This document shows positions 1 to 64,000 of a stretch of 64,000 nt of DNA, piece by piece. The stretch is from Cyanophora paradoxa CCMP329 (lineage: Eukaryota; Plantae; Glaucophyta): assembly GCA_004431415.1 (NCBI GenBank), contig QPMI01000482.1, positions 124,001-188,000 of the forward strand, written 5' to 3'. The notes below the pieces were generated by a model. That model was not told where the DNA came from. It searched no databases and saw only the letters and a list, made by a program, of their open reading frames with translations. The position numbers and the translations under genes were made by a program. Position 1 is the first letter of the stretch, and each line of letters starts with the position of its first letter.

Positions 1-1481
1 GGGACGCCGGCTGGGCGCGCAGAAGGCGGGCGGGCGCGCACGAGCCGCTTGGCGGTGCCGAGGACGGTGTGAGTCACGGCGGACATGTGGTGCAGCACGA
101 TGAACGAGAAGAGGTTCTGGCGGGATCCGACCCGTCAGCGGCGGGGCGGGGCGGGGGGGGCGAGAGAAAGCGGGCTCGGGTGCACCTGCAAGAAGTAGCA
201 GAGACCGGAGGCGGCCTGCAGGAGAGGCGCCGACGCGTCCGGTCAGAGGGGCGCGCGAGTTACGAGAAGTCCCAAGGGGCGCGCCAGCATGAGCCAGATG
301 GCCTGCTTGGAGATGGCGCCCGGGTCGCCGGGGGCCCCCGGGGCCGCCAGCTTCGCGTAGTCGAAGTAGAAGGCCGCCGGCGAGAGCACGCACATCGCCC
401 TGGACGAGGGGGAGAGGTGAGCGGGGTGGGGGGCAGGGGTGGCGGGGTGCGGCGCCGCACAGGAACGACATGTAGAAGGAGAGATTGACGGAGTCCATCC
501 GCGTCTCGTTGAAGAGCTGGGGGGTACAGGATTGGCTGCGGTCGCTGGGTGGGGGAAGGGAAGGGCGGGCACCATCTTCGAGAGGAGGCTCTGCGAGCGG
601 TTGGGGAGGTGAGTCGGACGGGGTACACGAAAGTGACTCGCACGGGGGTACACCCAAGGAGGCGAAGGACAGGAGCGCACCTGGGCGACCTGGGAGACGG
701 TCGAGAGGAGGGCCGTAAAAAGCGCCATGAAAGTGACCTCCATGCGCAGCTTTGGGAAAGGTGCGTCGGCCAGATTCGGACCCGAGGCACAGAGAGCGGG
801 AATGGGGCACCTCGGCGAGGGAGGCGAGGGAGACGCCGCCGCAGATGAAGAAGAGGCAGAGGTACGTCTGCGGGCTCGGGTGCTCCTGCAGGAAGATACG
901 CGCCAGCAGCACCGCGAAGATCGGCGAGCTCGATTTGATCTGGCGGCCCCTCAGCGGCCCGGCGCGGGGCGCGGGGCGGCGCGGCGCGGCGCGGGGCGGG
1001 GGTGCCGCACCGTGTGCGTAAAGGAGAGCGGGGCCTCTCCGAGTGAGAGGAGGAAGCACACTTTGGAGACGATGAGAGCGAGGACGATGGGGAGGAGCCG
1101 CGCGAGCACGGGCTGCGCGAGGCTTCGGGACGGGGCGGGGCGGCGGCGGCGGGCGGGCCGCACCTGCGTGAGGCGGTGGAGGCGGTGGCGCTCCTTGTTG
1201 CTCTTGATCATGCACAGCGCGAAGGAGGCGCTGAATCCGAACTGGAAGATGGAGATCATCAGGGGGAACTGGACGCCCTGCGTCATCAGCGACTTCGACA
1301 GGAAGGAGCTGCACGAGCTGCGCGGCGGCGGAGTCGGCTACGCAGCGCTATGCGCCGCAGCGTTACCACGCCCGCGCGCTTACCTGAACAGGTACCAACC
1401 CGTAATCATCAAGGCAAACAGACCGAACTCGCTTGTCCACTTTTGGCAGTCTCCGGTCAGCCTGCAGGACAAGAAGCGCAT
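1..1481 (-). CDS. Triose-phosphate/nucleotide-sugar transporter family (TPT/SLC35E-like), multi-exon, 3' end runs out of the window
   Basis: Spliced exons give QFPLMISIFQF, APLSFTHT-IKSSSPIFAVLLARIFLQE, GGVSLASLAE and NLFSFIVLHHMSAVTHTVLGTAKR, which match TPT-family motifs. The start codon is approximate. Confidence 0.75.
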
Positions 1482-1768
1482 CAGAGATTGATGGGTCCTT
1501 GCATTTGGAGCCTGGGAGGCGATAGGCTCCGATAGCTGGCGAGAGGCGGGACCGCAAGTTCCGCAACCGATGCGGGCGGTAAGCGGCACACACCGCGCCA
1601 AGTGCGGGCTCGCGCGGGCGCTTTGGTGCACAAAGCCCGGTCGCGGCGCTCTCTAAGATTCAGGGGGAAGCGCACGTGTGATGAGCCTGGCCGGAGGAAA
1701 GCTTGCTTCCGCCCCGCGAGCGGTCCGCAAGCTCCTCATCGGCTTCCCCGCCATTCGTTGAGTCGCTC

Positions 1769-2224
1769 ATGGCAACGACCCAGGCGTCGTTCTTGGTCCC
1801 GGAGAGCGAGCGGAGGCTCGCGCCGTCGCCCCGCCTTCGTCCAGGCTCCAATTTTGAGCCCGCCTCTAACCTTGCTGCGGCACTGGCCGCAGAGTCCCGC
1901 TGGCAGTTGCTTTGGAGCTCGCCGGATAATGCCTGGTACCCCGCCGTCTTCGTTCGCAGAAATCGTACAGGGCCTGTACTTCGAGAAACATGCAGGCTGC
2001 AGACAGAACGTCTACAAGCCAGACGGATCTCAATTTTGGGGCTCCAGTTCGTGGGATTGGACCACGAGGGGCGCCCAGCCCGCCATCCACCGCCGGAGCG
2101 GCTTCGGTACCGGTCGGCCGAGCACGGAAAGGCCCCCTTGAGGGAGGGAGTACGCCCTCCCCGGCACCTAGGTGGAGTGCCGAAGATTGCAGCACTCGAG
2201 CCGAAACTCGAGCCGAGCCGCTGA
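1769..2224 (+). CDS. Small hypothetical multi-exon gene, divergent from the transporter
   Basis: ATG at 1769 followed by exon-like segments bounded by gt..ag. The frame is unresolved and no motif is recognised. Confidence 0.25.
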   Translation: MATTQASFLVPESERRLAPSPRLRPGSNFEPASNLAAALAAESRWQLLWSSPDNAWYPAVFVRRNRTGPVLRETCRLQTERLQARRISILGLQFVGLDHEGRPARHPPPERLRYRSAEHGKAPLREGVRPPRHLGGVPKIAALEPKLEPSR

Positions 2225-3258
2225 GCTAGCGCTAGTCATATATATTGGGCAGACGTACAGGGCCTGGGCGGCCTGCAGGCGTCGACGCATATGCATGCGT
2301 CGAGGCGTCGTACGTCGAGTCCCTGGACGCGTCCGTGCGCCGCTGCGGCCTCGAGGCCGTCGAGCTCGCCACTCGAGCTCGAGTTCGCCACTCGAGCGCT
2401 AGCTCGAGTTCGACTGCCGGCGCCCGCGCGCGCGCGGCTGCCCACCGCCGGCGCCGCGCTGTCCTGGCACGCGCACGCCTCGCGCGCGGCTGCACGGACG
2501 TCGACCGTATACGTATACGTACGCGTGGCTCCGCACGCTCGCGCAGCTCTCCGGATCCCTCAACCCCCCCTCCGCCGTCTTCCGCTTCGACAGGCACATC
2601 CGATGCGAGGCGCGCCGCGCCGCCGGCGCCGCCCAGCGCCTCGCCGCGCTCGGCTGACGCGCCTGGCGCCGTAGAGTCCGGTGGTGGCGCACCCGGCGCT
2701 CGAGTCGGCGTGCCTCCGCTGGCCCTGGCCCGAGCCTGATCGCTACACTCGAGATCGCCTGCAACGGGGGGCATCGGACCCGGGCTAGCGCTCCCTGCCC
2801 CCCGCCTTCGCCGCCGCCCTCGCCCGCTCCCGCCTCGCCCGCGTGCGCTCCCCCCTCGAGCTCCCAGGCTCCCACCCCGCCGCCCCTTCCGAGCCGCCCC
2901 GCAGCTGGAGGGGCGGCGGGCGGGGGGGCGGGGGGGCGGGGGGTCACCAGCTCGCGGAGGCGATGGCGGCGCTCGGGGCCCTCGGAGGCCGGAAGGGCGG
3001 GGCAGAGGGCGCGCGCCCCGCGCTTCGGGCTTGCGTCTCCGGAGCGGCGCCGTGGAGCGCGGAAGCCGGTCCCCAGCGGGGAGGCATTATTAGTGTGAGA
3101 GGGGCGACCTGCTGTAAGGCCTCGAGAGAACACGATCTGTACCTCAATGGATCTGCATATTAAATTAATATTCGATACCAAAGGGTTTCGAAAAGCACGA
3201 AAGCTGGGGGGCGGGAGGGCGACGGGGCGCGGGGGCGCGGGGGCCGGCGGGGCCCGGG

Positions 3259-4724
3259 CTAGGCCTTGAGGTGCTTGGCGTGGTGGGCGACGTGCTCCGC
3301 CACGAAGCTCGCGATGAAGAAGTAGCTGTGGTCGTACCCCTCCTGCGCCCCCCGCGTCGGCGCCAGGCGGGGGGGGGGGGGGGGGGGGGTCCGAGGCGGC
3401 CCTCCCCCGGGCCCGTGGCGGTGGCGGGGGGCCCACTGGCCCAGGGGCGGCGGGGAGGGCGGACCTGCATGCGGAGGCGGACGGGGACGCCGGCGGCGCG
3501 GGCAGCGGCCTCGAAGTTCTCCGGCAGCAGCTGCTTCTCCTTGTAGAACTTGTCGTCCACGCCCTGCCCCGCCCCCGCCCTCACTCACCCCGCCCTCTCT
3601 CCTCGCACCGCCCCGGCCCCGGTTCCGGGGAGCTATGACCCCGCGGTCGCCGCGAGCGGCGCCCCAGCATTCCACCCGGCAGACCTGGTCGATCAAGATC
3701 TCCGGGGTAGAGGCCGAGTGCTTCTTCACCAGCGCCGTCGCGTCGTACCCCAGCCACGCCTCCTTGCTCTCCGCGCCCAGGTACCCCGAGAAGGCCTTTT
3801 GGGTGGGGGAGGTGGGGTGAGGGAAAGGCGCCGCGCGGGATTCGACCCCGGAGCTGTGCGGCTAACCTTGACGCCCCAGGGGCACTCGGACGGATTGCAG
3901 ATGGGCGCGAAGGCGCTCACGGACTTGTAGGCGCCGGGATTCTGCGAGGCGGTTCAGGGGGGTACAATGTCTACGCCGGGTGGGGTACGGGCCTTCAGGA
4001 ACGCGACCAGGGCGCCGTGGCCGCCCATCGAGTGGCCCGTGATCGAACGCACGTTGGGGAGGAGCTGCGCGGGTGCGCAACTCGCAATGTGGGGAGCCCG
4101 CGCAGCGGGGGTACAGCCGCACCGGGAGGTTGGCCTCAAGGAAGGCGGGGAGCTCGCGGGTGACGTAGCTGTACATCTTGTAGGCCTCGGACCAGGGCGC
4201 CTGCGTGGCGTCGACGTAGAAGCCGGCCCCCTGCCCGAAGTCCCACGCCGCGTCGTCCCCCGCCGTGCGGAAGGCCCCTGCGCAGCGCGCGCCCGCGCCG
4301 CCGCGTCGGGCGAGAGGGAGAGGAGCTCGCACGGGCGAGAGAGGGCGCACGGGGGCTCGTGTCCGGGAAGACGACGGCGATGCCGTGCTTGGCGGCGTGC
4401 TCGTGGATGCCGGATTTGATCACCTGCCCGCGAGTCGGCCGCCGGCGGCGGGGCGCGCGCACGCCGACCGGCTCGGCGCTCGCGCACCGCGTTCTCGTCG
4501 GTGCAGGTGAGCCCGCTCAGGTAGTAGAGCGTCGGGACCTTCTGGCCGGCGAGGGCGGCCGGCGGCAGGAAGACATGGAACTTCATCGGGCCGCGCAGGA
4601 CCTCAGAAGTGTGCTGGTACCGCCGGACGGACCCGCCGAAGCACCTGCGCGCGCCGGCCGCCGTGAGAAGCGAGGCGCTGCGCTGCCACGACCGCGCTCA
4701 CTTATTCGCCGAGAGCTGCTCCAT
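3259..4724 (-). CDS. ESD: S-formylglutathione hydrolase (esterase D, FrmB/FghA family), multi-exon
   Basis: [52 protein letters not shown], nucleophile elbow [19 protein letters not shown] and [12 protein letters not shown]. Stop at 3259-3261. Confidence 0.95.
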
Positions 4725-5115
4725 CGCTTCGCTGCGCTCTGCGCGTACACTGCATCGTTTCTCTCTCAGCCGGCAGGTCCGCGGCACCCACGTATGACGC
4801 GCTTGCCGGATCGCACGAACACCGAGGCGCACCTCAGGGAGATGGTGGGAAAGGGCGACGAACGCGCTTCGAAGCGCAGGCGTGAACGCTCGCCGAAGAA
4901 CGCGGAGGAGCTGGCCGGCCGCGTCTGGACCCGCGCCGCGCCGACCCGCTGCTGGCTCGACAATAAGATCGCTCCGCGGATCGAAAGCTTCTGACTTCTG
5001 GATGACGGAGCCGCGACGGCGCCTACGAACATAGAAGCCGCCGGTTCGACGTTCGAGTATAGCGTACCCTTATCGGGCCGAGCCGGGCGAGCCCTGCACT
5101 CATTCGTCAACCAGC
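4725..5115. promoter_or_regulatory. Putative bidirectional promoter between ESD and ADH5
   Basis: 391 bp separate two divergent start codons. Confidence 0.5.
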
Positions 5116-8403
<3,288 letters not shown>

Positions 8404-8441
8404 GGCGACGCCCACCCCCGAGCTCTGCATCAAGATCTACG

Positions 8442-8496
8442 GCCGCCATCATGGCATGTCGATATCAATTTGAATTTTGCATGCCATGATGGCGGC
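8442..8496. repeat. 17-bp perfect inverted repeat (hairpin) downstream of the ADH5 stop
   Basis: GCCGCCATCATGGCATG (8442-8458) and CATGCCATGATGGCGGC (8480-8496), with a 21-nt spacer. Confidence 0.8.
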
Positions 8497-9106
8497 GCTC
8501 AGGGCCGCCCTGATGTCTTCGTTGAACAAATGTACTGTATCTAAATCTGTGTCACTGAGATAGCTAGCGCTGCGCATGCCAGGCCTAAGCCGCCTAGCTA
8601 GTAGCCGTAGGCCAACATGGGGATTTTTGAAGGCTGCAATTTTTTAGGGCAACCATATGCATTGCAAATTGGCAGGCCCTGAGAGTCTTAGACGGCCCAA
8701 CTTCGCTCAGCTTGCAAGGCCCTGAGGCGCAAGGGGGAGGAGGAGAGGGAGAAGGAGGGCGCGGCCGCGGGGCCATCGGCACCGGTGTACCCCTTGAAAG
8801 TCTAGATCTGCTTTCCGGTGCCGTTCCTCCTGCAAGCAGACAATATCGACGTCGGCGATCTGTCAAGCGTGCGCAGCTCCGGATCCGCAACCACTCGCAT
8901 CCCATGGCCACCTGATAATGAGGGAGCCTACTCCATTGAGGGGAAGCCCGCCCCTAGGCCTAGTGTTGGAAAATATTGACCGCACTGCGGCAATCCCACC
9001 GGACCAGTGATTCATTCGGGTATAAAAAAAATGCACATATAGACGCTGGACGATTATAAACGCTGCTGCATCTTGGGGTCGCGTAGATATAACTTTAGTA
9101 AGATGG

Positions 9107-12100
9107 CTAAACGTACGCCGGCTGTGCGGGGGACCCCGACTCGGCGGCCTCCCGAAGGGCTGTGATGCGGGGGTGGTCTGGGGGGAAGAGGGCGGGGAAC
9201 TTGGCGTACTCCTGCGCGCGGGCGGGCTCGAGGGGCGGGGCGCGGTGGCAGAGGAGGCGGGCGGACCGCGCGGGCCTCGGCGAAGACGGCGAGGGCCTTC
9301 CCCGCCTCCCCGAGGGCGGCGTAGCTGTGGCCCAGCGCGAAGAGGAGGTGCGCGAGGACCGGCGTGCGCCCGCTGCGGCCGCCCCGGTTGCGATCAGACA
9401 TGTGCATCGACGGCGGCGCCGAGCAGCGGGGCCGCGGGAGGGGGCGGGGGCGGCGCGCTTCCAGTCGACGAGGCGGTGGAGGGCGACGGCGACGCGCAGG
9501 CCGCTGGCCACGCGCTCGGGCGGCGGCTGTTGCGGGGCGATGAGCCCAAAGTACATCCGTGCAAAGAAGTCCCCAGCGGTCCCCCCCATGACCTGCCCGG
9601 GCGCCGATCGCTCATGATCAGAGGCCTCAGCGCGCGGGGGCGGGGCTGGGATGGCGGGCGCGGGGGCGCCTCGGGGCGGTCGGCGATGAAGTCGATGGCG
9701 GAGCGGTAGAGGAGGATGGCCTCGAGGTAGCGCCCTGCCCGCCCCCAGGGGCTCGTCAGGACCTCGAGGGGGCGACGCCCGCCGGGCCCCCTCCGCACCC
9801 GTCAAGAACGCAGCGAACGAGAGCTTCCAGTCGCTGTCGAAGCGGAGCTCCACTTGGTCCTCGTACTCCTGCGCGAAGACGATTTCGCAGGCGCAGGAAC
9901 CGGCCGATGGATCGCAAGCGCGAGAACGGGCACGGAGGAGATGGCGTCAATGGCGCGGCGGAAGCCGCGCTCGATGGCGGGGAGGGCGTCGCGGTCGCCG
10001 CCGGCGCTCATCATGGCGACGAGGGCGAGCGTCTCGTGGCACGCCCGCTCGTGCACGGGGTTCGCGTGCTCCGCGTCCTTGTACCAGTAGAGCAGCCCAG
10101 CGATCTGCCCCAGCGAGATCAGTCCGCCATCGGGTTGGATGTCGGGGAGGGGGCCGGGGGCGGGGCGCGCCCTCTTGACCTCGTCGAGCGGGGCGGCGCT
10201 CTGAGCGATGCTGCGGCAGAGGTACAGGAGGACGCGCGCCTCGATGGGAGACGGCACCAGCCCCACCCGCCGCACCACGCCCCACCTGGCCGCCAGCCCC
10301 GGGCCCCCATGCGTCTCATTCGCCCGCCCGACTGCGAGCGCGGCCCCTGGGCCTGCCCCGGGCGCACGCTTCGTAGAGCGCGTGGCAGGCTTCCTCGTGC
10401 CTCGACACCTGCAGCAGGCGGTAGCCGGCCGTGCAGAGGGCCTGCGCGGGCGGGGCCCCTTCAGCTCGGCGCTCGGGGCCCGAGGGCGGGCCCCGGGCCT
10501 CGGGGCCGGTGCGGGGCGCGGGGCGCGCCTCGGCGTAGAGGAGCGGCTCCTCGCCCCTCCTCGGCCGCACCGCCCACACCGCGAGCTCCGCCAGCTGCGC
10601 CACCCGCGGCCCGCGATCGGCCGGTTTGCGGGGGGGGAGGCCGGGGGGGGGGGGGACGGGGCAGGGAGGGGATGGGAGATGGGAGGTTGGGGGGAAGGGG
10701 GGGGGAGGGGGGGGAGGGGGTTCCGGAGGGGAGCGGGGGGCGGGTTTAGGGGCGGGCGGCGGCGGGGCGGGCGATCGCGAGGGGGGAGGGGTCGTGGCGG
10801 GCCGGGGGCATGCGCACCTCGACGACGCGGGCGCTGGGGGCGAGCATGAGGTCCTCGACGACCTTGAAGAAGTCGGGTACGAGGAGGGCGAGCACCTCCC
10901 AGCCCCGCCGGCACGCCTCCGCCACCTCACCCCTGCCGCAGAGTCGAGGAGACGAGTTGAGTAGCTGCAGTTCCAGCACAGATAGAGGGCCTCGCGGAGG
11001 GCAGAGGCGGGACCGCAGGAGAGAATTCGGACGCACGGCGCGCTGCGAACAGCGAATTGAATCCTGCGTGCCAGAAAGTGACCGCCGGAGCCACGGTCGA
11101 TGATTGAGTAAGGATATGGGGGGCACAGCTCGCGGCGTGGCGGTGCACGGCTCACCCCCGCGAGGCGCTGTCGATCAGGTGGGCGGCGGCGGCGCGCTCG
11201 GGGGCGACCGAGCCCGAGGCGGCGCGGAGGAGGAAGAAGGCGACGCGCAGGCGCCGCCGGCCGGCGCTCGTCCGCACGAAGCGCGAGTCGAGCGCCGGGC
11301 CGCTCGCCAGCGCCTCCTGGAACTCGAAGGCCGAGACCCCGCCGGCGCCCCCTTCGCTTCGTTCGAGCCTCTCGAGAACCTGCCGCCCCGCCGGCCCCAG
11401 CCCCGGCCCGCCTGTGAGAGCCGGCCGCGGACAGGGGCGCTGGCCGCTCGCCCCGGCCGCCCCTGCACGCGCTTCCAATATTAATCGAGCGCCCGCACGC
11501 GCACCCGCTCGAAAAGGGCCTCCCACTGCGCGCGCCCCTCGCTGCTCTCAAAAACGAAGTCGCGCAGCCGCTCTTCGCGATCGGCTGTGGGCTCCGCCTG
11601 CGCGTCCACGTCCACATCCTGCGAGAGGGACTCGGCGCTCCTGCAGCTGGGGCCCGCGTCCGGAGCTGGGGCCCGAGCCGCGGTCGGGGCGGGAGCCGCG
11701 GGGGTGGCGTATCGACCGGAGCTCGCGGCTGCGGCCGTGCACGAGGGGCCGGCTGCGGGGGCGGCGAGCAGCGGCGGCGCCCCGTCAATGCGCCTCAGCA
11801 GCTCCTCGGAGGCTTCCATGAGGCTGCTGGGCCGGCGCCGCCGCTGCGGGGGCGGCGGCCCCTCCGACTCGCATTTCAGGCTGAAGGAGCCCGAGAGCAA
11901 TTTGGCCTGCGTGGGCGGCGGCGGGGTCCGGGGATCCCGGCCCGGCGGTCGGGCCGAGGCGCGCGCACGTGGCGGGGCGGCGGCAAGCGCGCCGCGCTGC
12001 AAAGCGGCCGGCGGACCTTCGAAAAAAGTGACTCGAGCGCCTGGACGGCTAGAGGGTCCGGCCACCGGTACCCCGCGTTCTCTGCGCCCCCCCGTACGCA

Positions 12101-13102
12101 TCTCGTCAACGGCGCGCCGGCGCCGACCGGCTGCGCGGGGGTGCGGGCAGCGCACCCGATCCGGGCGATGAGTCTTGCAGCTGCCTGTCGCAAGAAAAAA
12201 TTCAATGGGCGGCAGGCGGGCCGGGGTCAATCGCGACGTCGACCGCCGCGGCCGGGCATGCGCACTAGAAGCGGGCCGGGGGAGGGAGCGGGGGCGGGGC
12301 AGGGCGCACGACTGCTCGACGGTCTTGGCGCCGAGCGTGAGGATGGCGAGTGGGTCCGTTATCGAGTCGAGCTCGAGGTGCGCCGCTGCAGCAGCCGACC
12401 CGGGGCCCTCGATCTCCGGCCCCCGCCCCCGCCGCGAGCTGCCCCGCACCGGCGCCGGCGCCTGCGCCTGCGCCCCGGCTGCGGCCGTCGAATTCGAACC
12501 GGCCGCCGCGTCCGGAACGGGGAGCCGGATCATGGGATGGGCACGCAGGCCTGCGGTCCCCTCCTCGCTTGAGCTCGAGGGGGGCGAGGTGCGGGTGGGG
12601 GACGGCGAGGGGCAGGGGTGCCCTGGCGCTGCGCATGCGGCGGCAGATGAGCTCGGGGGCGCTGCGCATGCGACGGCCAAGGCCGCAAGAGGCGGGGCCG
12701 CGAATTCCAAGGGGGAGGGCCCACCCCCAGGCGGCATCGCCTGGAGCGGCAGCTGGACGTGCGAGCGGGGGCCGGCGGCGCTGGGCTTCGTCGCGAGCCG
12801 CGTGCTGCTGGCGACGAGGAGGGGCCCCGCGGCCGGCAGCACCGGCTCGCCCGTGTCACTGTAGACGAGGGAGAGCTGCAGTCGGGCGCCCGCCCCGTAG
12901 CCCTGCGATGCGGCCCCGGCGTAAGAGGAGTCGGGCGCGGGGGCCGCCTCGTGGAGCTCGGGATCGAGGGCGGCGCGCCTGCGTGCTGACGTTGACCCCG
13001 ACGAAGCTGTCCGCGAAGCCGTCCGCGCGGAACGAGAGCTCCACCGCGTGCGCGGGCTCCGGGTCCCAGCGCCGCCGCCCGTGGCCAGTCTGCAACCGCA
13101 TG
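9107..13102 (-). CDS. Hypothetical multi-exon protein with helical/TPR-like C-terminus (may be more than one gene)
   Basis: Exon-like peptides such as RYLEAILLYRSAIDF, LAHLLFALGHSYAALGEAGKALAVFAE and LFPPDHPRITAL are separated by short GC-rich introns. Stop at 9107. The 5' extent is uncertain. Confidence 0.45.
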
Positions 13103-15699
13103 TTGAGATGCATTCGAAGTGAAATTGAATAAGTGCGAAGCGACGTCGACCCCGCCCGCTCGAGGCGCACCAGTTTTGCGTCGATGTTGGCAAATGGAGC
13201 CTGCTTGCTAGCAAAGCGCAAAAGCTGCGGTTCACATGCATGTTAGCACTTTGCACACGCATATTGCAGCGCGCCCCCTCTAGACCTAGATCTGGTCCCC
13301 AGGCCTTGGCCAAACCCCTGGCCCTCTTCTTACTCCGGGATCCGGATCCCTCCGTATCCCCTAGCTAGGCCTAGGCCTACCACCCCATCCAAATTGCACA
13401 TTCCCATTCAATGATTTATCACACCCCGCGGGGTGCCGCGCGTCGCACCTTCTTCTTCCCTCCCTCTGCTTCGATCACCGTGTCTGCGCCAGCTCGCAGT
13501 GTTCGTGTTAATAAATTGCGATCGACGCGAAATCAGTGGGCAACCGCTGCGGCAAGGGAGGCCTAGGGCACCGCCGAGCACGATCGACGCGGAGAGTGTG
13601 ACAGGCGCTCCGGGACGGGAGAGGTGCGGGGCGGCGAGGCGCGGCCTGCGGTTCGCGACTCGGGATCCGTGCAATTCATGCAGCGCGTGCAGCGGGGCTG
13701 TGCGCTCGCGATCGCACCAGTACTGGCGCTCCACCACGAATCTGTAGACGAGGGCGCCGGCGGCGCCGCCGCCCGCGTCGACGTCGCAGTCAGGCTCGGG
13801 CTCGACCAACTCCCACATGGCCAAGGTCTGCCGCCGTCGACGTCAGACATGTACAAGAACGTCATGTAAATCTATGCATATATAATCGATATCGCGTTGT
13901 AGCTGATCGCGGAGATCATACGCCAAAGAAGACGTGATCATGAGCGAATTCGCACCCCGGCGGAGGTGAAGAGGGGCGGCGGCGGCGGCCAGCTAGCGCT
14001 GCACGGCATCGGCGCCGACCCGCGGCCGGAGCTCGAGCTCGAGCTCGCGATCGGGAGGCTCTGCACATTTTCGCCGCGCCCCAGCTCTCTGAGCCTGCGC
14101 ATATGCATATGCATGCGCATGAGCGCACTTCCAGCTCATGATCATGATCAGCTGCGCATGCAGGCGCTGCCGCCGCATCCGCGCGCGGCGCAAGCTAAGT
14201 ATAGGCTATAGGCACATGATCACGATTAGGTAAAGGAGATCTAGAAGCTTATAAAATGAGGTGTGCACTTTCTCGCCTCGGCGCGCGGAAGCCGTCGGTA
14301 GAAGAGGAGGCCTCCGCGGCCGTTGGAGGCGTGGCCATGGAGACTCGCTTGCAAGGAGCTCGAGGTCGGCCGCGGCCGCGGGGTCGAATTTGAATCCGGT
14401 TGCGGATACGGCCGCGGGCTCGAGCTCTCGATCGACGATTGCAAATCCATCTTCAGGCCGGCCGGGGGGAGCATGCGGGCATCGAGCAGAGAGCTCATGA
14501 TCAAGCACGCGCGGCCGACCGCGGCCGCGGGGCGCCCGTGCGGCCGTGCGGTTCCGGCTGCAAATGCTTTCCGATCGCGATATCAATCGATATCGCGAGC
14601 CGCGTGAGCAGCTGCAGCCCGGGCTCGCCAAGTCAGGACTAGTACTCCGGGAGTCTCTGAGCCGCGATATCGATCGGCCGCGCGCGCGCGCGGGCGGGCC
14701 TGTACACGTACCGCCGGCACCGAACTTCGGATCGATATCCCGGGCCGGGACTCCGGCCGCGGCCAGCTGCAACTACAGCTGCCGCAGTACTACTGCAGCT
14801 GCAAGTTGCGGCCCTGCCAGGCTGATGCCAGCTGCAGCCTGCAGGCCTATAGCTAGGTAGATGTCAAGCGTGCTCTATACTAGTACTGCGGTAGTAAAGC
14901 CGCCGAGCTCGAGCCGCTGCAGCAGTCGCGTCCGGCCATGCATATGTCCAGCTGCAGGCCACCTGGCGATGGCCTCGCGATCTGGCCGATGATATCGATC
15001 AAGGCACAATCTGATGAGCTGCGCATGCGATGCGCATGCAGGCCTATTAGCTAGGCCTAGGCCTAGGATTGCGGCGCCGGCAGTGCAGCCCGGCCCGCGC
15101 GCGGCCTAGCCGCTGGCACCGCTGCAGCCTACCGTACTACAGCGGTAGTACAGCCTACCGCCGTACAGCCTCGGTACAGGACCCGTAGATCACAGTAGAT
15201 GTTAGATGCACCCTGCACTGGCCCTGCAGATGCATATGCAGCCCGGCCGGCTGCCGCGCACACCGGCAAAACCAAGCAGTACCCGGGAAAACATCGGATC
15301 GGATCCCCGGAGAGTCGAGCTCGAGACAGCCCTAGACGGACCAATGCTGGCCCTGCGGGAAAAAAAGCGATCGAGTTTCTCCGGGAAGTTTTTCGAACAT
15401 GAACAACACAGTGCAAGGCCTTTTTCTAATCTTTTTCGAATTCTGGTGAAGCTTGAGGTCGCCGGCTCGGCGAGGAGGGCCGCCGGGCCGACTAGTACTC
15501 CCGGGGGGCCTTGAGGGCCGAGGCCGCCGGGCCGAGGCCGGAGGGCCTTGCCGGCTCGGCCGGCGGAGGCTGTGGAGCCTCCTGAAGGCTGGAGCGCGCG
15601 AGCGCGAGCCGGCGAGTCGCGGTCCCGATTCGCGGTCCGACTCGCGGACCGGACCCGGGACCCGCGGCCGGGACCCGCGGTCGCGGTCGTCGACGGCTT

Positions 15700-17903
15700 T
15701 CAGCGCTCTAGCGTATCTAGCGCTCCGCAAGCCCCCCGGAAGCCTCGGGCGCGCCGGCGGCGAGGGCGGCGGCGGCGCGCAGGAGGGCGGCGTTCGCGGG
15801 GAGGGCTTCGGCGTCGGCGGGCGAGCAGGCGGCGAAGGCGCCGCACGCGCTCCGCCAGCCGAGCGTCCCCTCGGCCTGCGCCGCGCCCCGCAGGCTCAGC
15901 GAGTCGCCGGCGAGGCCGAGGGCGCGGGGGCTCGCGATCGGAGCGCGCGCGCGCCTGCTTGGCGATGGCGAGGCGGCCCAGGCGGCTGTCGTACGTGGCG
16001 AGGAGGCGGCCGGCGCCCACGGGGGCCGGCGCGAGGAACGGCGCCAGGAAGGCCTGCGAGCTCGCCGGGGGCGCCCGCAGGACGTCGGGGTGCGCGTACC
16101 CCGGCACGCCGCCCGCCTCCTCCCCCTCCCCCTCCTCCTCCCCCTCCTCCTCGTCCTCGTCCCACTCGGAGGCGGCGGAGGCGAGGGCCGCGGGGTGCGC
16201 CGCGGCCCCCGGGCGGCAGACGGGGACGGTGAAGGCGAGGCAGCAGAGGGCGGCGTGCGCCCAGAGGAAGCGCCGCGGGGCGCAGACGGCCGCCAGCGGG
16301 GCCCGCAGCGCGGGGTCGGCGCCGGCCGCCAGCGCCGCGAGGCGCCCGCGCAGGCGCTCGACGGCGTCGGCGGCCTCGTGGGACTGGGCGCGGGCGGCGG
16401 CGAGGGCGGGGGCGGCGGCGGGGTCGCGCGCCATCGCGGCCTCGGCCTCCTCCGCGGCGCGCAGCATGGCCTCGGGCCCCGCCACCTCCCGCAGGTACCG
16501 GCCCCGCGGCCCCTCGTCCGCCTCCGCCAGGTGCCCCTGGGGCCCCCGTGAGCGCCCCCTGCTATGCGACGGGGATGGTGCTGGGGAGCAGCGCGGCGGG
16601 GGCGTACGAGGTAGAGGCGGAGGAGGGTCGGCTCGTCCTCCCCCTCGAAGGGCGTCCCCCGGAAGTGCCCCCGCGCCCCCTCCGCCTCCACCTGCCCCCC
16701 CCCGCCCCCTCGGAGCCCGCCGGGGGGGCGCGCGGGCCGGGAGCAGCGCGCGCCAGCGAGGAGCGGAAGGCCAGAATCTCCCGCTCCGACTCCAGCACCC
16801 AGGCGCACCTCCGCGCCTCAGCCCGGCCCCGGCCCCGCCCGCCCCCGCCGTCCCCGCCGCCCGTCGTAGCGCGCCAGCCGCCTCCGCGCCTCCTCCCAGG
16901 GGCCGCCCGGGGGCCGCCAGACCCAGGGCGGCCCCGGCGCCACGCCGCTCGTGCCGGGCTCCTCGGCTGCGTTCGGCACCTGTCGGCAGCGGAGGGGAAA
17001 GAGGGCGCCAGGGACACGTGAGCGCCACGAGAGTGAGCTCGAGAGACGGAGGCCGGGGGCGCGCCTCGGGGGTCTCCTGGCCCGGCAGCCACTCCCCCGC
17101 CTGCGCAACGAGGCCCCGCGCCGCCTCCAGGCAGCTGCCCCCCGCCCCGTCACGAGCGGCGCTCCATGCGGGGGCGGGCCTAGAACCCAGAGCGGGCCTA
17201 GGCTAGACTTGTTAAAAAAAGGCTCGTCCAGAATGCGACGGCCGGGGAAGAGTGTATGCATGGGGGTGATGGGAAGGGTGTGTGTGTGTGTGTGTAAGGG
17301 GGGGGGGGGGGAGGGGGGGTGGGGGGGGGGTGGGGGTGGGGGTGCGGACGCGCCTGGCGAGGAGGCGCTTCTCGGCAGCGCGGAGGGCGAGGGCGAGGCG
17401 CAGGGAGCCGGGGCCGGCGGGCGAGGGCGAGGGCGCGGCCGGGGGCCCCGGGCAGGGCGGGGCGGCCCGGGCGAGCTCGGCGGCGTCCTCCTCCGGCGTC
17501 GTCGCGAAGCTGCGCGAGGGCCGGCGACGCGGCGCGCCCGTCTCAGAGAGGCCGCGCAGCGGGCGGCCCGGGGCGGGCCGGGGGGAGGGCCGGCGAGCAC
17601 CGGTTCAGGGCGCCCTGGAGGGTCTGCGCGATGTACCCCAGCGCCGCCAGCTCGTTCCTGCGTGCGCGGGGGAGGGGGCGGCGGGGAGGAGAGTCGGGAG
17701 GATGCGAGGGCGGGGGGAAGGGAAGGTGAGGGGGCCGCACCGGACGCTGATGAAGCCCACTCCCGGGGGCGGCCGCTCCCCCTCGTCTTCCACCCCTGCC
17801 CCCTGCGGCGGCCGTCAAGGAGCGGGTGCGGCAGGCATCGCCGGCGGCCCCGCGCGCCTCTGCGTGCAGGCCCCTGTACCCCCCCGCAGAATCGTCGCTC
17901 CCT

Positions 17904-17941
<38 letters not shown>

Positions 17942-19852
17942 ACCCCCGGCCTCCTCGCTCTCGTCGCTGTCGCTGCCGCCCGGGCCCCTGCCGCGCGGCC
18001 GCACTCGGACCTCTCGACACGAGCCGGCAGAGGCGGCGGCGCGGAGGGCGACGAACAGCGCACCGGGGGTGCTCGGGCTCGGGGCGGGCGGGGCGGGCGG
18101 CGAGGGCGGCGGCGTCCGCCTCGTCCAGCGCCCGCAGCCGCGCCGCGTCCATCAGCTGCCGCCCCGCGCCCCTCGCCCCTGCCCCGGCGCCCTCCCGCCG
18201 CCTTCCCCGCTCGCACCTCCCCGTGGATGCGGCCCGCGCGGAGGGTGTGCAGCAGCCGGCGGACGCTGGCGCCGGGGTAGGGCAGCGCCGAGGGCGGGGG
18301 GGGCCTGCGGGGACAAGGGCGGGATGGAGGGCGGGGGGCCCCGGCAGGGCGGGGCGGGCGCGCTCGCACCCCCCGACTGTGATGCAGACGGCGGGGACGG
18401 CGTCCTCGGGGATGAACCCTGCACCCTCCCTCGCGAGGGGCCCCCGCGAGGTTCCATCCGGCCGAGGCGCACCGAACGCAGTGAAGAACGTCGCGGCGCC
18501 CTTGTGCTCGCCGTAGCTCGTGAAGACCTGCGAGGGGGTACAAGTTAGCTGCAGGGGTACACGCGAGAACGCAAGGGGCGAGCGCGCACCTGCTGCCCTG
18601 CCGCCAGGTCCGCGCGGCACTGGAGGGTGCGCGGATGGCATCGGACGGGGAGGCGCGATCGCGCAGGACGGGAGCGCACCGTGACGACGAACGATCCGTC
18701 CTCATCGGTACCCCAGAAGGCATCGGGCTGCGAGCGAGACGGTCGCTCGCTCGTGGGTGCAATTCCGAGGGGCGCCGGTGGGATGAGCTGGGGACCTGCT
18801 CCCGGTGGTTCATGAGGTCCAGCCCGGGCGTGAGCACGAGGGTGGCCTGCCGCGGGGTACGGGTAAGCGGAGCAGAGAAAGGGGTAGGGGGGTGGAAAGG
18901 AGGGGGGCGCGCACGCGGGGGCAGGGCGCGACTTCGGTGAGGAAGCAGCGAGAGGCGACGACGGAGTGCGCCCAAAGGAAGTCTGCCCACGCGAGGCGCG
19001 GCTCCGCCAGCTCCCGCCGCAGGTACCCGCGCGGGCGTGAGATGCAGCACGGCTGCGGGCGATCGGGAATCCGAGGGGAGCACCGGTGTTGGAGGCGGAG
19101 CGCGGCGCGGCTGCGGATGACGAACGGGAGGACGGCCGACCCGCGGAGCTCCTCCAGATCCTCCCTGGGCCGCGTTTGAATTCGTCAGCGACGCCGCCGG
19201 TCGGGCGCTCCCGTCCGCGCGGGGGCCGCGCGCCAGCTCCAGTATATCGGGAACGGGAAGTGTTCGGGAAGCGTCCGGATGAACGGCGCCCAGAAGCAGC
19301 CGGGCCGGCGCCTGCGCAGCGCACGCCGACGGGGCGCCATGATCGGCGGCGGCGGCGGCGTCGCGGGGAAGGGAAGCTCGAGGCCCCGCGAACCGATTCA
19401 GAGCGAGGAACACAACCAGAGTCTGCTCAGCTGTCGGGACGGCGCAGAAGCGGGGCGGCCCGGCGCTCGAGGGAACGCACCCAGCGGTCTTTCTCGGTTT
19501 CGATGATTCGCATCCACTTCACGGTGCCTTCCATGGATACATCGTGCGGAAAGGGTGCGTCTAGCACCGCTCGTAGAGGCGCGCCCCAATTCTCCGGGTC
19601 GGCGCTAAGCTTGTTTGCGGTGAGGACAATCCGCGGCGGGAGCTTCGCCAGCGTGCTTAGCTCCGGCGCGCGCTCCGTGGCTGCTAGACCCCAGCCGACG
19701 TCCTGATCGGTGCGCGGGCGCGTGAGGGACGCGCGGTCATGGCACGGGCGGTGAGGAGCGCGGACCTCGTAGAGAGCGGGTCGCACGCGCTCCATACGCG
19801 CACCGTGCGACTGCATCCACTGCCAAAGCTCCCGGAAGCGCGCCTCGGCCAT
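15700..19852 (-). CDS. SET-domain lysine methyltransferase (Rubisco LSMT/SETD3-like), multi-exon, possibly with a second degenerate SET-like region
   Basis: FRELWQWMQSHGA, VGWGLAATE, LTPGLDLMNH and ADLAAGQQ-VFTSYG...FFTAFGF. A second RRFLWAHAALCCLAFTVP motif lies near 16230-16275. The 3' end is approximate. Confidence 0.7.
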
Positions 19853-20004
19853 TTGCGGTCTACACTGACTGCTCAGCGCTGCCGCGGCACTGTACGCAGC
19901 TTCCCGCTGCAGCTGCGCCGCCTGCCGGCGCCCGCGGCCTGCCTGGGCAGGGCCTGCGCGGGCTCCGCCGGGGTACAAGGCAACTTCACCGAAACCGTTA
20001 AGCG

Positions 20005-22144
20005 ATGCCAGGCGACGCAGACAGGCCGGAAGCGCACGAAGTGGCTGCAAACCTTGGCCGGCTTCGGACGCTGCTGCAGCTTGTCGGGGACCGCGAAGCG
20101 AAGAAGCGCCGGCTGGTCCAGCTAACCAGCGAGCTCGTAGCTCGAGAGATTGCCGAGGGAACGCAGCCATCGCCGCTCCTGCAGCTGCCAGCGGAGCTCT
20201 TCGACGCTGTCGTGTCGTTGCTAGACGCAGTGAGCGCGCGCAGCCTGTCACAGACGTGCAGGAGCGCGAGAAGCGCGGTGGCCAGGACCGGTGCGCCGCC
20301 TTGGAGCCCGGGCCGCTGGCCGCGCTGGATCGTTGACCTCACGCCCCCCCCGCAGCGTCGAGCGCGTGGCGAGAAGTGGCGTGCGGGGGCGACCTCGCCG
20401 CCGACCCTTGCGTGACGCGCTCGCTGGGCGCCGACCCCTCCCGCTGCCACGAGCGGGTCCGCTTCGCCAGCGCGCCCTTTGAGCCTCGCGTCCGACGGTC
20501 GCCGGGGCGCGCCCACGGGAGAGCAGGTCTTCGCGCACGGCTCGCTGCTGGGGCTCTTCCACAGGGGCGTGGACGAGGACGGGCGCGCCGCGACGCGCCT
20601 CGACGAGGTCGCCCTCCTCGACCTCGGCGCGCCCCGATCGAATCTCTTCCTTTCACCCGCATCCACTTCTAAGGAGCGGCAGGCGCGGAGCGGCCGGCGT
20701 GGCGGGTGGTCCGGCTGGCCGGGGCGCCGCCGGCGCGCTGGGGCCACGCCCTCGTGGTCATCGCAGGGGACCTCGCCCTCGTGGGCGGCGAGAGCGCCTC
20801 GGGCCGCGCCCAAACGTCCGCTCGCGACCCGCAAGCCCGCGCCCTCCCTTGCCCCTCTTCTCACAGAGAGCGCAGGTGCATGCTGCCGCTGGCCGCCCTC
20901 CTGTCGGCGGCGGCCGAGGGAGAGGCGCCTACCCTCCCCGCCTGGTCCCCTACCCCCCACTCAGCATCCTTCTCCCGCGCCCTCTCCGCCTGCTCCTGCG
21001 GTAACTTCTGCGACCGCGTACCCCTGCGCACCCCTCGAGCGGGCGGTCCGGGGGCCGCAGGCCGGGCGGGCGTGGTGCTCAGCAGCCGGAGCATGGGTAC
21101 CCCCGGGCCCTCTGGCGCGGCCGAGTTTCTCTTCGCCACGACCGTCCTCAGGGGTACGATGCTCTCTTGCATCGGACTTCCCTGTACCCCCATCGACGAT
21201 CTTTTCTATCAGCGCCGTCAGGGGAGGTGCACTCGTACTACGAGCAGCTGCCAGGGCCGGCGGCGGGGCGCCCCTCCCCACTCCTGCTCGCCTCGCTCCT
21301 CCTCCCCGCGGCCGGCGCCACGGATTTGGGTTCGATTGCGGCGGGGGAGGAGGCCTGGCGCCTGCTGCTCGTCCTGCCCGACGAGGCCCTCGAGCTCGCC
21401 GGCGGTGCGCGGGCGCCGGCTCGAGTCCCGCCCGCCCCGCCTCTCCCCCGCCCGACGCCGGCCCTTCCCCGCAGGCCTGCAGGAGCTGGTGCCCGGGTGG
21501 CGGGCGGTGCGGTGGCGGGCGGCGCGGGCCCTCCCGAGGCCCCGCCCTCCCCGTGGCCCTCCCCGACGCCGCCCCGCCGCCACGCCGCCTCCGCTGCCGC
21601 CGCCGAGCCGGCCCAGGCACCCGCCCCCGGCAGCCCCTCCCCGCCCCCGAGCCGACGGCCGCGGCCGCGGAGGGACGCCCTCGCCGGCGGGGGCGGGCCG
21701 CAAGAGGCGCCGCGAGGCGGCGCCCCTCTTCCCGCGCGCACTCCAGGCCGCCCTCGCCCTCCAGCCGCCCGCCGAGCCGCACGCGCCCGTGCCCCTCCTG
21801 CTCCTCGGGCCCGTACCCTTTCAGTACTCCCTCGGTTCGCCGGCCGCCCCATTCGCCTTCGCTTCCGCAAGGCTGCCCGTCCTGAAATCACGACGGCAGG
21901 AGGGGAGTCCGCGCCGGCCCCCGCCCAATGCCGGCTGGCGCCCCCGCCGGCGCCGGCAGGGGTCGATGCAGCCTCCTGGGGCCGGAGCGAGCCTCGCAGC
22001 CCCGAGCGCGACGCTGCGCCCAGCGGCGGGCGACGGCCTCTGCTGGTGCCTCTCGGGGGGGCGGGGGGCGCGCCGCTGGCGGCGCAGCTGCGGCCCTGGG
22101 ACATTGCCCGGCTCGCCGTCCTGCAGCTGCCGCAGGGCGCGTAG
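20005..22144 (+). CDS. F-box protein with Kelch-like repeats, multi-exon
   Basis: F-box LLQLPAELFDAVVSLLDAVSARSLSQTCR and Kelch-like PPARWGHALVVIAGDLALVGGE. Divergent from the SET gene (about 150 bp apart). Confidence 0.7.
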
Positions 22145-22328
22145 AGGGGCGTACACGTGCGCGAGCCTGCGACTTCAGGCCGCGCCGCGCTGCAGCTGCC
22201 TGTGCTGGCGCCCGAATTCTGACAGCTAATTATATAAGTTCGAGCTTGGATTAAGCTGGCGGCTAGCTGCTGGCATTTCCAGGCCTGCTAGCTTTAGGTT
22301 CGGCTCGAGCTCCGGGGCGGCAAAGAGA

Positions 22329-22501
22329 GGAGAGACAGCAGCTCGGAGTTCGGTTAAGCGCTCTTTCCAACTGAGCTACGCGACTACCGAACGCCTGGGC
22401 ACGAAGTCCCAGGCGTCCAGCATTGACGTCGCGGGGGGATTCGAACCCCCGACCTCTCGCTTAGCAGGCGTTGACGATGTATTCCTTTGCTAGAGCTCTC
22501 C
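22329..22501 (-). ncRNA. YrlA-like (Y RNA-like) circularly permuted tRNA mimic, copy 1
   Basis: Order on the minus strand: GGAGAG...GGAATACATCG, TAAGC, T arm GGGGG-TTCGAAT-CCCCC, CGCGAC [43-nt loop] GTCGCG, D arm TAGCTCAGTTGGAAAGAGC, GCTTA, then CTGTCTCTCC. The ends pair and there is no anticodon loop. Confidence 0.7.
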
Positions 22502-22611
22502 AAAAAGCTTCAACAGGGGATAACTGGTGGTAATCTACACAGCGATCGGACCTGCTGGTCGCGAGTTGTTGAGTTACTATCAGTTACTTGTGACGTTCGG
22601 TTGCAAAGTGA

Positions 22612-22745
22612 GGAGAGACAGGCGGCTCGGATTTATCTGAAGCGCTCTGCCACTGAGCTACGCGACTTCCGTCGCGGGGGGACTTGAACCCCCGACCTCT
22701 CGCTCCCAATGCGTAACGATGTATTCCTTAGCCAAAAAGCTCTCC
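22612..22745 (-). ncRNA. YrlA-like (Y RNA-like) circularly permuted tRNA mimic, copy 2
   Basis: Same order as copy 1. The acceptor stem CGCGAC/GTCGCG is closed by a GGAA tetraloop, the terminal stem is GGAGAG/CTCTCC, and there are compensatory changes relative to copy 1. Confidence 0.75.
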
Positions 22746-23045
22746 GACTAGTCGTGCCACGGTGGTAGACATTAGAAGGGTCCAGCCAGTAGACGGGCCG
22801 AGCGCGAGACCCGGGCAGCCTCTAATTACGTATACGTCCAGCGGTAGCGTCGCGGCCGTGATCTGCAGCCAACAGCTCGCCTTGTCAGTTGAAAGTGTCA
22901 GTGTCATCAAGTGACAGCTGCAGCCTGCAGGTAGAGGCACTGCTTTCAGCTGCGACGACGGCTCGCGGCCAGATCGCCCGGCGGCGTCGTGGGAGAGCAG
23001 CCCGGCAGTCTCCAGGAGGTCTTTGAGCATCTTCGAACCGCTTTG

Positions 23046-23628
23046 ATGCCGAAGGACAAGCGAGCGAAGCCGAGCGCTGGCGACCCGGAGGCGCCTGCCG
23101 CCCCTATCCGGGCAGATGACGACCCCTCTTCGTCCGCCGAGGCCCTGCCAGGTCCGCGAACGTCTTCAGGTGTTTCGCCACACAACCCGCGGCTTCGCTA
23201 ACGCGCAGGGGTCAGGCGAGGACGAGAAGCCCACCGCGTGGGAGCGGTGCACAGAGCCGTGGGTTCCGGGGGCGACGCCCTACGCCAGGAACCTCTGGCT
23301 CGCCCTCTTCCTCATCACCTCTGTTCTGTGCGCGCGCTGGGGCGCCGCCGGGCTGGCCGCGGGCCGCTCGCCTAAGCGCTAGCGCGCGTACGCGTGAGCT
23401 CCAGGCGCCCCGGCCTTGACTCGAGCGGGACGCCCGCGCGGGGGCGCCGGCAGGCTCTCGGCCGGCGGCCTCTTCTGGCACCTCTCGCGGGCGCCCGAGC
23501 AGGAGGCGCATGCGAAGCTCTGGTTCTGGCTGGCCGTCGGAGGCTTCGGCACGGGGGGCGCCTTCGGCCTCTGGCTCCTCGGCCTCTGGGGCTTCATCAA
23601 GCTCTTCGAGGGCGTCCGCTTCTGTTAG
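23046..23628 (+). CDS. Small hypothetical membrane protein, multi-exon
   Basis: MPKDKRAKP... followed by hydrophobic segments NLWLALFLITS and LWFWLAVGGFGTGGAFGLWLLGLWGFIKL. Confidence 0.5.
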
Positions 23629-23945
23629 CGGTGCTCGGCCCCTGCCCCGGCCCTGCAGGCTGCGCTTCGCCGAGCCGCTGCTCTGGTATAGGAGCCCAGG
23701 ACCCCGGGAAGGGCAGCCTGGCGGGCAGTGGTAGCTCCAAAGAAGGCTCGAGTACATTGGTTACAGTATCGACGGGGGCCGAACATCGGGTCGCTGTCCG
23801 CGCCGGCCCGGCAGGGGTCATGCACAGATCGAGAGGGGGCCATCGGATCGAGGGAATAAACGAATGCCAACTACTATAATAAACTGCCTAAGACTATCGC
23901 TGGACGGGGCTGCCTGCGTAAAGCTATCTAGCTAAGAGACACGTC

Positions 23946-25290
23946 TTACAGCTTGATCTCGTTGACCTGCACGGATCACGATCGCGTGAGTAGCGCGACG
24001 CGCACAGCAATCCGAGCTCGAGTCGGCTGCGAACCTTGCCGGTGGCGAGGTCGTAGACGCCGCCGACGATCTTGAGCTTGCCCTCGCGGATGAGGCTCGA
24101 GATGACGGTCGACGACTCGGCCAGCTGCCGCGCCTGGAACTTGACGTTCGCGATGGTCGCTGCGCGGCCCGAGGTCAGGCCCCCAGATCAAATCCGCGTT
24201 CGAAAAGGGGCCCACCGAGCTCGACGTCCTTGGGCGCCTCGCGGCAGGCCGGCTGGGCGAACCGTCAGCTTAAGGCAGAGGCGGGAGCGGAGCCGGCGTG
24301 GGCGCACCCGGATGTGGCTGTAGAGGGTGGAGATCTGCCCGGGGACGTCGCCGGCGGCGGCCGTCGCCTTGACCGCGCCGCAGCCGGTGTGGCCGAGGAC
24401 GTACCTACGCGCGGTGGACGGTCAGCCCGCGCCGGGCGCCACGGAGGGCGGGGGCGACGCACACGACCTTGGCGCCGAGGACGGCGGTGCCGAACTCGAG
24501 CGAGCCGGTGATCTCGGTCGTGGCGATGTTGCCGGCGACGCGGGTCACGAAGACTGCGGCCGCCGAGTCAGCGCCGGCTCCATGAGCACGGACGGAACCG
24601 CCAGATCTCACCATCGCCGAAGCCCGCATCGAAGATCAGCTCGACCGGGACGCGAGAGTCCGCTGCGCGCGGCGAGGATCCCCGGAGTCAGCACTCGAAA
24701 CTCGGGCCGATCTTCCACGACGTCGACCGCGGCCCATGCGCGCTCACCGCAGGAGAGGAACGCGGCGAACGGGCGCTGGCCGGCGGAGATCTCCGCGATG
24801 GTGTTGCCGCAGCGGTTCGGCTGCTCCGGCTTGCCGGCGACGAAGCGGGCGTTGCCCTGCGCTCACCGACGAGTCATAACCAGCTCTAAAACACGCGGCG
24901 CGCAGGCCGGGCCGAGCGCGCGCGGCGGCTCGCCTCGCGCAGGAACTGGAGCGCGTCATCGGGGGTCTGGGGGGCCGGCTTGCGCGGCGAGTCGGTCACT
25001 GCGCGCGCCGGCATTAGCATTATTAAGCTTGAAGAGACTGAAGGACGTCGGGTCGTGGCTGGGCCGCGCGCGCCGCGCGCGCACCACTCATAATAACACG
25101 GCGTTGGACGGCCGCGGCCGAGGCGCGGGGCGCGGCGACGCGGGCCGCGGCGAAGACGTTGCGGGTAAGAGCCGACATGTCTGCTGCTGTGCTAGGCTGC
25201 TAGGCTACCTGGACTGGCGAAGATGACCGGGCACGAACTGAAGCGACTTGAGCGAGCGCGCGGCCAAGGCACTAGACCAATAATGTTCAT
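23946..25290 (-). CDS. Beta-carbonic anhydrase with N-terminal extension, multi-exon
   Basis: GNARFVAG, GQRPFAAFLSC-ADSRVPVELIFD, FVTRVAGNI, GSLEFG, VLGHTGCGAVKA and KIVGGVYDLATGKV. The start is approximate. Confidence 0.9.
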
Positions 25291-25867
25291 CAAATTCTTG
25301 GGGGGGAAAGAGTCGGTTTGGGGTACAAAGCCGTTTGGTTTTTTGACGCAGGCTAGACTGTCGACGTCGACCAGCTGCAGCGAGCGAGCTCGAGCGAGCT
25401 GCGCGCTGGCATCGCACCCTGGCCATGGGTCGGCCGAAGCCGACCGCTCCCTTGACTCGCTGGAGGGAAACTTGCCGCGGGCCTTGCGGCAACTTGCGGG
25501 CAACTCAGAAGCGCGTCCCATTATTCAAACGACCGGGCAACCGCATGTCTCTCGGAAGCTCGGAGCGGTGTGCAATGCGCTTCCGAGCGCCGGTGTAAAG
25601 CGCCCCGAGCACGAATCCACGGGCCGGGGTTGCGTCATGCAGTCTTCGCCTCCAGCAGCACAGCTTCTCTCGACAAACGCGCGCGCAGCACGACGTCAGG
25701 AGACGCGCTCAGCCAGCACCGGCGAGCGCCTAACAGTGCCGCACGCGAGGTTGACGTTGAGCGCGGGCAGCGTCGAAACCACGCCACACGGCCGGCAGCC
25801 CGCCGGCGCCAGCGCGGATAGCATTCGTTCGTAGGCAGGCGGCGACTTATTCGCGCCGGCTGTGTAG

Positions 25868-27241
25868 ATGGGAGTAGAAGCGGAAGCTGGGAAGCTTCAA
25901 AGGCCCGATTTCTGGGCCGAGCGCCTTCGCGAAATTCAGGTCCGCGGTCGCGGGTCGCCCCCGCACGCTCTTTCCGGTCACGATTTCACGCTCGCGCAGA
26001 TCGAGATCGACCCGCCGATCTTCGCGCTCCGCGCTGAGGACGTCGAAGAGTGCGGCCCCTCCGGAGTCCCGCAGGTGCGCATGGCAGGACCTCGCTGTAG
26101 ACATTCTTCTCCCGGCTTAGGGGCTCCCCGCCGCATTCGGCGCCCGACCCTCCCCCTGTCTCGCAGCGAAGGAAGCGCGAGCGGCGGCGCTCGGTCCACT
26201 GGGGTCTCCCCTCCATCGCGGAGGCCTTGGACGACGGCAGCGTACCCCGCCCCCGCCGCGCCAGCTCGAGGTGAGGCTCCGAACTCCGGTACCCCTCCTC
26301 CCCGCCCCTCTCCCCGCCCGAGGGCGCCCGGGCGCAGCCTCACGATCGGCCGCCCGCTGAAGCCGGCTCTGCGGAGCGGCTCGTCCCCGGAGCAGGCGCC
26401 CGAGCCGCTGGGCTCGCTCAGCGTCCCCTCCCTGCCGGGCCGCCGCCTCCCCTCAATCTCGTCCGCCTGCACCCCCGCCGGTCCGTTGGAGGCGCCCGCC
26501 GGCTGCGGCCCCCGCAGGCCCTCGGCCGGGGCCGCCCCCGTGCGCGCCCCCACCACCGGAGTCCCCACGCCGCGCCGGCCCCGCACCCCCGCTCGCCTCC
26601 CCACCGTCCGCGCCCCCGCTGCCGACGGCAGCGCCGGCGTGGCCGGCGTCCCGTCGCCGACGGCGCCCTCCACTGTGACCCGCTGCCGCGCGGTCGCGGC
26701 GCGCCCGGCTGCCTGCGGCGGCATGGACGCGACGTGCTCGGAGCCGAGCGCGCTGGAGGTGGCGGGGCTGGCCGGGGCGCTGCTCGTCGACCTCGGCCTC
26801 GACCCCTCCTCCTCGACGAGGCCGCCGCCCCGCGCCCCGCGCCCGCGCCCGGGACCCGCCCGCCCTCCCCGAAGCCCGCCCCCAGGCTCGCCCCCCTCCC
26901 CCCTCCTCCCCACCGCCGCGCCCCGCTGCCTCTCCGGCTCGGGGTCGCCGCGCGGGGCCGGCGCCGCCTGGCCCCTCTTGGAGCTCGAGCTCGAGCTCGC
27001 GGGCGCGCCGGCGTGCCCCCCGAGGCCCCGGCCGCCGCTGGAGGCACGCGGGGGCCCCCTCCACAGCCCATCCCCCCGCAGGAGCTCGCTGCAGCCGCAC
27101 TCCCCCACCGCCCCCGCCGGCTCTGCCACCCCCCAGGCGTCGCCCTCTTCTGGCGCCAACCCGGCCCGCCGCCCCATGGCCAGCCCAGGCGCCAGCCCAG
27201 ACTTCAAATTCACTGCTTTGGCACTACAAATTCGAAGCTAG
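25868..27241 (+). CDS. Hypothetical Pro/Ser/Ala-rich protein, paralog A
   Basis: Shares DFWAERLRE(I/M)Q, GGARSTG, PLK(P/S)AL and AGLAGALLVDLGLDPSSSTRP with the gene at 28836. Confidence 0.55.
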   Translation: MGVEAEAGKLQRPDFWAERLREIQVRGRGSPPHALSGHDFTLAQIEIDPPIFALRAEDVEECGPSGVPQVRMAGPRCRHSSPGLGAPRRIRRPTLPLSRSEGSASGGARSTGVSPPSRRPWTTAAYPAPAAPARGEAPNSGTPPPRPSPRPRAPGRSLTIGRPLKPALRSGSSPEQAPEPLGSLSVPSLPGRRLPSISSACTPAGPLEAPAGCGPRRPSAGAAPVRAPTTGVPTPRRPRTPARLPTVRAPAADGSAGVAGVPSPTAPSTVTRCRAVAARPAACGGMDATCSEPSALEVAGLAGALLVDLGLDPSSSTRPPPRAPRPRPGPARPPRSPPPGSPPSPLLPTAAPRCLSGSGSPRGAGAAWPLLELELELAGAPACPPRPRPPLEARGGPLHSPSPRRSSLQPHSPTAPAGSATPQASPSSGANPARRPMASPGASPDFKFTALALQIRS

Positions 27242-27963
27242 CGTCACTAGTAGCGTGCAAATGATCGTCATAAAAAAAAGTCGGCAAGTCGCATTTTGCC
27301 CCCGCGTGGCCTGGCTCAGTTTAAATTTGAAGCCCTTGAAGGGCAAACCCCTCGTGTGCCGGCGAGCATCAAATGGCAAGATCTAGCTATAGACCATATG
27401 CATCCGATGATCGCGATCGAAATCGTTCGATCGATGTTATATAATTACGTTCTAGATCTAGAGCGCACAAACACATTCTTGCGAAACGTCAATCGGAGGC
27501 CCGGAGCGCGCGGATCGGAGGCCCGGACCGGAGCGCGCGCGACCGGGTACCGCCGGGGCGCCCCGGCCCCGCGGCCGCACCCGGGTCCCGGCCCGGGCAC
27601 CAGGCCGTCCGGCCCGGCGGATCCGCGGCCGCGGCCGGCGATCGCGATCGCGGCCGGCGAGCGTCGAGGCCCTCCGATCGCGAGGCTCGACTCCGACGGC
27701 TCCCTCGAGCCATGCCTCGAGCGTGGAGGGCCACTGGAGGCCTCGAGCCCATTAATATTGCCAGGTGGCAGGCTCGAGCTCTGGCAGCGCTAGGCGAAGG
27801 CGCGCGCCTCTACCCGGTATAGCTCTATAGCTAGCTGGCGTCGCCCTGGTGTGCCCTTCCATCTGTGTGAATCGGCGTCGCGATCGCAGAGGCTCAGTTT
27901 TAAACGGTTGCGAGGAACTTCGCGTTCGCATCCTCCGGCTCTCATGGAGGGTCATGGGTATAC

Positions 27964-28484
27964 CAGTGATGGAATTAATAATAACCCCCAAAATGGGACT
28001 TTATAAGAATGATTATTAATAGTTAATAATTAGTTATTAGTAGATTAATAATTACTTCCTCATAGAAGCGCGAAACCACGCGTTGAAGGAGCGTTGCCGC
28101 GCGGTTCTGGTGCTAAACACTCTTATATAAGCTGTCTGAGCATTGCGAGTGCCCTCTATATCTGTTGGGGGTCGAATAAAAGGGTCAATGTGCCACCAAG
28201 GGGGTACTGGATGGTCTGGAGCTGCCGTCTGATCAGCTTATGAGCATCATATCAAGCTGCAAGAGTGCCCAGAAGGTCTCTAGACGTGTATAGAACTGCT
28301 TTATATCGCTCTAGCATGCACAGATTCGTCATAGAGTGCAAGAAATGGTGTGTGTACAAGTACCCCCCCAAACTAATAAACGTTATTAATAAGAATGGCT
28401 GTTCCGGGACCTTACTAATAACGTATTATTAATACGTTATTAATAAAATATTATAAGTACTTATTAATAAAGTGCCCATCACTG
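27964..28484. mobile_element. Non-autonomous hAT-type MITE (521 bp)
   Basis: Terminal inverted repeats CAGTGATGG...CCATCACTG, perfect 8-bp target-site duplication GGGTATAC (27956-27963 and 28485-28492), and AT-rich subterminal TTATTAATAA repeats. Confidence 0.9.
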
Positions 28485-28835
28485 GGGTATACTATGAAAT
28501 CAAGCCGCCCGAACCACGCGGCCGTGAACCGAAGCTTGAGCGAAAGCTCAACGCGCACGTACGCCAGCTGCGTATACTACCGGTAGTATTCAGAGCAGAA
28601 CAGCACAAGAAGCGCCGCGACCCAGCGCCCCGGCTACGTCCTCGCCCGAGATCTAGACGAGAAGTACACGTGCACTAGTACTCCCCAGCAGATCATGCAC
28701 GCTCAGGCTTTCGGACGCTTTGTGATGAGCCCTGTAAGACAGTTCTGATTGAATTTTCGACCTCGAAGGAGGGCGTGTGCGTACGAGTCAAGCGATTACA
28801 GTTTGCCGGCGCCGGAGGTTCGGATACCAGTGGCC

Positions 28836-30775
28836 ATGTCGACGCTCATAGGTCACAGCTTCGAGGAAGAGGCGGGGAAGTGCCAGGGAACGGATTTCTG
28901 GGCCGAACGCCTACGAGAGATGCAGGTCCGCCGGCGCCCGCCGCGCCCCCGCCCGGACCTGGCCATATGCATGGCCCTTAAGCTTGGAGCATCGCGCGCG
29001 GGGGCGCGCGGGGGCGATCGCGAGCCCCTCGAGATCTCACGGGCGCCCCCCGCGCAGTCGGAGCTGGACCCCGCCATCGAGCCGCTCCCCGCAGAGGACG
29101 ACCCCTCCTACGCCGCCGCCCTGCGCGTGCGCCCTCGAGCGCGAGCGCGAGCTCGCCGGCCCCGCCGCCGTCTCCTCCCTCGCCCGGGCGCCCGGGCGCT
29201 GATCGCGGGCCTGGACGGCAGAGGAGGGTGCGGGAGCGGCGGCGCACGGTCCACTGGGGCTCCCCTCGATCGTCGAGATCGGCCCGGGGCCCCCCGGGGC
29301 CCCCGGCCCCCGCTCCCGCCGCAGCAAGAGGTCCGCTCCGCCCCTCGTCCACGCGCGCCCGCGGCGGCTTCCGAACGGCGTCTCATTTCGAGTTCCGCGC
29401 GCCCGAGCGCAGTATGTGCCTCCCGCTGAAGTCTGCCCTGCACAACGTCGCGATCGGCGCCGCCGGCTCCGGAGGCGCGCAGCCGGGGGCCGGCGGCTGC
29501 CCGCTGGCCTCCGCCCGCTCGCTCCCCGGCTCTGCCTCCGCTGTGACGGGGAGCGCTGCCTGGGGCAAGTGTGGAGGGCTCTCGTGCCGCCTGCCCGCCG
29601 TCTCGAGCTCGAGCCCGCCCGGGGCGCCCTCTCCCTACGAGGCCCCCAGGCCCCGCGGCAAGGCTCCTCCCCCCTGCTCCTGCCCCGAGCTCCGCATCGC
29701 CCCGGCGCCCCTCCGGCCGGCGCCTTCGGGCCCCTGGCCCCGCCCCTGTCCCCGGCCGCGGGGGCCAAGCGGGCGCCGTCCCCGTCCTCGGGACACACCC
29801 GCCCTCCCCGTCCCTCGTCGGCCTCACCTGCCCCGCATGGTGGTCCTCTCCCCCCGCCCTCTCCCCCTCGGAGGCGGCGGAGCCGAGCGCGGGGGAACTG
29901 GCGGGGCTGGCGGGGGCGCTGCTCGTCGACCTCGGCCTCGACCCCTCCTCCTCGACGAGGCCCCGCCCCGCGCCCCGCGCCCGGGACCCGCCCGCCCTCC
30001 CCGGAGGCCGCCCCACGCCCGCCCCCTCGCCCGGGCCCCTCCTCCCCACGGCCGCGCCCCGCCGCCTCTCCGGCTCCCGGCCGCGGTCGCCGGCCCCCGG
30101 CTCGGACGCGGAGGCGTGCGCGCGGCGGGACCCGCCGGCCCCGCCTCTGAAGCCCAGGCTGCCCGTGGAGGCCCGGGGGCGCGCGGCGGACCGGCCGGCC
30201 TCGCGCTCCCGCTCGCCCTCCGCCTCCTCCCGCTCGCCGCGGCCCGGCGCGGGGACCCCCACAGCGAGGGCCCGCCGAGCTGCTCCTCGCTGGCGTGCCC
30301 CTCGAGCCTCAGCTCCCTGGCCAGCTCGAGCTCCGCTCCCGGCTCCGGCTCCGCGCCCCCCTCGAGCTCGCTGCCGGCCCCGAAGGCGGCGGCCGGCGGC
30401 GGCATTAATATTGGGGCCGGGCGGGCCTCTGGGCAGCGCCGCGAGCGCCTGTCGCCGAGCGTGGAGGCCGCCGCCGGCGCCTGGCCTTCGAGCCTCGCCT
30501 CTATCTGTGGCTCCGCCTCGGGGCGCAGCGCCGCGAAGCCGGCTGCCGGCGGGGCGGGGCGGGGGCGGGCAGGGAGGGCCCCGGAGCTTCAGCGAGGGGG
30601 AGCGGGGGAGCGGGGGAGGGGGCGGGCCCCGGGGCCCCCAAGGCCCGGCCTCGCTGGAGCTCCACCAGGTGCCCGTCGTCCGCCCCGCCCCGGCCCCGCC
30701 CCGGGCCCCGGCCCCGCCCCCGGCCCCTTCAGCATCCTCTCTGCCGCCCTGGGCCTCCCCACGTCGGCCTCATGA
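28836..30775 (+). CDS. Hypothetical Pro/Ser/Ala-rich protein, paralog B
   Basis: Same conserved blocks as 25868..27241. The end is approximate. Confidence 0.5.
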
Positions 30776-31674
30776 TCCCGCCGAGGCCGCGCGAGATCTC
30801 CTCCCGCACCGGTACCTGTATATACGTAAGACCGCCGTTCGCTGTTCGTTGCCTTCATATCTGCCCCACATGCATTCATCAGCGTTAGCTAGCTCTAGCG
30901 CTGCGATGCCCCACGGGCTTTGGATAATGCACGTACGCGTGATATCTAGATCGCTTTGTGCTTCAAAGGATTTGTGCTTAGCCTAGAAGTTTCTTCAAGG
31001 CTTGCATACTTCATTGTTTGTCACTCTAGCTATATATACATATATAGCTATAGTAATTTAAAGCTTGTAAATACTGAGGCTTCTTCCGCTAAGCGCCTGC
31101 AACTGCAACTTGTAATTGAGCTCAAAGACACCCTATAGCTAATTATAATTCTTTAGCGCAAGGCCAGGGGCTGGGAAATTCGAAGGAACTTAAGCTTCGG
31201 AGGAACTAAGCGATCGAGGCGTCGCGACGTCGACGACCGGACTGGAGTCGTACGCGTGGTCCATGATCATGAGCCGCACCGGACCTCGGGATATCGATCC
31301 GGAGGGAGCCTCGGAGGAGGGGATGGTTGGAAAATTCAAAGTTTACAAACAATTGGGGGGGGGGGGGGGGGGGGAGGGGGTGGAGGAGGGGAGCGGGGAG
31401 CGGGCCGGGGTTCGGGGGGGAGGGGGGGGGGGGGGCGAGGGGGGGGGGGGGGAGCGGGGGGCGGGAGGGCCCGGGGGCAGGCGGCGAAGCACCTCGAATC
31501 AATCGAATCAAGCTTCGCGGAGATGGAGAGGCGCCGTGATCATGGGAACATAAAGGCGGGGCCGGGGCTCGCAATTGGGCGCCGATCCCTGACCGTCGGC
31601 GCTCGGTTCCCGCCCGCGCCGGCGCGCGGCCGGCCGACGAGCTCGAGGAATTCGAACTTAGCACACTCGATCTA

Positions 31675-31904
31675 CCGTGTAACACTTAATTAATGCGCCA
31701 GATATTAATGCGTTTTTGGAACCGGATCCCTATTATGGCTATTAATGCGGCACCGAATTAATGCGTTTTCAAGCCTTTTGGCCGCAGTAGGGGGGTACAT
31801 ACAGCAGTTTCTTAGCATGTCGATATTAATGCGGTCCCAAATTAATTAATGCGTTTTCCCAGCGAAAAACGCATTAATTTGGGACCGCATTACTTAAGTG
31901 CGCG
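31675..31904. mobile_element. Short MITE-like element with ATTAATGCG repeats (Tc1/pogo-like), right terminus apparently cut by the viral insertion
   Basis: TA|CCGTGTAACACTTAATTAATGCG at the left end and inverted CGCATTACTTAAGTG at the right end, with several internal ATTAATGCG copies. Confidence 0.55.
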
Positions 31905-32172
31905 AAAAAATGAGATAGTGGGGGTTCCAGCCCACCCACCTCTTTCTCACCCTCACTCCTCCAAACCACCCCAACCCACACACTCCAACGCCTTCCAACA
32001 CACATTCTCTTCCATCCCTTCGTTACGTCTACCACCACAACCTCTCCAAACCAACCATCCAGCAACCGCTAGGTAGTATCTAACGTCTAGTCCGATCGAT
32101 TTTGCAAAAGATATAGCAGTGATTTTAGGCGGACCCCCAAAGCGCTGGTCTCAGAATAATCTTCAGATACAG

Positions 32173-32420
32173 CTAGACGTTAATTTTGTGTACTTTGAAT
32201 CTAACAGAGAAAACATGTTTAGCTCAATTCTAGACGATATTAATGAGTACAATGAAGCTAACAGAGGAAACACGTTTAGCTCAATTCTAGACGTTAGTTG
32301 TGTGTATTTCGAATCTAAAAAACAAAGAGGTTTCAAGGGTTAAGCTACACGTAATTACTATATCATCGGAATCTAATTACATACTCGAGTTCAGGTTCTA
32401 GCTAGACGCTAATTATTCCC
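32173..32420 (+). repeat. Degenerate ~57-bp tandem repeat in the terminal region of element A
   Basis: CTA(G/C)ACG recurs at 32173, 32230, 32287, 32345 and 32402, with GAATCTAA-like and TTTAGCTCAATT blocks in between. Confidence 0.75.
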
Positions 32421-32545
32421 ACCGATGACGTAGTCCAAGTTTAGGTTCAGGTTATAACTATGTCTTAGAGGTTTCAGCAACAATATAAAATGATATAAGA
32501 GATCGCGCTGATCAACCGAAATTTATTTCTAGCGACACTTTCAAA

Positions 32546-35500
32546 ATGAATCAATTTGCTCGTCGTCGTCAGATAGCGTTATTAAAACAACAGATCGTAG
32601 GTCTAGCACAAACTTTGTATGAGCGTAGACGTATTCATGGACTATATCGAAACAAATTACTCCGAATCTCATCACCAGGATCTCGAACTCGACTTGTGAC
32701 GCTGCAACGAACTGTTGATGTGCTTTCAATGCTCGCTGCTGTAGTCGGACAAACGAGACGTGCCTCAGAGCGAACTGTGCAGATAATCATCGCTGTGAAC
32801 CAAGCTGAACTGGTAGCACTTTTCAATGAACTCCCTGGACAGCCAAATGAGGAACTTGCTGGAGATGGTTCACGCGAGACGGCACTAGATGGAATATACG
32901 CACTCGAAAGCGCTGCAATCATCAGGCCGAACAACCTAAGAGTAACATCATTAGCATCGTACCTGACGAACACACCAGAATTCAAGGCAAAATTCGAGCG
33001 ATTCATAGCTGAACGTTTGAATTCAGCGAATGAATCTCGAATGGGGCTGTCAATCAAGGTATATGCAAAAGGAATTTTTAAGCATAGGCAAAATGGTACA
33101 GAAGGATTTACTAACAGATACAAAACAGATGAGATAAGTGAGGAACAGTTTTACCGTATTCAACCAGGTGCAAACATTGAAGTGGAGCTGCGTGACAGAT
33201 GTGTTGAGATTGATGGAAGAGCTGAACAGGAGAATGATTCTTGGGAATTAGAAACGTGGACGTATTTTTACATACAAAGTCTAGAACATGTCCGCGCCGT
33301 TGGTGGAGCATCATTTGAACTTCCAACATGGATTAGCAAGAAGAACGCAGTCATAAACGTGGAGGCACCAGATAATATGTGTTTTACGTATTCAGTTTTA
33401 TCCGCAAAGTTCCCAGTCGATCGGCATGCTCAACGTGCTGCCAAGTACAGACAGCACCTAAGTACGATCGACACATCAATGCTCAGTTATCCTGTCCCGC
33501 TTGATTCAAAGATATTCCGTCGGTTTGAAGAGGCAAACAATCTGAATTTATGTGTGTATGTGGCTGATAATGAAAAGCAAGACATCACTCCATATTATAT
33601 CTCAGCGGCCCGCGAAGCTATTCCTCTGCTATACGTGACTGGTGAAGGTAGCTATGGCCATTTCGTTTGGATCAAGAACGTGAGCCGAATGTTTGCACGT
33701 CCTGGAATTGACAAGAACGCACGCAGCTATTGTCTCGCTTGTCAAAAAGGATTTCGCGGTGATGATTATCTTCAGAAACACATCGACGAAGACAGATGCC
33801 TCGAACGGGATGAGCATGGCCGAGATGTGTTACCAAAACCCGACCGTGCAACATTGAAATTTCTGAATCATTCGAATACGATAACGGCACGATATGTTGG
33901 AGCCTATGATTTTGAAACACTTGCAATGTCTACGAACTCTGTGAAAATGGAAAGACTAAGGAGATTGCTTGTCAAATACCAGCTGCTGTTGGATGTTTGA
34001 TCACAGGCAATGATGATACAAAATATTGGCACGTAAATAGCGGTCGCAGATGTGAGGAGAGGTTTGTTGAATGGCTAGATTCAATGGAACCAACTTTTAA
34101 GAAAGGGCTAAATGCATCGGTACCATCGATAAAAACAGATGTTGCAAAGCAAACGTTTGATTCAGCTACTAGTTGCTATATCTGTAACGTTGAATTCAGT
34201 GAGAAGATTAAAAAGGTCTGGGATCATGATCATGACACTGGTGAATTCAAAGGAGCTGCTTGCTGTGGTTGCAACCGTAGAAGGTTCAAATCAAATCGCG
34301 TTTTCTTGATTGCTCATAACGCTCGTGGATTCGATTCACATTTGCTGATTCGCGCGATTGCCCGTGGAAGTGTTCGTAGACAGGCCGCACACATTGAATT
34401 TAAGAAAAAGTTGAATGAAAAACTTGAAGCAACCCGAGCACGTCTTGAGAAGACATATCAAACTCAAAGCGTGAGGGAATGGACGATGAACAAACTGAGC
34501 ATAACTGCTGAGGAGTATGAGAAGCGAGTTCCAGGATTTATCAAGAACCAGCTTGTAAAAGAAAAAATCAAGATCGAGGCTCCACTGTCGAATCGATTCG
34601 AAGTGATGTTTCAAAACTCAGAGAAAATGAGTCAAATCGAATACGGCATTTACGTATTTCGCGATAGCATGCAACATCTATCAGCAACGCTCGAAAAGCT
34701 AGCGGCATCGCTTCCAGATGAACTGAAAAAGCAAACACGCGAACTATGTCCCGATGCGGAAACATTTAATCTGATGACACGCAAGGGAATCTATCCCTAC
34801 AGCTACGTAAATTCCTGGCAGCGGCTTGCAGACCGTAAGCTACCGTCGATAGAGGCGTTTCACAATGATTTGAAAAACGAAAAGTGCAAGCCTGAAGATT
34901 ATGAGCACGCACAGAAGGTTTGGAAAAAGCTGAAATGTAAAACATTGTTAGATTACACGATTGCTTATATGAAGCTGGATATAACGTTACTAGCAGACGT
35001 GTTTCAAGCATATCGGGAAACATCTCGCGCTACAGATGGAATAGATCCTGCATATTACATGTCACTACCAGGCTTTAGTTGGGATGCGGCGCTAAAATAT
35101 ACAGGTGGACAATTACAGCTGTTGCATGAGGGTCAAGAGGATATGTTCAGATTCTTCGAGACTGGTATTCGTGGTGGTATTTCAATGGTGTCAAATCGAT
35201 ATGCCAAGGCAAACAATAAGGATATGGTTGATTATGATCCATCAAAACCAACAGTATATCTATACTATATAGATGCAAATTCGTTGTATGGATATGCGAT
35301 GTTAGAGAAACATCCGATTGGAGATTTTAAATGGGTTGATCCGATGACTTTTGACCTTGATGGATTCGATTATGATGGTGATATCGGGGCAACGCTTGAA
35401 ATTGATGCTCACATTCCAGATGAGCTTCACGAGAAATTTAGTGAATACCCAATCGCACCAGTTTCAATGAGTGTCGAGCCATCGATGTTATCACCTGCAC

Positions 35501-36579
35501 AGCAAAAGATGATTAAAAAGGATTGCATTCAGATGAAGACGCGAAAGCTTATTCCAAGTCTGCTTCCATTGAAGAAATATGTTGTTGATGGGAGACTACT
35601 CAAATTTTACAGAAGTCAAGGTTTTGTGGTGAGTAAAATTCATCGTGTTATTACGTACAAGCAGACTGCTTGGATGAGACCATATGTGGAAAAAAATGCC
35701 GAAATGCGACAGACCGCAACCTTAGATCATGTGCGAGATCTATTCAAACTGAAGACCAACGCGTTATACGGTAAAAACATGGAAAACGTGAGAAAGCATT
35801 GCGATGCGGAGCTTGTGACTGATAGTGTCAGACTGGCGAAAATTGGCGCACAACCAAACCTGTTGAAGCAAATCGTCAAATATGATGAGGATCTAGTATT
35901 CATCTCTAAACGTAAATCGCAAGTTAAGTTAAACAAACCAATATACAGTGGATTCAGCGTATTGGAAATGTCAAAACTACACATGTTCAAATTTTACTAT
36001 GAGCAATTGATACCGCTCTGGGGTCCGCGGTTTAAATTGCTTGCAACTGATACTGATTCGCTGATCCTTAGAATTGAGACAGATGATTTGTACGCTGATC
36101 TGAAAAATATAAGTCACCTTTTAGATGTTAGCAAATATCCGGAGTCACATCGATTCTTTGCAGGAATGTCGGACGAAGAAATTGCCACCATGAAGAAAGA
36201 ATCGACAGCCCTTGGCAATTTCAAAGATGAGTGCAATGGTAAGCAAATGGTAGAATTCATCGCGAACCGACCTAAGAGTTACTGGTATCAGATCGACAGT
36301 GGTAAGCAAGAGCGTCGATGCAAGGGGATTTCTAAAAGCTTTGCCGACCAGCTTACACGGGAAAGATATATTGATTGTGTTCTTGGTAAAGTTGTAGATG
36401 GACAGAAACAATACTTATCATGTGAAGTGAATGGAATTCGAGGGATGCGCTCAAAGAAACATCGTGTTTATGTGCAAGAAACCTCAAAACAGGCACTACA
36501 TTCGCTAGATACAAAACGCTGGCTTTGCGATAATGGCGTAGAAACAATGGCGCTTGGACACTGTCGCACTCGTATTTGA
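32546..36579 (+). CDS. polB: Protein-primed family B DNA polymerase (Polinton type) with inserted Endonuclease VII/HNH-like Zn domain; one frameshift near 33922
   Basis: YDFET, CYIC...DHDHDTGEFKGAACCGCN, AHNARGFDSHL, RKGIYPYSY, DITLLADVF, GIRGG, YIDANSLYGYAM, KLKTNALYGK, ATDTDS and KSY. Confidence 0.95.
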
Positions 36580-36609
36580 AAAAAGAAGTTTGCAGCGAAC
36601 CTCCAAACA

Positions 36610-36897
36610 TTAGGCTGCTGAAACTACCTCAACCGATTGAGCACCAAACTTATCCAATAAAGTTAGAAGCAATTGTCTTTGCCGACGTCTATAATTACGA
36701 CATTGTTCCCTTTTACGTTCAATATTTCTTTCCTGATATTCATACGTCGCTTGTAGTTTGCGCTTACGAAATTCCTCATCTGAATGATAACGAGCTTTTA
36801 CCGCTGCTGATCGTTTCTTCTTCATCTCTTCTATTACTTCCGGAGACATAGACTTTGGAGGACGACCACGCTTGCGCAAACAGTTTTCCGCCTCCAT
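36610..36897 (-). CDS. Small basic protein with AT-hook-like motif
   Basis: RKRGRPPK. RYHSDEEFRKRK resembles ORF 58798..59247. Confidence 0.6.
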   Translation of the reverse strand: MEAENCLRKRGRPPKSMSPEVIEEMKKKRSAAVKARYHSDEEFRKRKLQATYEYQERNIERKREQCRNYRRRQRQLLLTLLDKFGAQSVEVVSAA

Positions 36898-36995
36898 TAC
36901 AATATCACTTTATTATTAATCATAATCACAATCTTTTTAAGGCATATTCACGCGATATCCACCAAAAACTTTTTATGTGTGTGACAATTAGAAGA

Positions 36996-37922
36996 ATGTA
37001 CACGATAACAGCTCCACCGGGTGTCTGGCAAATTGATGTATTATTTATTGGTAGGTATCGTCTGTTTGCAGCGGTCGAGATTGCAACCCGTTTCGCTATC
37101 GTGCGAAAAATAGAAACATTCAAACAACTTCCAAAAATGATCGCGGAGCTACCAGGGATCTGGGGTTTCTCCGCCGACAACGGTTTTAACACAGCAGCAA
37201 TTCGGTCAATGGCCGAAGAGAACTCGTTGAAAATGCACACTGATGTTGCCAAAGATGACCACATTTCTAAAGGTAACAAACTTGGAATTATTGACAGGTT
37301 CGCTAGGACATTGCGAGCACTTATCCGAGCTGACACAGAAGCACGCGGATCACCACATTTCCTCTCACGCTTGCCTGCGATTTTGAAGGCGTACAATGAA
37401 ACAGCACACAATGCATTTGGTGAAGAGCGATCACCAACGTGGATGCGTGAAAATACACAGGTTGCCGAGCAGCTACATCAAGTTCGACAGCGACAGAACG
37501 ATATTGAACGAGAGAACACAAATATGCCTAAACCAGGTTCGGAGGTGAAGATACTTGAGCCTAAGCCAAGCGTGTTTGCAAAGGGTCTGGCGAAACCAAG
37601 CAAAGAGACCTACGTTGTTGCTGGCGTTGATAAGAACCGTGTTAGGTTAATTACAAAGCAAGGTGTGGAAATTTCTAGACGTGTTAAACCATCCGAGATT
37701 CGTGCGCCACAAGAACTACCTGACCAGTCTAAGATTGAAAGAGCGACTGCTAGATCGAAGCAAGATCGTCAGCTTCGGAGAGAGGGTCTCGTTGAAACGA
37801 AAACGTATGCGGGTCAAAACCGGAAGGATCGTGAGCTAAAAAAACTCGAAATTGCTGCTGAACCATTGCTCAGAGCAGGCGCCAAACCCGCTGGATATTA
37901 CGCAAAGAGAATTCGAAGGTAG
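36996..37922 (+). CDS. Retroviral-type (rve) integrase, Polinton-like
   Basis: PGVWQIDVLFI, AVEIATRFA, SADNG, IIDRFARTLR and LKAYNETAH; the catalytic triad appears to be D-D-D. Confidence 0.85.
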   Translation: MYTITAPPGVWQIDVLFIGRYRLFAAVEIATRFAIVRKIETFKQLPKMIAELPGIWGFSADNGFNTAAIRSMAEENSLKMHTDVAKDDHISKGNKLGIIDRFARTLRALIRADTEARGSPHFLSRLPAILKAYNETAHNAFGEERSPTWMRENTQVAEQLHQVRQRQNDIERENTNMPKPGSEVKILEPKPSVFAKGLAKPSKETYVVAGVDKNRVRLITKQGVEISRRVKPSEIRAPQELPDQSKIERATARSKQDRQLRREGLVETKTYAGQNRKDRELKKLEIAAEPLLRAGAKPAGYYAKRIRR

Positions 37923-37983
37923 AAGCGCGTGAATATGCCTTAAATATATTGCAATCTGTAGATGTAACGAAAAAGTCACAGAG

Positions 37984-38241
37984 ATGACCGATATCAACCT
38001 TCCGATATACGTTGCCTTTGCAATCCAGCAACACATTGAGTATCTTCTACTGAAACATTGCCGGAGGAGAATCCACCGACCCACCAACCACTATGTTCGT
38101 GTTTCCTTTGACAAACGAACCGATAAATGGAAAGCAGAAACCAAAATCAATGGTTGCAAGAAGATAATCGGTTATTATGATTCATTCGAAGATGCTTATA
38201 AAGATCAAACATCGAAATCACGGTTTAATTATAGGGAATAA
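37984..38241 (+). CDS. AP2-like DNA-binding domain protein
   Basis: VSFDKRTDKWKAETKINGCKKIIGYYDSFEDA matches the AP2 domain pattern of HNH-AP2 proteins. Confidence 0.65.
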   Translation: MTDINLPIYVAFAIQQHIEYLLLKHCRRRIHRPTNHYVRVSFDKRTDKWKAETKINGCKKIIGYYDSFEDAYKDQTSKSRFNYRE

Positions 38242-38259
38242 CACCCCTTTATCTTTTTA

Positions 38260-38652
38260 ATGGAACTCGAACTCGAAACGACAGAGGAAGAGTTAAATCT
38301 TGAAGACTGTTGGCCAGGCAGGAGTCAACTCACCCCAAGTCACTGCATCAGCTTTGGCATTTACAAGGGCGCAAGCTATTTGTGGATTGCAGCTTCTAAA
38401 CCAGAATATACTAGTTGGTTGCTTAGACAATCTTGGCTACCTGCTTTCGACCGGGCCGCTTTCTTGCGTGCACAAAGCGCAATAGAGCCGAAGTCACTCC
38501 AGAAGATTTATCAACTGAATAGACGCGGTCCGAGGTCACGGCTTCAAATATCAAAACCTGATATGAATGACCCCATTCAAGGAAAAGACGCATTAAAACT
38601 GCTCGACTCGCTCCGGCGTTGTATTCGGAGAAGACGCAATCGAACTCTTTGA
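38260..38652 (+). CDS. Hypothetical protein with FGxYKG...Y..WL motif (exonuclease X C-terminal-like)
   Basis: ISFGIYKGASYLWIAASKPEYTSWLL. It overlaps the ATPase 3' end on the opposite strand. Confidence 0.5.
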   Translation: MELELETTEEELNLEDCWPGRSQLTPSHCISFGIYKGASYLWIAASKPEYTSWLLRQSWLPAFDRAAFLRAQSAIEPKSLQKIYQLNRRGPRSRLQISKPDMNDPIQGKDALKLLDSLRRCIRRRRNRTL

Positions 38653-39127
38653 TATTCGAGAGAATTGACGAAAAGCATACATATTCGCAGTTTCTACGAA
38701 TTGTTGGACTGATTCCACATAGACGTTGCGTCGTTATAAAAAGGCTCATGTTATAATGACGGCCCGAAGTGAAGAGCTTTTGCATTAATCGGTCACTGTG
38801 GACGTTTACAAGATCATTATCGAGCAAGTCATCTAAAACAATTGCTATTTTTCGATCATCTTTCTTGCGTCGTCTTTCTTTTTGACGTTCTAAAAGTTCT
38901 TCAACCAAAACTGTATCCCATTCTTCATAAATATTGCTCTTGCGTGCTGTATCATTCCACTGTTCTGTAAATGCTGTTGTACTAAAGACGTAAATATCGT
39001 CTAGCTGATTTGCTACAGCATTTAATACGTGTTTTACGTAGGTGCTTTTTCCAGAATTCGTGGGTCCAACAAACAAGAACCGTTTAGGCAGTTTTATTTC
39101 CGTCGGATCAAACAATTTGATATCCAT
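38423..39127 (-). CDS. A32/FtsK-like DNA packaging ATPase (module 1)
   Basis: Walker A GPTNSGKS, Walker B IVLDD and GRHYNMSLFITTQ. Confidence 0.92.
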   Translation of the reverse strand: MDIKLFDPTEIKLPKRFLFVGPTNSGKSTYVKHVLNAVANQLDDIYVFSTTAFTEQWNDTARKSNIYEEWDTVLVEELLERQKERRRKKDDRKIAIVLDDLLDNDLVNVHSDRLMQKLFTSGRHYNMSLFITTQRLCGISPTIRRNCEYVCFSSILSNIKEFDCVFSEYNAGASRAVLMRLFLEWGHSYQVLIFEAVTSDRVYSVDKSSGVTSALLRFVHARKRPGRKQVAKIV

Positions 39128-39128
39128 T

Positions 39129-40356
39129 TTAGAAGTTACTTACCTTAAGAGTAGACATTTGATATGAATTTATGACTAGAACATTGTGTCGAAGAACGTG
39201 GAAGTCAACAACAGCTGGGGCGGTGTTTGTACAGCCGGTCACAGTGAGGGAGCAATAGCTGCTGCTGGAATTGAAGAAATCGGTATAACCAAGAACAGCG
39301 TTGTGGAGGGAATCCTTTCCAGATTTCGAAAGCACAATACCATAGACATTTCCGTCTTCAAAACCAAGGGCTGAATTACCAGTTGTTGCTCCGCGATATT
39401 GAGTGGGAATGTGATAGCATGACGATACAAAACCAGAGATGGGCTTGTTGCTAATGTCGAGAGTTCGGTTGTTGTGCATAATCTCAAACGAATCAATCTT
39501 CAAAGCGTTTCCGTTGCCAGCAAATGAATTGTGGTTGTGAGTTCCCAGGTGAATCGCATTTCGCACTGTCATCAAAATTGCGTGCACAAGACCACTAACG
39601 TTAGCAAGTGATATTTCGACAGCGTTTCCTGCGTCGTCCGTCTTAAGCTGGCGTGAGCGCTTCGAAATGATCTCCGTGAAGGGAATTCGAATACCGCCAG
39701 ACTCATTCGCAGATTTAAGCATAGACTCTGCCTCTTCGCTAGGATATTCACGAATTGACAAACCAGGGCGCAATCCGTTAGTGTCGCGACAGCATCAGCA
39801 ACAGTTCCAATCACACCAGCCGAACGGAAGTCAATCTCGACGGTTGGCATATCTGCAAGTGCTAACAGAGGGAAGTACGAATTGTCCCAAAGCTGTGATG
39901 GGATCTTCAGCACGTACTCTCGGCTAGCATCAAGAATCTCGAGAGCTGCATCTTTTCCAAAGCCATAGCTGCTAGCAAATGCTTGGGCGGATGCAACACT
40001 ATTATCAATTAGCGCGTTCACTGTAAGCCAATCACCAGGAATTACCATTTTGAAAGATCCATGAACAAAGCGTACGTTTTCAATAAATGCACCAGCACCA
40101 TTAGGAAGAACCGAAGCGGCAGCTCCACCAGCGACTGTTACCTTAAAATATAGGGAGACGCCATTTAGAAGTTGCTTGCGCGGAAGGTCGAAAGCAGCAG
40201 TCTGTGCGAATCCGTATGAGTTGCCTCGCGGACGGATCGTCTCAAGGAAAGGCTTAAACTTTGGCTAACACCGACAGTTAGACCTGGCGATAGATAAAGC
40301 TCGTTCGATCCTTTGGTTGTTAGGAGCTCTTTCAGAGTAGTTCCTGCTTGCGCCAT
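39129..40356 (-). CDS. Major capsid protein, module 1 (this copy has two single-base deletions)
   Basis: Near-identical to the intact 409-aa ORF 46699..47928, and located between the ATPase and the penton. Confidence 0.8.
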
Positions 40357-40400
40357 TTGATATTATATTACAGAATATTTTCACGTATATTGTTGTAAAG

Positions 40401-41276
40401 ATGAAACTCCGCGTAAATGTTGATTCTAGAGATCGGTTCGAAGGCACGTCCTCGAATTTCAAAATTAATCTGCCTCGGGCGTTAGCAAACGTGAAGTCGG
40501 CTAGAATTGAATCGCTAGAACTTTTTCACAATATGTATAATCTAGCTGCTGATGCTTCAATAACAACCATTACGCTCGATCCTAGCAATGTAATTAAAAC
40601 CAGAACGAACCTATTTCGAGCTGGATCATATACTCCAACATCTCTTACGAATTATATGAACGTTCTTTTGAAAACACAACAATACAGTTATTTGGGGAGT
40701 ACTTACCAACGCAAGTTCTTAACGGTTTTTGATGATGTTTCAATGAAAATCACAATCTTGTGTGAATCGGAGTTTACTCTGACGTTTTCCACTCTTGAAC
40801 TCGCAAATCTGCTCGGCTTCACAAAGGCTGTTACAGATTCCGCAGAACAGCTGGATACTCCAATCACAGTTGATGCTGTTGATTATGCGTTTGCTATCGT
40901 TGGCGATATACCTGTTGATCTTCTTTATCATACTTATCTCTTCCTACATATCGATCAGATTCGTGGTTCGATTCACACAATAAATAACTGGACAAACACA
41001 TCGTTGGCAAAGATTCATATCGATGCGAAATTTGGAGAACTTATCAAATATACATCTGATGAACGTGTTCCTGTTTCCGTCGATCATAATTCTGAGTTAG
41101 AACAACTTGATGTGTCAATACGTTATTTTAATGGATTTACTGCAGCTATTAACACTGAATTCTCATTCGTTATCGAGTTCGAAATTGAAGATTCTTCATA
41201 TACCAAGGCATCACTTCGCTCGTCAATCAGAAACACAGATAGTGAGTTTCTTCCGTTTGATCGCAGTTTTGCTTAA
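40401..41276 (+). CDS. Minor capsid (penton) protein, module 1
   Basis: N-terminal VDSRDR...FKINLP...VKSARI and C-terminal LDVSIRYFNG...FSFVIEF, a single jelly-roll pattern. Divergent from the MCP. Confidence 0.75.
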   Translation: MKLRVNVDSRDRFEGTSSNFKINLPRALANVKSARIESLELFHNMYNLAADASITTITLDPSNVIKTRTNLFRAGSYTPTSLTNYMNVLLKTQQYSYLGSTYQRKFLTVFDDVSMKITILCESEFTLTFSTLELANLLGFTKAVTDSAEQLDTPITVDAVDYAFAIVGDIPVDLLYHTYLFLHIDQIRGSIHTINNWTNTSLAKIHIDAKFGELIKYTSDERVPVSVDHNSELEQLDVSIRYFNGFTAAINTEFSFVIEFEIEDSSYTKASLRSSIRNTDSEFLPFDRSFA

Positions 41277-41346
41277 TTTCACTTTCGCGAATGCGCAGCC
41301 GAGGCAGCTTGTCTGTCGACTTTTTTCTTTTCCTTATTTAAAACAA

Positions 41347-41586
41347 ATGGTGCGTAGCACAAGTGGCTACTTGCCTTCGGCTTCTAGAAAACTTACAAAC
41401 TCACCCAATAAAAAGAATAATATTGAATTTTTGAGCGGTGATACTGAATCTTATCCTTTAGTTCGTCGGACTGCTGGTGGTGAGGGAGCATCTATCGATT
41501 TTGCTCTTACTGCTGAGCTGAGCTGTGAGCATTACACCCAAAAATTACCCCAATATAATTTGCCCCTTCAAGCAATATCCGCATGA
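41347..41586 (+). CDS. Small hypothetical protein, possibly truncated at the element A/B junction
   Basis: CAAATGG start after the penton, in the same position as ORF 53509 in module 2. It runs into a compositionally different repeat tract at ~41530. Confidence 0.35.
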   Translation: MVRSTSGYLPSASRKLTNSPNKKNNIEFLSGDTESYPLVRRTAGGEGASIDFALTAELSCEHYTQKLPQYNLPLQAISA

Positions 41587-41854
41587 TTCCCAGTAACCCA
41601 ATCCCCAATCTCAGTAAATCTCAGTAAGCCTCAGTCACAATCTATTTTATTTAATCGAAGTTATATCTAAAATCTAATCAATCGAAGTTATATGCATTAC
41701 ACCCAAATTTTACCGCATTTTATTTACGACATTCAGTAACAACGAGAGATTCCCGATGATACACCCAATATACCCATATTTCTCGATTGAATCCATAAAA
41801 ACAACAAACCATAACTAACACCCGTTACACTTTAAATTTTCCGATTGATTCACA

Positions 41855-42313
41855 TTACACCCATGAGTTGTAAGATGACATAATACCCATTTCACGGAAG
41901 AGATTAACGCGCTGTTGACATACATAATATCTTCCTTTCTCTTTTGTGTAATTCACCAAATCTTTCCACGGGTTTCTACACATCATATGTTTTTCATTCC
42001 ATGTTAAATACTTTCTCGGAACCAGAGTAACAGTTAAACCACTCGAACGATTTTTAAATTCCTCTTCTATTTCCTTTCGTTTTATTTTCAATTCGTCTAA
42101 TCGTTTTTCGCAATCTATGTGGTTTAATATCCTCGAATTTCCCTCATCTTCTTCTCTGTTTTCTTCTTCTTTGGCTCTCTCTAAATTCTGTTCCTCCCGG
42201 TGTTTCTCACAATAGACAGTATATCTTTGAGATTCATAGCTGAAAAAGTCATGGGATCTTCGAACTGTGCAGCATCCACAATCTTCATATGTTTCCGTCG
42301 TTTCCCACCCCAT
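41855..42313 (-). CDS. Hypothetical protein (Cys-rich N-terminus, coiled coil); duplicate at 49428..49886
   Basis: 152-aa ORF with AAAATTGA 37 nt upstream. Confidence 0.6.
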   Translation of the reverse strand: MGWETTETYEDCGCCTVRRSHDFFSYESQRYTVYCEKHREEQNLERAKEEENREEDEGNSRILNHIDCEKRLDELKIKRKEIEEEFKNRSSGLTVTLVPRKYLTWNEKHMMCRNPWKDLVNYTKEKGRYYVCQQRVNLFREMGIMSSYNSWV

Positions 42314-42907
42314 CGTTATTACTACCTCTCAAATTCCTTTTAAACTCTGTCAATTTTTGTCCCGATGCAAAAAATGACGCTCTTTTTTAAGAGTTTATAA
42401 CTTTGTAACCATGGAACAATACCTTAACTTTTTCAAGCAAAACAACATAACCTATAAGGATGTTTCACATGTATTTGCGAAAAGTTTCGAAAGAGGATAT
42501 ATTATGATTGCACAGTTAGCAGTGAAAACACCAGAGATGGTTTATATTGCTCAATTGAAAAAAGACACGGCACCATGTTTCCGAATTCAGGGTTACATTA
42601 AAAATGCTGTGGTTGTTATCAAAAATGACGATTTCATAGTTTCTCCTGAATTCAAAGAGAACCATGTAAGAGATTTTCTTAGCCACCCATACAATTGTAA
42701 TGTTTGTCTCGATGATAAGGAAAATGGATAAGATGTGATACATGTAATGCTTCCGTTTGTTACAAATGTTGGCGGAAATGAGCATGAATACAAATAAGAA
42801 ATGTCCGGCATGCCGTAAAGATTTAGATTACCCGTTTATAATCCAAAATGGACTTAATACATTCGTTGTTGTCTAAACTGTTATCGTCGTGGGTTCATTA
42901 CTAATTC

Positions 42908-43639
42908 TTATTGATTCTCTCTTTTTATCGCTCGTCTCTTAACAAACTTCTTAAAGCCCTTCATATCATCGTCTGTTAGTATTGCCCGATCAGTATATAT
43001 TTTTATATCATACCCTTGCAATCCAGTTATGACAGTTTGGTAATTGTAACCCCATAGTCTATGAAGTTCCTTGTAAGTCTTCTTATCGAGACCCCCATTA
43101 TACTCATCAAAGGCGCAATTGAACTCTTTTTCGTTCCCAAGAATATTGAAAAATACTACGAACTCAACATTTCGACGAATGGTAGTAGAAATAGAGCATA
43201 AACGTTGAGTATTAATAATTACTGTAATCGAATAATGACGGGCTGTCGTAATCAATTTAGAAAGGACAGCTGAATTATGCATATCCAAAGAAGAACCTAT
43301 CATATCGTCTAAGATTATAACCAAATTATTACGCTTCTCATTATTCTCAATTCGTTTCTTTTGCATGCTAATGAGTTTCACTACTACATTATCGTCCCAT
43401 TCCTCATAGATATTATCAGGATGCGTTATATCTCTGAATTGACCAGTAAACGCAGTAGAACTAAAGACTACAATCTGATCGATCTTATCCCTCAGTTCAT
43501 AAAGTAGATATTTGCAGTAAGTTGTCTTACCAGAATTGCTGCGCCCACATAATAAAAAACGCGTGCTTAATTTAACTGTTCTTGCAGGCTCAAACTCTGG
43601 GATGTCATTCAAATCAATATCCATTCCTGTGTTATCCAT
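42908..43639 (-). CDS. Packaging ATPase of module 2, duplicate copy
   Basis: Near-identical to 50447..51214 apart from a C-terminal indel. Confidence 0.8.
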   Translation of the reverse strand: MDNTGMDIDLNDIPEFEPARTVKLSTRFLLCGRSNSGKTTYCKYLLYELRDKIDQIVVFSSTAFTGQFRDITHPDNIYEEWDDNVVVKLISMQKKRIENNEKRNNLVIILDDMIGSSLDMHNSAVLSKLITTARHYSITVIINTQRLCSISTTIRRNVEFVVFFNILGNEKEFNCAFDEYNGGLDKKTYKELHRLWGYNYQTVITGLQGYDIKIYTDRAILTDDDMKGFKKFVKRRAIKRENQ

Positions 43640-43717
43640 TACAGTAATAAGATAAAAAACAAATAAACCCCTTACCTACTAATTTTGCGCTTCCTACTCT
43701 AACGAAAGAAAAGAACT

Positions 43718-44936
43718 TTAAAAGTTCGAGACTTTCAGGGTAGAGATGTTGTAGCCATTGAGGACCATAACATTGTGTCGTAGGCATAGATGTCAACCTG
43801 AACAGGAGCCGCATCAGTGCATCCAGAAACAGTGAGATCCATGTAACTCGAGCTGCTGTTGAAGAAATCCTGGTAACCCATAACCGAGTTCCGAAGCGAA
43901 TCTTTTCCGGACTTGGAAAGAACAATTCCATAAACATTTCCAGACTCGAATCCGTAGGTGGTATTGCCCACAGTAACACCCTTGTAATGAGAGGAATGTG
44001 ATTGACAGCAGAGAGGAAACCGGAAATGGTTTGTTAGAGATATCAAGGGAGCGATTGTTGTGGAAGATCTGGAACTGATCGATTTTAACATCCGAAACAT
44101 GACCACAGAAATCAGAATGAGTGTAGGTGTTGAGTTTGTTCACCTCTCGAACAGTCATGAGAATCGAATGAACCAGACCGGAAACATTAGCAAGTGTAAC
44201 CTCGACCGATTCACCAGCATCAGCAGTTTTAAGCGCTCGGGTCTTCTTGTGGATGACCTCTGTGATCGGGATGCGAATGCCACCTTGTTCGTTTGCCATC
44301 TTTAGGAGTGTCTCAGCCTCAGCCGAAGCGATGTTTACGAATTGGCAGATCAGGGAGCAATCCGCAAAGGTAACAGATCCACCGCAGGAACTTTGACTAT
44401 CCAGCATCACGGAAATCCACCTCAATCGTTGGCATATCCGCCAGCGTACATAATGGAAAGTAAGCATCATCCCAGAAAGCAGCGGGGATTCTAACGATGT
44501 ATTCCATTGCTTCATCTGTGCTTTCACGATCTGTCTCTTTGAAGTAACGAGAGAAGCATACATGCTGCTCATGGTAGCGTGATCATTATCGACCAGGGCG
44601 TTTACAGTGATCCAATCACCAGGGATAATATACTTGAAACCACCATGAACGAAACGGACCTCATTAATAAAAGAAGAACCACCATTGGGAGGGTGCAGGC
44701 TACACCACCACCAGTGGCAATCTTGAAATAGAGCGAAACACCAGCAAGGAGTTGCTTGCGAGGTAGATCAAAGTAAGCGGTATTCTTGAAGCCAAAAGTG
44801 TTGCCTCGGGGACGAACTTGCTCGAGGAATGGTTTGTATTTGGGTTGGTTCCGATTTGGAGACCAGGGGAAAGATAAATTTGATCGGAACCGGGAGTTAC
44901 GAGGAGTTCCTTCAGGGTAGTTCCAGTGAGTGCCAT
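43718..44936 (-). pseudogene. MCP of module 2, duplicate copy with multiple indels
   Basis: Matches 51294..52520 apart from single-base deletions. Confidence 0.7.
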
Positions 44937-46698
44937 CTCTTATGTTTAAAATACCAAAAGAAATTTTTAAAATGCTTTATTAAACAGAATGACGCGTCAT
45001 TACCTTAATATTGATTCTCGGGATCGGATGATGGAACCCAACAAACTTCACTTACAAAATTCCCCATGCAATCCAAAATGTGAGAGCCTGCAGAGTGACT
45101 AACTTTGAGATGTTCAATAACATTTACAATCTCAGCGAGAATGGAAGTTTGATTACAGGAACCTATGATGCTGGGGATGTAATTAAAACTAAGAATAACA
45201 CTATTTCGAAAGGGACATATACCTCTGATAGTTTGGTTAATCTCCTAAATGCCAAACTTGCTTCACAAGTGTATGGTGCAGCAGGAACTACCTATACTCG
45301 CCATTTTCATGTAACCTATGATCCTGTTACCATGTTTCTAAGGTTCATGTGCGATGCAACATTTGGCGGGGGTCGAGGCGGGCAGTCGAACTGCAAACGA
45401 CGGCGAACAACAGGTCGAGCACGAGGACTATAGCTAGTAGTGAAACTAACTCTAGCATCAACACTACGATCAGAATCCGAACCAGACCGAACTAAACTAG
45501 AAGACGAAGTACGCCGGCGCCGGCGGGATACGACCAGCGAAGCAGAAGACGAAGGCAAAGGCGGCAGTCCGGTATCAAGAACAAAGGCCGGAGGGTCCAG
45601 CCCGGCAAACCGCCGGAGGGAAGTAGAAGGGGATCCCCAACGGGACATTCCCACGAACGGCAAACTCCGCAGGATTCCGGAGGACAGAATCGATGTCACG
45701 CGAAGAGACGAGGTTGTCAGCACCGCCCGAAGAAGGAGCGCCGGGCGAGTCAGAATCAGCTCCCGGCCGTCCTCCTGGTCCAGCCCCCTCTTCAGCCCAT
45801 CCTTCTGGCCCCCGCTTCTGCAACTGTGACGCCGGGCGGCACTATCTTTTTGCATGCCCCTCCCGCCACTACGTCCCCAGTCTCTTTGCGTCTGCATCCA
45901 CTTTCCCGGGTCCGCTTGCAGGCCCCCTCGCCTCCATCTCTTACGAATTATATGAACGTTCTTTTGAAAACACAACAATACAGTTATTTGGGGAGTACTT
46001 ACCAACGCAAGTTCTTAACGGTTTTTGATGATGTTTCAATGAAAATCACAATCTTGTGTGAATCGGAGTTTACTCTGACGTTTTCCACTCTTGAACTCGC
46101 GTTTGCTAACGCCCGAGGCAGATTAATTTTGAAATTCGAGGACGTGCCTTCGAACCGATCTCTAGAATCAACATTTACGCGGAGTTTCATCTTTACAACA
46201 ATATACGTGAAAATATTCTGTAATATAATATCAAATGGCGCAAGCAGGAACTACTCTGAAAGAGCTCCTAACAACCAAAGGATCGAACGAGCCCTCCCCC
46301 CCCCCCCCCCCCCCCCCCCCTCCCCTCCTCGGCCTCGACTCAGAGGGTGCGGGGCGCAGCTGGCGGGGGCGAAGGAGAAGGCGGGGATCGAGCGGGAGTC
46401 ATCTAAAACAATTGCTATTTTTCGATCATCTTTCTTGCGTCGTCTTTCTTTTTGACGTTCTAAAAGTTCTTCAACCAAAACTGTATCCCATTCTTCATAA
46501 ATATTGCTCTTGCGTGCTGTATCATTCCACTGTTCTGTAAATGCTGTTGTACTAAAGACGTAAATATCGTCTAGCTGATTTGCTACAGCATTTAATACGT
46601 GTTTTACGTAGGTGCTTTTTCCAGAATTCGTGGGTCCAACAAACAAGAACCGTTTAGGCAGTTTTATTTCCGTCGGATCAAACAATTTGATATCCATT

Positions 46699-47928
46699 TT
46701 AGAAGTTACTTACCTTAAGAGTAGACATTTGATATGAATTTATGACTAGAACATTGTGTCGAAGAACGTGGAAGTCAACAACAGCTGGGGCGGTGTTTGT
46801 ACAGCCGGTCACAGTGAGGGAGCAATAGCTGCTGCTGGAATTGAAGAAATCGGTATAACCAAGAACAGCGTTGTGGAGGGAATCCTTTCCAGATTTCGAA
46901 AGCACAATACCATAGACATTTCCGTCTTCAAAACCAAGGGCTGAATTACCAGTTGTTGCTCCGCGATATTGAGTGGGAATGTGATAGCATGACGATACAA
47001 AACCAGAGATGGGCTTGTTGCTAATGTCGAGAGTTCGGTTGTTGTGCATAATCTCAAACGAATCAATCTTCAAAGCGTTTCCGTTGCCAGCAAATGAATT
47101 GTGGTTGTGAGTTCCCAGGTGAATCGCATTTCGCACTGTCATCAAAATTGCGTGCACAAGACCACTAACGTTAGCAAGTGATATTTCGACAGCGTTTCCT
47201 GCGTCGTCCGTCTTAAGCTGGCGTGAGCGCTTCGAAATGATCTCCGTGAAGGGAATTCGAATACCGCCAGACTCATTCGCAGATTTAAGCATAGACTCTG
47301 CCTCTTCGCTAGGGATATTCACGAATTGACAAACCAGGGCGCAATCCGTTAGTGTCGCGACAGCATCAGCAACAGTTCCAATCACACCAGCCGAACGGAA
47401 GTCAATCTCGACGGTTGGCATATCTGCAAGTGCTAACAGAGGGAAGTACGAATTGTCCCAAAGCTGTGATGGGATCTTCAGCACGTACTCTCGGCTAGCA
47501 TCAAGAATCTCGAGAGCTGCATCTTTTCCAAAGCCATAGCTGCTAGCAAATGCTTGGGCGGATGCAACACTATTATCAATTAGCGCGTTCACTGTAAGCC
47601 AATCACCAGGAATTACCATTTTGAAAGATCCATGAACAAAGCGTACGTTTTCAATAAATGCACCAGCACCATTAGGAAGAACCGAAGCGGCAGCTCCACC
47701 AGCGACTGTTACCTTAAAATATAGGGAGACGCCATTTAGAAGTTGCTTGCGCGGAAGGTCGAAAGCAGCAGTCTGTGCGAATCCGTATGAGTTGCCTCGC
47801 GGACGGATCGTCTCAAGGAAAGGCTTAAACTTTGGGCTAACACCGACAGTTAGACCTGGCGATAGATAAAGCTCGTTCGATCCTTTGGTTGTTAGGAGCT
47901 CTTTCAGAGTAGTTCCTGCTTGCGCCAT
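46699..47928 (-). CDS. Major capsid protein (double jelly-roll), module 1, intact copy, 409 aa
   Basis: Size, beta-rich composition, FDLPRKQLL and FPLLAL motifs, and synteny with the A32 ATPase and penton. Confidence 0.85.
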   Translation of the reverse strand: MAQAGTTLKELLTTKGSNELYLSPGLTVGVSPKFKPFLETIRPRGNSYGFAQTAAFDLPRKQLLNGVSLYFKVTVAGGAAASVLPNGAGAFIENVRFVHGSFKMVIPGDWLTVNALIDNSVASAQAFASSYGFGKDAALEILDASREYVLKIPSQLWDNSYFPLLALADMPTVEIDFRSAGVIGTVADAVATLTDCALVCQFVNIPSEEAESMLKSANESGGIRIPFTEIISKRSRQLKTDDAGNAVEISLANVSGLVHAILMTVRNAIHLGTHNHNSFAGNGNALKIDSFEIMHNNRTLDISNKPISGFVSSCYHIPTQYRGATTGNSALGFEDGNVYGIVLSKSGKDSLHNAVLGYTDFFNSSSSYCSLTVTGCTNTAPAVVDFHVLRHNVLVINSYQMSTLKVSNF

Positions 47929-47972
47929 TTGATATTATATTACAGAATATTTTCACGTATATTGTTGTAAAG

Positions 47973-48848
47973 ATGAAACTCCGCGTAAATGTTGATTCTA
48001 GAGATCGGTTCGAAGGCACGTCCTCGAATTTCAAAATTAATCTGCCTCGGGCGTTAGCAAACGTGAAGTCGGCTAGAATTGAATCGCTAGAACTTTTTCA
48101 CAATATGTATAATCTAGCTGCTGATGCTTCAATAACAACCATTACGCTCGATCCTAGCAATGTAATTAAAACCAGAACGAACCTATTTCGAGCTGGATCA
48201 TATACTCCAACATCTCTTACGAATTATATGAACGTTCTTTTGAAAACACAACAATACAGTTATTTGGGGAGTACTTACCAACGCAAGTTCTTAACGGTTT
48301 TTGATGATGTTTCAATGAAAATCACAATCTTGTGTGAATCGGAGTTTACTCTGACGTTTTCCACTCTTGAACTCGCAAATCTGCTCGGCTTCACAAAGGC
48401 TGTTACAGATTCCGCAGAACAGCTGGATACTCCAATCACAGTTGATGCTGTTGATTATGCGTTTGCTATCGTTGGCGATATACCTGTTGATCTTCTTTAT
48501 CATACTTATCTCTTCCTACATATCGATCAGATTCGTGGTTCGATTCACACAATAAATAACTGGACAAACACATCGTTGGCAAAGATTCATATCGATGCGA
48601 AATTTGGAGAACTTATCAAATATACATCTGATGAACGTGTTCCTGTTTCCGTCGATCATAATTCTGAGTTAGAACAACTTGATGTGTCAATACGTTATTT
48701 TAATGGATTTACTGCAGCTATTAACACTGAATTCTCATTCGTTATCGAGTTCGAAATTGAAGATTCTTCATATACCAAGGCATCACTTCGCTCGTCAATC
48801 AGAAACACAGATAGTGAGTTTCTTCCGTTTGATCGCAGTTTTGCTTAA
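47973..48848 (+). CDS. Penton of module 1, duplicate copy
   Basis: Identical translation to 40401..41276. Confidence 0.75.
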   Translation: MKLRVNVDSRDRFEGTSSNFKINLPRALANVKSARIESLELFHNMYNLAADASITTITLDPSNVIKTRTNLFRAGSYTPTSLTNYMNVLLKTQQYSYLGSTYQRKFLTVFDDVSMKITILCESEFTLTFSTLELANLLGFTKAVTDSAEQLDTPITVDAVDYAFAIVGDIPVDLLYHTYLFLHIDQIRGSIHTINNWTNTSLAKIHIDAKFGELIKYTSDERVPVSVDHNSELEQLDVSIRYFNGFTAAINTEFSFVIEFEIEDSSYTKASLRSSIRNTDSEFLPFDRSFA

Positions 48849-49427
48849 TTTCACTTTCGCGAATGCGCAGCCGAGGCAGCTTGTCTGTCGACTTTTTTCT
48901 TTTCCTTATTTAAAACAAATGGTGCGTAGCACAAGTGGCTACTTGCCTTCGGCTTCTAGAAAACTTACAAACTCACCCAATAAAAAGAATAATATTGAAT
49001 TTTTGAGCGGTGATACTGAATCTTATCCTTTAGTTCGTCGGACTGCTGGTGGTGAGGGAGCATCTATCGATTTTGCTCTTACTGCTGAGCTGAGCTGTGA
49101 GCATTACACCCAAAAATTACCCCAATATAATTTGCCCCTTCAAGCAATATCCGCATGATTCCCAGTAACCCAATCCCCAATCTCAGTAAATCTCAGTAAG
49201 CCTCAGTCACAATCTATTTTATTTAATCGAAGTTATATCTAAAATCTAATCAATCGAAGTTATATGCATTACACCCAAATTTTACCGCATTTTATTTACG
49301 ACATTCAGTAACAACGAGAGATTCCCGATGATACACCCAATATACCCATATTTCTCGATTGAATCCATAAAAAACAACAAACCATAACTAACACCCGTTA
49401 CACTTTAAATTTTCCGATTGATTCACA

Positions 49428-49886
49428 TTACACCCATGAGTTGTAAGATGACATAATACCCATTTCACGGAAGAGATTAACGCGCTGTTGACATACATAA
49501 TATCTTCCTTTCTCTTTTGTGTAATTCACCAAATCTTTCCACGGGTTTCTACACATCATATGTTTTTCATTCCATGTTAAATACTTTCTCGGAACCAGAG
49601 TAACAGTTAAACCACTCGAACGATTTTTAAATTCCTCTTCTATTTCCTTTCGTTTTATTTTCAATTCGTCTAATCGTTTTTCGCAATCTATGTGGTTTAA
49701 TATCCTCGAATTTCCCTCATCTTCTTCTCTGTTTTCTTCTTCTTTGGCTCTCTCTAAATTCTGTTCCTCCCGGTGTTTCTCACAATAGACAGTATATCTT
49801 TGAGATTCATAGCTGAAAAAGTCATGGGATCTTCGAACTGTGCAGCATCCACAATCTTCATATGTTTCCGTCGTTTCCCACCCCAT
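49428..49886 (-). CDS. Hypothetical protein
   Basis: Identical to 41855..42313. Confidence 0.6.
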   Translation of the reverse strand: MGWETTETYEDCGCCTVRRSHDFFSYESQRYTVYCEKHREEQNLERAKEEENREEDEGNSRILNHIDCEKRLDELKIKRKEIEEEFKNRSSGLTVTLVPRKYLTWNEKHMMCRNPWKDLVNYTKEKGRYYVCQQRVNLFREMGIMSSYNSWV

Positions 49887-49983
49887 CGTTATTACTACCT
49901 CTCAAATTCCTTTTAAACTCTGTCAATTTTTGTCCCGATGCAAAAAATGACGCTCTTTTTTAAGAGTTTATAACTTTGTAACC

Positions 49984-50450
49984 ATGGAACAATACCTTAA
50001 CTTTTTCAAGCAAAACAACATAACCTATAAGGATGTTTCACATGTATTTGCGAAAAGTTTCGAAAGAGGATATATTATGATTGCACAGTTAGCAGTGAAA
50101 ACACCAGAGATGGTTTATATTGCTCAATTGAAAAAAGACACGGCACCATGTTTCCGAATTCAGGGTTACATTAAAAATGCTGTGGTTGTTATCAAAAATG
50201 ACGATTTCATAGTTTCTCCTGAATTCAAAGAGAACCATGTAAGAGATTTTCTTAGCCACCCATACAATTGTAATGTTTGTCTCGATGATAAGGAAAATGG
50301 GATAAGATGTGATACATGTAATGCTTCCGTTTGTTACAAATGTTGGCGGAAATGAGCATGAATACAAATAAGAAATGTCCGGCATGCCGTAAAGATTTAG
50401 ATTACCCGTTTATAATCCAAAATGGACTTAATACATTCGTTGTTGTCTAA
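49984..50450 (+). CDS. RING-like Zn-finger protein, frameshift near 50343 (duplicate from 42411)
   Basis: CNVC..CDTC..CYKC, then KCPACR in the shifted frame. Confidence 0.7.
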
Positions 50451-51214
50451 ACTGTTATCGTCGTGGGTTCATTACTAATTCTTATTGATTCTCTCTTTTT
50501 TATCGCTCGTCTCTTAACAAACTTCTTAAAGCCCTTCATATCATCGTCTGTTAGTATTGCCCGATCAGTATATATTTTTATATCATACCCTTGCAATCCA
50601 GTTATGACAGTTTGGTAATTGTAACCCCATAGTCTATGAAGTTCCTTGTAAGTCTTCTTATCGAGACCCCCATTATACTCATCAAAGGCGCAATTGAACT
50701 CTTTTTCGTTCCCAAGAATATTGAAAAATACTACGAACTCAACATTTCGACGAATGGTAGTAGAAATAGAGCATAAACGTTGAGTATTAATAATTACTGT
50801 AATCGAATAATGACGGGCTGTCGTAATCAATTTAGAAAGGACAGCTGAATTATGCATATCCAAAGAAGAACCTATCATATCGTCTAAGATTATAACCAAA
50901 TTATTACGCTTCTCATTATTCTCAATTCGTTTCTTTTGCATGCTAATGAGTTTCACTACTACATTATCGTCCCATTCCTCATAGATATTATCAGGATGCG
51001 TTATATCTCTGAATTGACCAGTAAACGCAGTAGAACTAAAGACTACAATCTGATCGATCTTATCCCTCAGTTCATAAAGTAGATATTTGCAGTAAGTTGT
51101 CTTACCAGAATTGCTGCGCCCACATAATAAAAAACGCGTGCTTAATTTAACTGTTCTTGCAGGCTCAAACTCTGGGATGTCATTCAAATCAATATCCATT
51201 CCTGTGTTATCCAT
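50447..51214 (-). CDS. A32/FtsK-like packaging ATPase (module 2)
   Basis: GRSNSGKT, IILDD and ARHYSITVIINTQ. Confidence 0.92.
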   Translation of the reverse strand: MDNTGMDIDLNDIPEFEPARTVKLSTRFLLCGRSNSGKTTYCKYLLYELRDKIDQIVVFSSTAFTGQFRDITHPDNIYEEWDDNVVVKLISMQKKRIENNEKRNNLVIILDDMIGSSLDMHNSAVLSKLITTARHYSITVIINTQRLCSISTTIRRNVEFVVFFNILGNEKEFNCAFDEYNGGLDKKTYKELHRLWGYNYQTVITGLQGYDIKIYTDRAILTDDDMKGFKKFVKRRAIKKRESIRISNEPTTITV

Positions 51215-51293
51215 TACAGTAATAAGATAAAAAACAAAATAAACCCCTTACCTACTAATTTTGCGCTTCCTACTCTAACGAAAGAAAAGAACT

Positions 51294-52520
51294 TTAAAAG
51301 TTCGAGACTTTCAGGGTAGAGATGTTGTAGCCATTGAGGACCATAACATTGTGTCGTAGGGCATAGATGTCAACCTGAACAGGAGCCGCATCAGTGCATC
51401 CAGAAACAGTGAGATCCATGTAACTCGAGCTGCTGTTGAAGAAATCCTGGTAACCCATAACCGAGTTCCGAAGCGAATCTTTTCCGGACTTGGAAAGAAC
51501 AATTCCATAAACATTTCCAGACTCGAATCCGTAGGTGGTATTGCCCACAGTAACACCCTTGTAATGAGAGGGAATGTGATTGACAGCAGAGAGGAAACCG
51601 GAAATGGGTTTGTTAGAGATATCAAGGGAGCGATTGTTGTGGAAGATCTGGAACTGATCGATTTTAACATCCGAAACATGACCACAGAAATCAGAATGAG
51701 TGTAGGTGTTGAGTTTGTTCACCTCTCGAACAGTCATGAGAATCGAATGAACCAGACCGGAAACATTAGCAAGTGTAACCTCGACCGATTCACCAGCATC
51801 AGCAGTTTTAAGCGCTCGGGTCTTCTTGTGGATGACCTCTGTGATCGGGATGCGAATGCCACCTTGTTCGTTTGCCATCTTTAGGAGTGTCTCAGCCTCA
51901 GCCGAAGCGATGTTTACGAATTGGCAGATCAGGGAGCAATCCGCAAAGGTAACAGATCCACCGGCAGGAACTTTGACTATCCCAGCATCACGGAAATCCA
52001 CCTCAATCGTTGGCATATCCGCCAGCGTACATAATGGAAAGTAAGCATCATCCCAGAAAGCAGCGGGGATTCTAACGATGTATTCCATTGCTTCATCTGT
52101 GCTTTCACGATCTGTCTCTTTGAAGTAACCGAGAGAAGCATACATGCTGCTCATGGTAGCGTGATCATTATCGACCAGGGCGTTTACAGTGATCCAATCA
52201 CCAGGGATAATATACTTGAAACCACCATGAACGAAACGGACCTCATTAATAAAAGAAGAACCACCATTGGGGAGGGTGCAGGCTACACCACCACCAGTGG
52301 CAATCTTGAAATAGAGCGAAACACCAGCAAGGAGTTGCTTGCGAGGTAGATCAAAGTAAGCGGTATTCTTGAAGCCAAAAGTGTTGCCTCGGGGACGAAC
52401 TTGCTCGAGGAATGGTTTGTATTTGGGGTTGGTTCCGATTTGGAGACCAGGGGAAAGATAAATTTGATCGGAACCGGGAGTTACGAGGAGTTCCTTCAGG
52501 GTAGTTCCAGTGAGTGCCAT
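51294..52520 (-). CDS. Major capsid protein, module 2, 408 aa
   Basis: Colinear paralog of the module 1 MCP (roughly 60-65% identical by eye). Confidence 0.85.
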   Translation of the reverse strand: MALTGTTLKELLVTPGSDQIYLSPGLQIGTNPKYKPFLEQVRPRGNTFGFKNTAYFDLPRKQLLAGVSLYFKIATGGGVACTLPNGGSSFINEVRFVHGGFKYIIPGDWITVNALVDNDHATMSSMYASLGYFKETDRESTDEAMEYIVRIPAAFWDDAYFPLCTLADMPTIEVDFRDAGIVKVPAGGSVTFADCSLICQFVNIASAEAETLLKMANEQGGIRIPITEVIHKKTRALKTADAGESVEVTLANVSGLVHSILMTVREVNKLNTYTHSDFCGHVSDVKIDQFQIFHNNRSLDISNKPISGFLSAVNHIPSHYKGVTVGNTTYGFESGNVYGIVLSKSGKDSLRNSVMGYQDFFNSSSSYMDLTVSGCTDAAPVQVDIYALRHNVMVLNGYNISTLKVSNF

Positions 52521-52572
52521 CTCTTATGTTTAAAATACCAAAAGAAATTTTTAAAATGCTTTATTAAACAGA

Positions 52573-53472
52573 ATGACGCGTCATTACCTTAATATTGATT
52601 CTCGGGATCGGGATGATGGAACCCCAACAAACTTCACTTACAAAATTCCCCATGCAATCCAAAATGTGAGAGCCTGCAGAGTGACTAACTTTGAGATGTT
52701 CAATAACATTTACAATCTCAGCGAGAATGGAAGTTTGATTACAGGAACCTATGATGCTGGGGATGTAATTAAAACTAAGAATAACACTATTTCGAAAGGG
52801 ACATATACCTCTGATAGTTTGGTTAATCTCCTAAATGCCAAACTTGCTTCACAAGTGTATGGTGCAGCAGGAACTACCTATACTCGCCATTTTCATGTAA
52901 CCTATGATCCTGTTACCATGTTTCTAAGGTTCATGTGCGATGCAACATTTACCCTCACCTTTGGAAGTCGGATCTTAGCGAACTTCCTTGGTTTCCCAGA
53001 TCGCAGACCTGACAGTTCTGAAAATGGTTATGCTTCTGCCCTGCTCGATTCGCCAGTAACAGTTGGAGCAAATACTTATAATTACTACATTGACAGTGTT
53101 ATACCACTCGATCTTCTGTTCAATTCTTACATCCTTCTTCATGTTGACCCACTCAAAGGCAACTATGTAAGCAAGAACACCAGCGATGATAAAGCCCTTG
53201 CAAAAATTGAGATTGACCAAACGGTAGGCAGTCTACTAAAATACGATTCATCGAATAATTCCATGATATTGCATGAGCAAAATGGTTTGGTGGAAGTTGA
53301 AACGCTAAAAGTTCGTCTCACATACTGGAATGGTGTTGAAACTGATATTACTACAGATTGGTCGATGACTCTCGAACTGATTACTGAAGATGATAAAGAT
53401 CTGACGAAGAAAGCATTGAAGAATGTCATAAAAGAGTTGGAGGGACTCTACCTGCCGTTCTCACGGTCATAG
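52573..53472 (+). CDS. Minor capsid (penton) protein, module 2
   Basis: LNIDSRDRD...FTYKIP; homologous to the module 1 penton. Confidence 0.75.
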   Translation: MTRHYLNIDSRDRDDGTPTNFTYKIPHAIQNVRACRVTNFEMFNNIYNLSENGSLITGTYDAGDVIKTKNNTISKGTYTSDSLVNLLNAKLASQVYGAAGTTYTRHFHVTYDPVTMFLRFMCDATFTLTFGSRILANFLGFPDRRPDSSENGYASALLDSPVTVGANTYNYYIDSVIPLDLLFNSYILLHVDPLKGNYVSKNTSDDKALAKIEIDQTVGSLLKYDSSNNSMILHEQNGLVEVETLKVRLTYWNGVETDITTDWSMTLELITEDDKDLTKKALKNVIKELEGLYLPFSRS

Positions 53473-53508
53473 GAAATACTGTAGAATAAATTTGTCTCGA
53501 TATTACAA

Positions 53509-54153
53509 ATGGCTCGCAAGACTCAGCCCAAGAATTTCTTAGCCAAACCAGTTGAGCAAGCAGAACCAGAACGGAAACAGTTTAAGAAATCGAAAGGAAC
53601 CGCAGCATACGGAACTGGTGATCTCGATAAAAATGTCCACCAGACCATGAATGCTCACACAATTGCGCTTACTTCAAACTCAAATGATGATAATGCCCTG
53701 GTTGACCAAGTCCCACTGAACCGCATGCCCGGAGCGAAACGAGGAATCAAGAAAGGGCAGTTCAAATCATCCACGAAGGACAAGGTTGCCTCATCATCGA
53801 CACTGCTGAAACTGCTTGATGGTGGTGAGAGACTCTACTCAACCTATTCCGAGAAAGACCATCGCAACCGCTACTTTATTCGTTCAACCACACACATAGT
53901 AAAATGCGGAGTTTTAACCCTCGGCTTAATCTTAATTGATTTTGTTGATATATCTCGTATATTCTATTTCAATCAATCGATAATCTGTGTATATCTTATC
54001 GAATATTCAATTATTTCGATTATTTTGTATTCTTTTCGATATTTTATCGTAAATTTCTCTTATTTTCCGATTAGTCTTACTGAGTTAATCGATAATCTGT
54101 ATATATTTCCGAATAATATAACTGAATCTCAATTAGATCTTGCCTCTGGTTAA
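53509..54153 (+). CDS. Basic hypothetical protein; the C-terminal part reads through an inverted-repeat element
   Basis: The first ~129 aa are Lys-rich and protein-like. The rest is AT-rich repeat sequence. Confidence 0.5.
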   Translation: MARKTQPKNFLAKPVEQAEPERKQFKKSKGTAAYGTGDLDKNVHQTMNAHTIALTSNSNDDNALVDQVPLNRMPGAKRGIKKGQFKSSTKDKVASSSTLLKLLDGGERLYSTYSEKDHRNRYFIRSTTHIVKCGVLTLGLILIDFVDISRIFYFNQSIICVYLIEYSIISIILYSFRYFIVNFSYFPISLTELIDNLYIFPNNITESQLDLASG

Positions 54154-54176
54154 AACTCCGCATTTTACTATGTGTG
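53891..54176. repeat. 29-bp perfect inverted repeat with 228-bp AT-rich spacer
   Basis: CACACATAGTAAAATGCGGAGTTTTAACC (53891-53919) and its reverse complement (54148-54176). Confidence 0.9.
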
Positions 54177-54877
54177 ATTGGTCTAAAAGTTAATTGATTT
54201 AATCGATATTATATTCATGTACTTTCTCGATTAAATTTAATTAAATTTAATTCATTTAATCGGAAATATATCGCTAAACTCGATTAAGATCCATAAATGA
54301 TTCATTTGTTAATAAAACAAATCGATCTCTTATTGAATCCAATCGTAATTATACATGAAACTTATATGATTTTATCATTGTTTTGTTGAGTCTAAGGGGG
54401 GACCCTTAGGATTTTGGGTGTGACACATACCATATTCAGTAAGGACCTCTTATATTGTGAAAATCTCAGTGTTAGTTGGTGTAGTTGATTCAAAAATGCA
54501 TTTTATATTCTGATTCATTGTTATTTCCTGTGAAATTTGAGTCAACTCAACCCACTTATTCAACCCTTGTATTGAATTCGTAACAAAATCCATATACTAT
54601 TACTACTTTTACGATTAATATGAGTCAACCTTGAGTCCACTTTAATAATAGGGGGAATCTTGGGGAGATGTCATTGTAGAAAGCTATTGTAGTAAAATGA
54701 TATATTATGTCCTTTTGTTATAATAGCTGATCAATGTTATTGTTAGAAAACAAAGGAATCCTTTCACTGGGATTTTGTTTTTTACGGTTATAAAATTGTA
54801 TCTGTGGTGCATTTTGTCGAATTGCTTGTATTAAACTGTTTTGCTCTTCTATGTATTCGATCGTACTTTTATGTGAA

Positions 54878-55187
54878 GGTTACATTGATGTTTAAAAAGT
54901 TACATGGAGTTACGTGATGGGTTACGTAGATATTTTACGATTACTAAGACCATTCTCAGTGTTAAAATGGTTGATTTATCGCTATTTTGTCACTGTGAGT
55001 TACGGTTACGCAACTTTTTGAATTCTTTCTGAAAATTTGGCTGGGGGTCTTTTTATAGGTGAAGGTCTAAAACTTGCGTAACCACGTAACTTGCGTAACC
55101 TCTACGACATTGTGGTGTCATTTCTCTATACTTTTAGGTTACGTAACGTTTTTACTTACGTAACTTGTGTAACCTTAACGTAACCTT
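54878..55187 (+). repeat. GTTAC/GTAAC iteron-like dispersed repeat, copy 1
   Basis: About 190-bp conserved core GTTACGGTTACGCAACTTTTTGAATTC...TGTGTAACCTTAACGTAACCTT. Confidence 0.9.
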
Positions 55188-55429
55188 GTTATTCTTACAT
55201 TTAATCACTGTTATACTATGATATCATGATAACTAAAAATGATACATGATAATTGCTTATCTTTAACCACGTAGAGATGTTAGATGATCACAATCGAACA
55301 TCTTAAAGATCTTGCATATCTCATTTTCAGGATCGGTGACATACCATAGACGGTGTCGCTTATCAAATAAAGCGCCTTGGTTTTTAATGTATTTACGTAA
55401 TGATGCCTGGGTAAATATACGTTTAGCTT

Positions 55430-55723
55430 CTATTTCAGGTAGTTTAGTTTTATGTCACCAACGAAATATAGACGTTTCGGGCGATTATGATAATCAGGAT
55501 CGATAACGATGGGGTTTATTGTAGGAAAGTGCTTTAAGATTCTGTGAAACTTGTAGCAAACAAACCAATACCCTGTGTCATCATCGAATTTAACGCCACA
55601 ATCTTTGATATCTAATAGTGATCTGAAACAAGTATTACGGAGGTTGCTTATATCCAACATGTAAGCGCCGTAGTAATGGTGCGGCTCGTTTGTGGTGTTT
55701 CCGAAATAAATGAATTGATCCAT
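55430..55723 (-). CDS. Hypothetical protein
   Basis: 97-aa ORF with AAAATTGA 26 nt upstream. Confidence 0.5.
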   Translation of the reverse strand: MDQFIYFGNTTNEPHHYYGAYMLDISNLRNTCFRSLLDIKDCGVKFDDDTGYWFVCYKFHRILKHFPTINPIVIDPDYHNRPKRLYFVGDIKLNYLK

Positions 55724-55804
55724 TTGTAATCAGATGTTAAAAAGATTGTCAATTTTTCATAAATCCTTCTCTGTAAAGTTTTGGTTAAACAATTGGAAAA
55801 CTGC

Positions 55805-56124
55805 GGTTACACAACAGTTACACGGCGGTTACACTTGGTTACGCGGGGTTACAGGTGAGGTTACGTAGTGATTTTTCGATAAACCACACCATTTTCAGTG
55901 TGGTAATCGATAAAAATAACCATTTAGATCCATTGAGGTTACGGTTACGCAACTTTTTGAATTCTTTTTAAAAAAATGGCTGGGGTCTTTTTATAGGTGA
56001 AGGTCTAAAACTTGCGTAACCGCGTAACTTGCGTAACCTCACGAGATTTATGGTGTCTTTTTGGTATTTTTAAGGTTACGTAACGTTTTTACTTACGTAA
56101 CCTGTGTAACCTTAACGTAACCTT
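55805..56124 (+). repeat. GTTAC/GTAAC dispersed repeat, copy 2
   Basis: Same core as copy 1. Confidence 0.9.
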
Positions 56125-56274
56125 ATTATAACATCTTAAAAATGTCATCTGTTATCAAACGGTAGCGGGTGCGATACATAAGATCATGTCACGAGAAGCG
56201 ATAGGATCCGCTTGTGAAGCGATGAAAAAATGAAGCAAATTTTAAAACTTAAACAATAAGTGAGATACAGCGGA

Positions 56275-56760
56275 ATGTACAATATGAACGCGTCGGATAT
56301 CCTGACCTACATTAAGAGTATTACCCATATTCCTGTTCTCATCGATGCTGACCTATCTTTAAAGAAGGCAAACCCTAACACTATCTGTATTGTGCCGTAT
56401 GATACTAAACATCGTGCGTATTTCGAAATGTTTCGTAAAAACTCGGGATATTCACCTAATACCCGTTTCGTCTGCTTTCTTACATTAGAGACTCACTATA
56501 TTCTTGTTCCGGTTCTTACTGAAACATCGTGTAAATCGTTTATCTCTAAGATCATCTCTAAATGGTCTGCTAACCTTCCTACTGAATCTAATGAAACTAA
56601 GGAGTGCGTCATATGTCTCGATGATTGTAAAAGTAAAATACAAGTGTCTTGTTTGACATGTTTCGCCAAAATGTGCAACACATGCTATTTACAGTTGAAG
56701 AGATCAGAGAGCTTTAAATGTCCGATCTGTCGTAATGACATAAAGACGCAACGTGATTAA
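56275..56760 (+). CDS. RING-like (C4C4) Zn-finger protein, putative E3 ligase
   Basis: CVIC-x11-CLTC-x4-CNTC-x11-CPICR. Confidence 0.8.
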   Translation: MYNMNASDILTYIKSITHIPVLIDADLSLKKANPNTICIVPYDTKHRAYFEMFRKNSGYSPNTRFVCFLTLETHYILVPVLTETSCKSFISKIISKWSANLPTESNETKECVICLDDCKSKIQVSCLTCFAKMCNTCYLQLKRSESFKCPICRNDIKTQRD

Positions 56761-56771
56761 TGTAAAAATTG

Positions 56772-57035
56772 ATGGAAGATAAAAGTTTTTCTGAGCGCTT
56801 GCGCAAGGCAAGCTTAGCGTGCCGCTCTGACATGAAAGAGAAGATGAATAATGGACATTGGGTGACTTTGGCGACATTGCATAATAAGAAGATTGAGCTT
56901 ATCCATCGGGAGATTGACCTTAAACACACAAAAAGGCAAGATTATGAAAGACTACGACATGTTAAACAGTATATTGATGCAATCGATGTAATGATAGATG
57001 TAGTGAATACGATCGCTAAAATTAAGACCATGTGA
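56772..57035 (+). CDS. Hypothetical protein
   Basis: 87-aa helical ORF directly after the RING gene. Confidence 0.5.
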   Translation: MEDKSFSERLRKASLACRSDMKEKMNNGHWVTLATLHNKKIELIHREIDLKHTKRQDYERLRHVKQYIDAIDVMIDVVNTIAKIKTM

Positions 57036-57097
57036 ATTTCATCGATAGCGCAAGCGCTATTTTTATTACTTCTGTGTGCGGTTTTCAAGCTTCTGCC

Positions 57098-57364
57098 TCA
57101 ATCTGAATGTAATAACGCTACCATCATGTCGTGCCTTCCCCTTTGAATCGCTTTCGATATTTCCCTGGGTGTGTTCTCATCGAAATCAATGAATCGGGAA
57201 ACCTTCTTTTTAAACTCTCTCTGTAAATATCCGGGTAGTTGGTTGATATTACACCCATCGTTTTTCTTAACAAGGTTCTCGTAAATAATGCTACTGCGGT
57301 CATCCTGTGATAAATCGGGATTTTGAAGCTGTTCTATGAAAGCGTCGGGAATCCGTGAAGTCAT
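57098..57364 (-). CDS. Hypothetical protein
   Basis: 88-aa ORF with AAAAAATGAC about 31 nt upstream. Confidence 0.55.
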   Translation of the reverse strand: MTSRIPDAFIEQLQNPDLSQDDRSSIIYENLVKKNDGCNINQLPGYLQREFKKKVSRFIDFDENTPREISKAIQRGRHDMMVALLHSD

Positions 57365-57409
57365 TGTAGGTTACACTGTCTATTTTGGCGGGTTGTCATT
57401 TTTTGCATC

Positions 57410-57720
57410 GGTTACATAGAGGTTACAAGAAGTTACAGATGAGTTACGCAACAGGTTACGTAGATATTTTACAATTGTAAGACGATTTTCAGTGTTATAA
57501 TACAGGAGATTTAGTATTTTTAACACTGGCGGTTACGGTTACGCAACTTTTTGAATTCTTTTTAAAAAGATGGCGGGGGGTCTTTCTCAGATAAAATAGT
57601 GAAAACTTGCGTAACCGCGTAACTTGCGTAACCTCTACGAGATTATGGTGCCATTTCTCTATTATTTTGGGTTACGTAACGTTTTTACCTACGTAACTTG
57701 TGTAACCTTAACGTAACCTT
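57410..57720 (+). repeat. GTTAC/GTAAC dispersed repeat, copy 3
   Basis: Same core as copy 1. Confidence 0.9.
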
Positions 57721-57740
57721 ATTATTTAACATTGTTCTTC

Positions 57741-58277
57741 TTATTCATTTGCATATAACTTAGGTTCCAATGCTTCCATTCCGTCAAAAAATAGTTTAGT
57801 TCTACAAACTGAACACTTAGCATTCTCATGTGATTCAAGTGAAGAGAGGAAACAATTAGGACAAATAAGAGTATTGCAAACGATACAGCCTTTATTATTT
57901 ATGTTAGTGTCAATGTTTTCAAGACAGATAGGACATGTTTCATTCGGACTCTCAAAGTTTTCCCTCGCGAATGACTTAATAATGATATCTACGAACCATT
58001 TGGTGTTCTCCTCATCAAGATATGGGACTAACATGTAACGGTGTTTATATGAGAATGCAAAACGAATAGGTTGAAGGGCATGATATCCCGCCTTTTGCTT
58101 CCATGCATCAAATACCCCTTTATTCTTGCGGTTCTGTTGAATAAAGTATATAATCTGTCTTTCGTTGGCTTTCATTAAGAATTTCGTATAATTCTTATCA
58201 TTCAGTTTATCTGATGCATTGACTATGGGATATGGCGAAATAGACTGTGAAAACGTCAATATATCGTTTAAATTCAT
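57741..58277 (-). CDS. RING-like (C4C4) Zn-finger protein, paralog of 56275..56760
   Basis: CPIC..CIVC..CPNC..CSVCR. The N-domain shares DILT, GY and Y(I/M)LVP blocks with the paralog. Confidence 0.8.
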   Translation of the reverse strand: MNLNDILTFSQSISPYPIVNASDKLNDKNYTKFLMKANERQIIYFIQQNRKNKGVFDAWKQKAGYHALQPIRFAFSYKHRYMLVPYLDEENTKWFVDIIIKSFARENFESPNETCPICLENIDTNINNKGCIVCNTLICPNCFLSSLESHENAKCSVCRTKLFFDGMEALEPKLYANE

Positions 58278-58311
58278 TGGGTTGTGCTACTATCTGTTAC
58301 AGTTTCTTTAA

Positions 58312-58647
58312 TTAGCTTAGAGTTTTTTCAATGTCGAACACTCTTTTGAGAACGCCATCAATTCTTACAGCATGTGATTTAATCCCGAAAATGCGCTTAA
58401 TCACGATTCCAATCATTGTTTTTGAAATCGGAGAGCCTACAAGTTCTTCTATTTCAGCATGGATTACATCGGAAGGTGTATAATCACCGTCAGTACTTAA
58501 CCTGTAACTATTCATTAAATATGCTTCGACATCGTACATCTCATGTTGATATTTGCCCATCTCATGTTGATATTCGCCCATCTCATGTTGATATTTGCCC
58601 ATTTCCGTTTCATCCGTTACAATTTCAATGTATTCGGTGGCTTCCAT
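58312..58647 (-). CDS. Stand-alone winged-helix protein resembling the primase-helicase C-terminus; 21-bp tandem repeat (EMG(K/E)YQH x3)
   Basis: YLMNSYRL...IKRIFGIKSHAVRIDGVLKRVF versus FLRDNYAL...VMEVFKIGSTVKKVGGKSKRVY in the helicase. Confidence 0.55.
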   Translation of the reverse strand: MEATEYIEIVTDETEMGKYQHEMGEYQHEMGKYQHEMYDVEAYLMNSYRLSTDGDYTPSDVIHAEIEELVGSPISKTMIGIVIKRIFGIKSHAVRIDGVLKRVFDIEKTLS

Positions 58648-58797
58648 GTTACACTTTACTGTTACAGATCAAAAATTTGTTACAATTTTTACGGTTGATG
58701 TCCAAAAATTGACACTGTAAAACACAGAAAGGTATTTAAGGGTTTGACTTAAAAGAGAAGTGAAAGGGATATTATCTAACTCTTATATAGAGGAATA

Positions 58798-59247
58798 ATG
58801 GCGAATACTCGGAAATCAAACCAAGAGCTTTTCGCTATTCAGAATGGGGAACCTGTCCCACCGGTGGAAAGGAATATAAAGAAGGAAAAAACAGGATTGA
58901 CTGAGGAAGAACGGGAAGAAAAGGCAAGAATAAGAAGGGCAAAAGATGCGGAGAGGAAGCGTGTTAAGTATCAGGAGATGAAACAACAGAGAATCGCAAA
59001 TGGTGAGAAAACAGTTAATCCACCGGAGAGATTGGAAAAGATGGCTTTGTATATTCAGCGGCGATATGCGGAGGATGAAAAATTTAGGAATAGAAGGAAA
59101 GAGATAACGCGGAACTACCAAGAACGGAAACGCCTCGAAAAGGCTTCTAAGGTAACTGAGCAAGAGACGGCAAAGAAAGGGGGACGACCTCGTAAATACA
59201 ATACTTGTAATCCCGATGCATCATCGGAAAAAATCGTAGCGAATTGA
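58798..59247 (+). CDS. Basic coiled-coil protein with AT-hook-like GRPRK
   Basis: RRYAEDEKFRNRRKE and KKGGRPRK. Confidence 0.65.
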   Translation: MANTRKSNQELFAIQNGEPVPPVERNIKKEKTGLTEEEREEKARIRRAKDAERKRVKYQEMKQQRIANGEKTVNPPERLEKMALYIQRRYAEDEKFRNRRKEITRNYQERKRLEKASKVTEQETAKKGGRPRKYNTCNPDASSEKIVAN

Positions 59248-59425
59248 TTGGTAGGAGGTGAAAAAATGACGCTTTACTTTCTCTTTTTATAACCTAAGCC
59301 AAATCATTAAAGTGCCATGGGCAACCGAAAAGCATTTAAGGACTTGCTGAGAAGATAAGGTAAAAAGGAATTCATCAATTCCTCGGATTATTTTCTTTGA
59401 GAAAGTTAAGAACCAATCGCTGAAA

Positions 59426-62307
59426 ATGAACGCTAACACAAAAATCGCAACTCCCTGTGAGAGACTCGGTAACCTGTGCAAATTTACACCTGAAAAACAT
59501 AATTATGGGGCTTTTCTCCATTGTCTCACTCCGAATACTGACAGCGAGACTGTCATAGAGTATTTCGACCATCAGATTACGGAAAGGATTAATGATGATT
59601 TGAAGAAAGGCAAAAAACCGACCTACGCCGAATGCATTCAGCCGAACGAAATCACCCGTGTTTATCTGGATTATGACGGCTACGTAGATCTTAAACCGGA
59701 TGTTGCCGATAACTACAAGGAAGCCGATGAATTCATCCGTGAGATGCGCAACAGACTACACGAACTCACCGGTGCTACCATTGCTGTGTCCGTGCGTCAT
59801 CGTCCTATCCATTTCGTTAAGGAAGATGTGACCCAATTTAAGGTATCGGGGCATTTCGTCTTTACCGATCTGTGCTGTCGTCATGAAGACATCCCGAAAT
59901 TCTTAAATGTAATCGGACTTACGCCAAAGGTGGATTATGACCCACTCGTTTATAAGACAAGGCAGGCGCTTGTTTGTCTGGGTAGTTGCAAGGGTAAATG
60001 GTTGGATTCCCAAAACAAGACTAAACGCGATGTTGATAAGGATGTAGTATTTACCAAATTCGTGGATTGTGAAACCATGTATGACAGCGACTTTTTCGCG
60101 CAATTCACGGATTGCCCCACTGTGCTTATCGATGAATCAAACATGTATATGTTTGATGCTAACCTAACCCAAGATGAGAAAAACGAACGGTCGGCAAAGG
60201 CGGAAGTTGCAAAAGAGCAAATGAAGGAGGAAGGCAAGACTGAAACCAAGAAGGAGACGACCAAGAAGGAGACGACCAAGAAGGAGACCACAACAAAGAA
60301 GAAGGAGACGGCGACGACAAGCAAAAAAACAACAAAGAAAACGGAGAGTGAAGAGCAGCCGGAGGAGTCTAATAACGTTTCATTTGAGAAACTGAGAGAA
60401 GTCGTGATGGGTCTTAGTGCTGAAAGATCGGATACATACGAAGGTTGGCTTAATGTTGGTTTCGCAATCGCGAATGTTGGAGAGGAAAACAATATACCAC
60501 CCACGAAACAGGAGGCGCTGTTTCACGAATACTCCGAGAAAAGCCCTAAGTATGATTATGATGAATGCGCGAACAAATGGATGAGTATCCGCAAAGGCAA
60601 AAAATCCGGTTCCGAAAACAAAACTATAACTTTCGGCTCACTTGTGCATTATCTGAGAGAGGATAACCCGGACACGTATTATGGACTGTTTAAACCAAGC
60701 CGACAGTTTGCATTTATCGATGAGGAGGTGTGTATGGATGAGAATGACTATTCCGATGTTAGCGCCATGAATGATAAGATGGCTCAAATCAAATTAGAAA
60801 TGGATAAGACGCTATTAAGTCAAGGTCTCCCACTTCCTGTTAGCAAGATCTGTAAAGCATTAATTGGCTACAAAGTGCGGTTTTCACGTGGTCTGTGGTT
60901 GATCCTGAATGAGAAAACCGGATTTTGGAAGGTAGATAATAAGTATGATGGTGGTATGATAACTCTTATCGGTGAGGTTGTCGGGAAAGCATACTTAGAC
61001 CGGGAGAACCATTGGGCTACCAAGGCGGCAAAGGCGGAGGAACAGAGCGATAAAAAGGAATTCGCAGTAAAGGCAGCCGCCTGTGCAAAAATTGCGCAAA
61101 AACTTAACTGTGGAGGTTACACGAAAGGACTTCTTACATATCTCTCTCATGACCTTTACGATGAGACATTTGCCGATAGGTTGGATTCAGTCGCGAATGT
61201 TGTTGGCTTTGACGATGGCGTTTATGATCTTAACACGTTTGAGTTCCGTAATGGTCGTTCTTCTGATATGATGACTAAGACAGTCTGTTATAACTATGAT
61301 ATTCCGGTGGATCCTGAGAAGGTCAAACGACTCAATGACTTCTACATGGATATCACAGGTGACAATGTCGAACTTGCAAGATACATTAAGGCTGTTTATG
61401 CCAAGTCTCTAACGGGTAAAAATAACATGCAGTTTTTCTATATGTTTACGGGTATCGGCTCGAACGGAAAGAGCGTAATCGAAAATTTCATGCATAAGAC
61501 ATTTGGCGACTACTCACGAAATATGAGCATTGGGATTTTCACGAAGGAGGATAAAGGTAATGGAATGATTCCGGAACTTGCGAATAAGCAAGGTGTTAGG
61601 CTCGTCCATACAAACGAACCAAACACGGTAGCAAACTGTTGGCGGGACAAATCAAGAATTTCACAGGTTGTGATGAGATCACAGTAAGAACCCTTTTCAA
61701 AGAACCAATTTCATTTGCTCCGATGTTTGTTATCGTCATCCTCTGTAATAATAACCTCGAATTTGATCAGCCCGACAATGCAGTAGCGCGCCGCTTCCGT
61801 TCTGTTCCATTTCAGCAGGTCTATGCCGTCGAACCTAAGCCCGGACAGAAGAAAGCGGATAAAGACCTTACCGGGTTGTTGAATCCCGATAATGACGTAA
61901 ATGGTGAATGGCGCAGGGCAAACATGGAGATTCTCATAGACATGCTTAAAAACCATGATGTTAATCATATAATCGACCATCCGCCCCAATGCATCCTCGA
62001 ACATTCCGCTAATTATCTCGCGGACAGCGACCGTATCGGCACATTCCTAAGGGACAACTACGCTTTGGCGGAGGATAACACGAAATACATAATATGTGAC
62101 GATCTGTTTAAGGATTGCTCAAATACGATGAGAGATGTTGATAGAAGAGCAGCGATAACAGGACGAGCTGTAAGCAATAAGGTGATGGAGGTGTTTAAGA
62201 TCGGCTCGACTGTAAAAAAGGTTGGTGGAAAATCGAAGCGTGTTTATCTCGGTCTCACAAAGAACCGCGCTAACGATTTTGAAGACGATGACGAAGATGT
62301 GGAATAA
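59426..62307 (+). CDS. AEP primase + PriCT-2 + D5-like SF3 helicase; frameshift near 61627
   Basis: RVYLDYD, KVSGHFVF, DPLVY, YEGWLNVGFAI...SPKYD...TITFGSL (PriCT-2), GFDDGVYDL (D5_N), Walker A GIGSNGKS, TNEP, LCNN and AVARRF. Confidence 0.92.
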
Positions 62308-62378
62308 AACTTATTGGAAAATATACTATTGATATCTTTTTTATGATCATGAACCGTAAGACTCGGTTCTTAATAGAA

Positions 62379-62688
62379 GGTTACTTTAAGGTTTCTCGGA
62401 GTTACTCGGAGTTACTCAGAGAGGTTACGCAGCGGTTCCGTTAATTTGTTACCATTTTCAGTATTGATATACCGAATTTCTCTTTATTTCACAGCTGTGA
62501 GTTACGGTTACGCAACTTTTTGAATTCTTTCTGAAAATTTGGAGGGGGTCTTTTTATAGGTGAAGGTCTAAAACTTGCGTAACCGCGTAACTTGCGTAAC
62601 CTCTACGACATTATGGTGTCATTTCTCTATTATTTTGGGTTACGTAACGTTTCTCCTTGCGTAACTTGTGTAACCTTAACGTAACCTT
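62379..62688 (+). repeat. GTTAC/GTAAC dispersed repeat, copy 4, immediately downstream of the primase-helicase
   Basis: Same core as copy 1. Confidence 0.9.
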
Positions 62689-62829
62689 CTTATTAATACA
62701 GATATCACATGTTCTCTCTTGTTATCATTTGTTGGCGTTATAGAATGTAGGTAAGACATCGGAAAAAGTGAAAAAATGACATCTTAACTACATATAAGGT
62801 TGTTGTGATATATTCATTTGATAATTAAG

Positions 62830-63054
62830 ATGGCTTGCAAACTCCCCGAACGCATCGACATGGGTGAATATCTCATTAAAGACCTTCCGGAAGAGTTAAA
62901 ACCACTTGCACGCAAGATGGACTTAAAAGGAATACGAGAATACTATGAGAGAACCTACCCTGATTTATACAAGAAAAAACAGCGTGTCGAACCATCGGAA
63001 TGCATCACTGTTAAGGTTCCAAAAGGCGTAAAGGTCAGAATTCAGAGAATCTAA
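62830..63054 (+). CDS. Hypothetical protein
   Basis: 74-aa ORF preceded by AAAAAATGAC at ~62772. Confidence 0.5.
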   Translation: MACKLPERIDMGEYLIKDLPEELKPLARKMDLKGIREYYERTYPDLYKKKQRVEPSECITVKVPKGVKVRIQRI

Positions 63055-63197
63055 CACGCTGAATAATATAAAAAACAATTGTAACGCATGATTAATAGAA
63101 ACAAAAAAACATTTAAAATGAAGAGCTTCTACGCTATCAGAGAGCATGACGCCCTTCTTTTTATACGCGATTCTTTGAGAATCCGGAAAACAGATGT

Positions 63198-63419
63198 ATG
63201 GAGAAATTCGAAGACTTCTGTAAAGAATTTACCCAAATCGCTTATGGTAACACTGAAATACGAAGACCATCAAGAAAGCAAAAATTAAAAGACCTTTTTC
63301 AAAACATGATCTTGTCATTTGATGCTGATAATAGAAATACTAAATATCATAATACAGTCACAGGATCTGTTAGGGAACGTCTCCAAGAGAAATTAGCAAA
63401 ACGAAGAATTTCACATTAA
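63198..63419 (+). CDS. Hypothetical protein
   Basis: 73-aa ORF. Confidence 0.35.
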   Translation: MEKFEDFCKEFTQIAYGNTEIRRPSRKQKLKDLFQNMILSFDADNRNTKYHNTVTGSVRERLQEKLAKRRISH

Positions 63420-63597
63420 ACGCACTTTAAAAAGGGTCTTTTTGCAAACCTCCACAGAACCGTGTAGGTTTATGTTTCGATCTACGCAAACAGCTACAAT
63501 GTCCTGTATAGGTAGTTTTGAAAATTAAAGCGTTTTCACTCTTTCCTGTTCCGATAACATTCGCATTCTGAAAGAAATGACCTTAATATTAACTTCC

Positions 63598-63980
63598 TTA
63601 TTGCGTCGCGACCTTCCAATTGTTGTGATCTTTACCCAAAAGTTTGACAAAGTCTAAGATATGGATAAACTCGGAACGCGATATATCATTAGGTAAATCA
63701 AACGGCTCCGTTTCTATTTCCCAATAATTCACTTTGTAGAAATATAACAAACCGTCAGATCCCTTAGCATAATGTATATCGGGATTCTCTGTAAAATATC
63801 CGATTTGCTCAATTTCCATATTATGTCGCTATTATCTAATTCATTCATAAACATTATCAATCTGTCGATATTGATTTTAATTAAGGAAGTATTAACTGAA
63901 AACACGGGCTTTCCGTTGTACATATACGGCGTCTCCATCATTGCAATCAATCTTAGCACGAGCGTTAGGATGTCTCCCAT
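63598..63980 (-). CDS. Hypothetical protein, probably one gene split by a frameshift
   Basis: Overlapping ORFs 63729..63980 and 63598..63819. Confidence 0.35.
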
Positions 63981-64000
63981 GCCGCTTAAATGGTTTTCAT

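Follow-up and report, generated by a model that had tools for sequence, protein, structure and literature searches.

Animal Y RNAs carry their Ro60 site in a terminal stem, have no tRNA-like module and end in an RNA polymerase III U-tail. The bacterial YrlA RNAs, which Chen et al. 2014 (PMC4201824) list for 254 bacteria and 22 phages, are in addition mimics of tRNA, and a crystal structure is available for the tRNA-like domain of Salmonella YrlA (Wang et al. 2018, bioRxiv 10.1101/312249). YrlA-type Y RNAs are so far described only from bacteria and phages; among the papers naming YrlA that our literature search listed (30 of 37), none deals with a eukaryote. Another group of genes with a partly similar layout, the circularly permuted tRNA genes, has been reported from algae and from Thermofilum by Soma et al. 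in 2007 and Maruyama et al. in 2010.

We analysed a 64-kb stretch of nuclear DNA from the alga Cyanophora paradoxa (hereafter, the window), in which the initial annotation had placed two tandem YrlA-type genes on the minus strand, at 22329-22745. As its best explanation, the locus probably comprises YrlA-type Y RNA genes, or relics of such genes, that belong to a subfamily of phages and some bacteria in which the RNA gene lies directly beside rsr (Ro60/TROVE). Whether the RNAs have a function in the alga is an evenly balanced question.

Layout of the two units

Direct reading of the minus strand located two tandem units, 22745..22612 (unit 1) and 22501..22329 (unit 2), at the positions given originally. 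In each unit the order is leader, T arm, loop-closed 6-bp acceptor helix, D arm, trailer. The 5′ part of both consists of GGAGAG, GGAATACATCGT, CGC plus a 7-nt loop plus GCG, AG and AGGTC; the T arm (GGGGG / TTCRANT / CCCCC) and the acceptor helix (CGCGAC / GTCGCG) follow, and the 3′ part comprises TA, the D arm, G, CTT..., TCCGAGC... and CTCTCC. A GGAA tetraloop closes the acceptor in unit 1, which comes first on the minus strand (this tetraloop had been misassigned to copy 2); in unit 2 the closure is a perfect hairpin of 43 nt. The parts are as follows.

Unit 1
22612..22745, minus strand: the whole unit, 134 nt in the boundaries of the initial annotation
22742..22748, minus strand: GUCGGAG, which fits GNYGNAR, a relaxed version (loose form) of the Ro60/Rsr-binding motif GNCGAAN0-1G, overlapping the GGAGAG 5′ strand (22740-22745)
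22734..22738, minus strand: T5 run within the leader, in the conserved block AGCUUUUUGG
22716..22727, minus strand: GGAAUACAUCGU, whose GGA is the 5′ strand of helix 2 and pairs with UCC at 22629-22631
22701..22713, minus strand: local hairpin CGC-AUUGGGA-GCG, the 7-nt loop and inner part of the anticodon-like stem, equivalent to positions 29-41 of tRNA
22677..22700, minus strand: A42 G43 (paired with U28 C27 at 22641-22642), variable loop AGGUC and T arm GGGGG-UUCAAGU-CCCCC
22661..22676, minus strand: closed acceptor helix CGCGAC-GGAA-GUCGCG, 6 bp and tetraloop
22640..22660, minus strand: U8 A9, D arm GCUC-AGUGGCA-GAGC, G26, C27 U28 U
22603..22631, minus strand: trailer, with UCCGAGCC (3′ strand of helix 2), GCCUGU, CUCUCC (pairs with GGAGAG) and the conserved UCACUUUGC

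Unit 2
22329..22501, minus strand: the whole unit, 173 nt in the boundaries of the initial annotation
22508..22514, minus strand: GUUGAAG, a loose form of the Ro60 motif, directly upstream of a T5 run (22502-22506)
22474..22501, minus strand: leader, with GGAGAG, CUCU, AGC (pairs with GCU of the trailer), AAA and GGAAUACAUCGU
22458..22470, minus strand: local hairpin CGC-CUGCUAA-GCG, the anticodon-like arm
22434..22457, minus strand: A42 G43, AGGUC and T arm GGGGG-UUCGAAU-CCCCC
22379..22433, minus strand: acceptor helix CGCGAC/GUCGCG with a 43-nt insert (22385-22427), forming a long perfect hairpin
Within 22320..22378, minus strand: U8 A9, D arm GCUC-AGUUGGAAA-GAGC, G26, CUU and a linker
Within 22320..22378, minus strand, after the linker: UCCGAGCU, GCUGU, CUCUCC and UCUCUUUGC

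Judging from homology, the RNAs are probably longer than these boundaries imply, spanning ~22603-22748 (unit 1) and ~22320-22514 (unit 2). In unit 1, the GGA of helix 2 is followed by the UAC element conserved in bacterial Y RNAs (Rfam consensus GgaaCUAc). The elbow and tertiary nucleotides of tRNA are intact in both units: U8, A14, the G15:C48 Levitt pair, G18 G19, U54 U55 C56 and A58. The terminal Y-RNA stem is long and irregular, being made of GGA/UCC, GGC/GCC or AGC/GCU, and GGAGAG/CUCUCC. The acceptor hairpin of unit 2 has a folding energy of -36.2 kcal/mol (z = -6.35), and its 43-nt insert occurs only once in the window.

Across the window, the T-loop, D-arm and trailer motifs were confined to the two units (chance expectations 0.25, 1.9 and 0, respectively). 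The sequence GGAATACATCG is also present at 44495 and 52076, where it lies in an AT-rich, duplicated segment that looks coding and lacks a tRNA-like module, and we took it as a chance occurrence.

The units resemble YrlA in the succession of stem, T arm, acceptor stem-loop (closed), D arm and stem, and in the tandem arrangement of the genes. They also have its tRNA elbow nucleotides, including G15:C48, the GGAA-UAC sequence that is conserved in helix 2 and, before the T arm, a stem-loop that Chen et al. 2014 (PMC4201824) named 'V'. Both types of acceptor also have counterparts, namely the 6-bp helix with a tetraloop in Salmonella (as in unit 1) and a much longer helix in some cyanobacteria (as in unit 2). 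What sets the algal units apart from YrlA is their location in a eukaryotic nucleus, the absence of rsr within 4 kb or indeed within the 64 kb, the presence of only a loose GNCGAAN0-1G motif, and an Rfam score below the gathering level. With animal Y RNAs (RF00019) they have in common a long terminal stem in which the two ends of the RNA pair, but they possess a tRNA-like module and end without a U-tail; the Rfam Y_RNA model (RF00019) gave no match in 22000-23100 at E values up to 10.

Outside the two units, the hairpin in the spacer was considered as a stem-only Y RNA and rejected: it folds well, but its GGUCCGA motif is no more frequent than expected by chance. The stretch upstream of unit 1 that is the counterpart of this hairpin shows no fold.

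Relatives beside rsr in phages and bacteria

In a comparison with Rfam, of the kind suggested with the original claim, the YrlA model (RF02553) was the sole meaningful family match of the units, at 43.4 bits for unit 1 and 35.9 bits for unit 2 (E = 4.5e-8 and 6.4e-6, respectively). Both scores, however, fall under the gathering score of 69 bits. On the same model, eight rsr-adjacent phage members of the same subfamily scored 36-45 bits, and among the bacterial YrlAs that we retrieved only one exceeded 69 bits (L007, 76.1 bits); its locus has the textbook layout, with rtcR, rsr and a YrlB/YrlA array.

Pattern scans yielded relatives of the same build from a metagenome contig, two bacterial MAGs and ~35 viral contigs. 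Four further pattern matches, L001, L003, L006 (a coding sequence) and L004 (the 3′ end of a tRNA or tmRNA), were dropped as chance. As assessed with an Rsr profile, rsr adjoins the relative in 21 of the 31 loci that hold a high-scoring member. IMG/VR phage contigs with a YrlA-like RNA beside rsr include L023, L039, L047, L055, L056, L083 and others, and the genome of Gordonia phage Sixama (MN484601.1) contains an unannotated relative at ~88101-88261, 1.2 kb downstream of a gene for a 'Ro-like RNA binding protein'. A 59-aa fragment encoded in L002 was recognized as the C-terminal part of Rsr by BLASTP against two full Rsr proteins; the same fragment gave no match in a PDB sequence search.

We built a covariance model (R1) from 26 non-algal members, leaving the algal sequences out. 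R1 matched unit 2 at 22354-22470 with 82.5 bits (E = 2e-19) and unit 1 end to end, at 22593-22757, with 74.7 bits (E = 2e-17), and these were its only matches in the 64-kb window. At artefactual tRNA-tRNA junctions, the maximum scores of R1 were 53-68 bits, below those of both algal units. The core of the algal units is 85-89% identical to the phage members. The YrlA-type reading is supported by homology to RNAs encoded beside rsr, and it is very likely that both units are members of the YrlA-type Y RNA family.

The algal units and the phage RNAs share one succession of elements: ...UAC leads into a local stem with a loop of 7 nt, and GCGAG, AGGUC and the T arm come before the 6-bp acceptor with its tetraloop, the D arm, G and CUUA.... 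The Sixama unit and unit 1 have the AUUGGGA loop and the UUCAAGU T loop in common, and the trailer of unit 1 aligns with that of the phage unit in L083 (UCCGAGGCCGUCUGUUCCCCC). On the other hand, the local stem of the phage RNAs has 4-5 bp (UUCGC/GCGAG), whereas the algal one is reduced to CGC/GCG with 2-3 extra bases before it. Helix 2, which is 8 bp long in the phages, is interrupted in the alga (GGCU-AA-GGA / UCC-G-AGCC) and continues into an extra GGAGAG/CUCUCC helix. Moreover, the phage members lie within ~250 nt of rsr and the algal units do not. In a tree of the family, just 4 of the 37 inner branches were well supported, so neither the donor nor the direction of transfer can be inferred from it.

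An anticodon-like arm and probable selection on the fold

The initial annotation had stated that there is no anticodon loop. This was incorrect, as a 7-nt loop closed by CGC/GCG (AUUGGGA in unit 1 and CUGCUAA in unit 2) occupies the place of the tRNA anticodon arm and is supported by covariation. The anticodon-like stem amounts to 5 bp, of which three are local and two involve the first two bases after the D arm. By comparison, the trailer of canonical YrlA pairs through five bases with positions 39-43; in the algal units only two do so while the other three pairs are local, which results in a capped, 7-nt anticodon-like loop. The three local CGC/GCG pairs covary across the family, although the 26 sequences used for the pair counts had been chosen for an intact inner stem, so that the percentage of paired cells is inflated for this stem. 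Among these 26 relatives, covariation was also found at all six pairs of the acceptor helix (97% of cells paired) and at four of the five pairs of the T stem.

As to the stems that had been said to covary between the two copies, the exchange of AGC/GCT for GGC/GCC is a real compensatory change. For GCTTA/TAAGC versus GCTTC/GGAGC, the complementarity does exist in the sequence, but the helix finds no family-wide support. We rejected this long-range helix, in which positions 36-40 pair with G26 and four further bases, as the main fold: in the family, 79% of its cells are paired, no compensatory change occurs, and three of the five pairs vary only by breaking. Since the algal pair taken alone shows one compensatory change in this helix, it may represent an alternative conformer.

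Units 1 and 2 differ at only 2 of 63 paired positions, compared with 18 of 67 unpaired positions (p = 1.6e-4), and the two differences at paired positions make up one compensatory pair. The flanks of the two units have diverged beyond alignment. The avoidance of paired positions by the differences between the units indicates selection on RNA structure.

Origin, partner and competing explanations

The locus of ~420 bp is flanked on both sides by GC-rich, host-type nuclear DNA with no bacterial genes, and it stands out as a local dip in GC content (55-62% vs 70-90% around it). Twenty neighbouring ORFs had no match in Pfam or PHROGs, and their translations are Arg/Pro/Ala/Gly-rich noise; the locus thus has no foreign-gene island linked to it. 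The flanks contain no terminal repeats, target-site duplications or junction signatures.

The units had also been described as unlinked from any Ro60 gene, and our searches agree: Pfam revealed no TROVE or vWA_Ro60 domain in the neighbouring ORFs, tblastn with two Rsr proteins detected no Rsr coding sequence in the whole 64-kb window (E > 2), and an Rsr profile had no match among all window ORFs of at least 90 aa. A literature search for Ro60/TROVE in Cyanophora paradoxa found no report, which is not evidence of absence. The exact GNCGAAN0-1G sequence, the putative Rsr contact, is absent from both units; among the rsr-linked relatives it occurs in 2 of 18, and its loose form in 9 of 18. With regard to transcription, a T5 run lies inside the leader of unit 1 and just upstream of the leader of unit 2; if the RNA starts at or before GGAGAG, RNA polymerase III would terminate there without reaching the tRNA-like body. 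Neither unit is followed by a polymerase III terminator or T-run.

As the comparison shows, each unit folds as a complete tRNA-like body, with D arm, T arm and elbow nucleotides; because a loop closes the acceptor helix, this body has no free CCA end. The RNA's own 5′ and 3′ ends exit it within the 5′ strand of the anticodon-like stem and pair into the Y-RNA stem. The pair of units probably came into the algal nucleus horizontally, from DNA of bacteria or phages, either already in tandem or as a single unit that was then duplicated in the nucleus, with the structure being presumably maintained by selection thereafter. If transcribed, the stem could dock a Ro60-type ring protein while the tRNA-shaped head recruits a tRNA-binding partner, as in bacteria. 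The existence of a Ro60 partner for the algal RNAs is rather doubtful, and only tentatively do we suggest that the alga expresses horizontally acquired, phage-type tRNA-mimic Y RNAs along with a Ro60/Rsr-type protein encoded elsewhere or some other tRNA-binding partner.

Horizontal transfer appears more likely than ancient eukaryotic ancestry, as suggested by the position of the units among phage and bacterial sequences, with a core so similar to that of the phage members. For the same reason the algal units have by themselves no bearing on the origin of animal Y RNAs, and the relevance to that question anticipated by the initial annotation is unlikely.

The pair could instead be a non-functional relic, that is, a decaying insert of bacterial or phage DNA with Y RNA genes that are neither transcribed nor bound by a partner. 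We deem this possible, but less likely than not. A relic would account for the lack of rsr nearby, the degenerate Ro60 motif, the T5 runs in or before the leaders with no terminator after the units, the 43-nt insertion in the acceptor loop of unit 2 and the trimming of the inner stem to three local pairs (4-5 in the phage members). Decay, however, fits less well with differences that spare the helices, the sole helix change being compensatory, between units whose flanks can no longer be aligned. Every tRNA elbow nucleotide has been preserved in both units, and the 43-nt insert lengthens a helix rather than breaking it.

A further explanation would be that the units are circularly permuted tRNA genes like those of Cyanidioschyzon, Ostreococcus and Micromonas. 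Their transcripts would then be circularised after cleavage at a bulge-helix-bulge (BHB) motif made by leader and trailer, and RNase P and tRNase Z would open the circle to yield ordinary tRNAs. As in such genes, the 3′ half precedes the 5′ half and is joined to it through an initially closed acceptor, and leader and trailer pair with each other. The host, too, belongs to the algae, which are known for permuted tRNA genes, and the intervening sequences of 4 and 43 nt are inside the known range of 1-74 nt (PMC3978253). A 28/29 or 29/30 join would produce a canonical 5-bp stem, a 7-nt loop containing U33 and a purine at position 37, a variable loop of 5 nt, and G26. YrlA and permuted pre-tRNAs look alike according to Wang et al. 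2018 (bioRxiv 10.1101/312249).

Despite these similarities, we consider permuted tRNA genes very unlikely. By hand, no BHB (defined as a 4-bp central helix flanked by 3-nt bulges) could be drawn at 28/29 or 29/30, in either orientation, for both units. The anticodons are inconsistent, UGG (Pro) and GCU (Ser) on identical bodies, with no long variable arm; Ser tRNA requires a long variable arm. The closest relatives are found in phages and bacteria, beside rsr, and to our knowledge these are organisms without a tRNA splicing endonuclease. In both units the acceptor has 6 bp with an A1.G72 mismatch at the seventh position, and in unit 1 its closure is of only 4 nt; a 6-bp stem has been tied to RNase P resistance (Chen et al. 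2014, PMC4201824). Finally, the break inside the anticodon stem is outside the known junction types, 20/21, 37/38, 50/51 and 59/60 (PMC3978253). Computationally un-permuted constructs proved to be non-discriminating, as ARAGORN reported tRNAs for the majority of the 3,279 joins made per unit.

Chen et al. 2014 (PMC4201824) warned of false positives in which the T arm of one tRNA gene is combined with the D arm of the next, and both R1 and the Rfam YrlA model do return sub-threshold matches at true tRNA-tRNA junctions (such as tRNA-Met/tRNA-Ile of Sixama, 53 bits, and L075, 61 bits). An artefact of this kind, arising from tandem or decayed ordinary tRNA genes, is nonetheless extremely improbable here. 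In the window ARAGORN called no tRNA, and the score of the Rfam tRNA model was only 15.6 bits; no upstream 5′ or downstream 3′ halves are present that would complete ordinary tRNAs, the leader having no acceptor or D arm and the trailer no T arm. Furthermore, the acceptor strands are perfectly complementary around a 4-nt loop, and the homology to rsr-linked Y RNAs includes leader and trailer, with unit 1 aligning to R1 over its entire length. Bacterial or phage contamination mis-assembled into the algal contig would fit the exclusively prokaryotic or viral relatives and the local GC dip, but hardly a foreign-type segment of only ~420 bp amid GC-rich host-type DNA free of bacterial genes, holding two diverged copies with host-like spacer and flanks and no repeat or junction signatures, and it is scarcely credible.

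Irrespective of their present function, the YrlA-type units of Cyanophora offer a test case of whether a structured non-coding RNA from bacteria or phages can persist, and perhaps act, once transferred to a eukaryote, with or without Ro60; both copies are structurally intact and apparently under selection. Should they be expressed with a Ro60-type or other partner, they would constitute the first YrlA-type ribonucleoprotein in a eukaryote, and a bacterial non-coding RNA and its protein partner would have been domesticated together by a nuclear genome.

As a by-product, the analysis defined a large subfamily of phage Y RNAs with a complete anticodon-like arm and a variable triplet. Its members are under-scored by the Rfam model and are left unannotated, or may be called tRNA.

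Two tandem tRNA-mimic units

The minus strand of the window carries two tandem units, delimited by reading the sequence, that mimic a tRNA. Their T-loop pattern, D-arm string and trailer motif are confined to this pair in the 64-kb window searched, so that the observation made in the initial annotation is real and well above chance.

Features of the pair
22745..22612, minus strand: unit 1, 134 nt
22501..22329, minus strand: unit 2, 173 nt
22734-22738, minus strand: conserved AGCUUUUUGG block with T5 run, within the unit 1 leader
22502-22506, minus strand: conserved AGCUUUUUGG block with T5 run, directly upstream of the GGAGAG of unit 2
22385-22427, minus strand: 43-nt GC-rich perfect hairpin, an insertion placed precisely at the unit 2 acceptor loop
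22742-22748, minus strand: GUCGGAG, a loose GNYGNAR match, unit 1
22508-22514, minus strand: GUUGAAG, a loose GNYGNAR match, unit 2

Both units begin with GGAGAG, a short variable stretch, GGAAUACAUCGU, a 7-nt loop between CGC and GCG, AG and AGGUC. There follow the T arm (GGGGG/UUCRANU/CCCCC in both), a closed 6-bp helix (CGCGAC/GUCGCG in both), UA, the D arm, G, CUU..., UCCGAGC... and finally CUCUCC. All tRNA elbow nucleotides are intact. The 6-bp helix is closed by GGAA in unit 1 and by the 43-nt hairpin in unit 2, which lengthens the acceptor helix to give an arm of very high stability (z = -6.4); similarly long acceptor stems occur in some cyanobacterial YrlAs (Chen et al., PMC4201824). 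The leaders can be aligned in two ways, anchored on GGAGAGC (GGAGAG/CUCUCC being a candidate terminal helix) or, because the block with the T5 run is present at both units, on AGCUUUUUGG; the T5 runs also bear on which polymerase could transcribe the units.

The window is 66-76% GC up to ~32 kb and then drops sharply to ~40% GC, and the pair lies on the GC-rich side, 10 kb short of this switch, where GC content dips locally over ~1 kb. Neighbouring ORFs had no Pfam or PHROG match, and their translations are rich in Arg, Pro, Ala and Gly, as is usual for non-coding DNA of high GC content. The pair is not flanked by terminal repeats or target-site duplications. The units had been described as unlinked to any Ro60 gene, and indeed no Ro60/Rsr coding sequence was detected in the whole window, AT-rich half included.

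Relatives and their linkage to rsr

ARAGORN found no tRNA in the window, and no Rfam family reached its gathering score there. In a sensitive Rfam scan, YrlA (RF02553) was the sole meaningful match, so the proposed check with this model pointed to the expected family but fell short of its gathering score (43.4 and 35.9 bits against 69). Since any permuted tRNA-like order might score with the Rfam model, true relatives were sought. The first search, with a pattern combining the conserved leader motif and the T loop, returned two clear homologues, on a phage-like metagenome contig (L002) and a 41-kb viral contig (L005), together with two bacterial MAGs bearing YrlA arrays (L007, Hyphomicrobiaceae; L008, Mariniblastus). 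Two more viral scans with a structural filter gave ~35 viral contigs with units built exactly as the algal ones.

We aligned 26 non-algal members (alignment A2), annotated their structure and built a covariance model, R1. In the window R1 had exactly two matches, unit 2 at 82.5 bits (E = 2e-19) and unit 1 at 74.7 bits (E = 2e-17, full length). When all fetched loci are ranked, the algal units come directly below the main member group (93-143 bits), which is mostly adjacent to rsr, the bacterial Ro60 gene. They outscore canonical bacterial YrlAs (L007, 55 bits) as well as tRNA-tRNA junctions (maximum 53-68 bits), a known false positive for YrlA (Chen et al., PMC4201824). In their cores, unit 2 and phage members share 85-89% identity, and the unit 1 trailer aligns with that of a viral contig, L083. 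Because eight rsr-adjacent phage members themselves score only 36-45 bits with the Rfam YrlA model, the sub-gathering score is a trait of the whole subfamily and not evidence against the algal units.

A profile from Rsr homologues located rsr beside 21 of the 31 loci holding a high-scoring member, usually starting within ~250 nt downstream on the same strand; at several loci where none was found, the contig was cut off at that edge. At the start of L002 lies an Rsr C-terminal fragment that has the IGGFSD block and matches full-length Rsr at E = 4e-7. Directly after it, at 250-1104, come about six tandem Y-RNA-like genes, four scoring as YrlA and two further upstream read by eye; the array ends in a tRNA-Met. 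It also includes stem-only (YrlB-like) and T-arm-only forms, and one unit has the exact GUCGAAUG motif. The layout of L007 is the textbook one (rtcR, rsr with TROVE and Ro60-vWA, then YrlB/YrlA genes), and one of its YrlAs, at 76.1 bits, exceeds the Rfam gathering score. In Gordonia phage Sixama (MN484601.1), an unannotated unit (L089 2963-3123, ~88101-88261 of the accession; R1 64 bits) is located 1.2 kb downstream of a 'Ro-like RNA binding protein' gene, with tRNA-Gln and tRNA-Ile on either side, and has the AUUGGGA loop and UUCAAGU T loop of algal unit 1.

The YrlA-type assignment of the units, upheld by a model that had no algal input and by the rsr linkage of the relatives, is thus very probably correct. 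Readings as tRNA junctions or contamination are unlikely.

The anticodon-like arm and the permuted-tRNA alternative

In A2 the T stem covaries at 4 of 5 pairs, the closed acceptor helix at 6 of 6 (97% of cells paired) and helix 2 of the Y stem at all 8, with just 68% of cells paired in the latter, probably owing to loose alignment there. The GGAAUAC of the conserved 11-mer noted at first reading corresponds to the Rfam consensus GgaaCUAc, i.e., helix 2 plus the UA kink.

The initial annotation saw no anticodon loop, a statement that does not hold for the family, which has a chimeric stem and a 7-nt loop at that place. Positions 29-31 pair locally with 39-41 (CGC/GCG, CGA/UCG, GGA/UCC, AGC/GCU, UCC/GGA), and the dinucleotide directly after N26 pairs with positions 43 and 42 (CU/AG, CG/CG, CC/GG, UG/CA, GC/GC, CA/UG, AU/AU). 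The 26 sequences were picked for an intact inner stem, so its 100% pairing is partly circular, but the compensatory double changes are not. This local hairpin before the T arm is most likely the 'V' stem-loop of Chen et al. (PMC4201824); in the phage-type subfamily it has anticodon-arm geometry. The long-range helix of UAAGC with GCUUA, proposed earlier, fared less well across A2 (79% of cells paired, no double change, broken wherever positions 39-40 vary). Between units 1 and 2 alone it shows one compensatory change (U-A to G-C), so it may form as an alternative conformer in the algal RNAs.

The exact Rsr-contact motif, GNCGAAN0-1G, was found in neither algal unit and in only 2 of 18 rsr-linked relatives, whereas the looser GNYGNAR occurs in 9 of the 18 and in both algal units.

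Circularly permuted tRNA genes are known from red and green algae (PMC3978253), and YrlA genes resemble them (Wang et al., bioRxiv 10.1101/312249). The succession of T arm, closed acceptor and D arm is compatible both with them and with YrlA, and only one joining (5' half to C27 U28 or U29, 3' half from C29 or G30) yields a canonical tRNA, the resulting anticodons being UGG (unit 1) and GCU (unit 2). We nevertheless consider it highly improbable that the units are such genes. A bulge-helix-bulge motif could not be drawn by hand at that junction in either orientation, and the known junction types are 20/21, 37/38, 50/51 and 59/60 (PMC3978253). The acceptor helix stops at 6 pairs: in each unit an A faces a G at position seven, and in unit 1 it is closed by no more than a tetraloop. 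Moreover, Pro and Ser anticodons would sit on identical bodies, the Ser one without a long variable arm. ARAGORN runs on un-permuted constructs were non-discriminating.

In the phage Y-RNA subfamily (L013, L022, L023, L032, L039, L045, L047, L049, L055, L081, L083 and other viral contigs), the 7-nt loop varies at positions 34-35 and is otherwise fixed. One form, C-U-N-N-U-A-A, is identical to loops of tRNAs reading ANN codons (CUUGUAA Thr, CUGUUAA Asn, CUGCUAA Ser, CUUUUAA Lys, CUUCUAA Arg, CUGAUAA Ile); the other, (A/U)UUGGGA, is Pro-like with G37. These RNAs may mimic particular anticodon loops, in which case they could be, e.g., decoys or substrates for anticodon nucleases, RNA repair or position-37 modification enzymes. 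L012 (6548-6714, 6805-6979) and L015 (235-425, 570-742) each have an NNUAA unit followed in tandem by a UUGGGA unit. In the alga these two loop types come in reverse order, and the stems within each phage pair differ, unlike those of the algal pair. ARAGORN calls 'tRNA-Ser(gct)' at L002 479-549 and 'tRNA-Asn(gtt)' at L005 373-446, both with poor acceptor stems; these false calls join Y-RNA leader, anticodon-like arm and T arm, and may be present in phage genome annotations.

Function and origin in the alga

Units 1 and 2 differ at 2 of 63 paired and 18 of 67 unpaired positions (Fisher p = 1.6e-4), the two paired differences being one compensatory G-C to A-U exchange, and their flanks are no longer alignable. 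The units are apparently under structural selection. Function would be favoured by the change-sparing helices, the intact elbow nucleotides and the helix-extending insert. Against it stand the missing Ro60/Rsr gene in the window, a local stem shorter than in phage members, the lack of a terminator 3' of the units and the T5 runs, which would keep RNA polymerase III from producing a transcript with the whole leader. A working Ro60 system in the alga is possible but less likely than not.

All relatives are phage or bacterial, several on GC-rich contigs and one in an actinobacteriophage, and in the unresolved family tree the two algal units match each other best, within a polytomy among phage members. 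From these comparisons, we read the pair as probably acquired horizontally, either as one unit or as a tandem, with subsequent evolution in place, and not as an ancient eukaryotic trait; a bearing on the origin of animal Y RNAs is therefore unlikely.

The YrlA-type family is already known. Among the papers listed as mentioning YrlA, none reports it in a eukaryote, and reviews of algal tRNA genes give no permuted or YrlA-like gene for Cyanophora; three bacterial tRNA-mimic families described in a 2026 preprint are distinct from this one. What is new is the occurrence of such RNAs in the nucleus of a eukaryote, with apparent selection on their structure and no Ro60 gene linked to them.

The spacer between the units folds into a stable hairpin (22502-22562, minus strand; -18.3 kcal/mol, z = -3.5). 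Its GGUCCGA and GUGUAG..UUAC strings are also seen in phage Y-RNA leaders, and its last bases are U5. That it might be a stem-only Y RNA is only a possibility, because GGUCCGA occurs in the window at chance frequency and no such fold forms in the corresponding stretch upstream of unit 1. Two near-identical, coding-looking AT-rich segments ~7.6 kb apart (44250-44650 and 51830-52230, minus strand) both carry GGAATACATCGTTA, a 14-nt match to the unit 1 leader, without a tRNA-like module; this match is probably due to chance.
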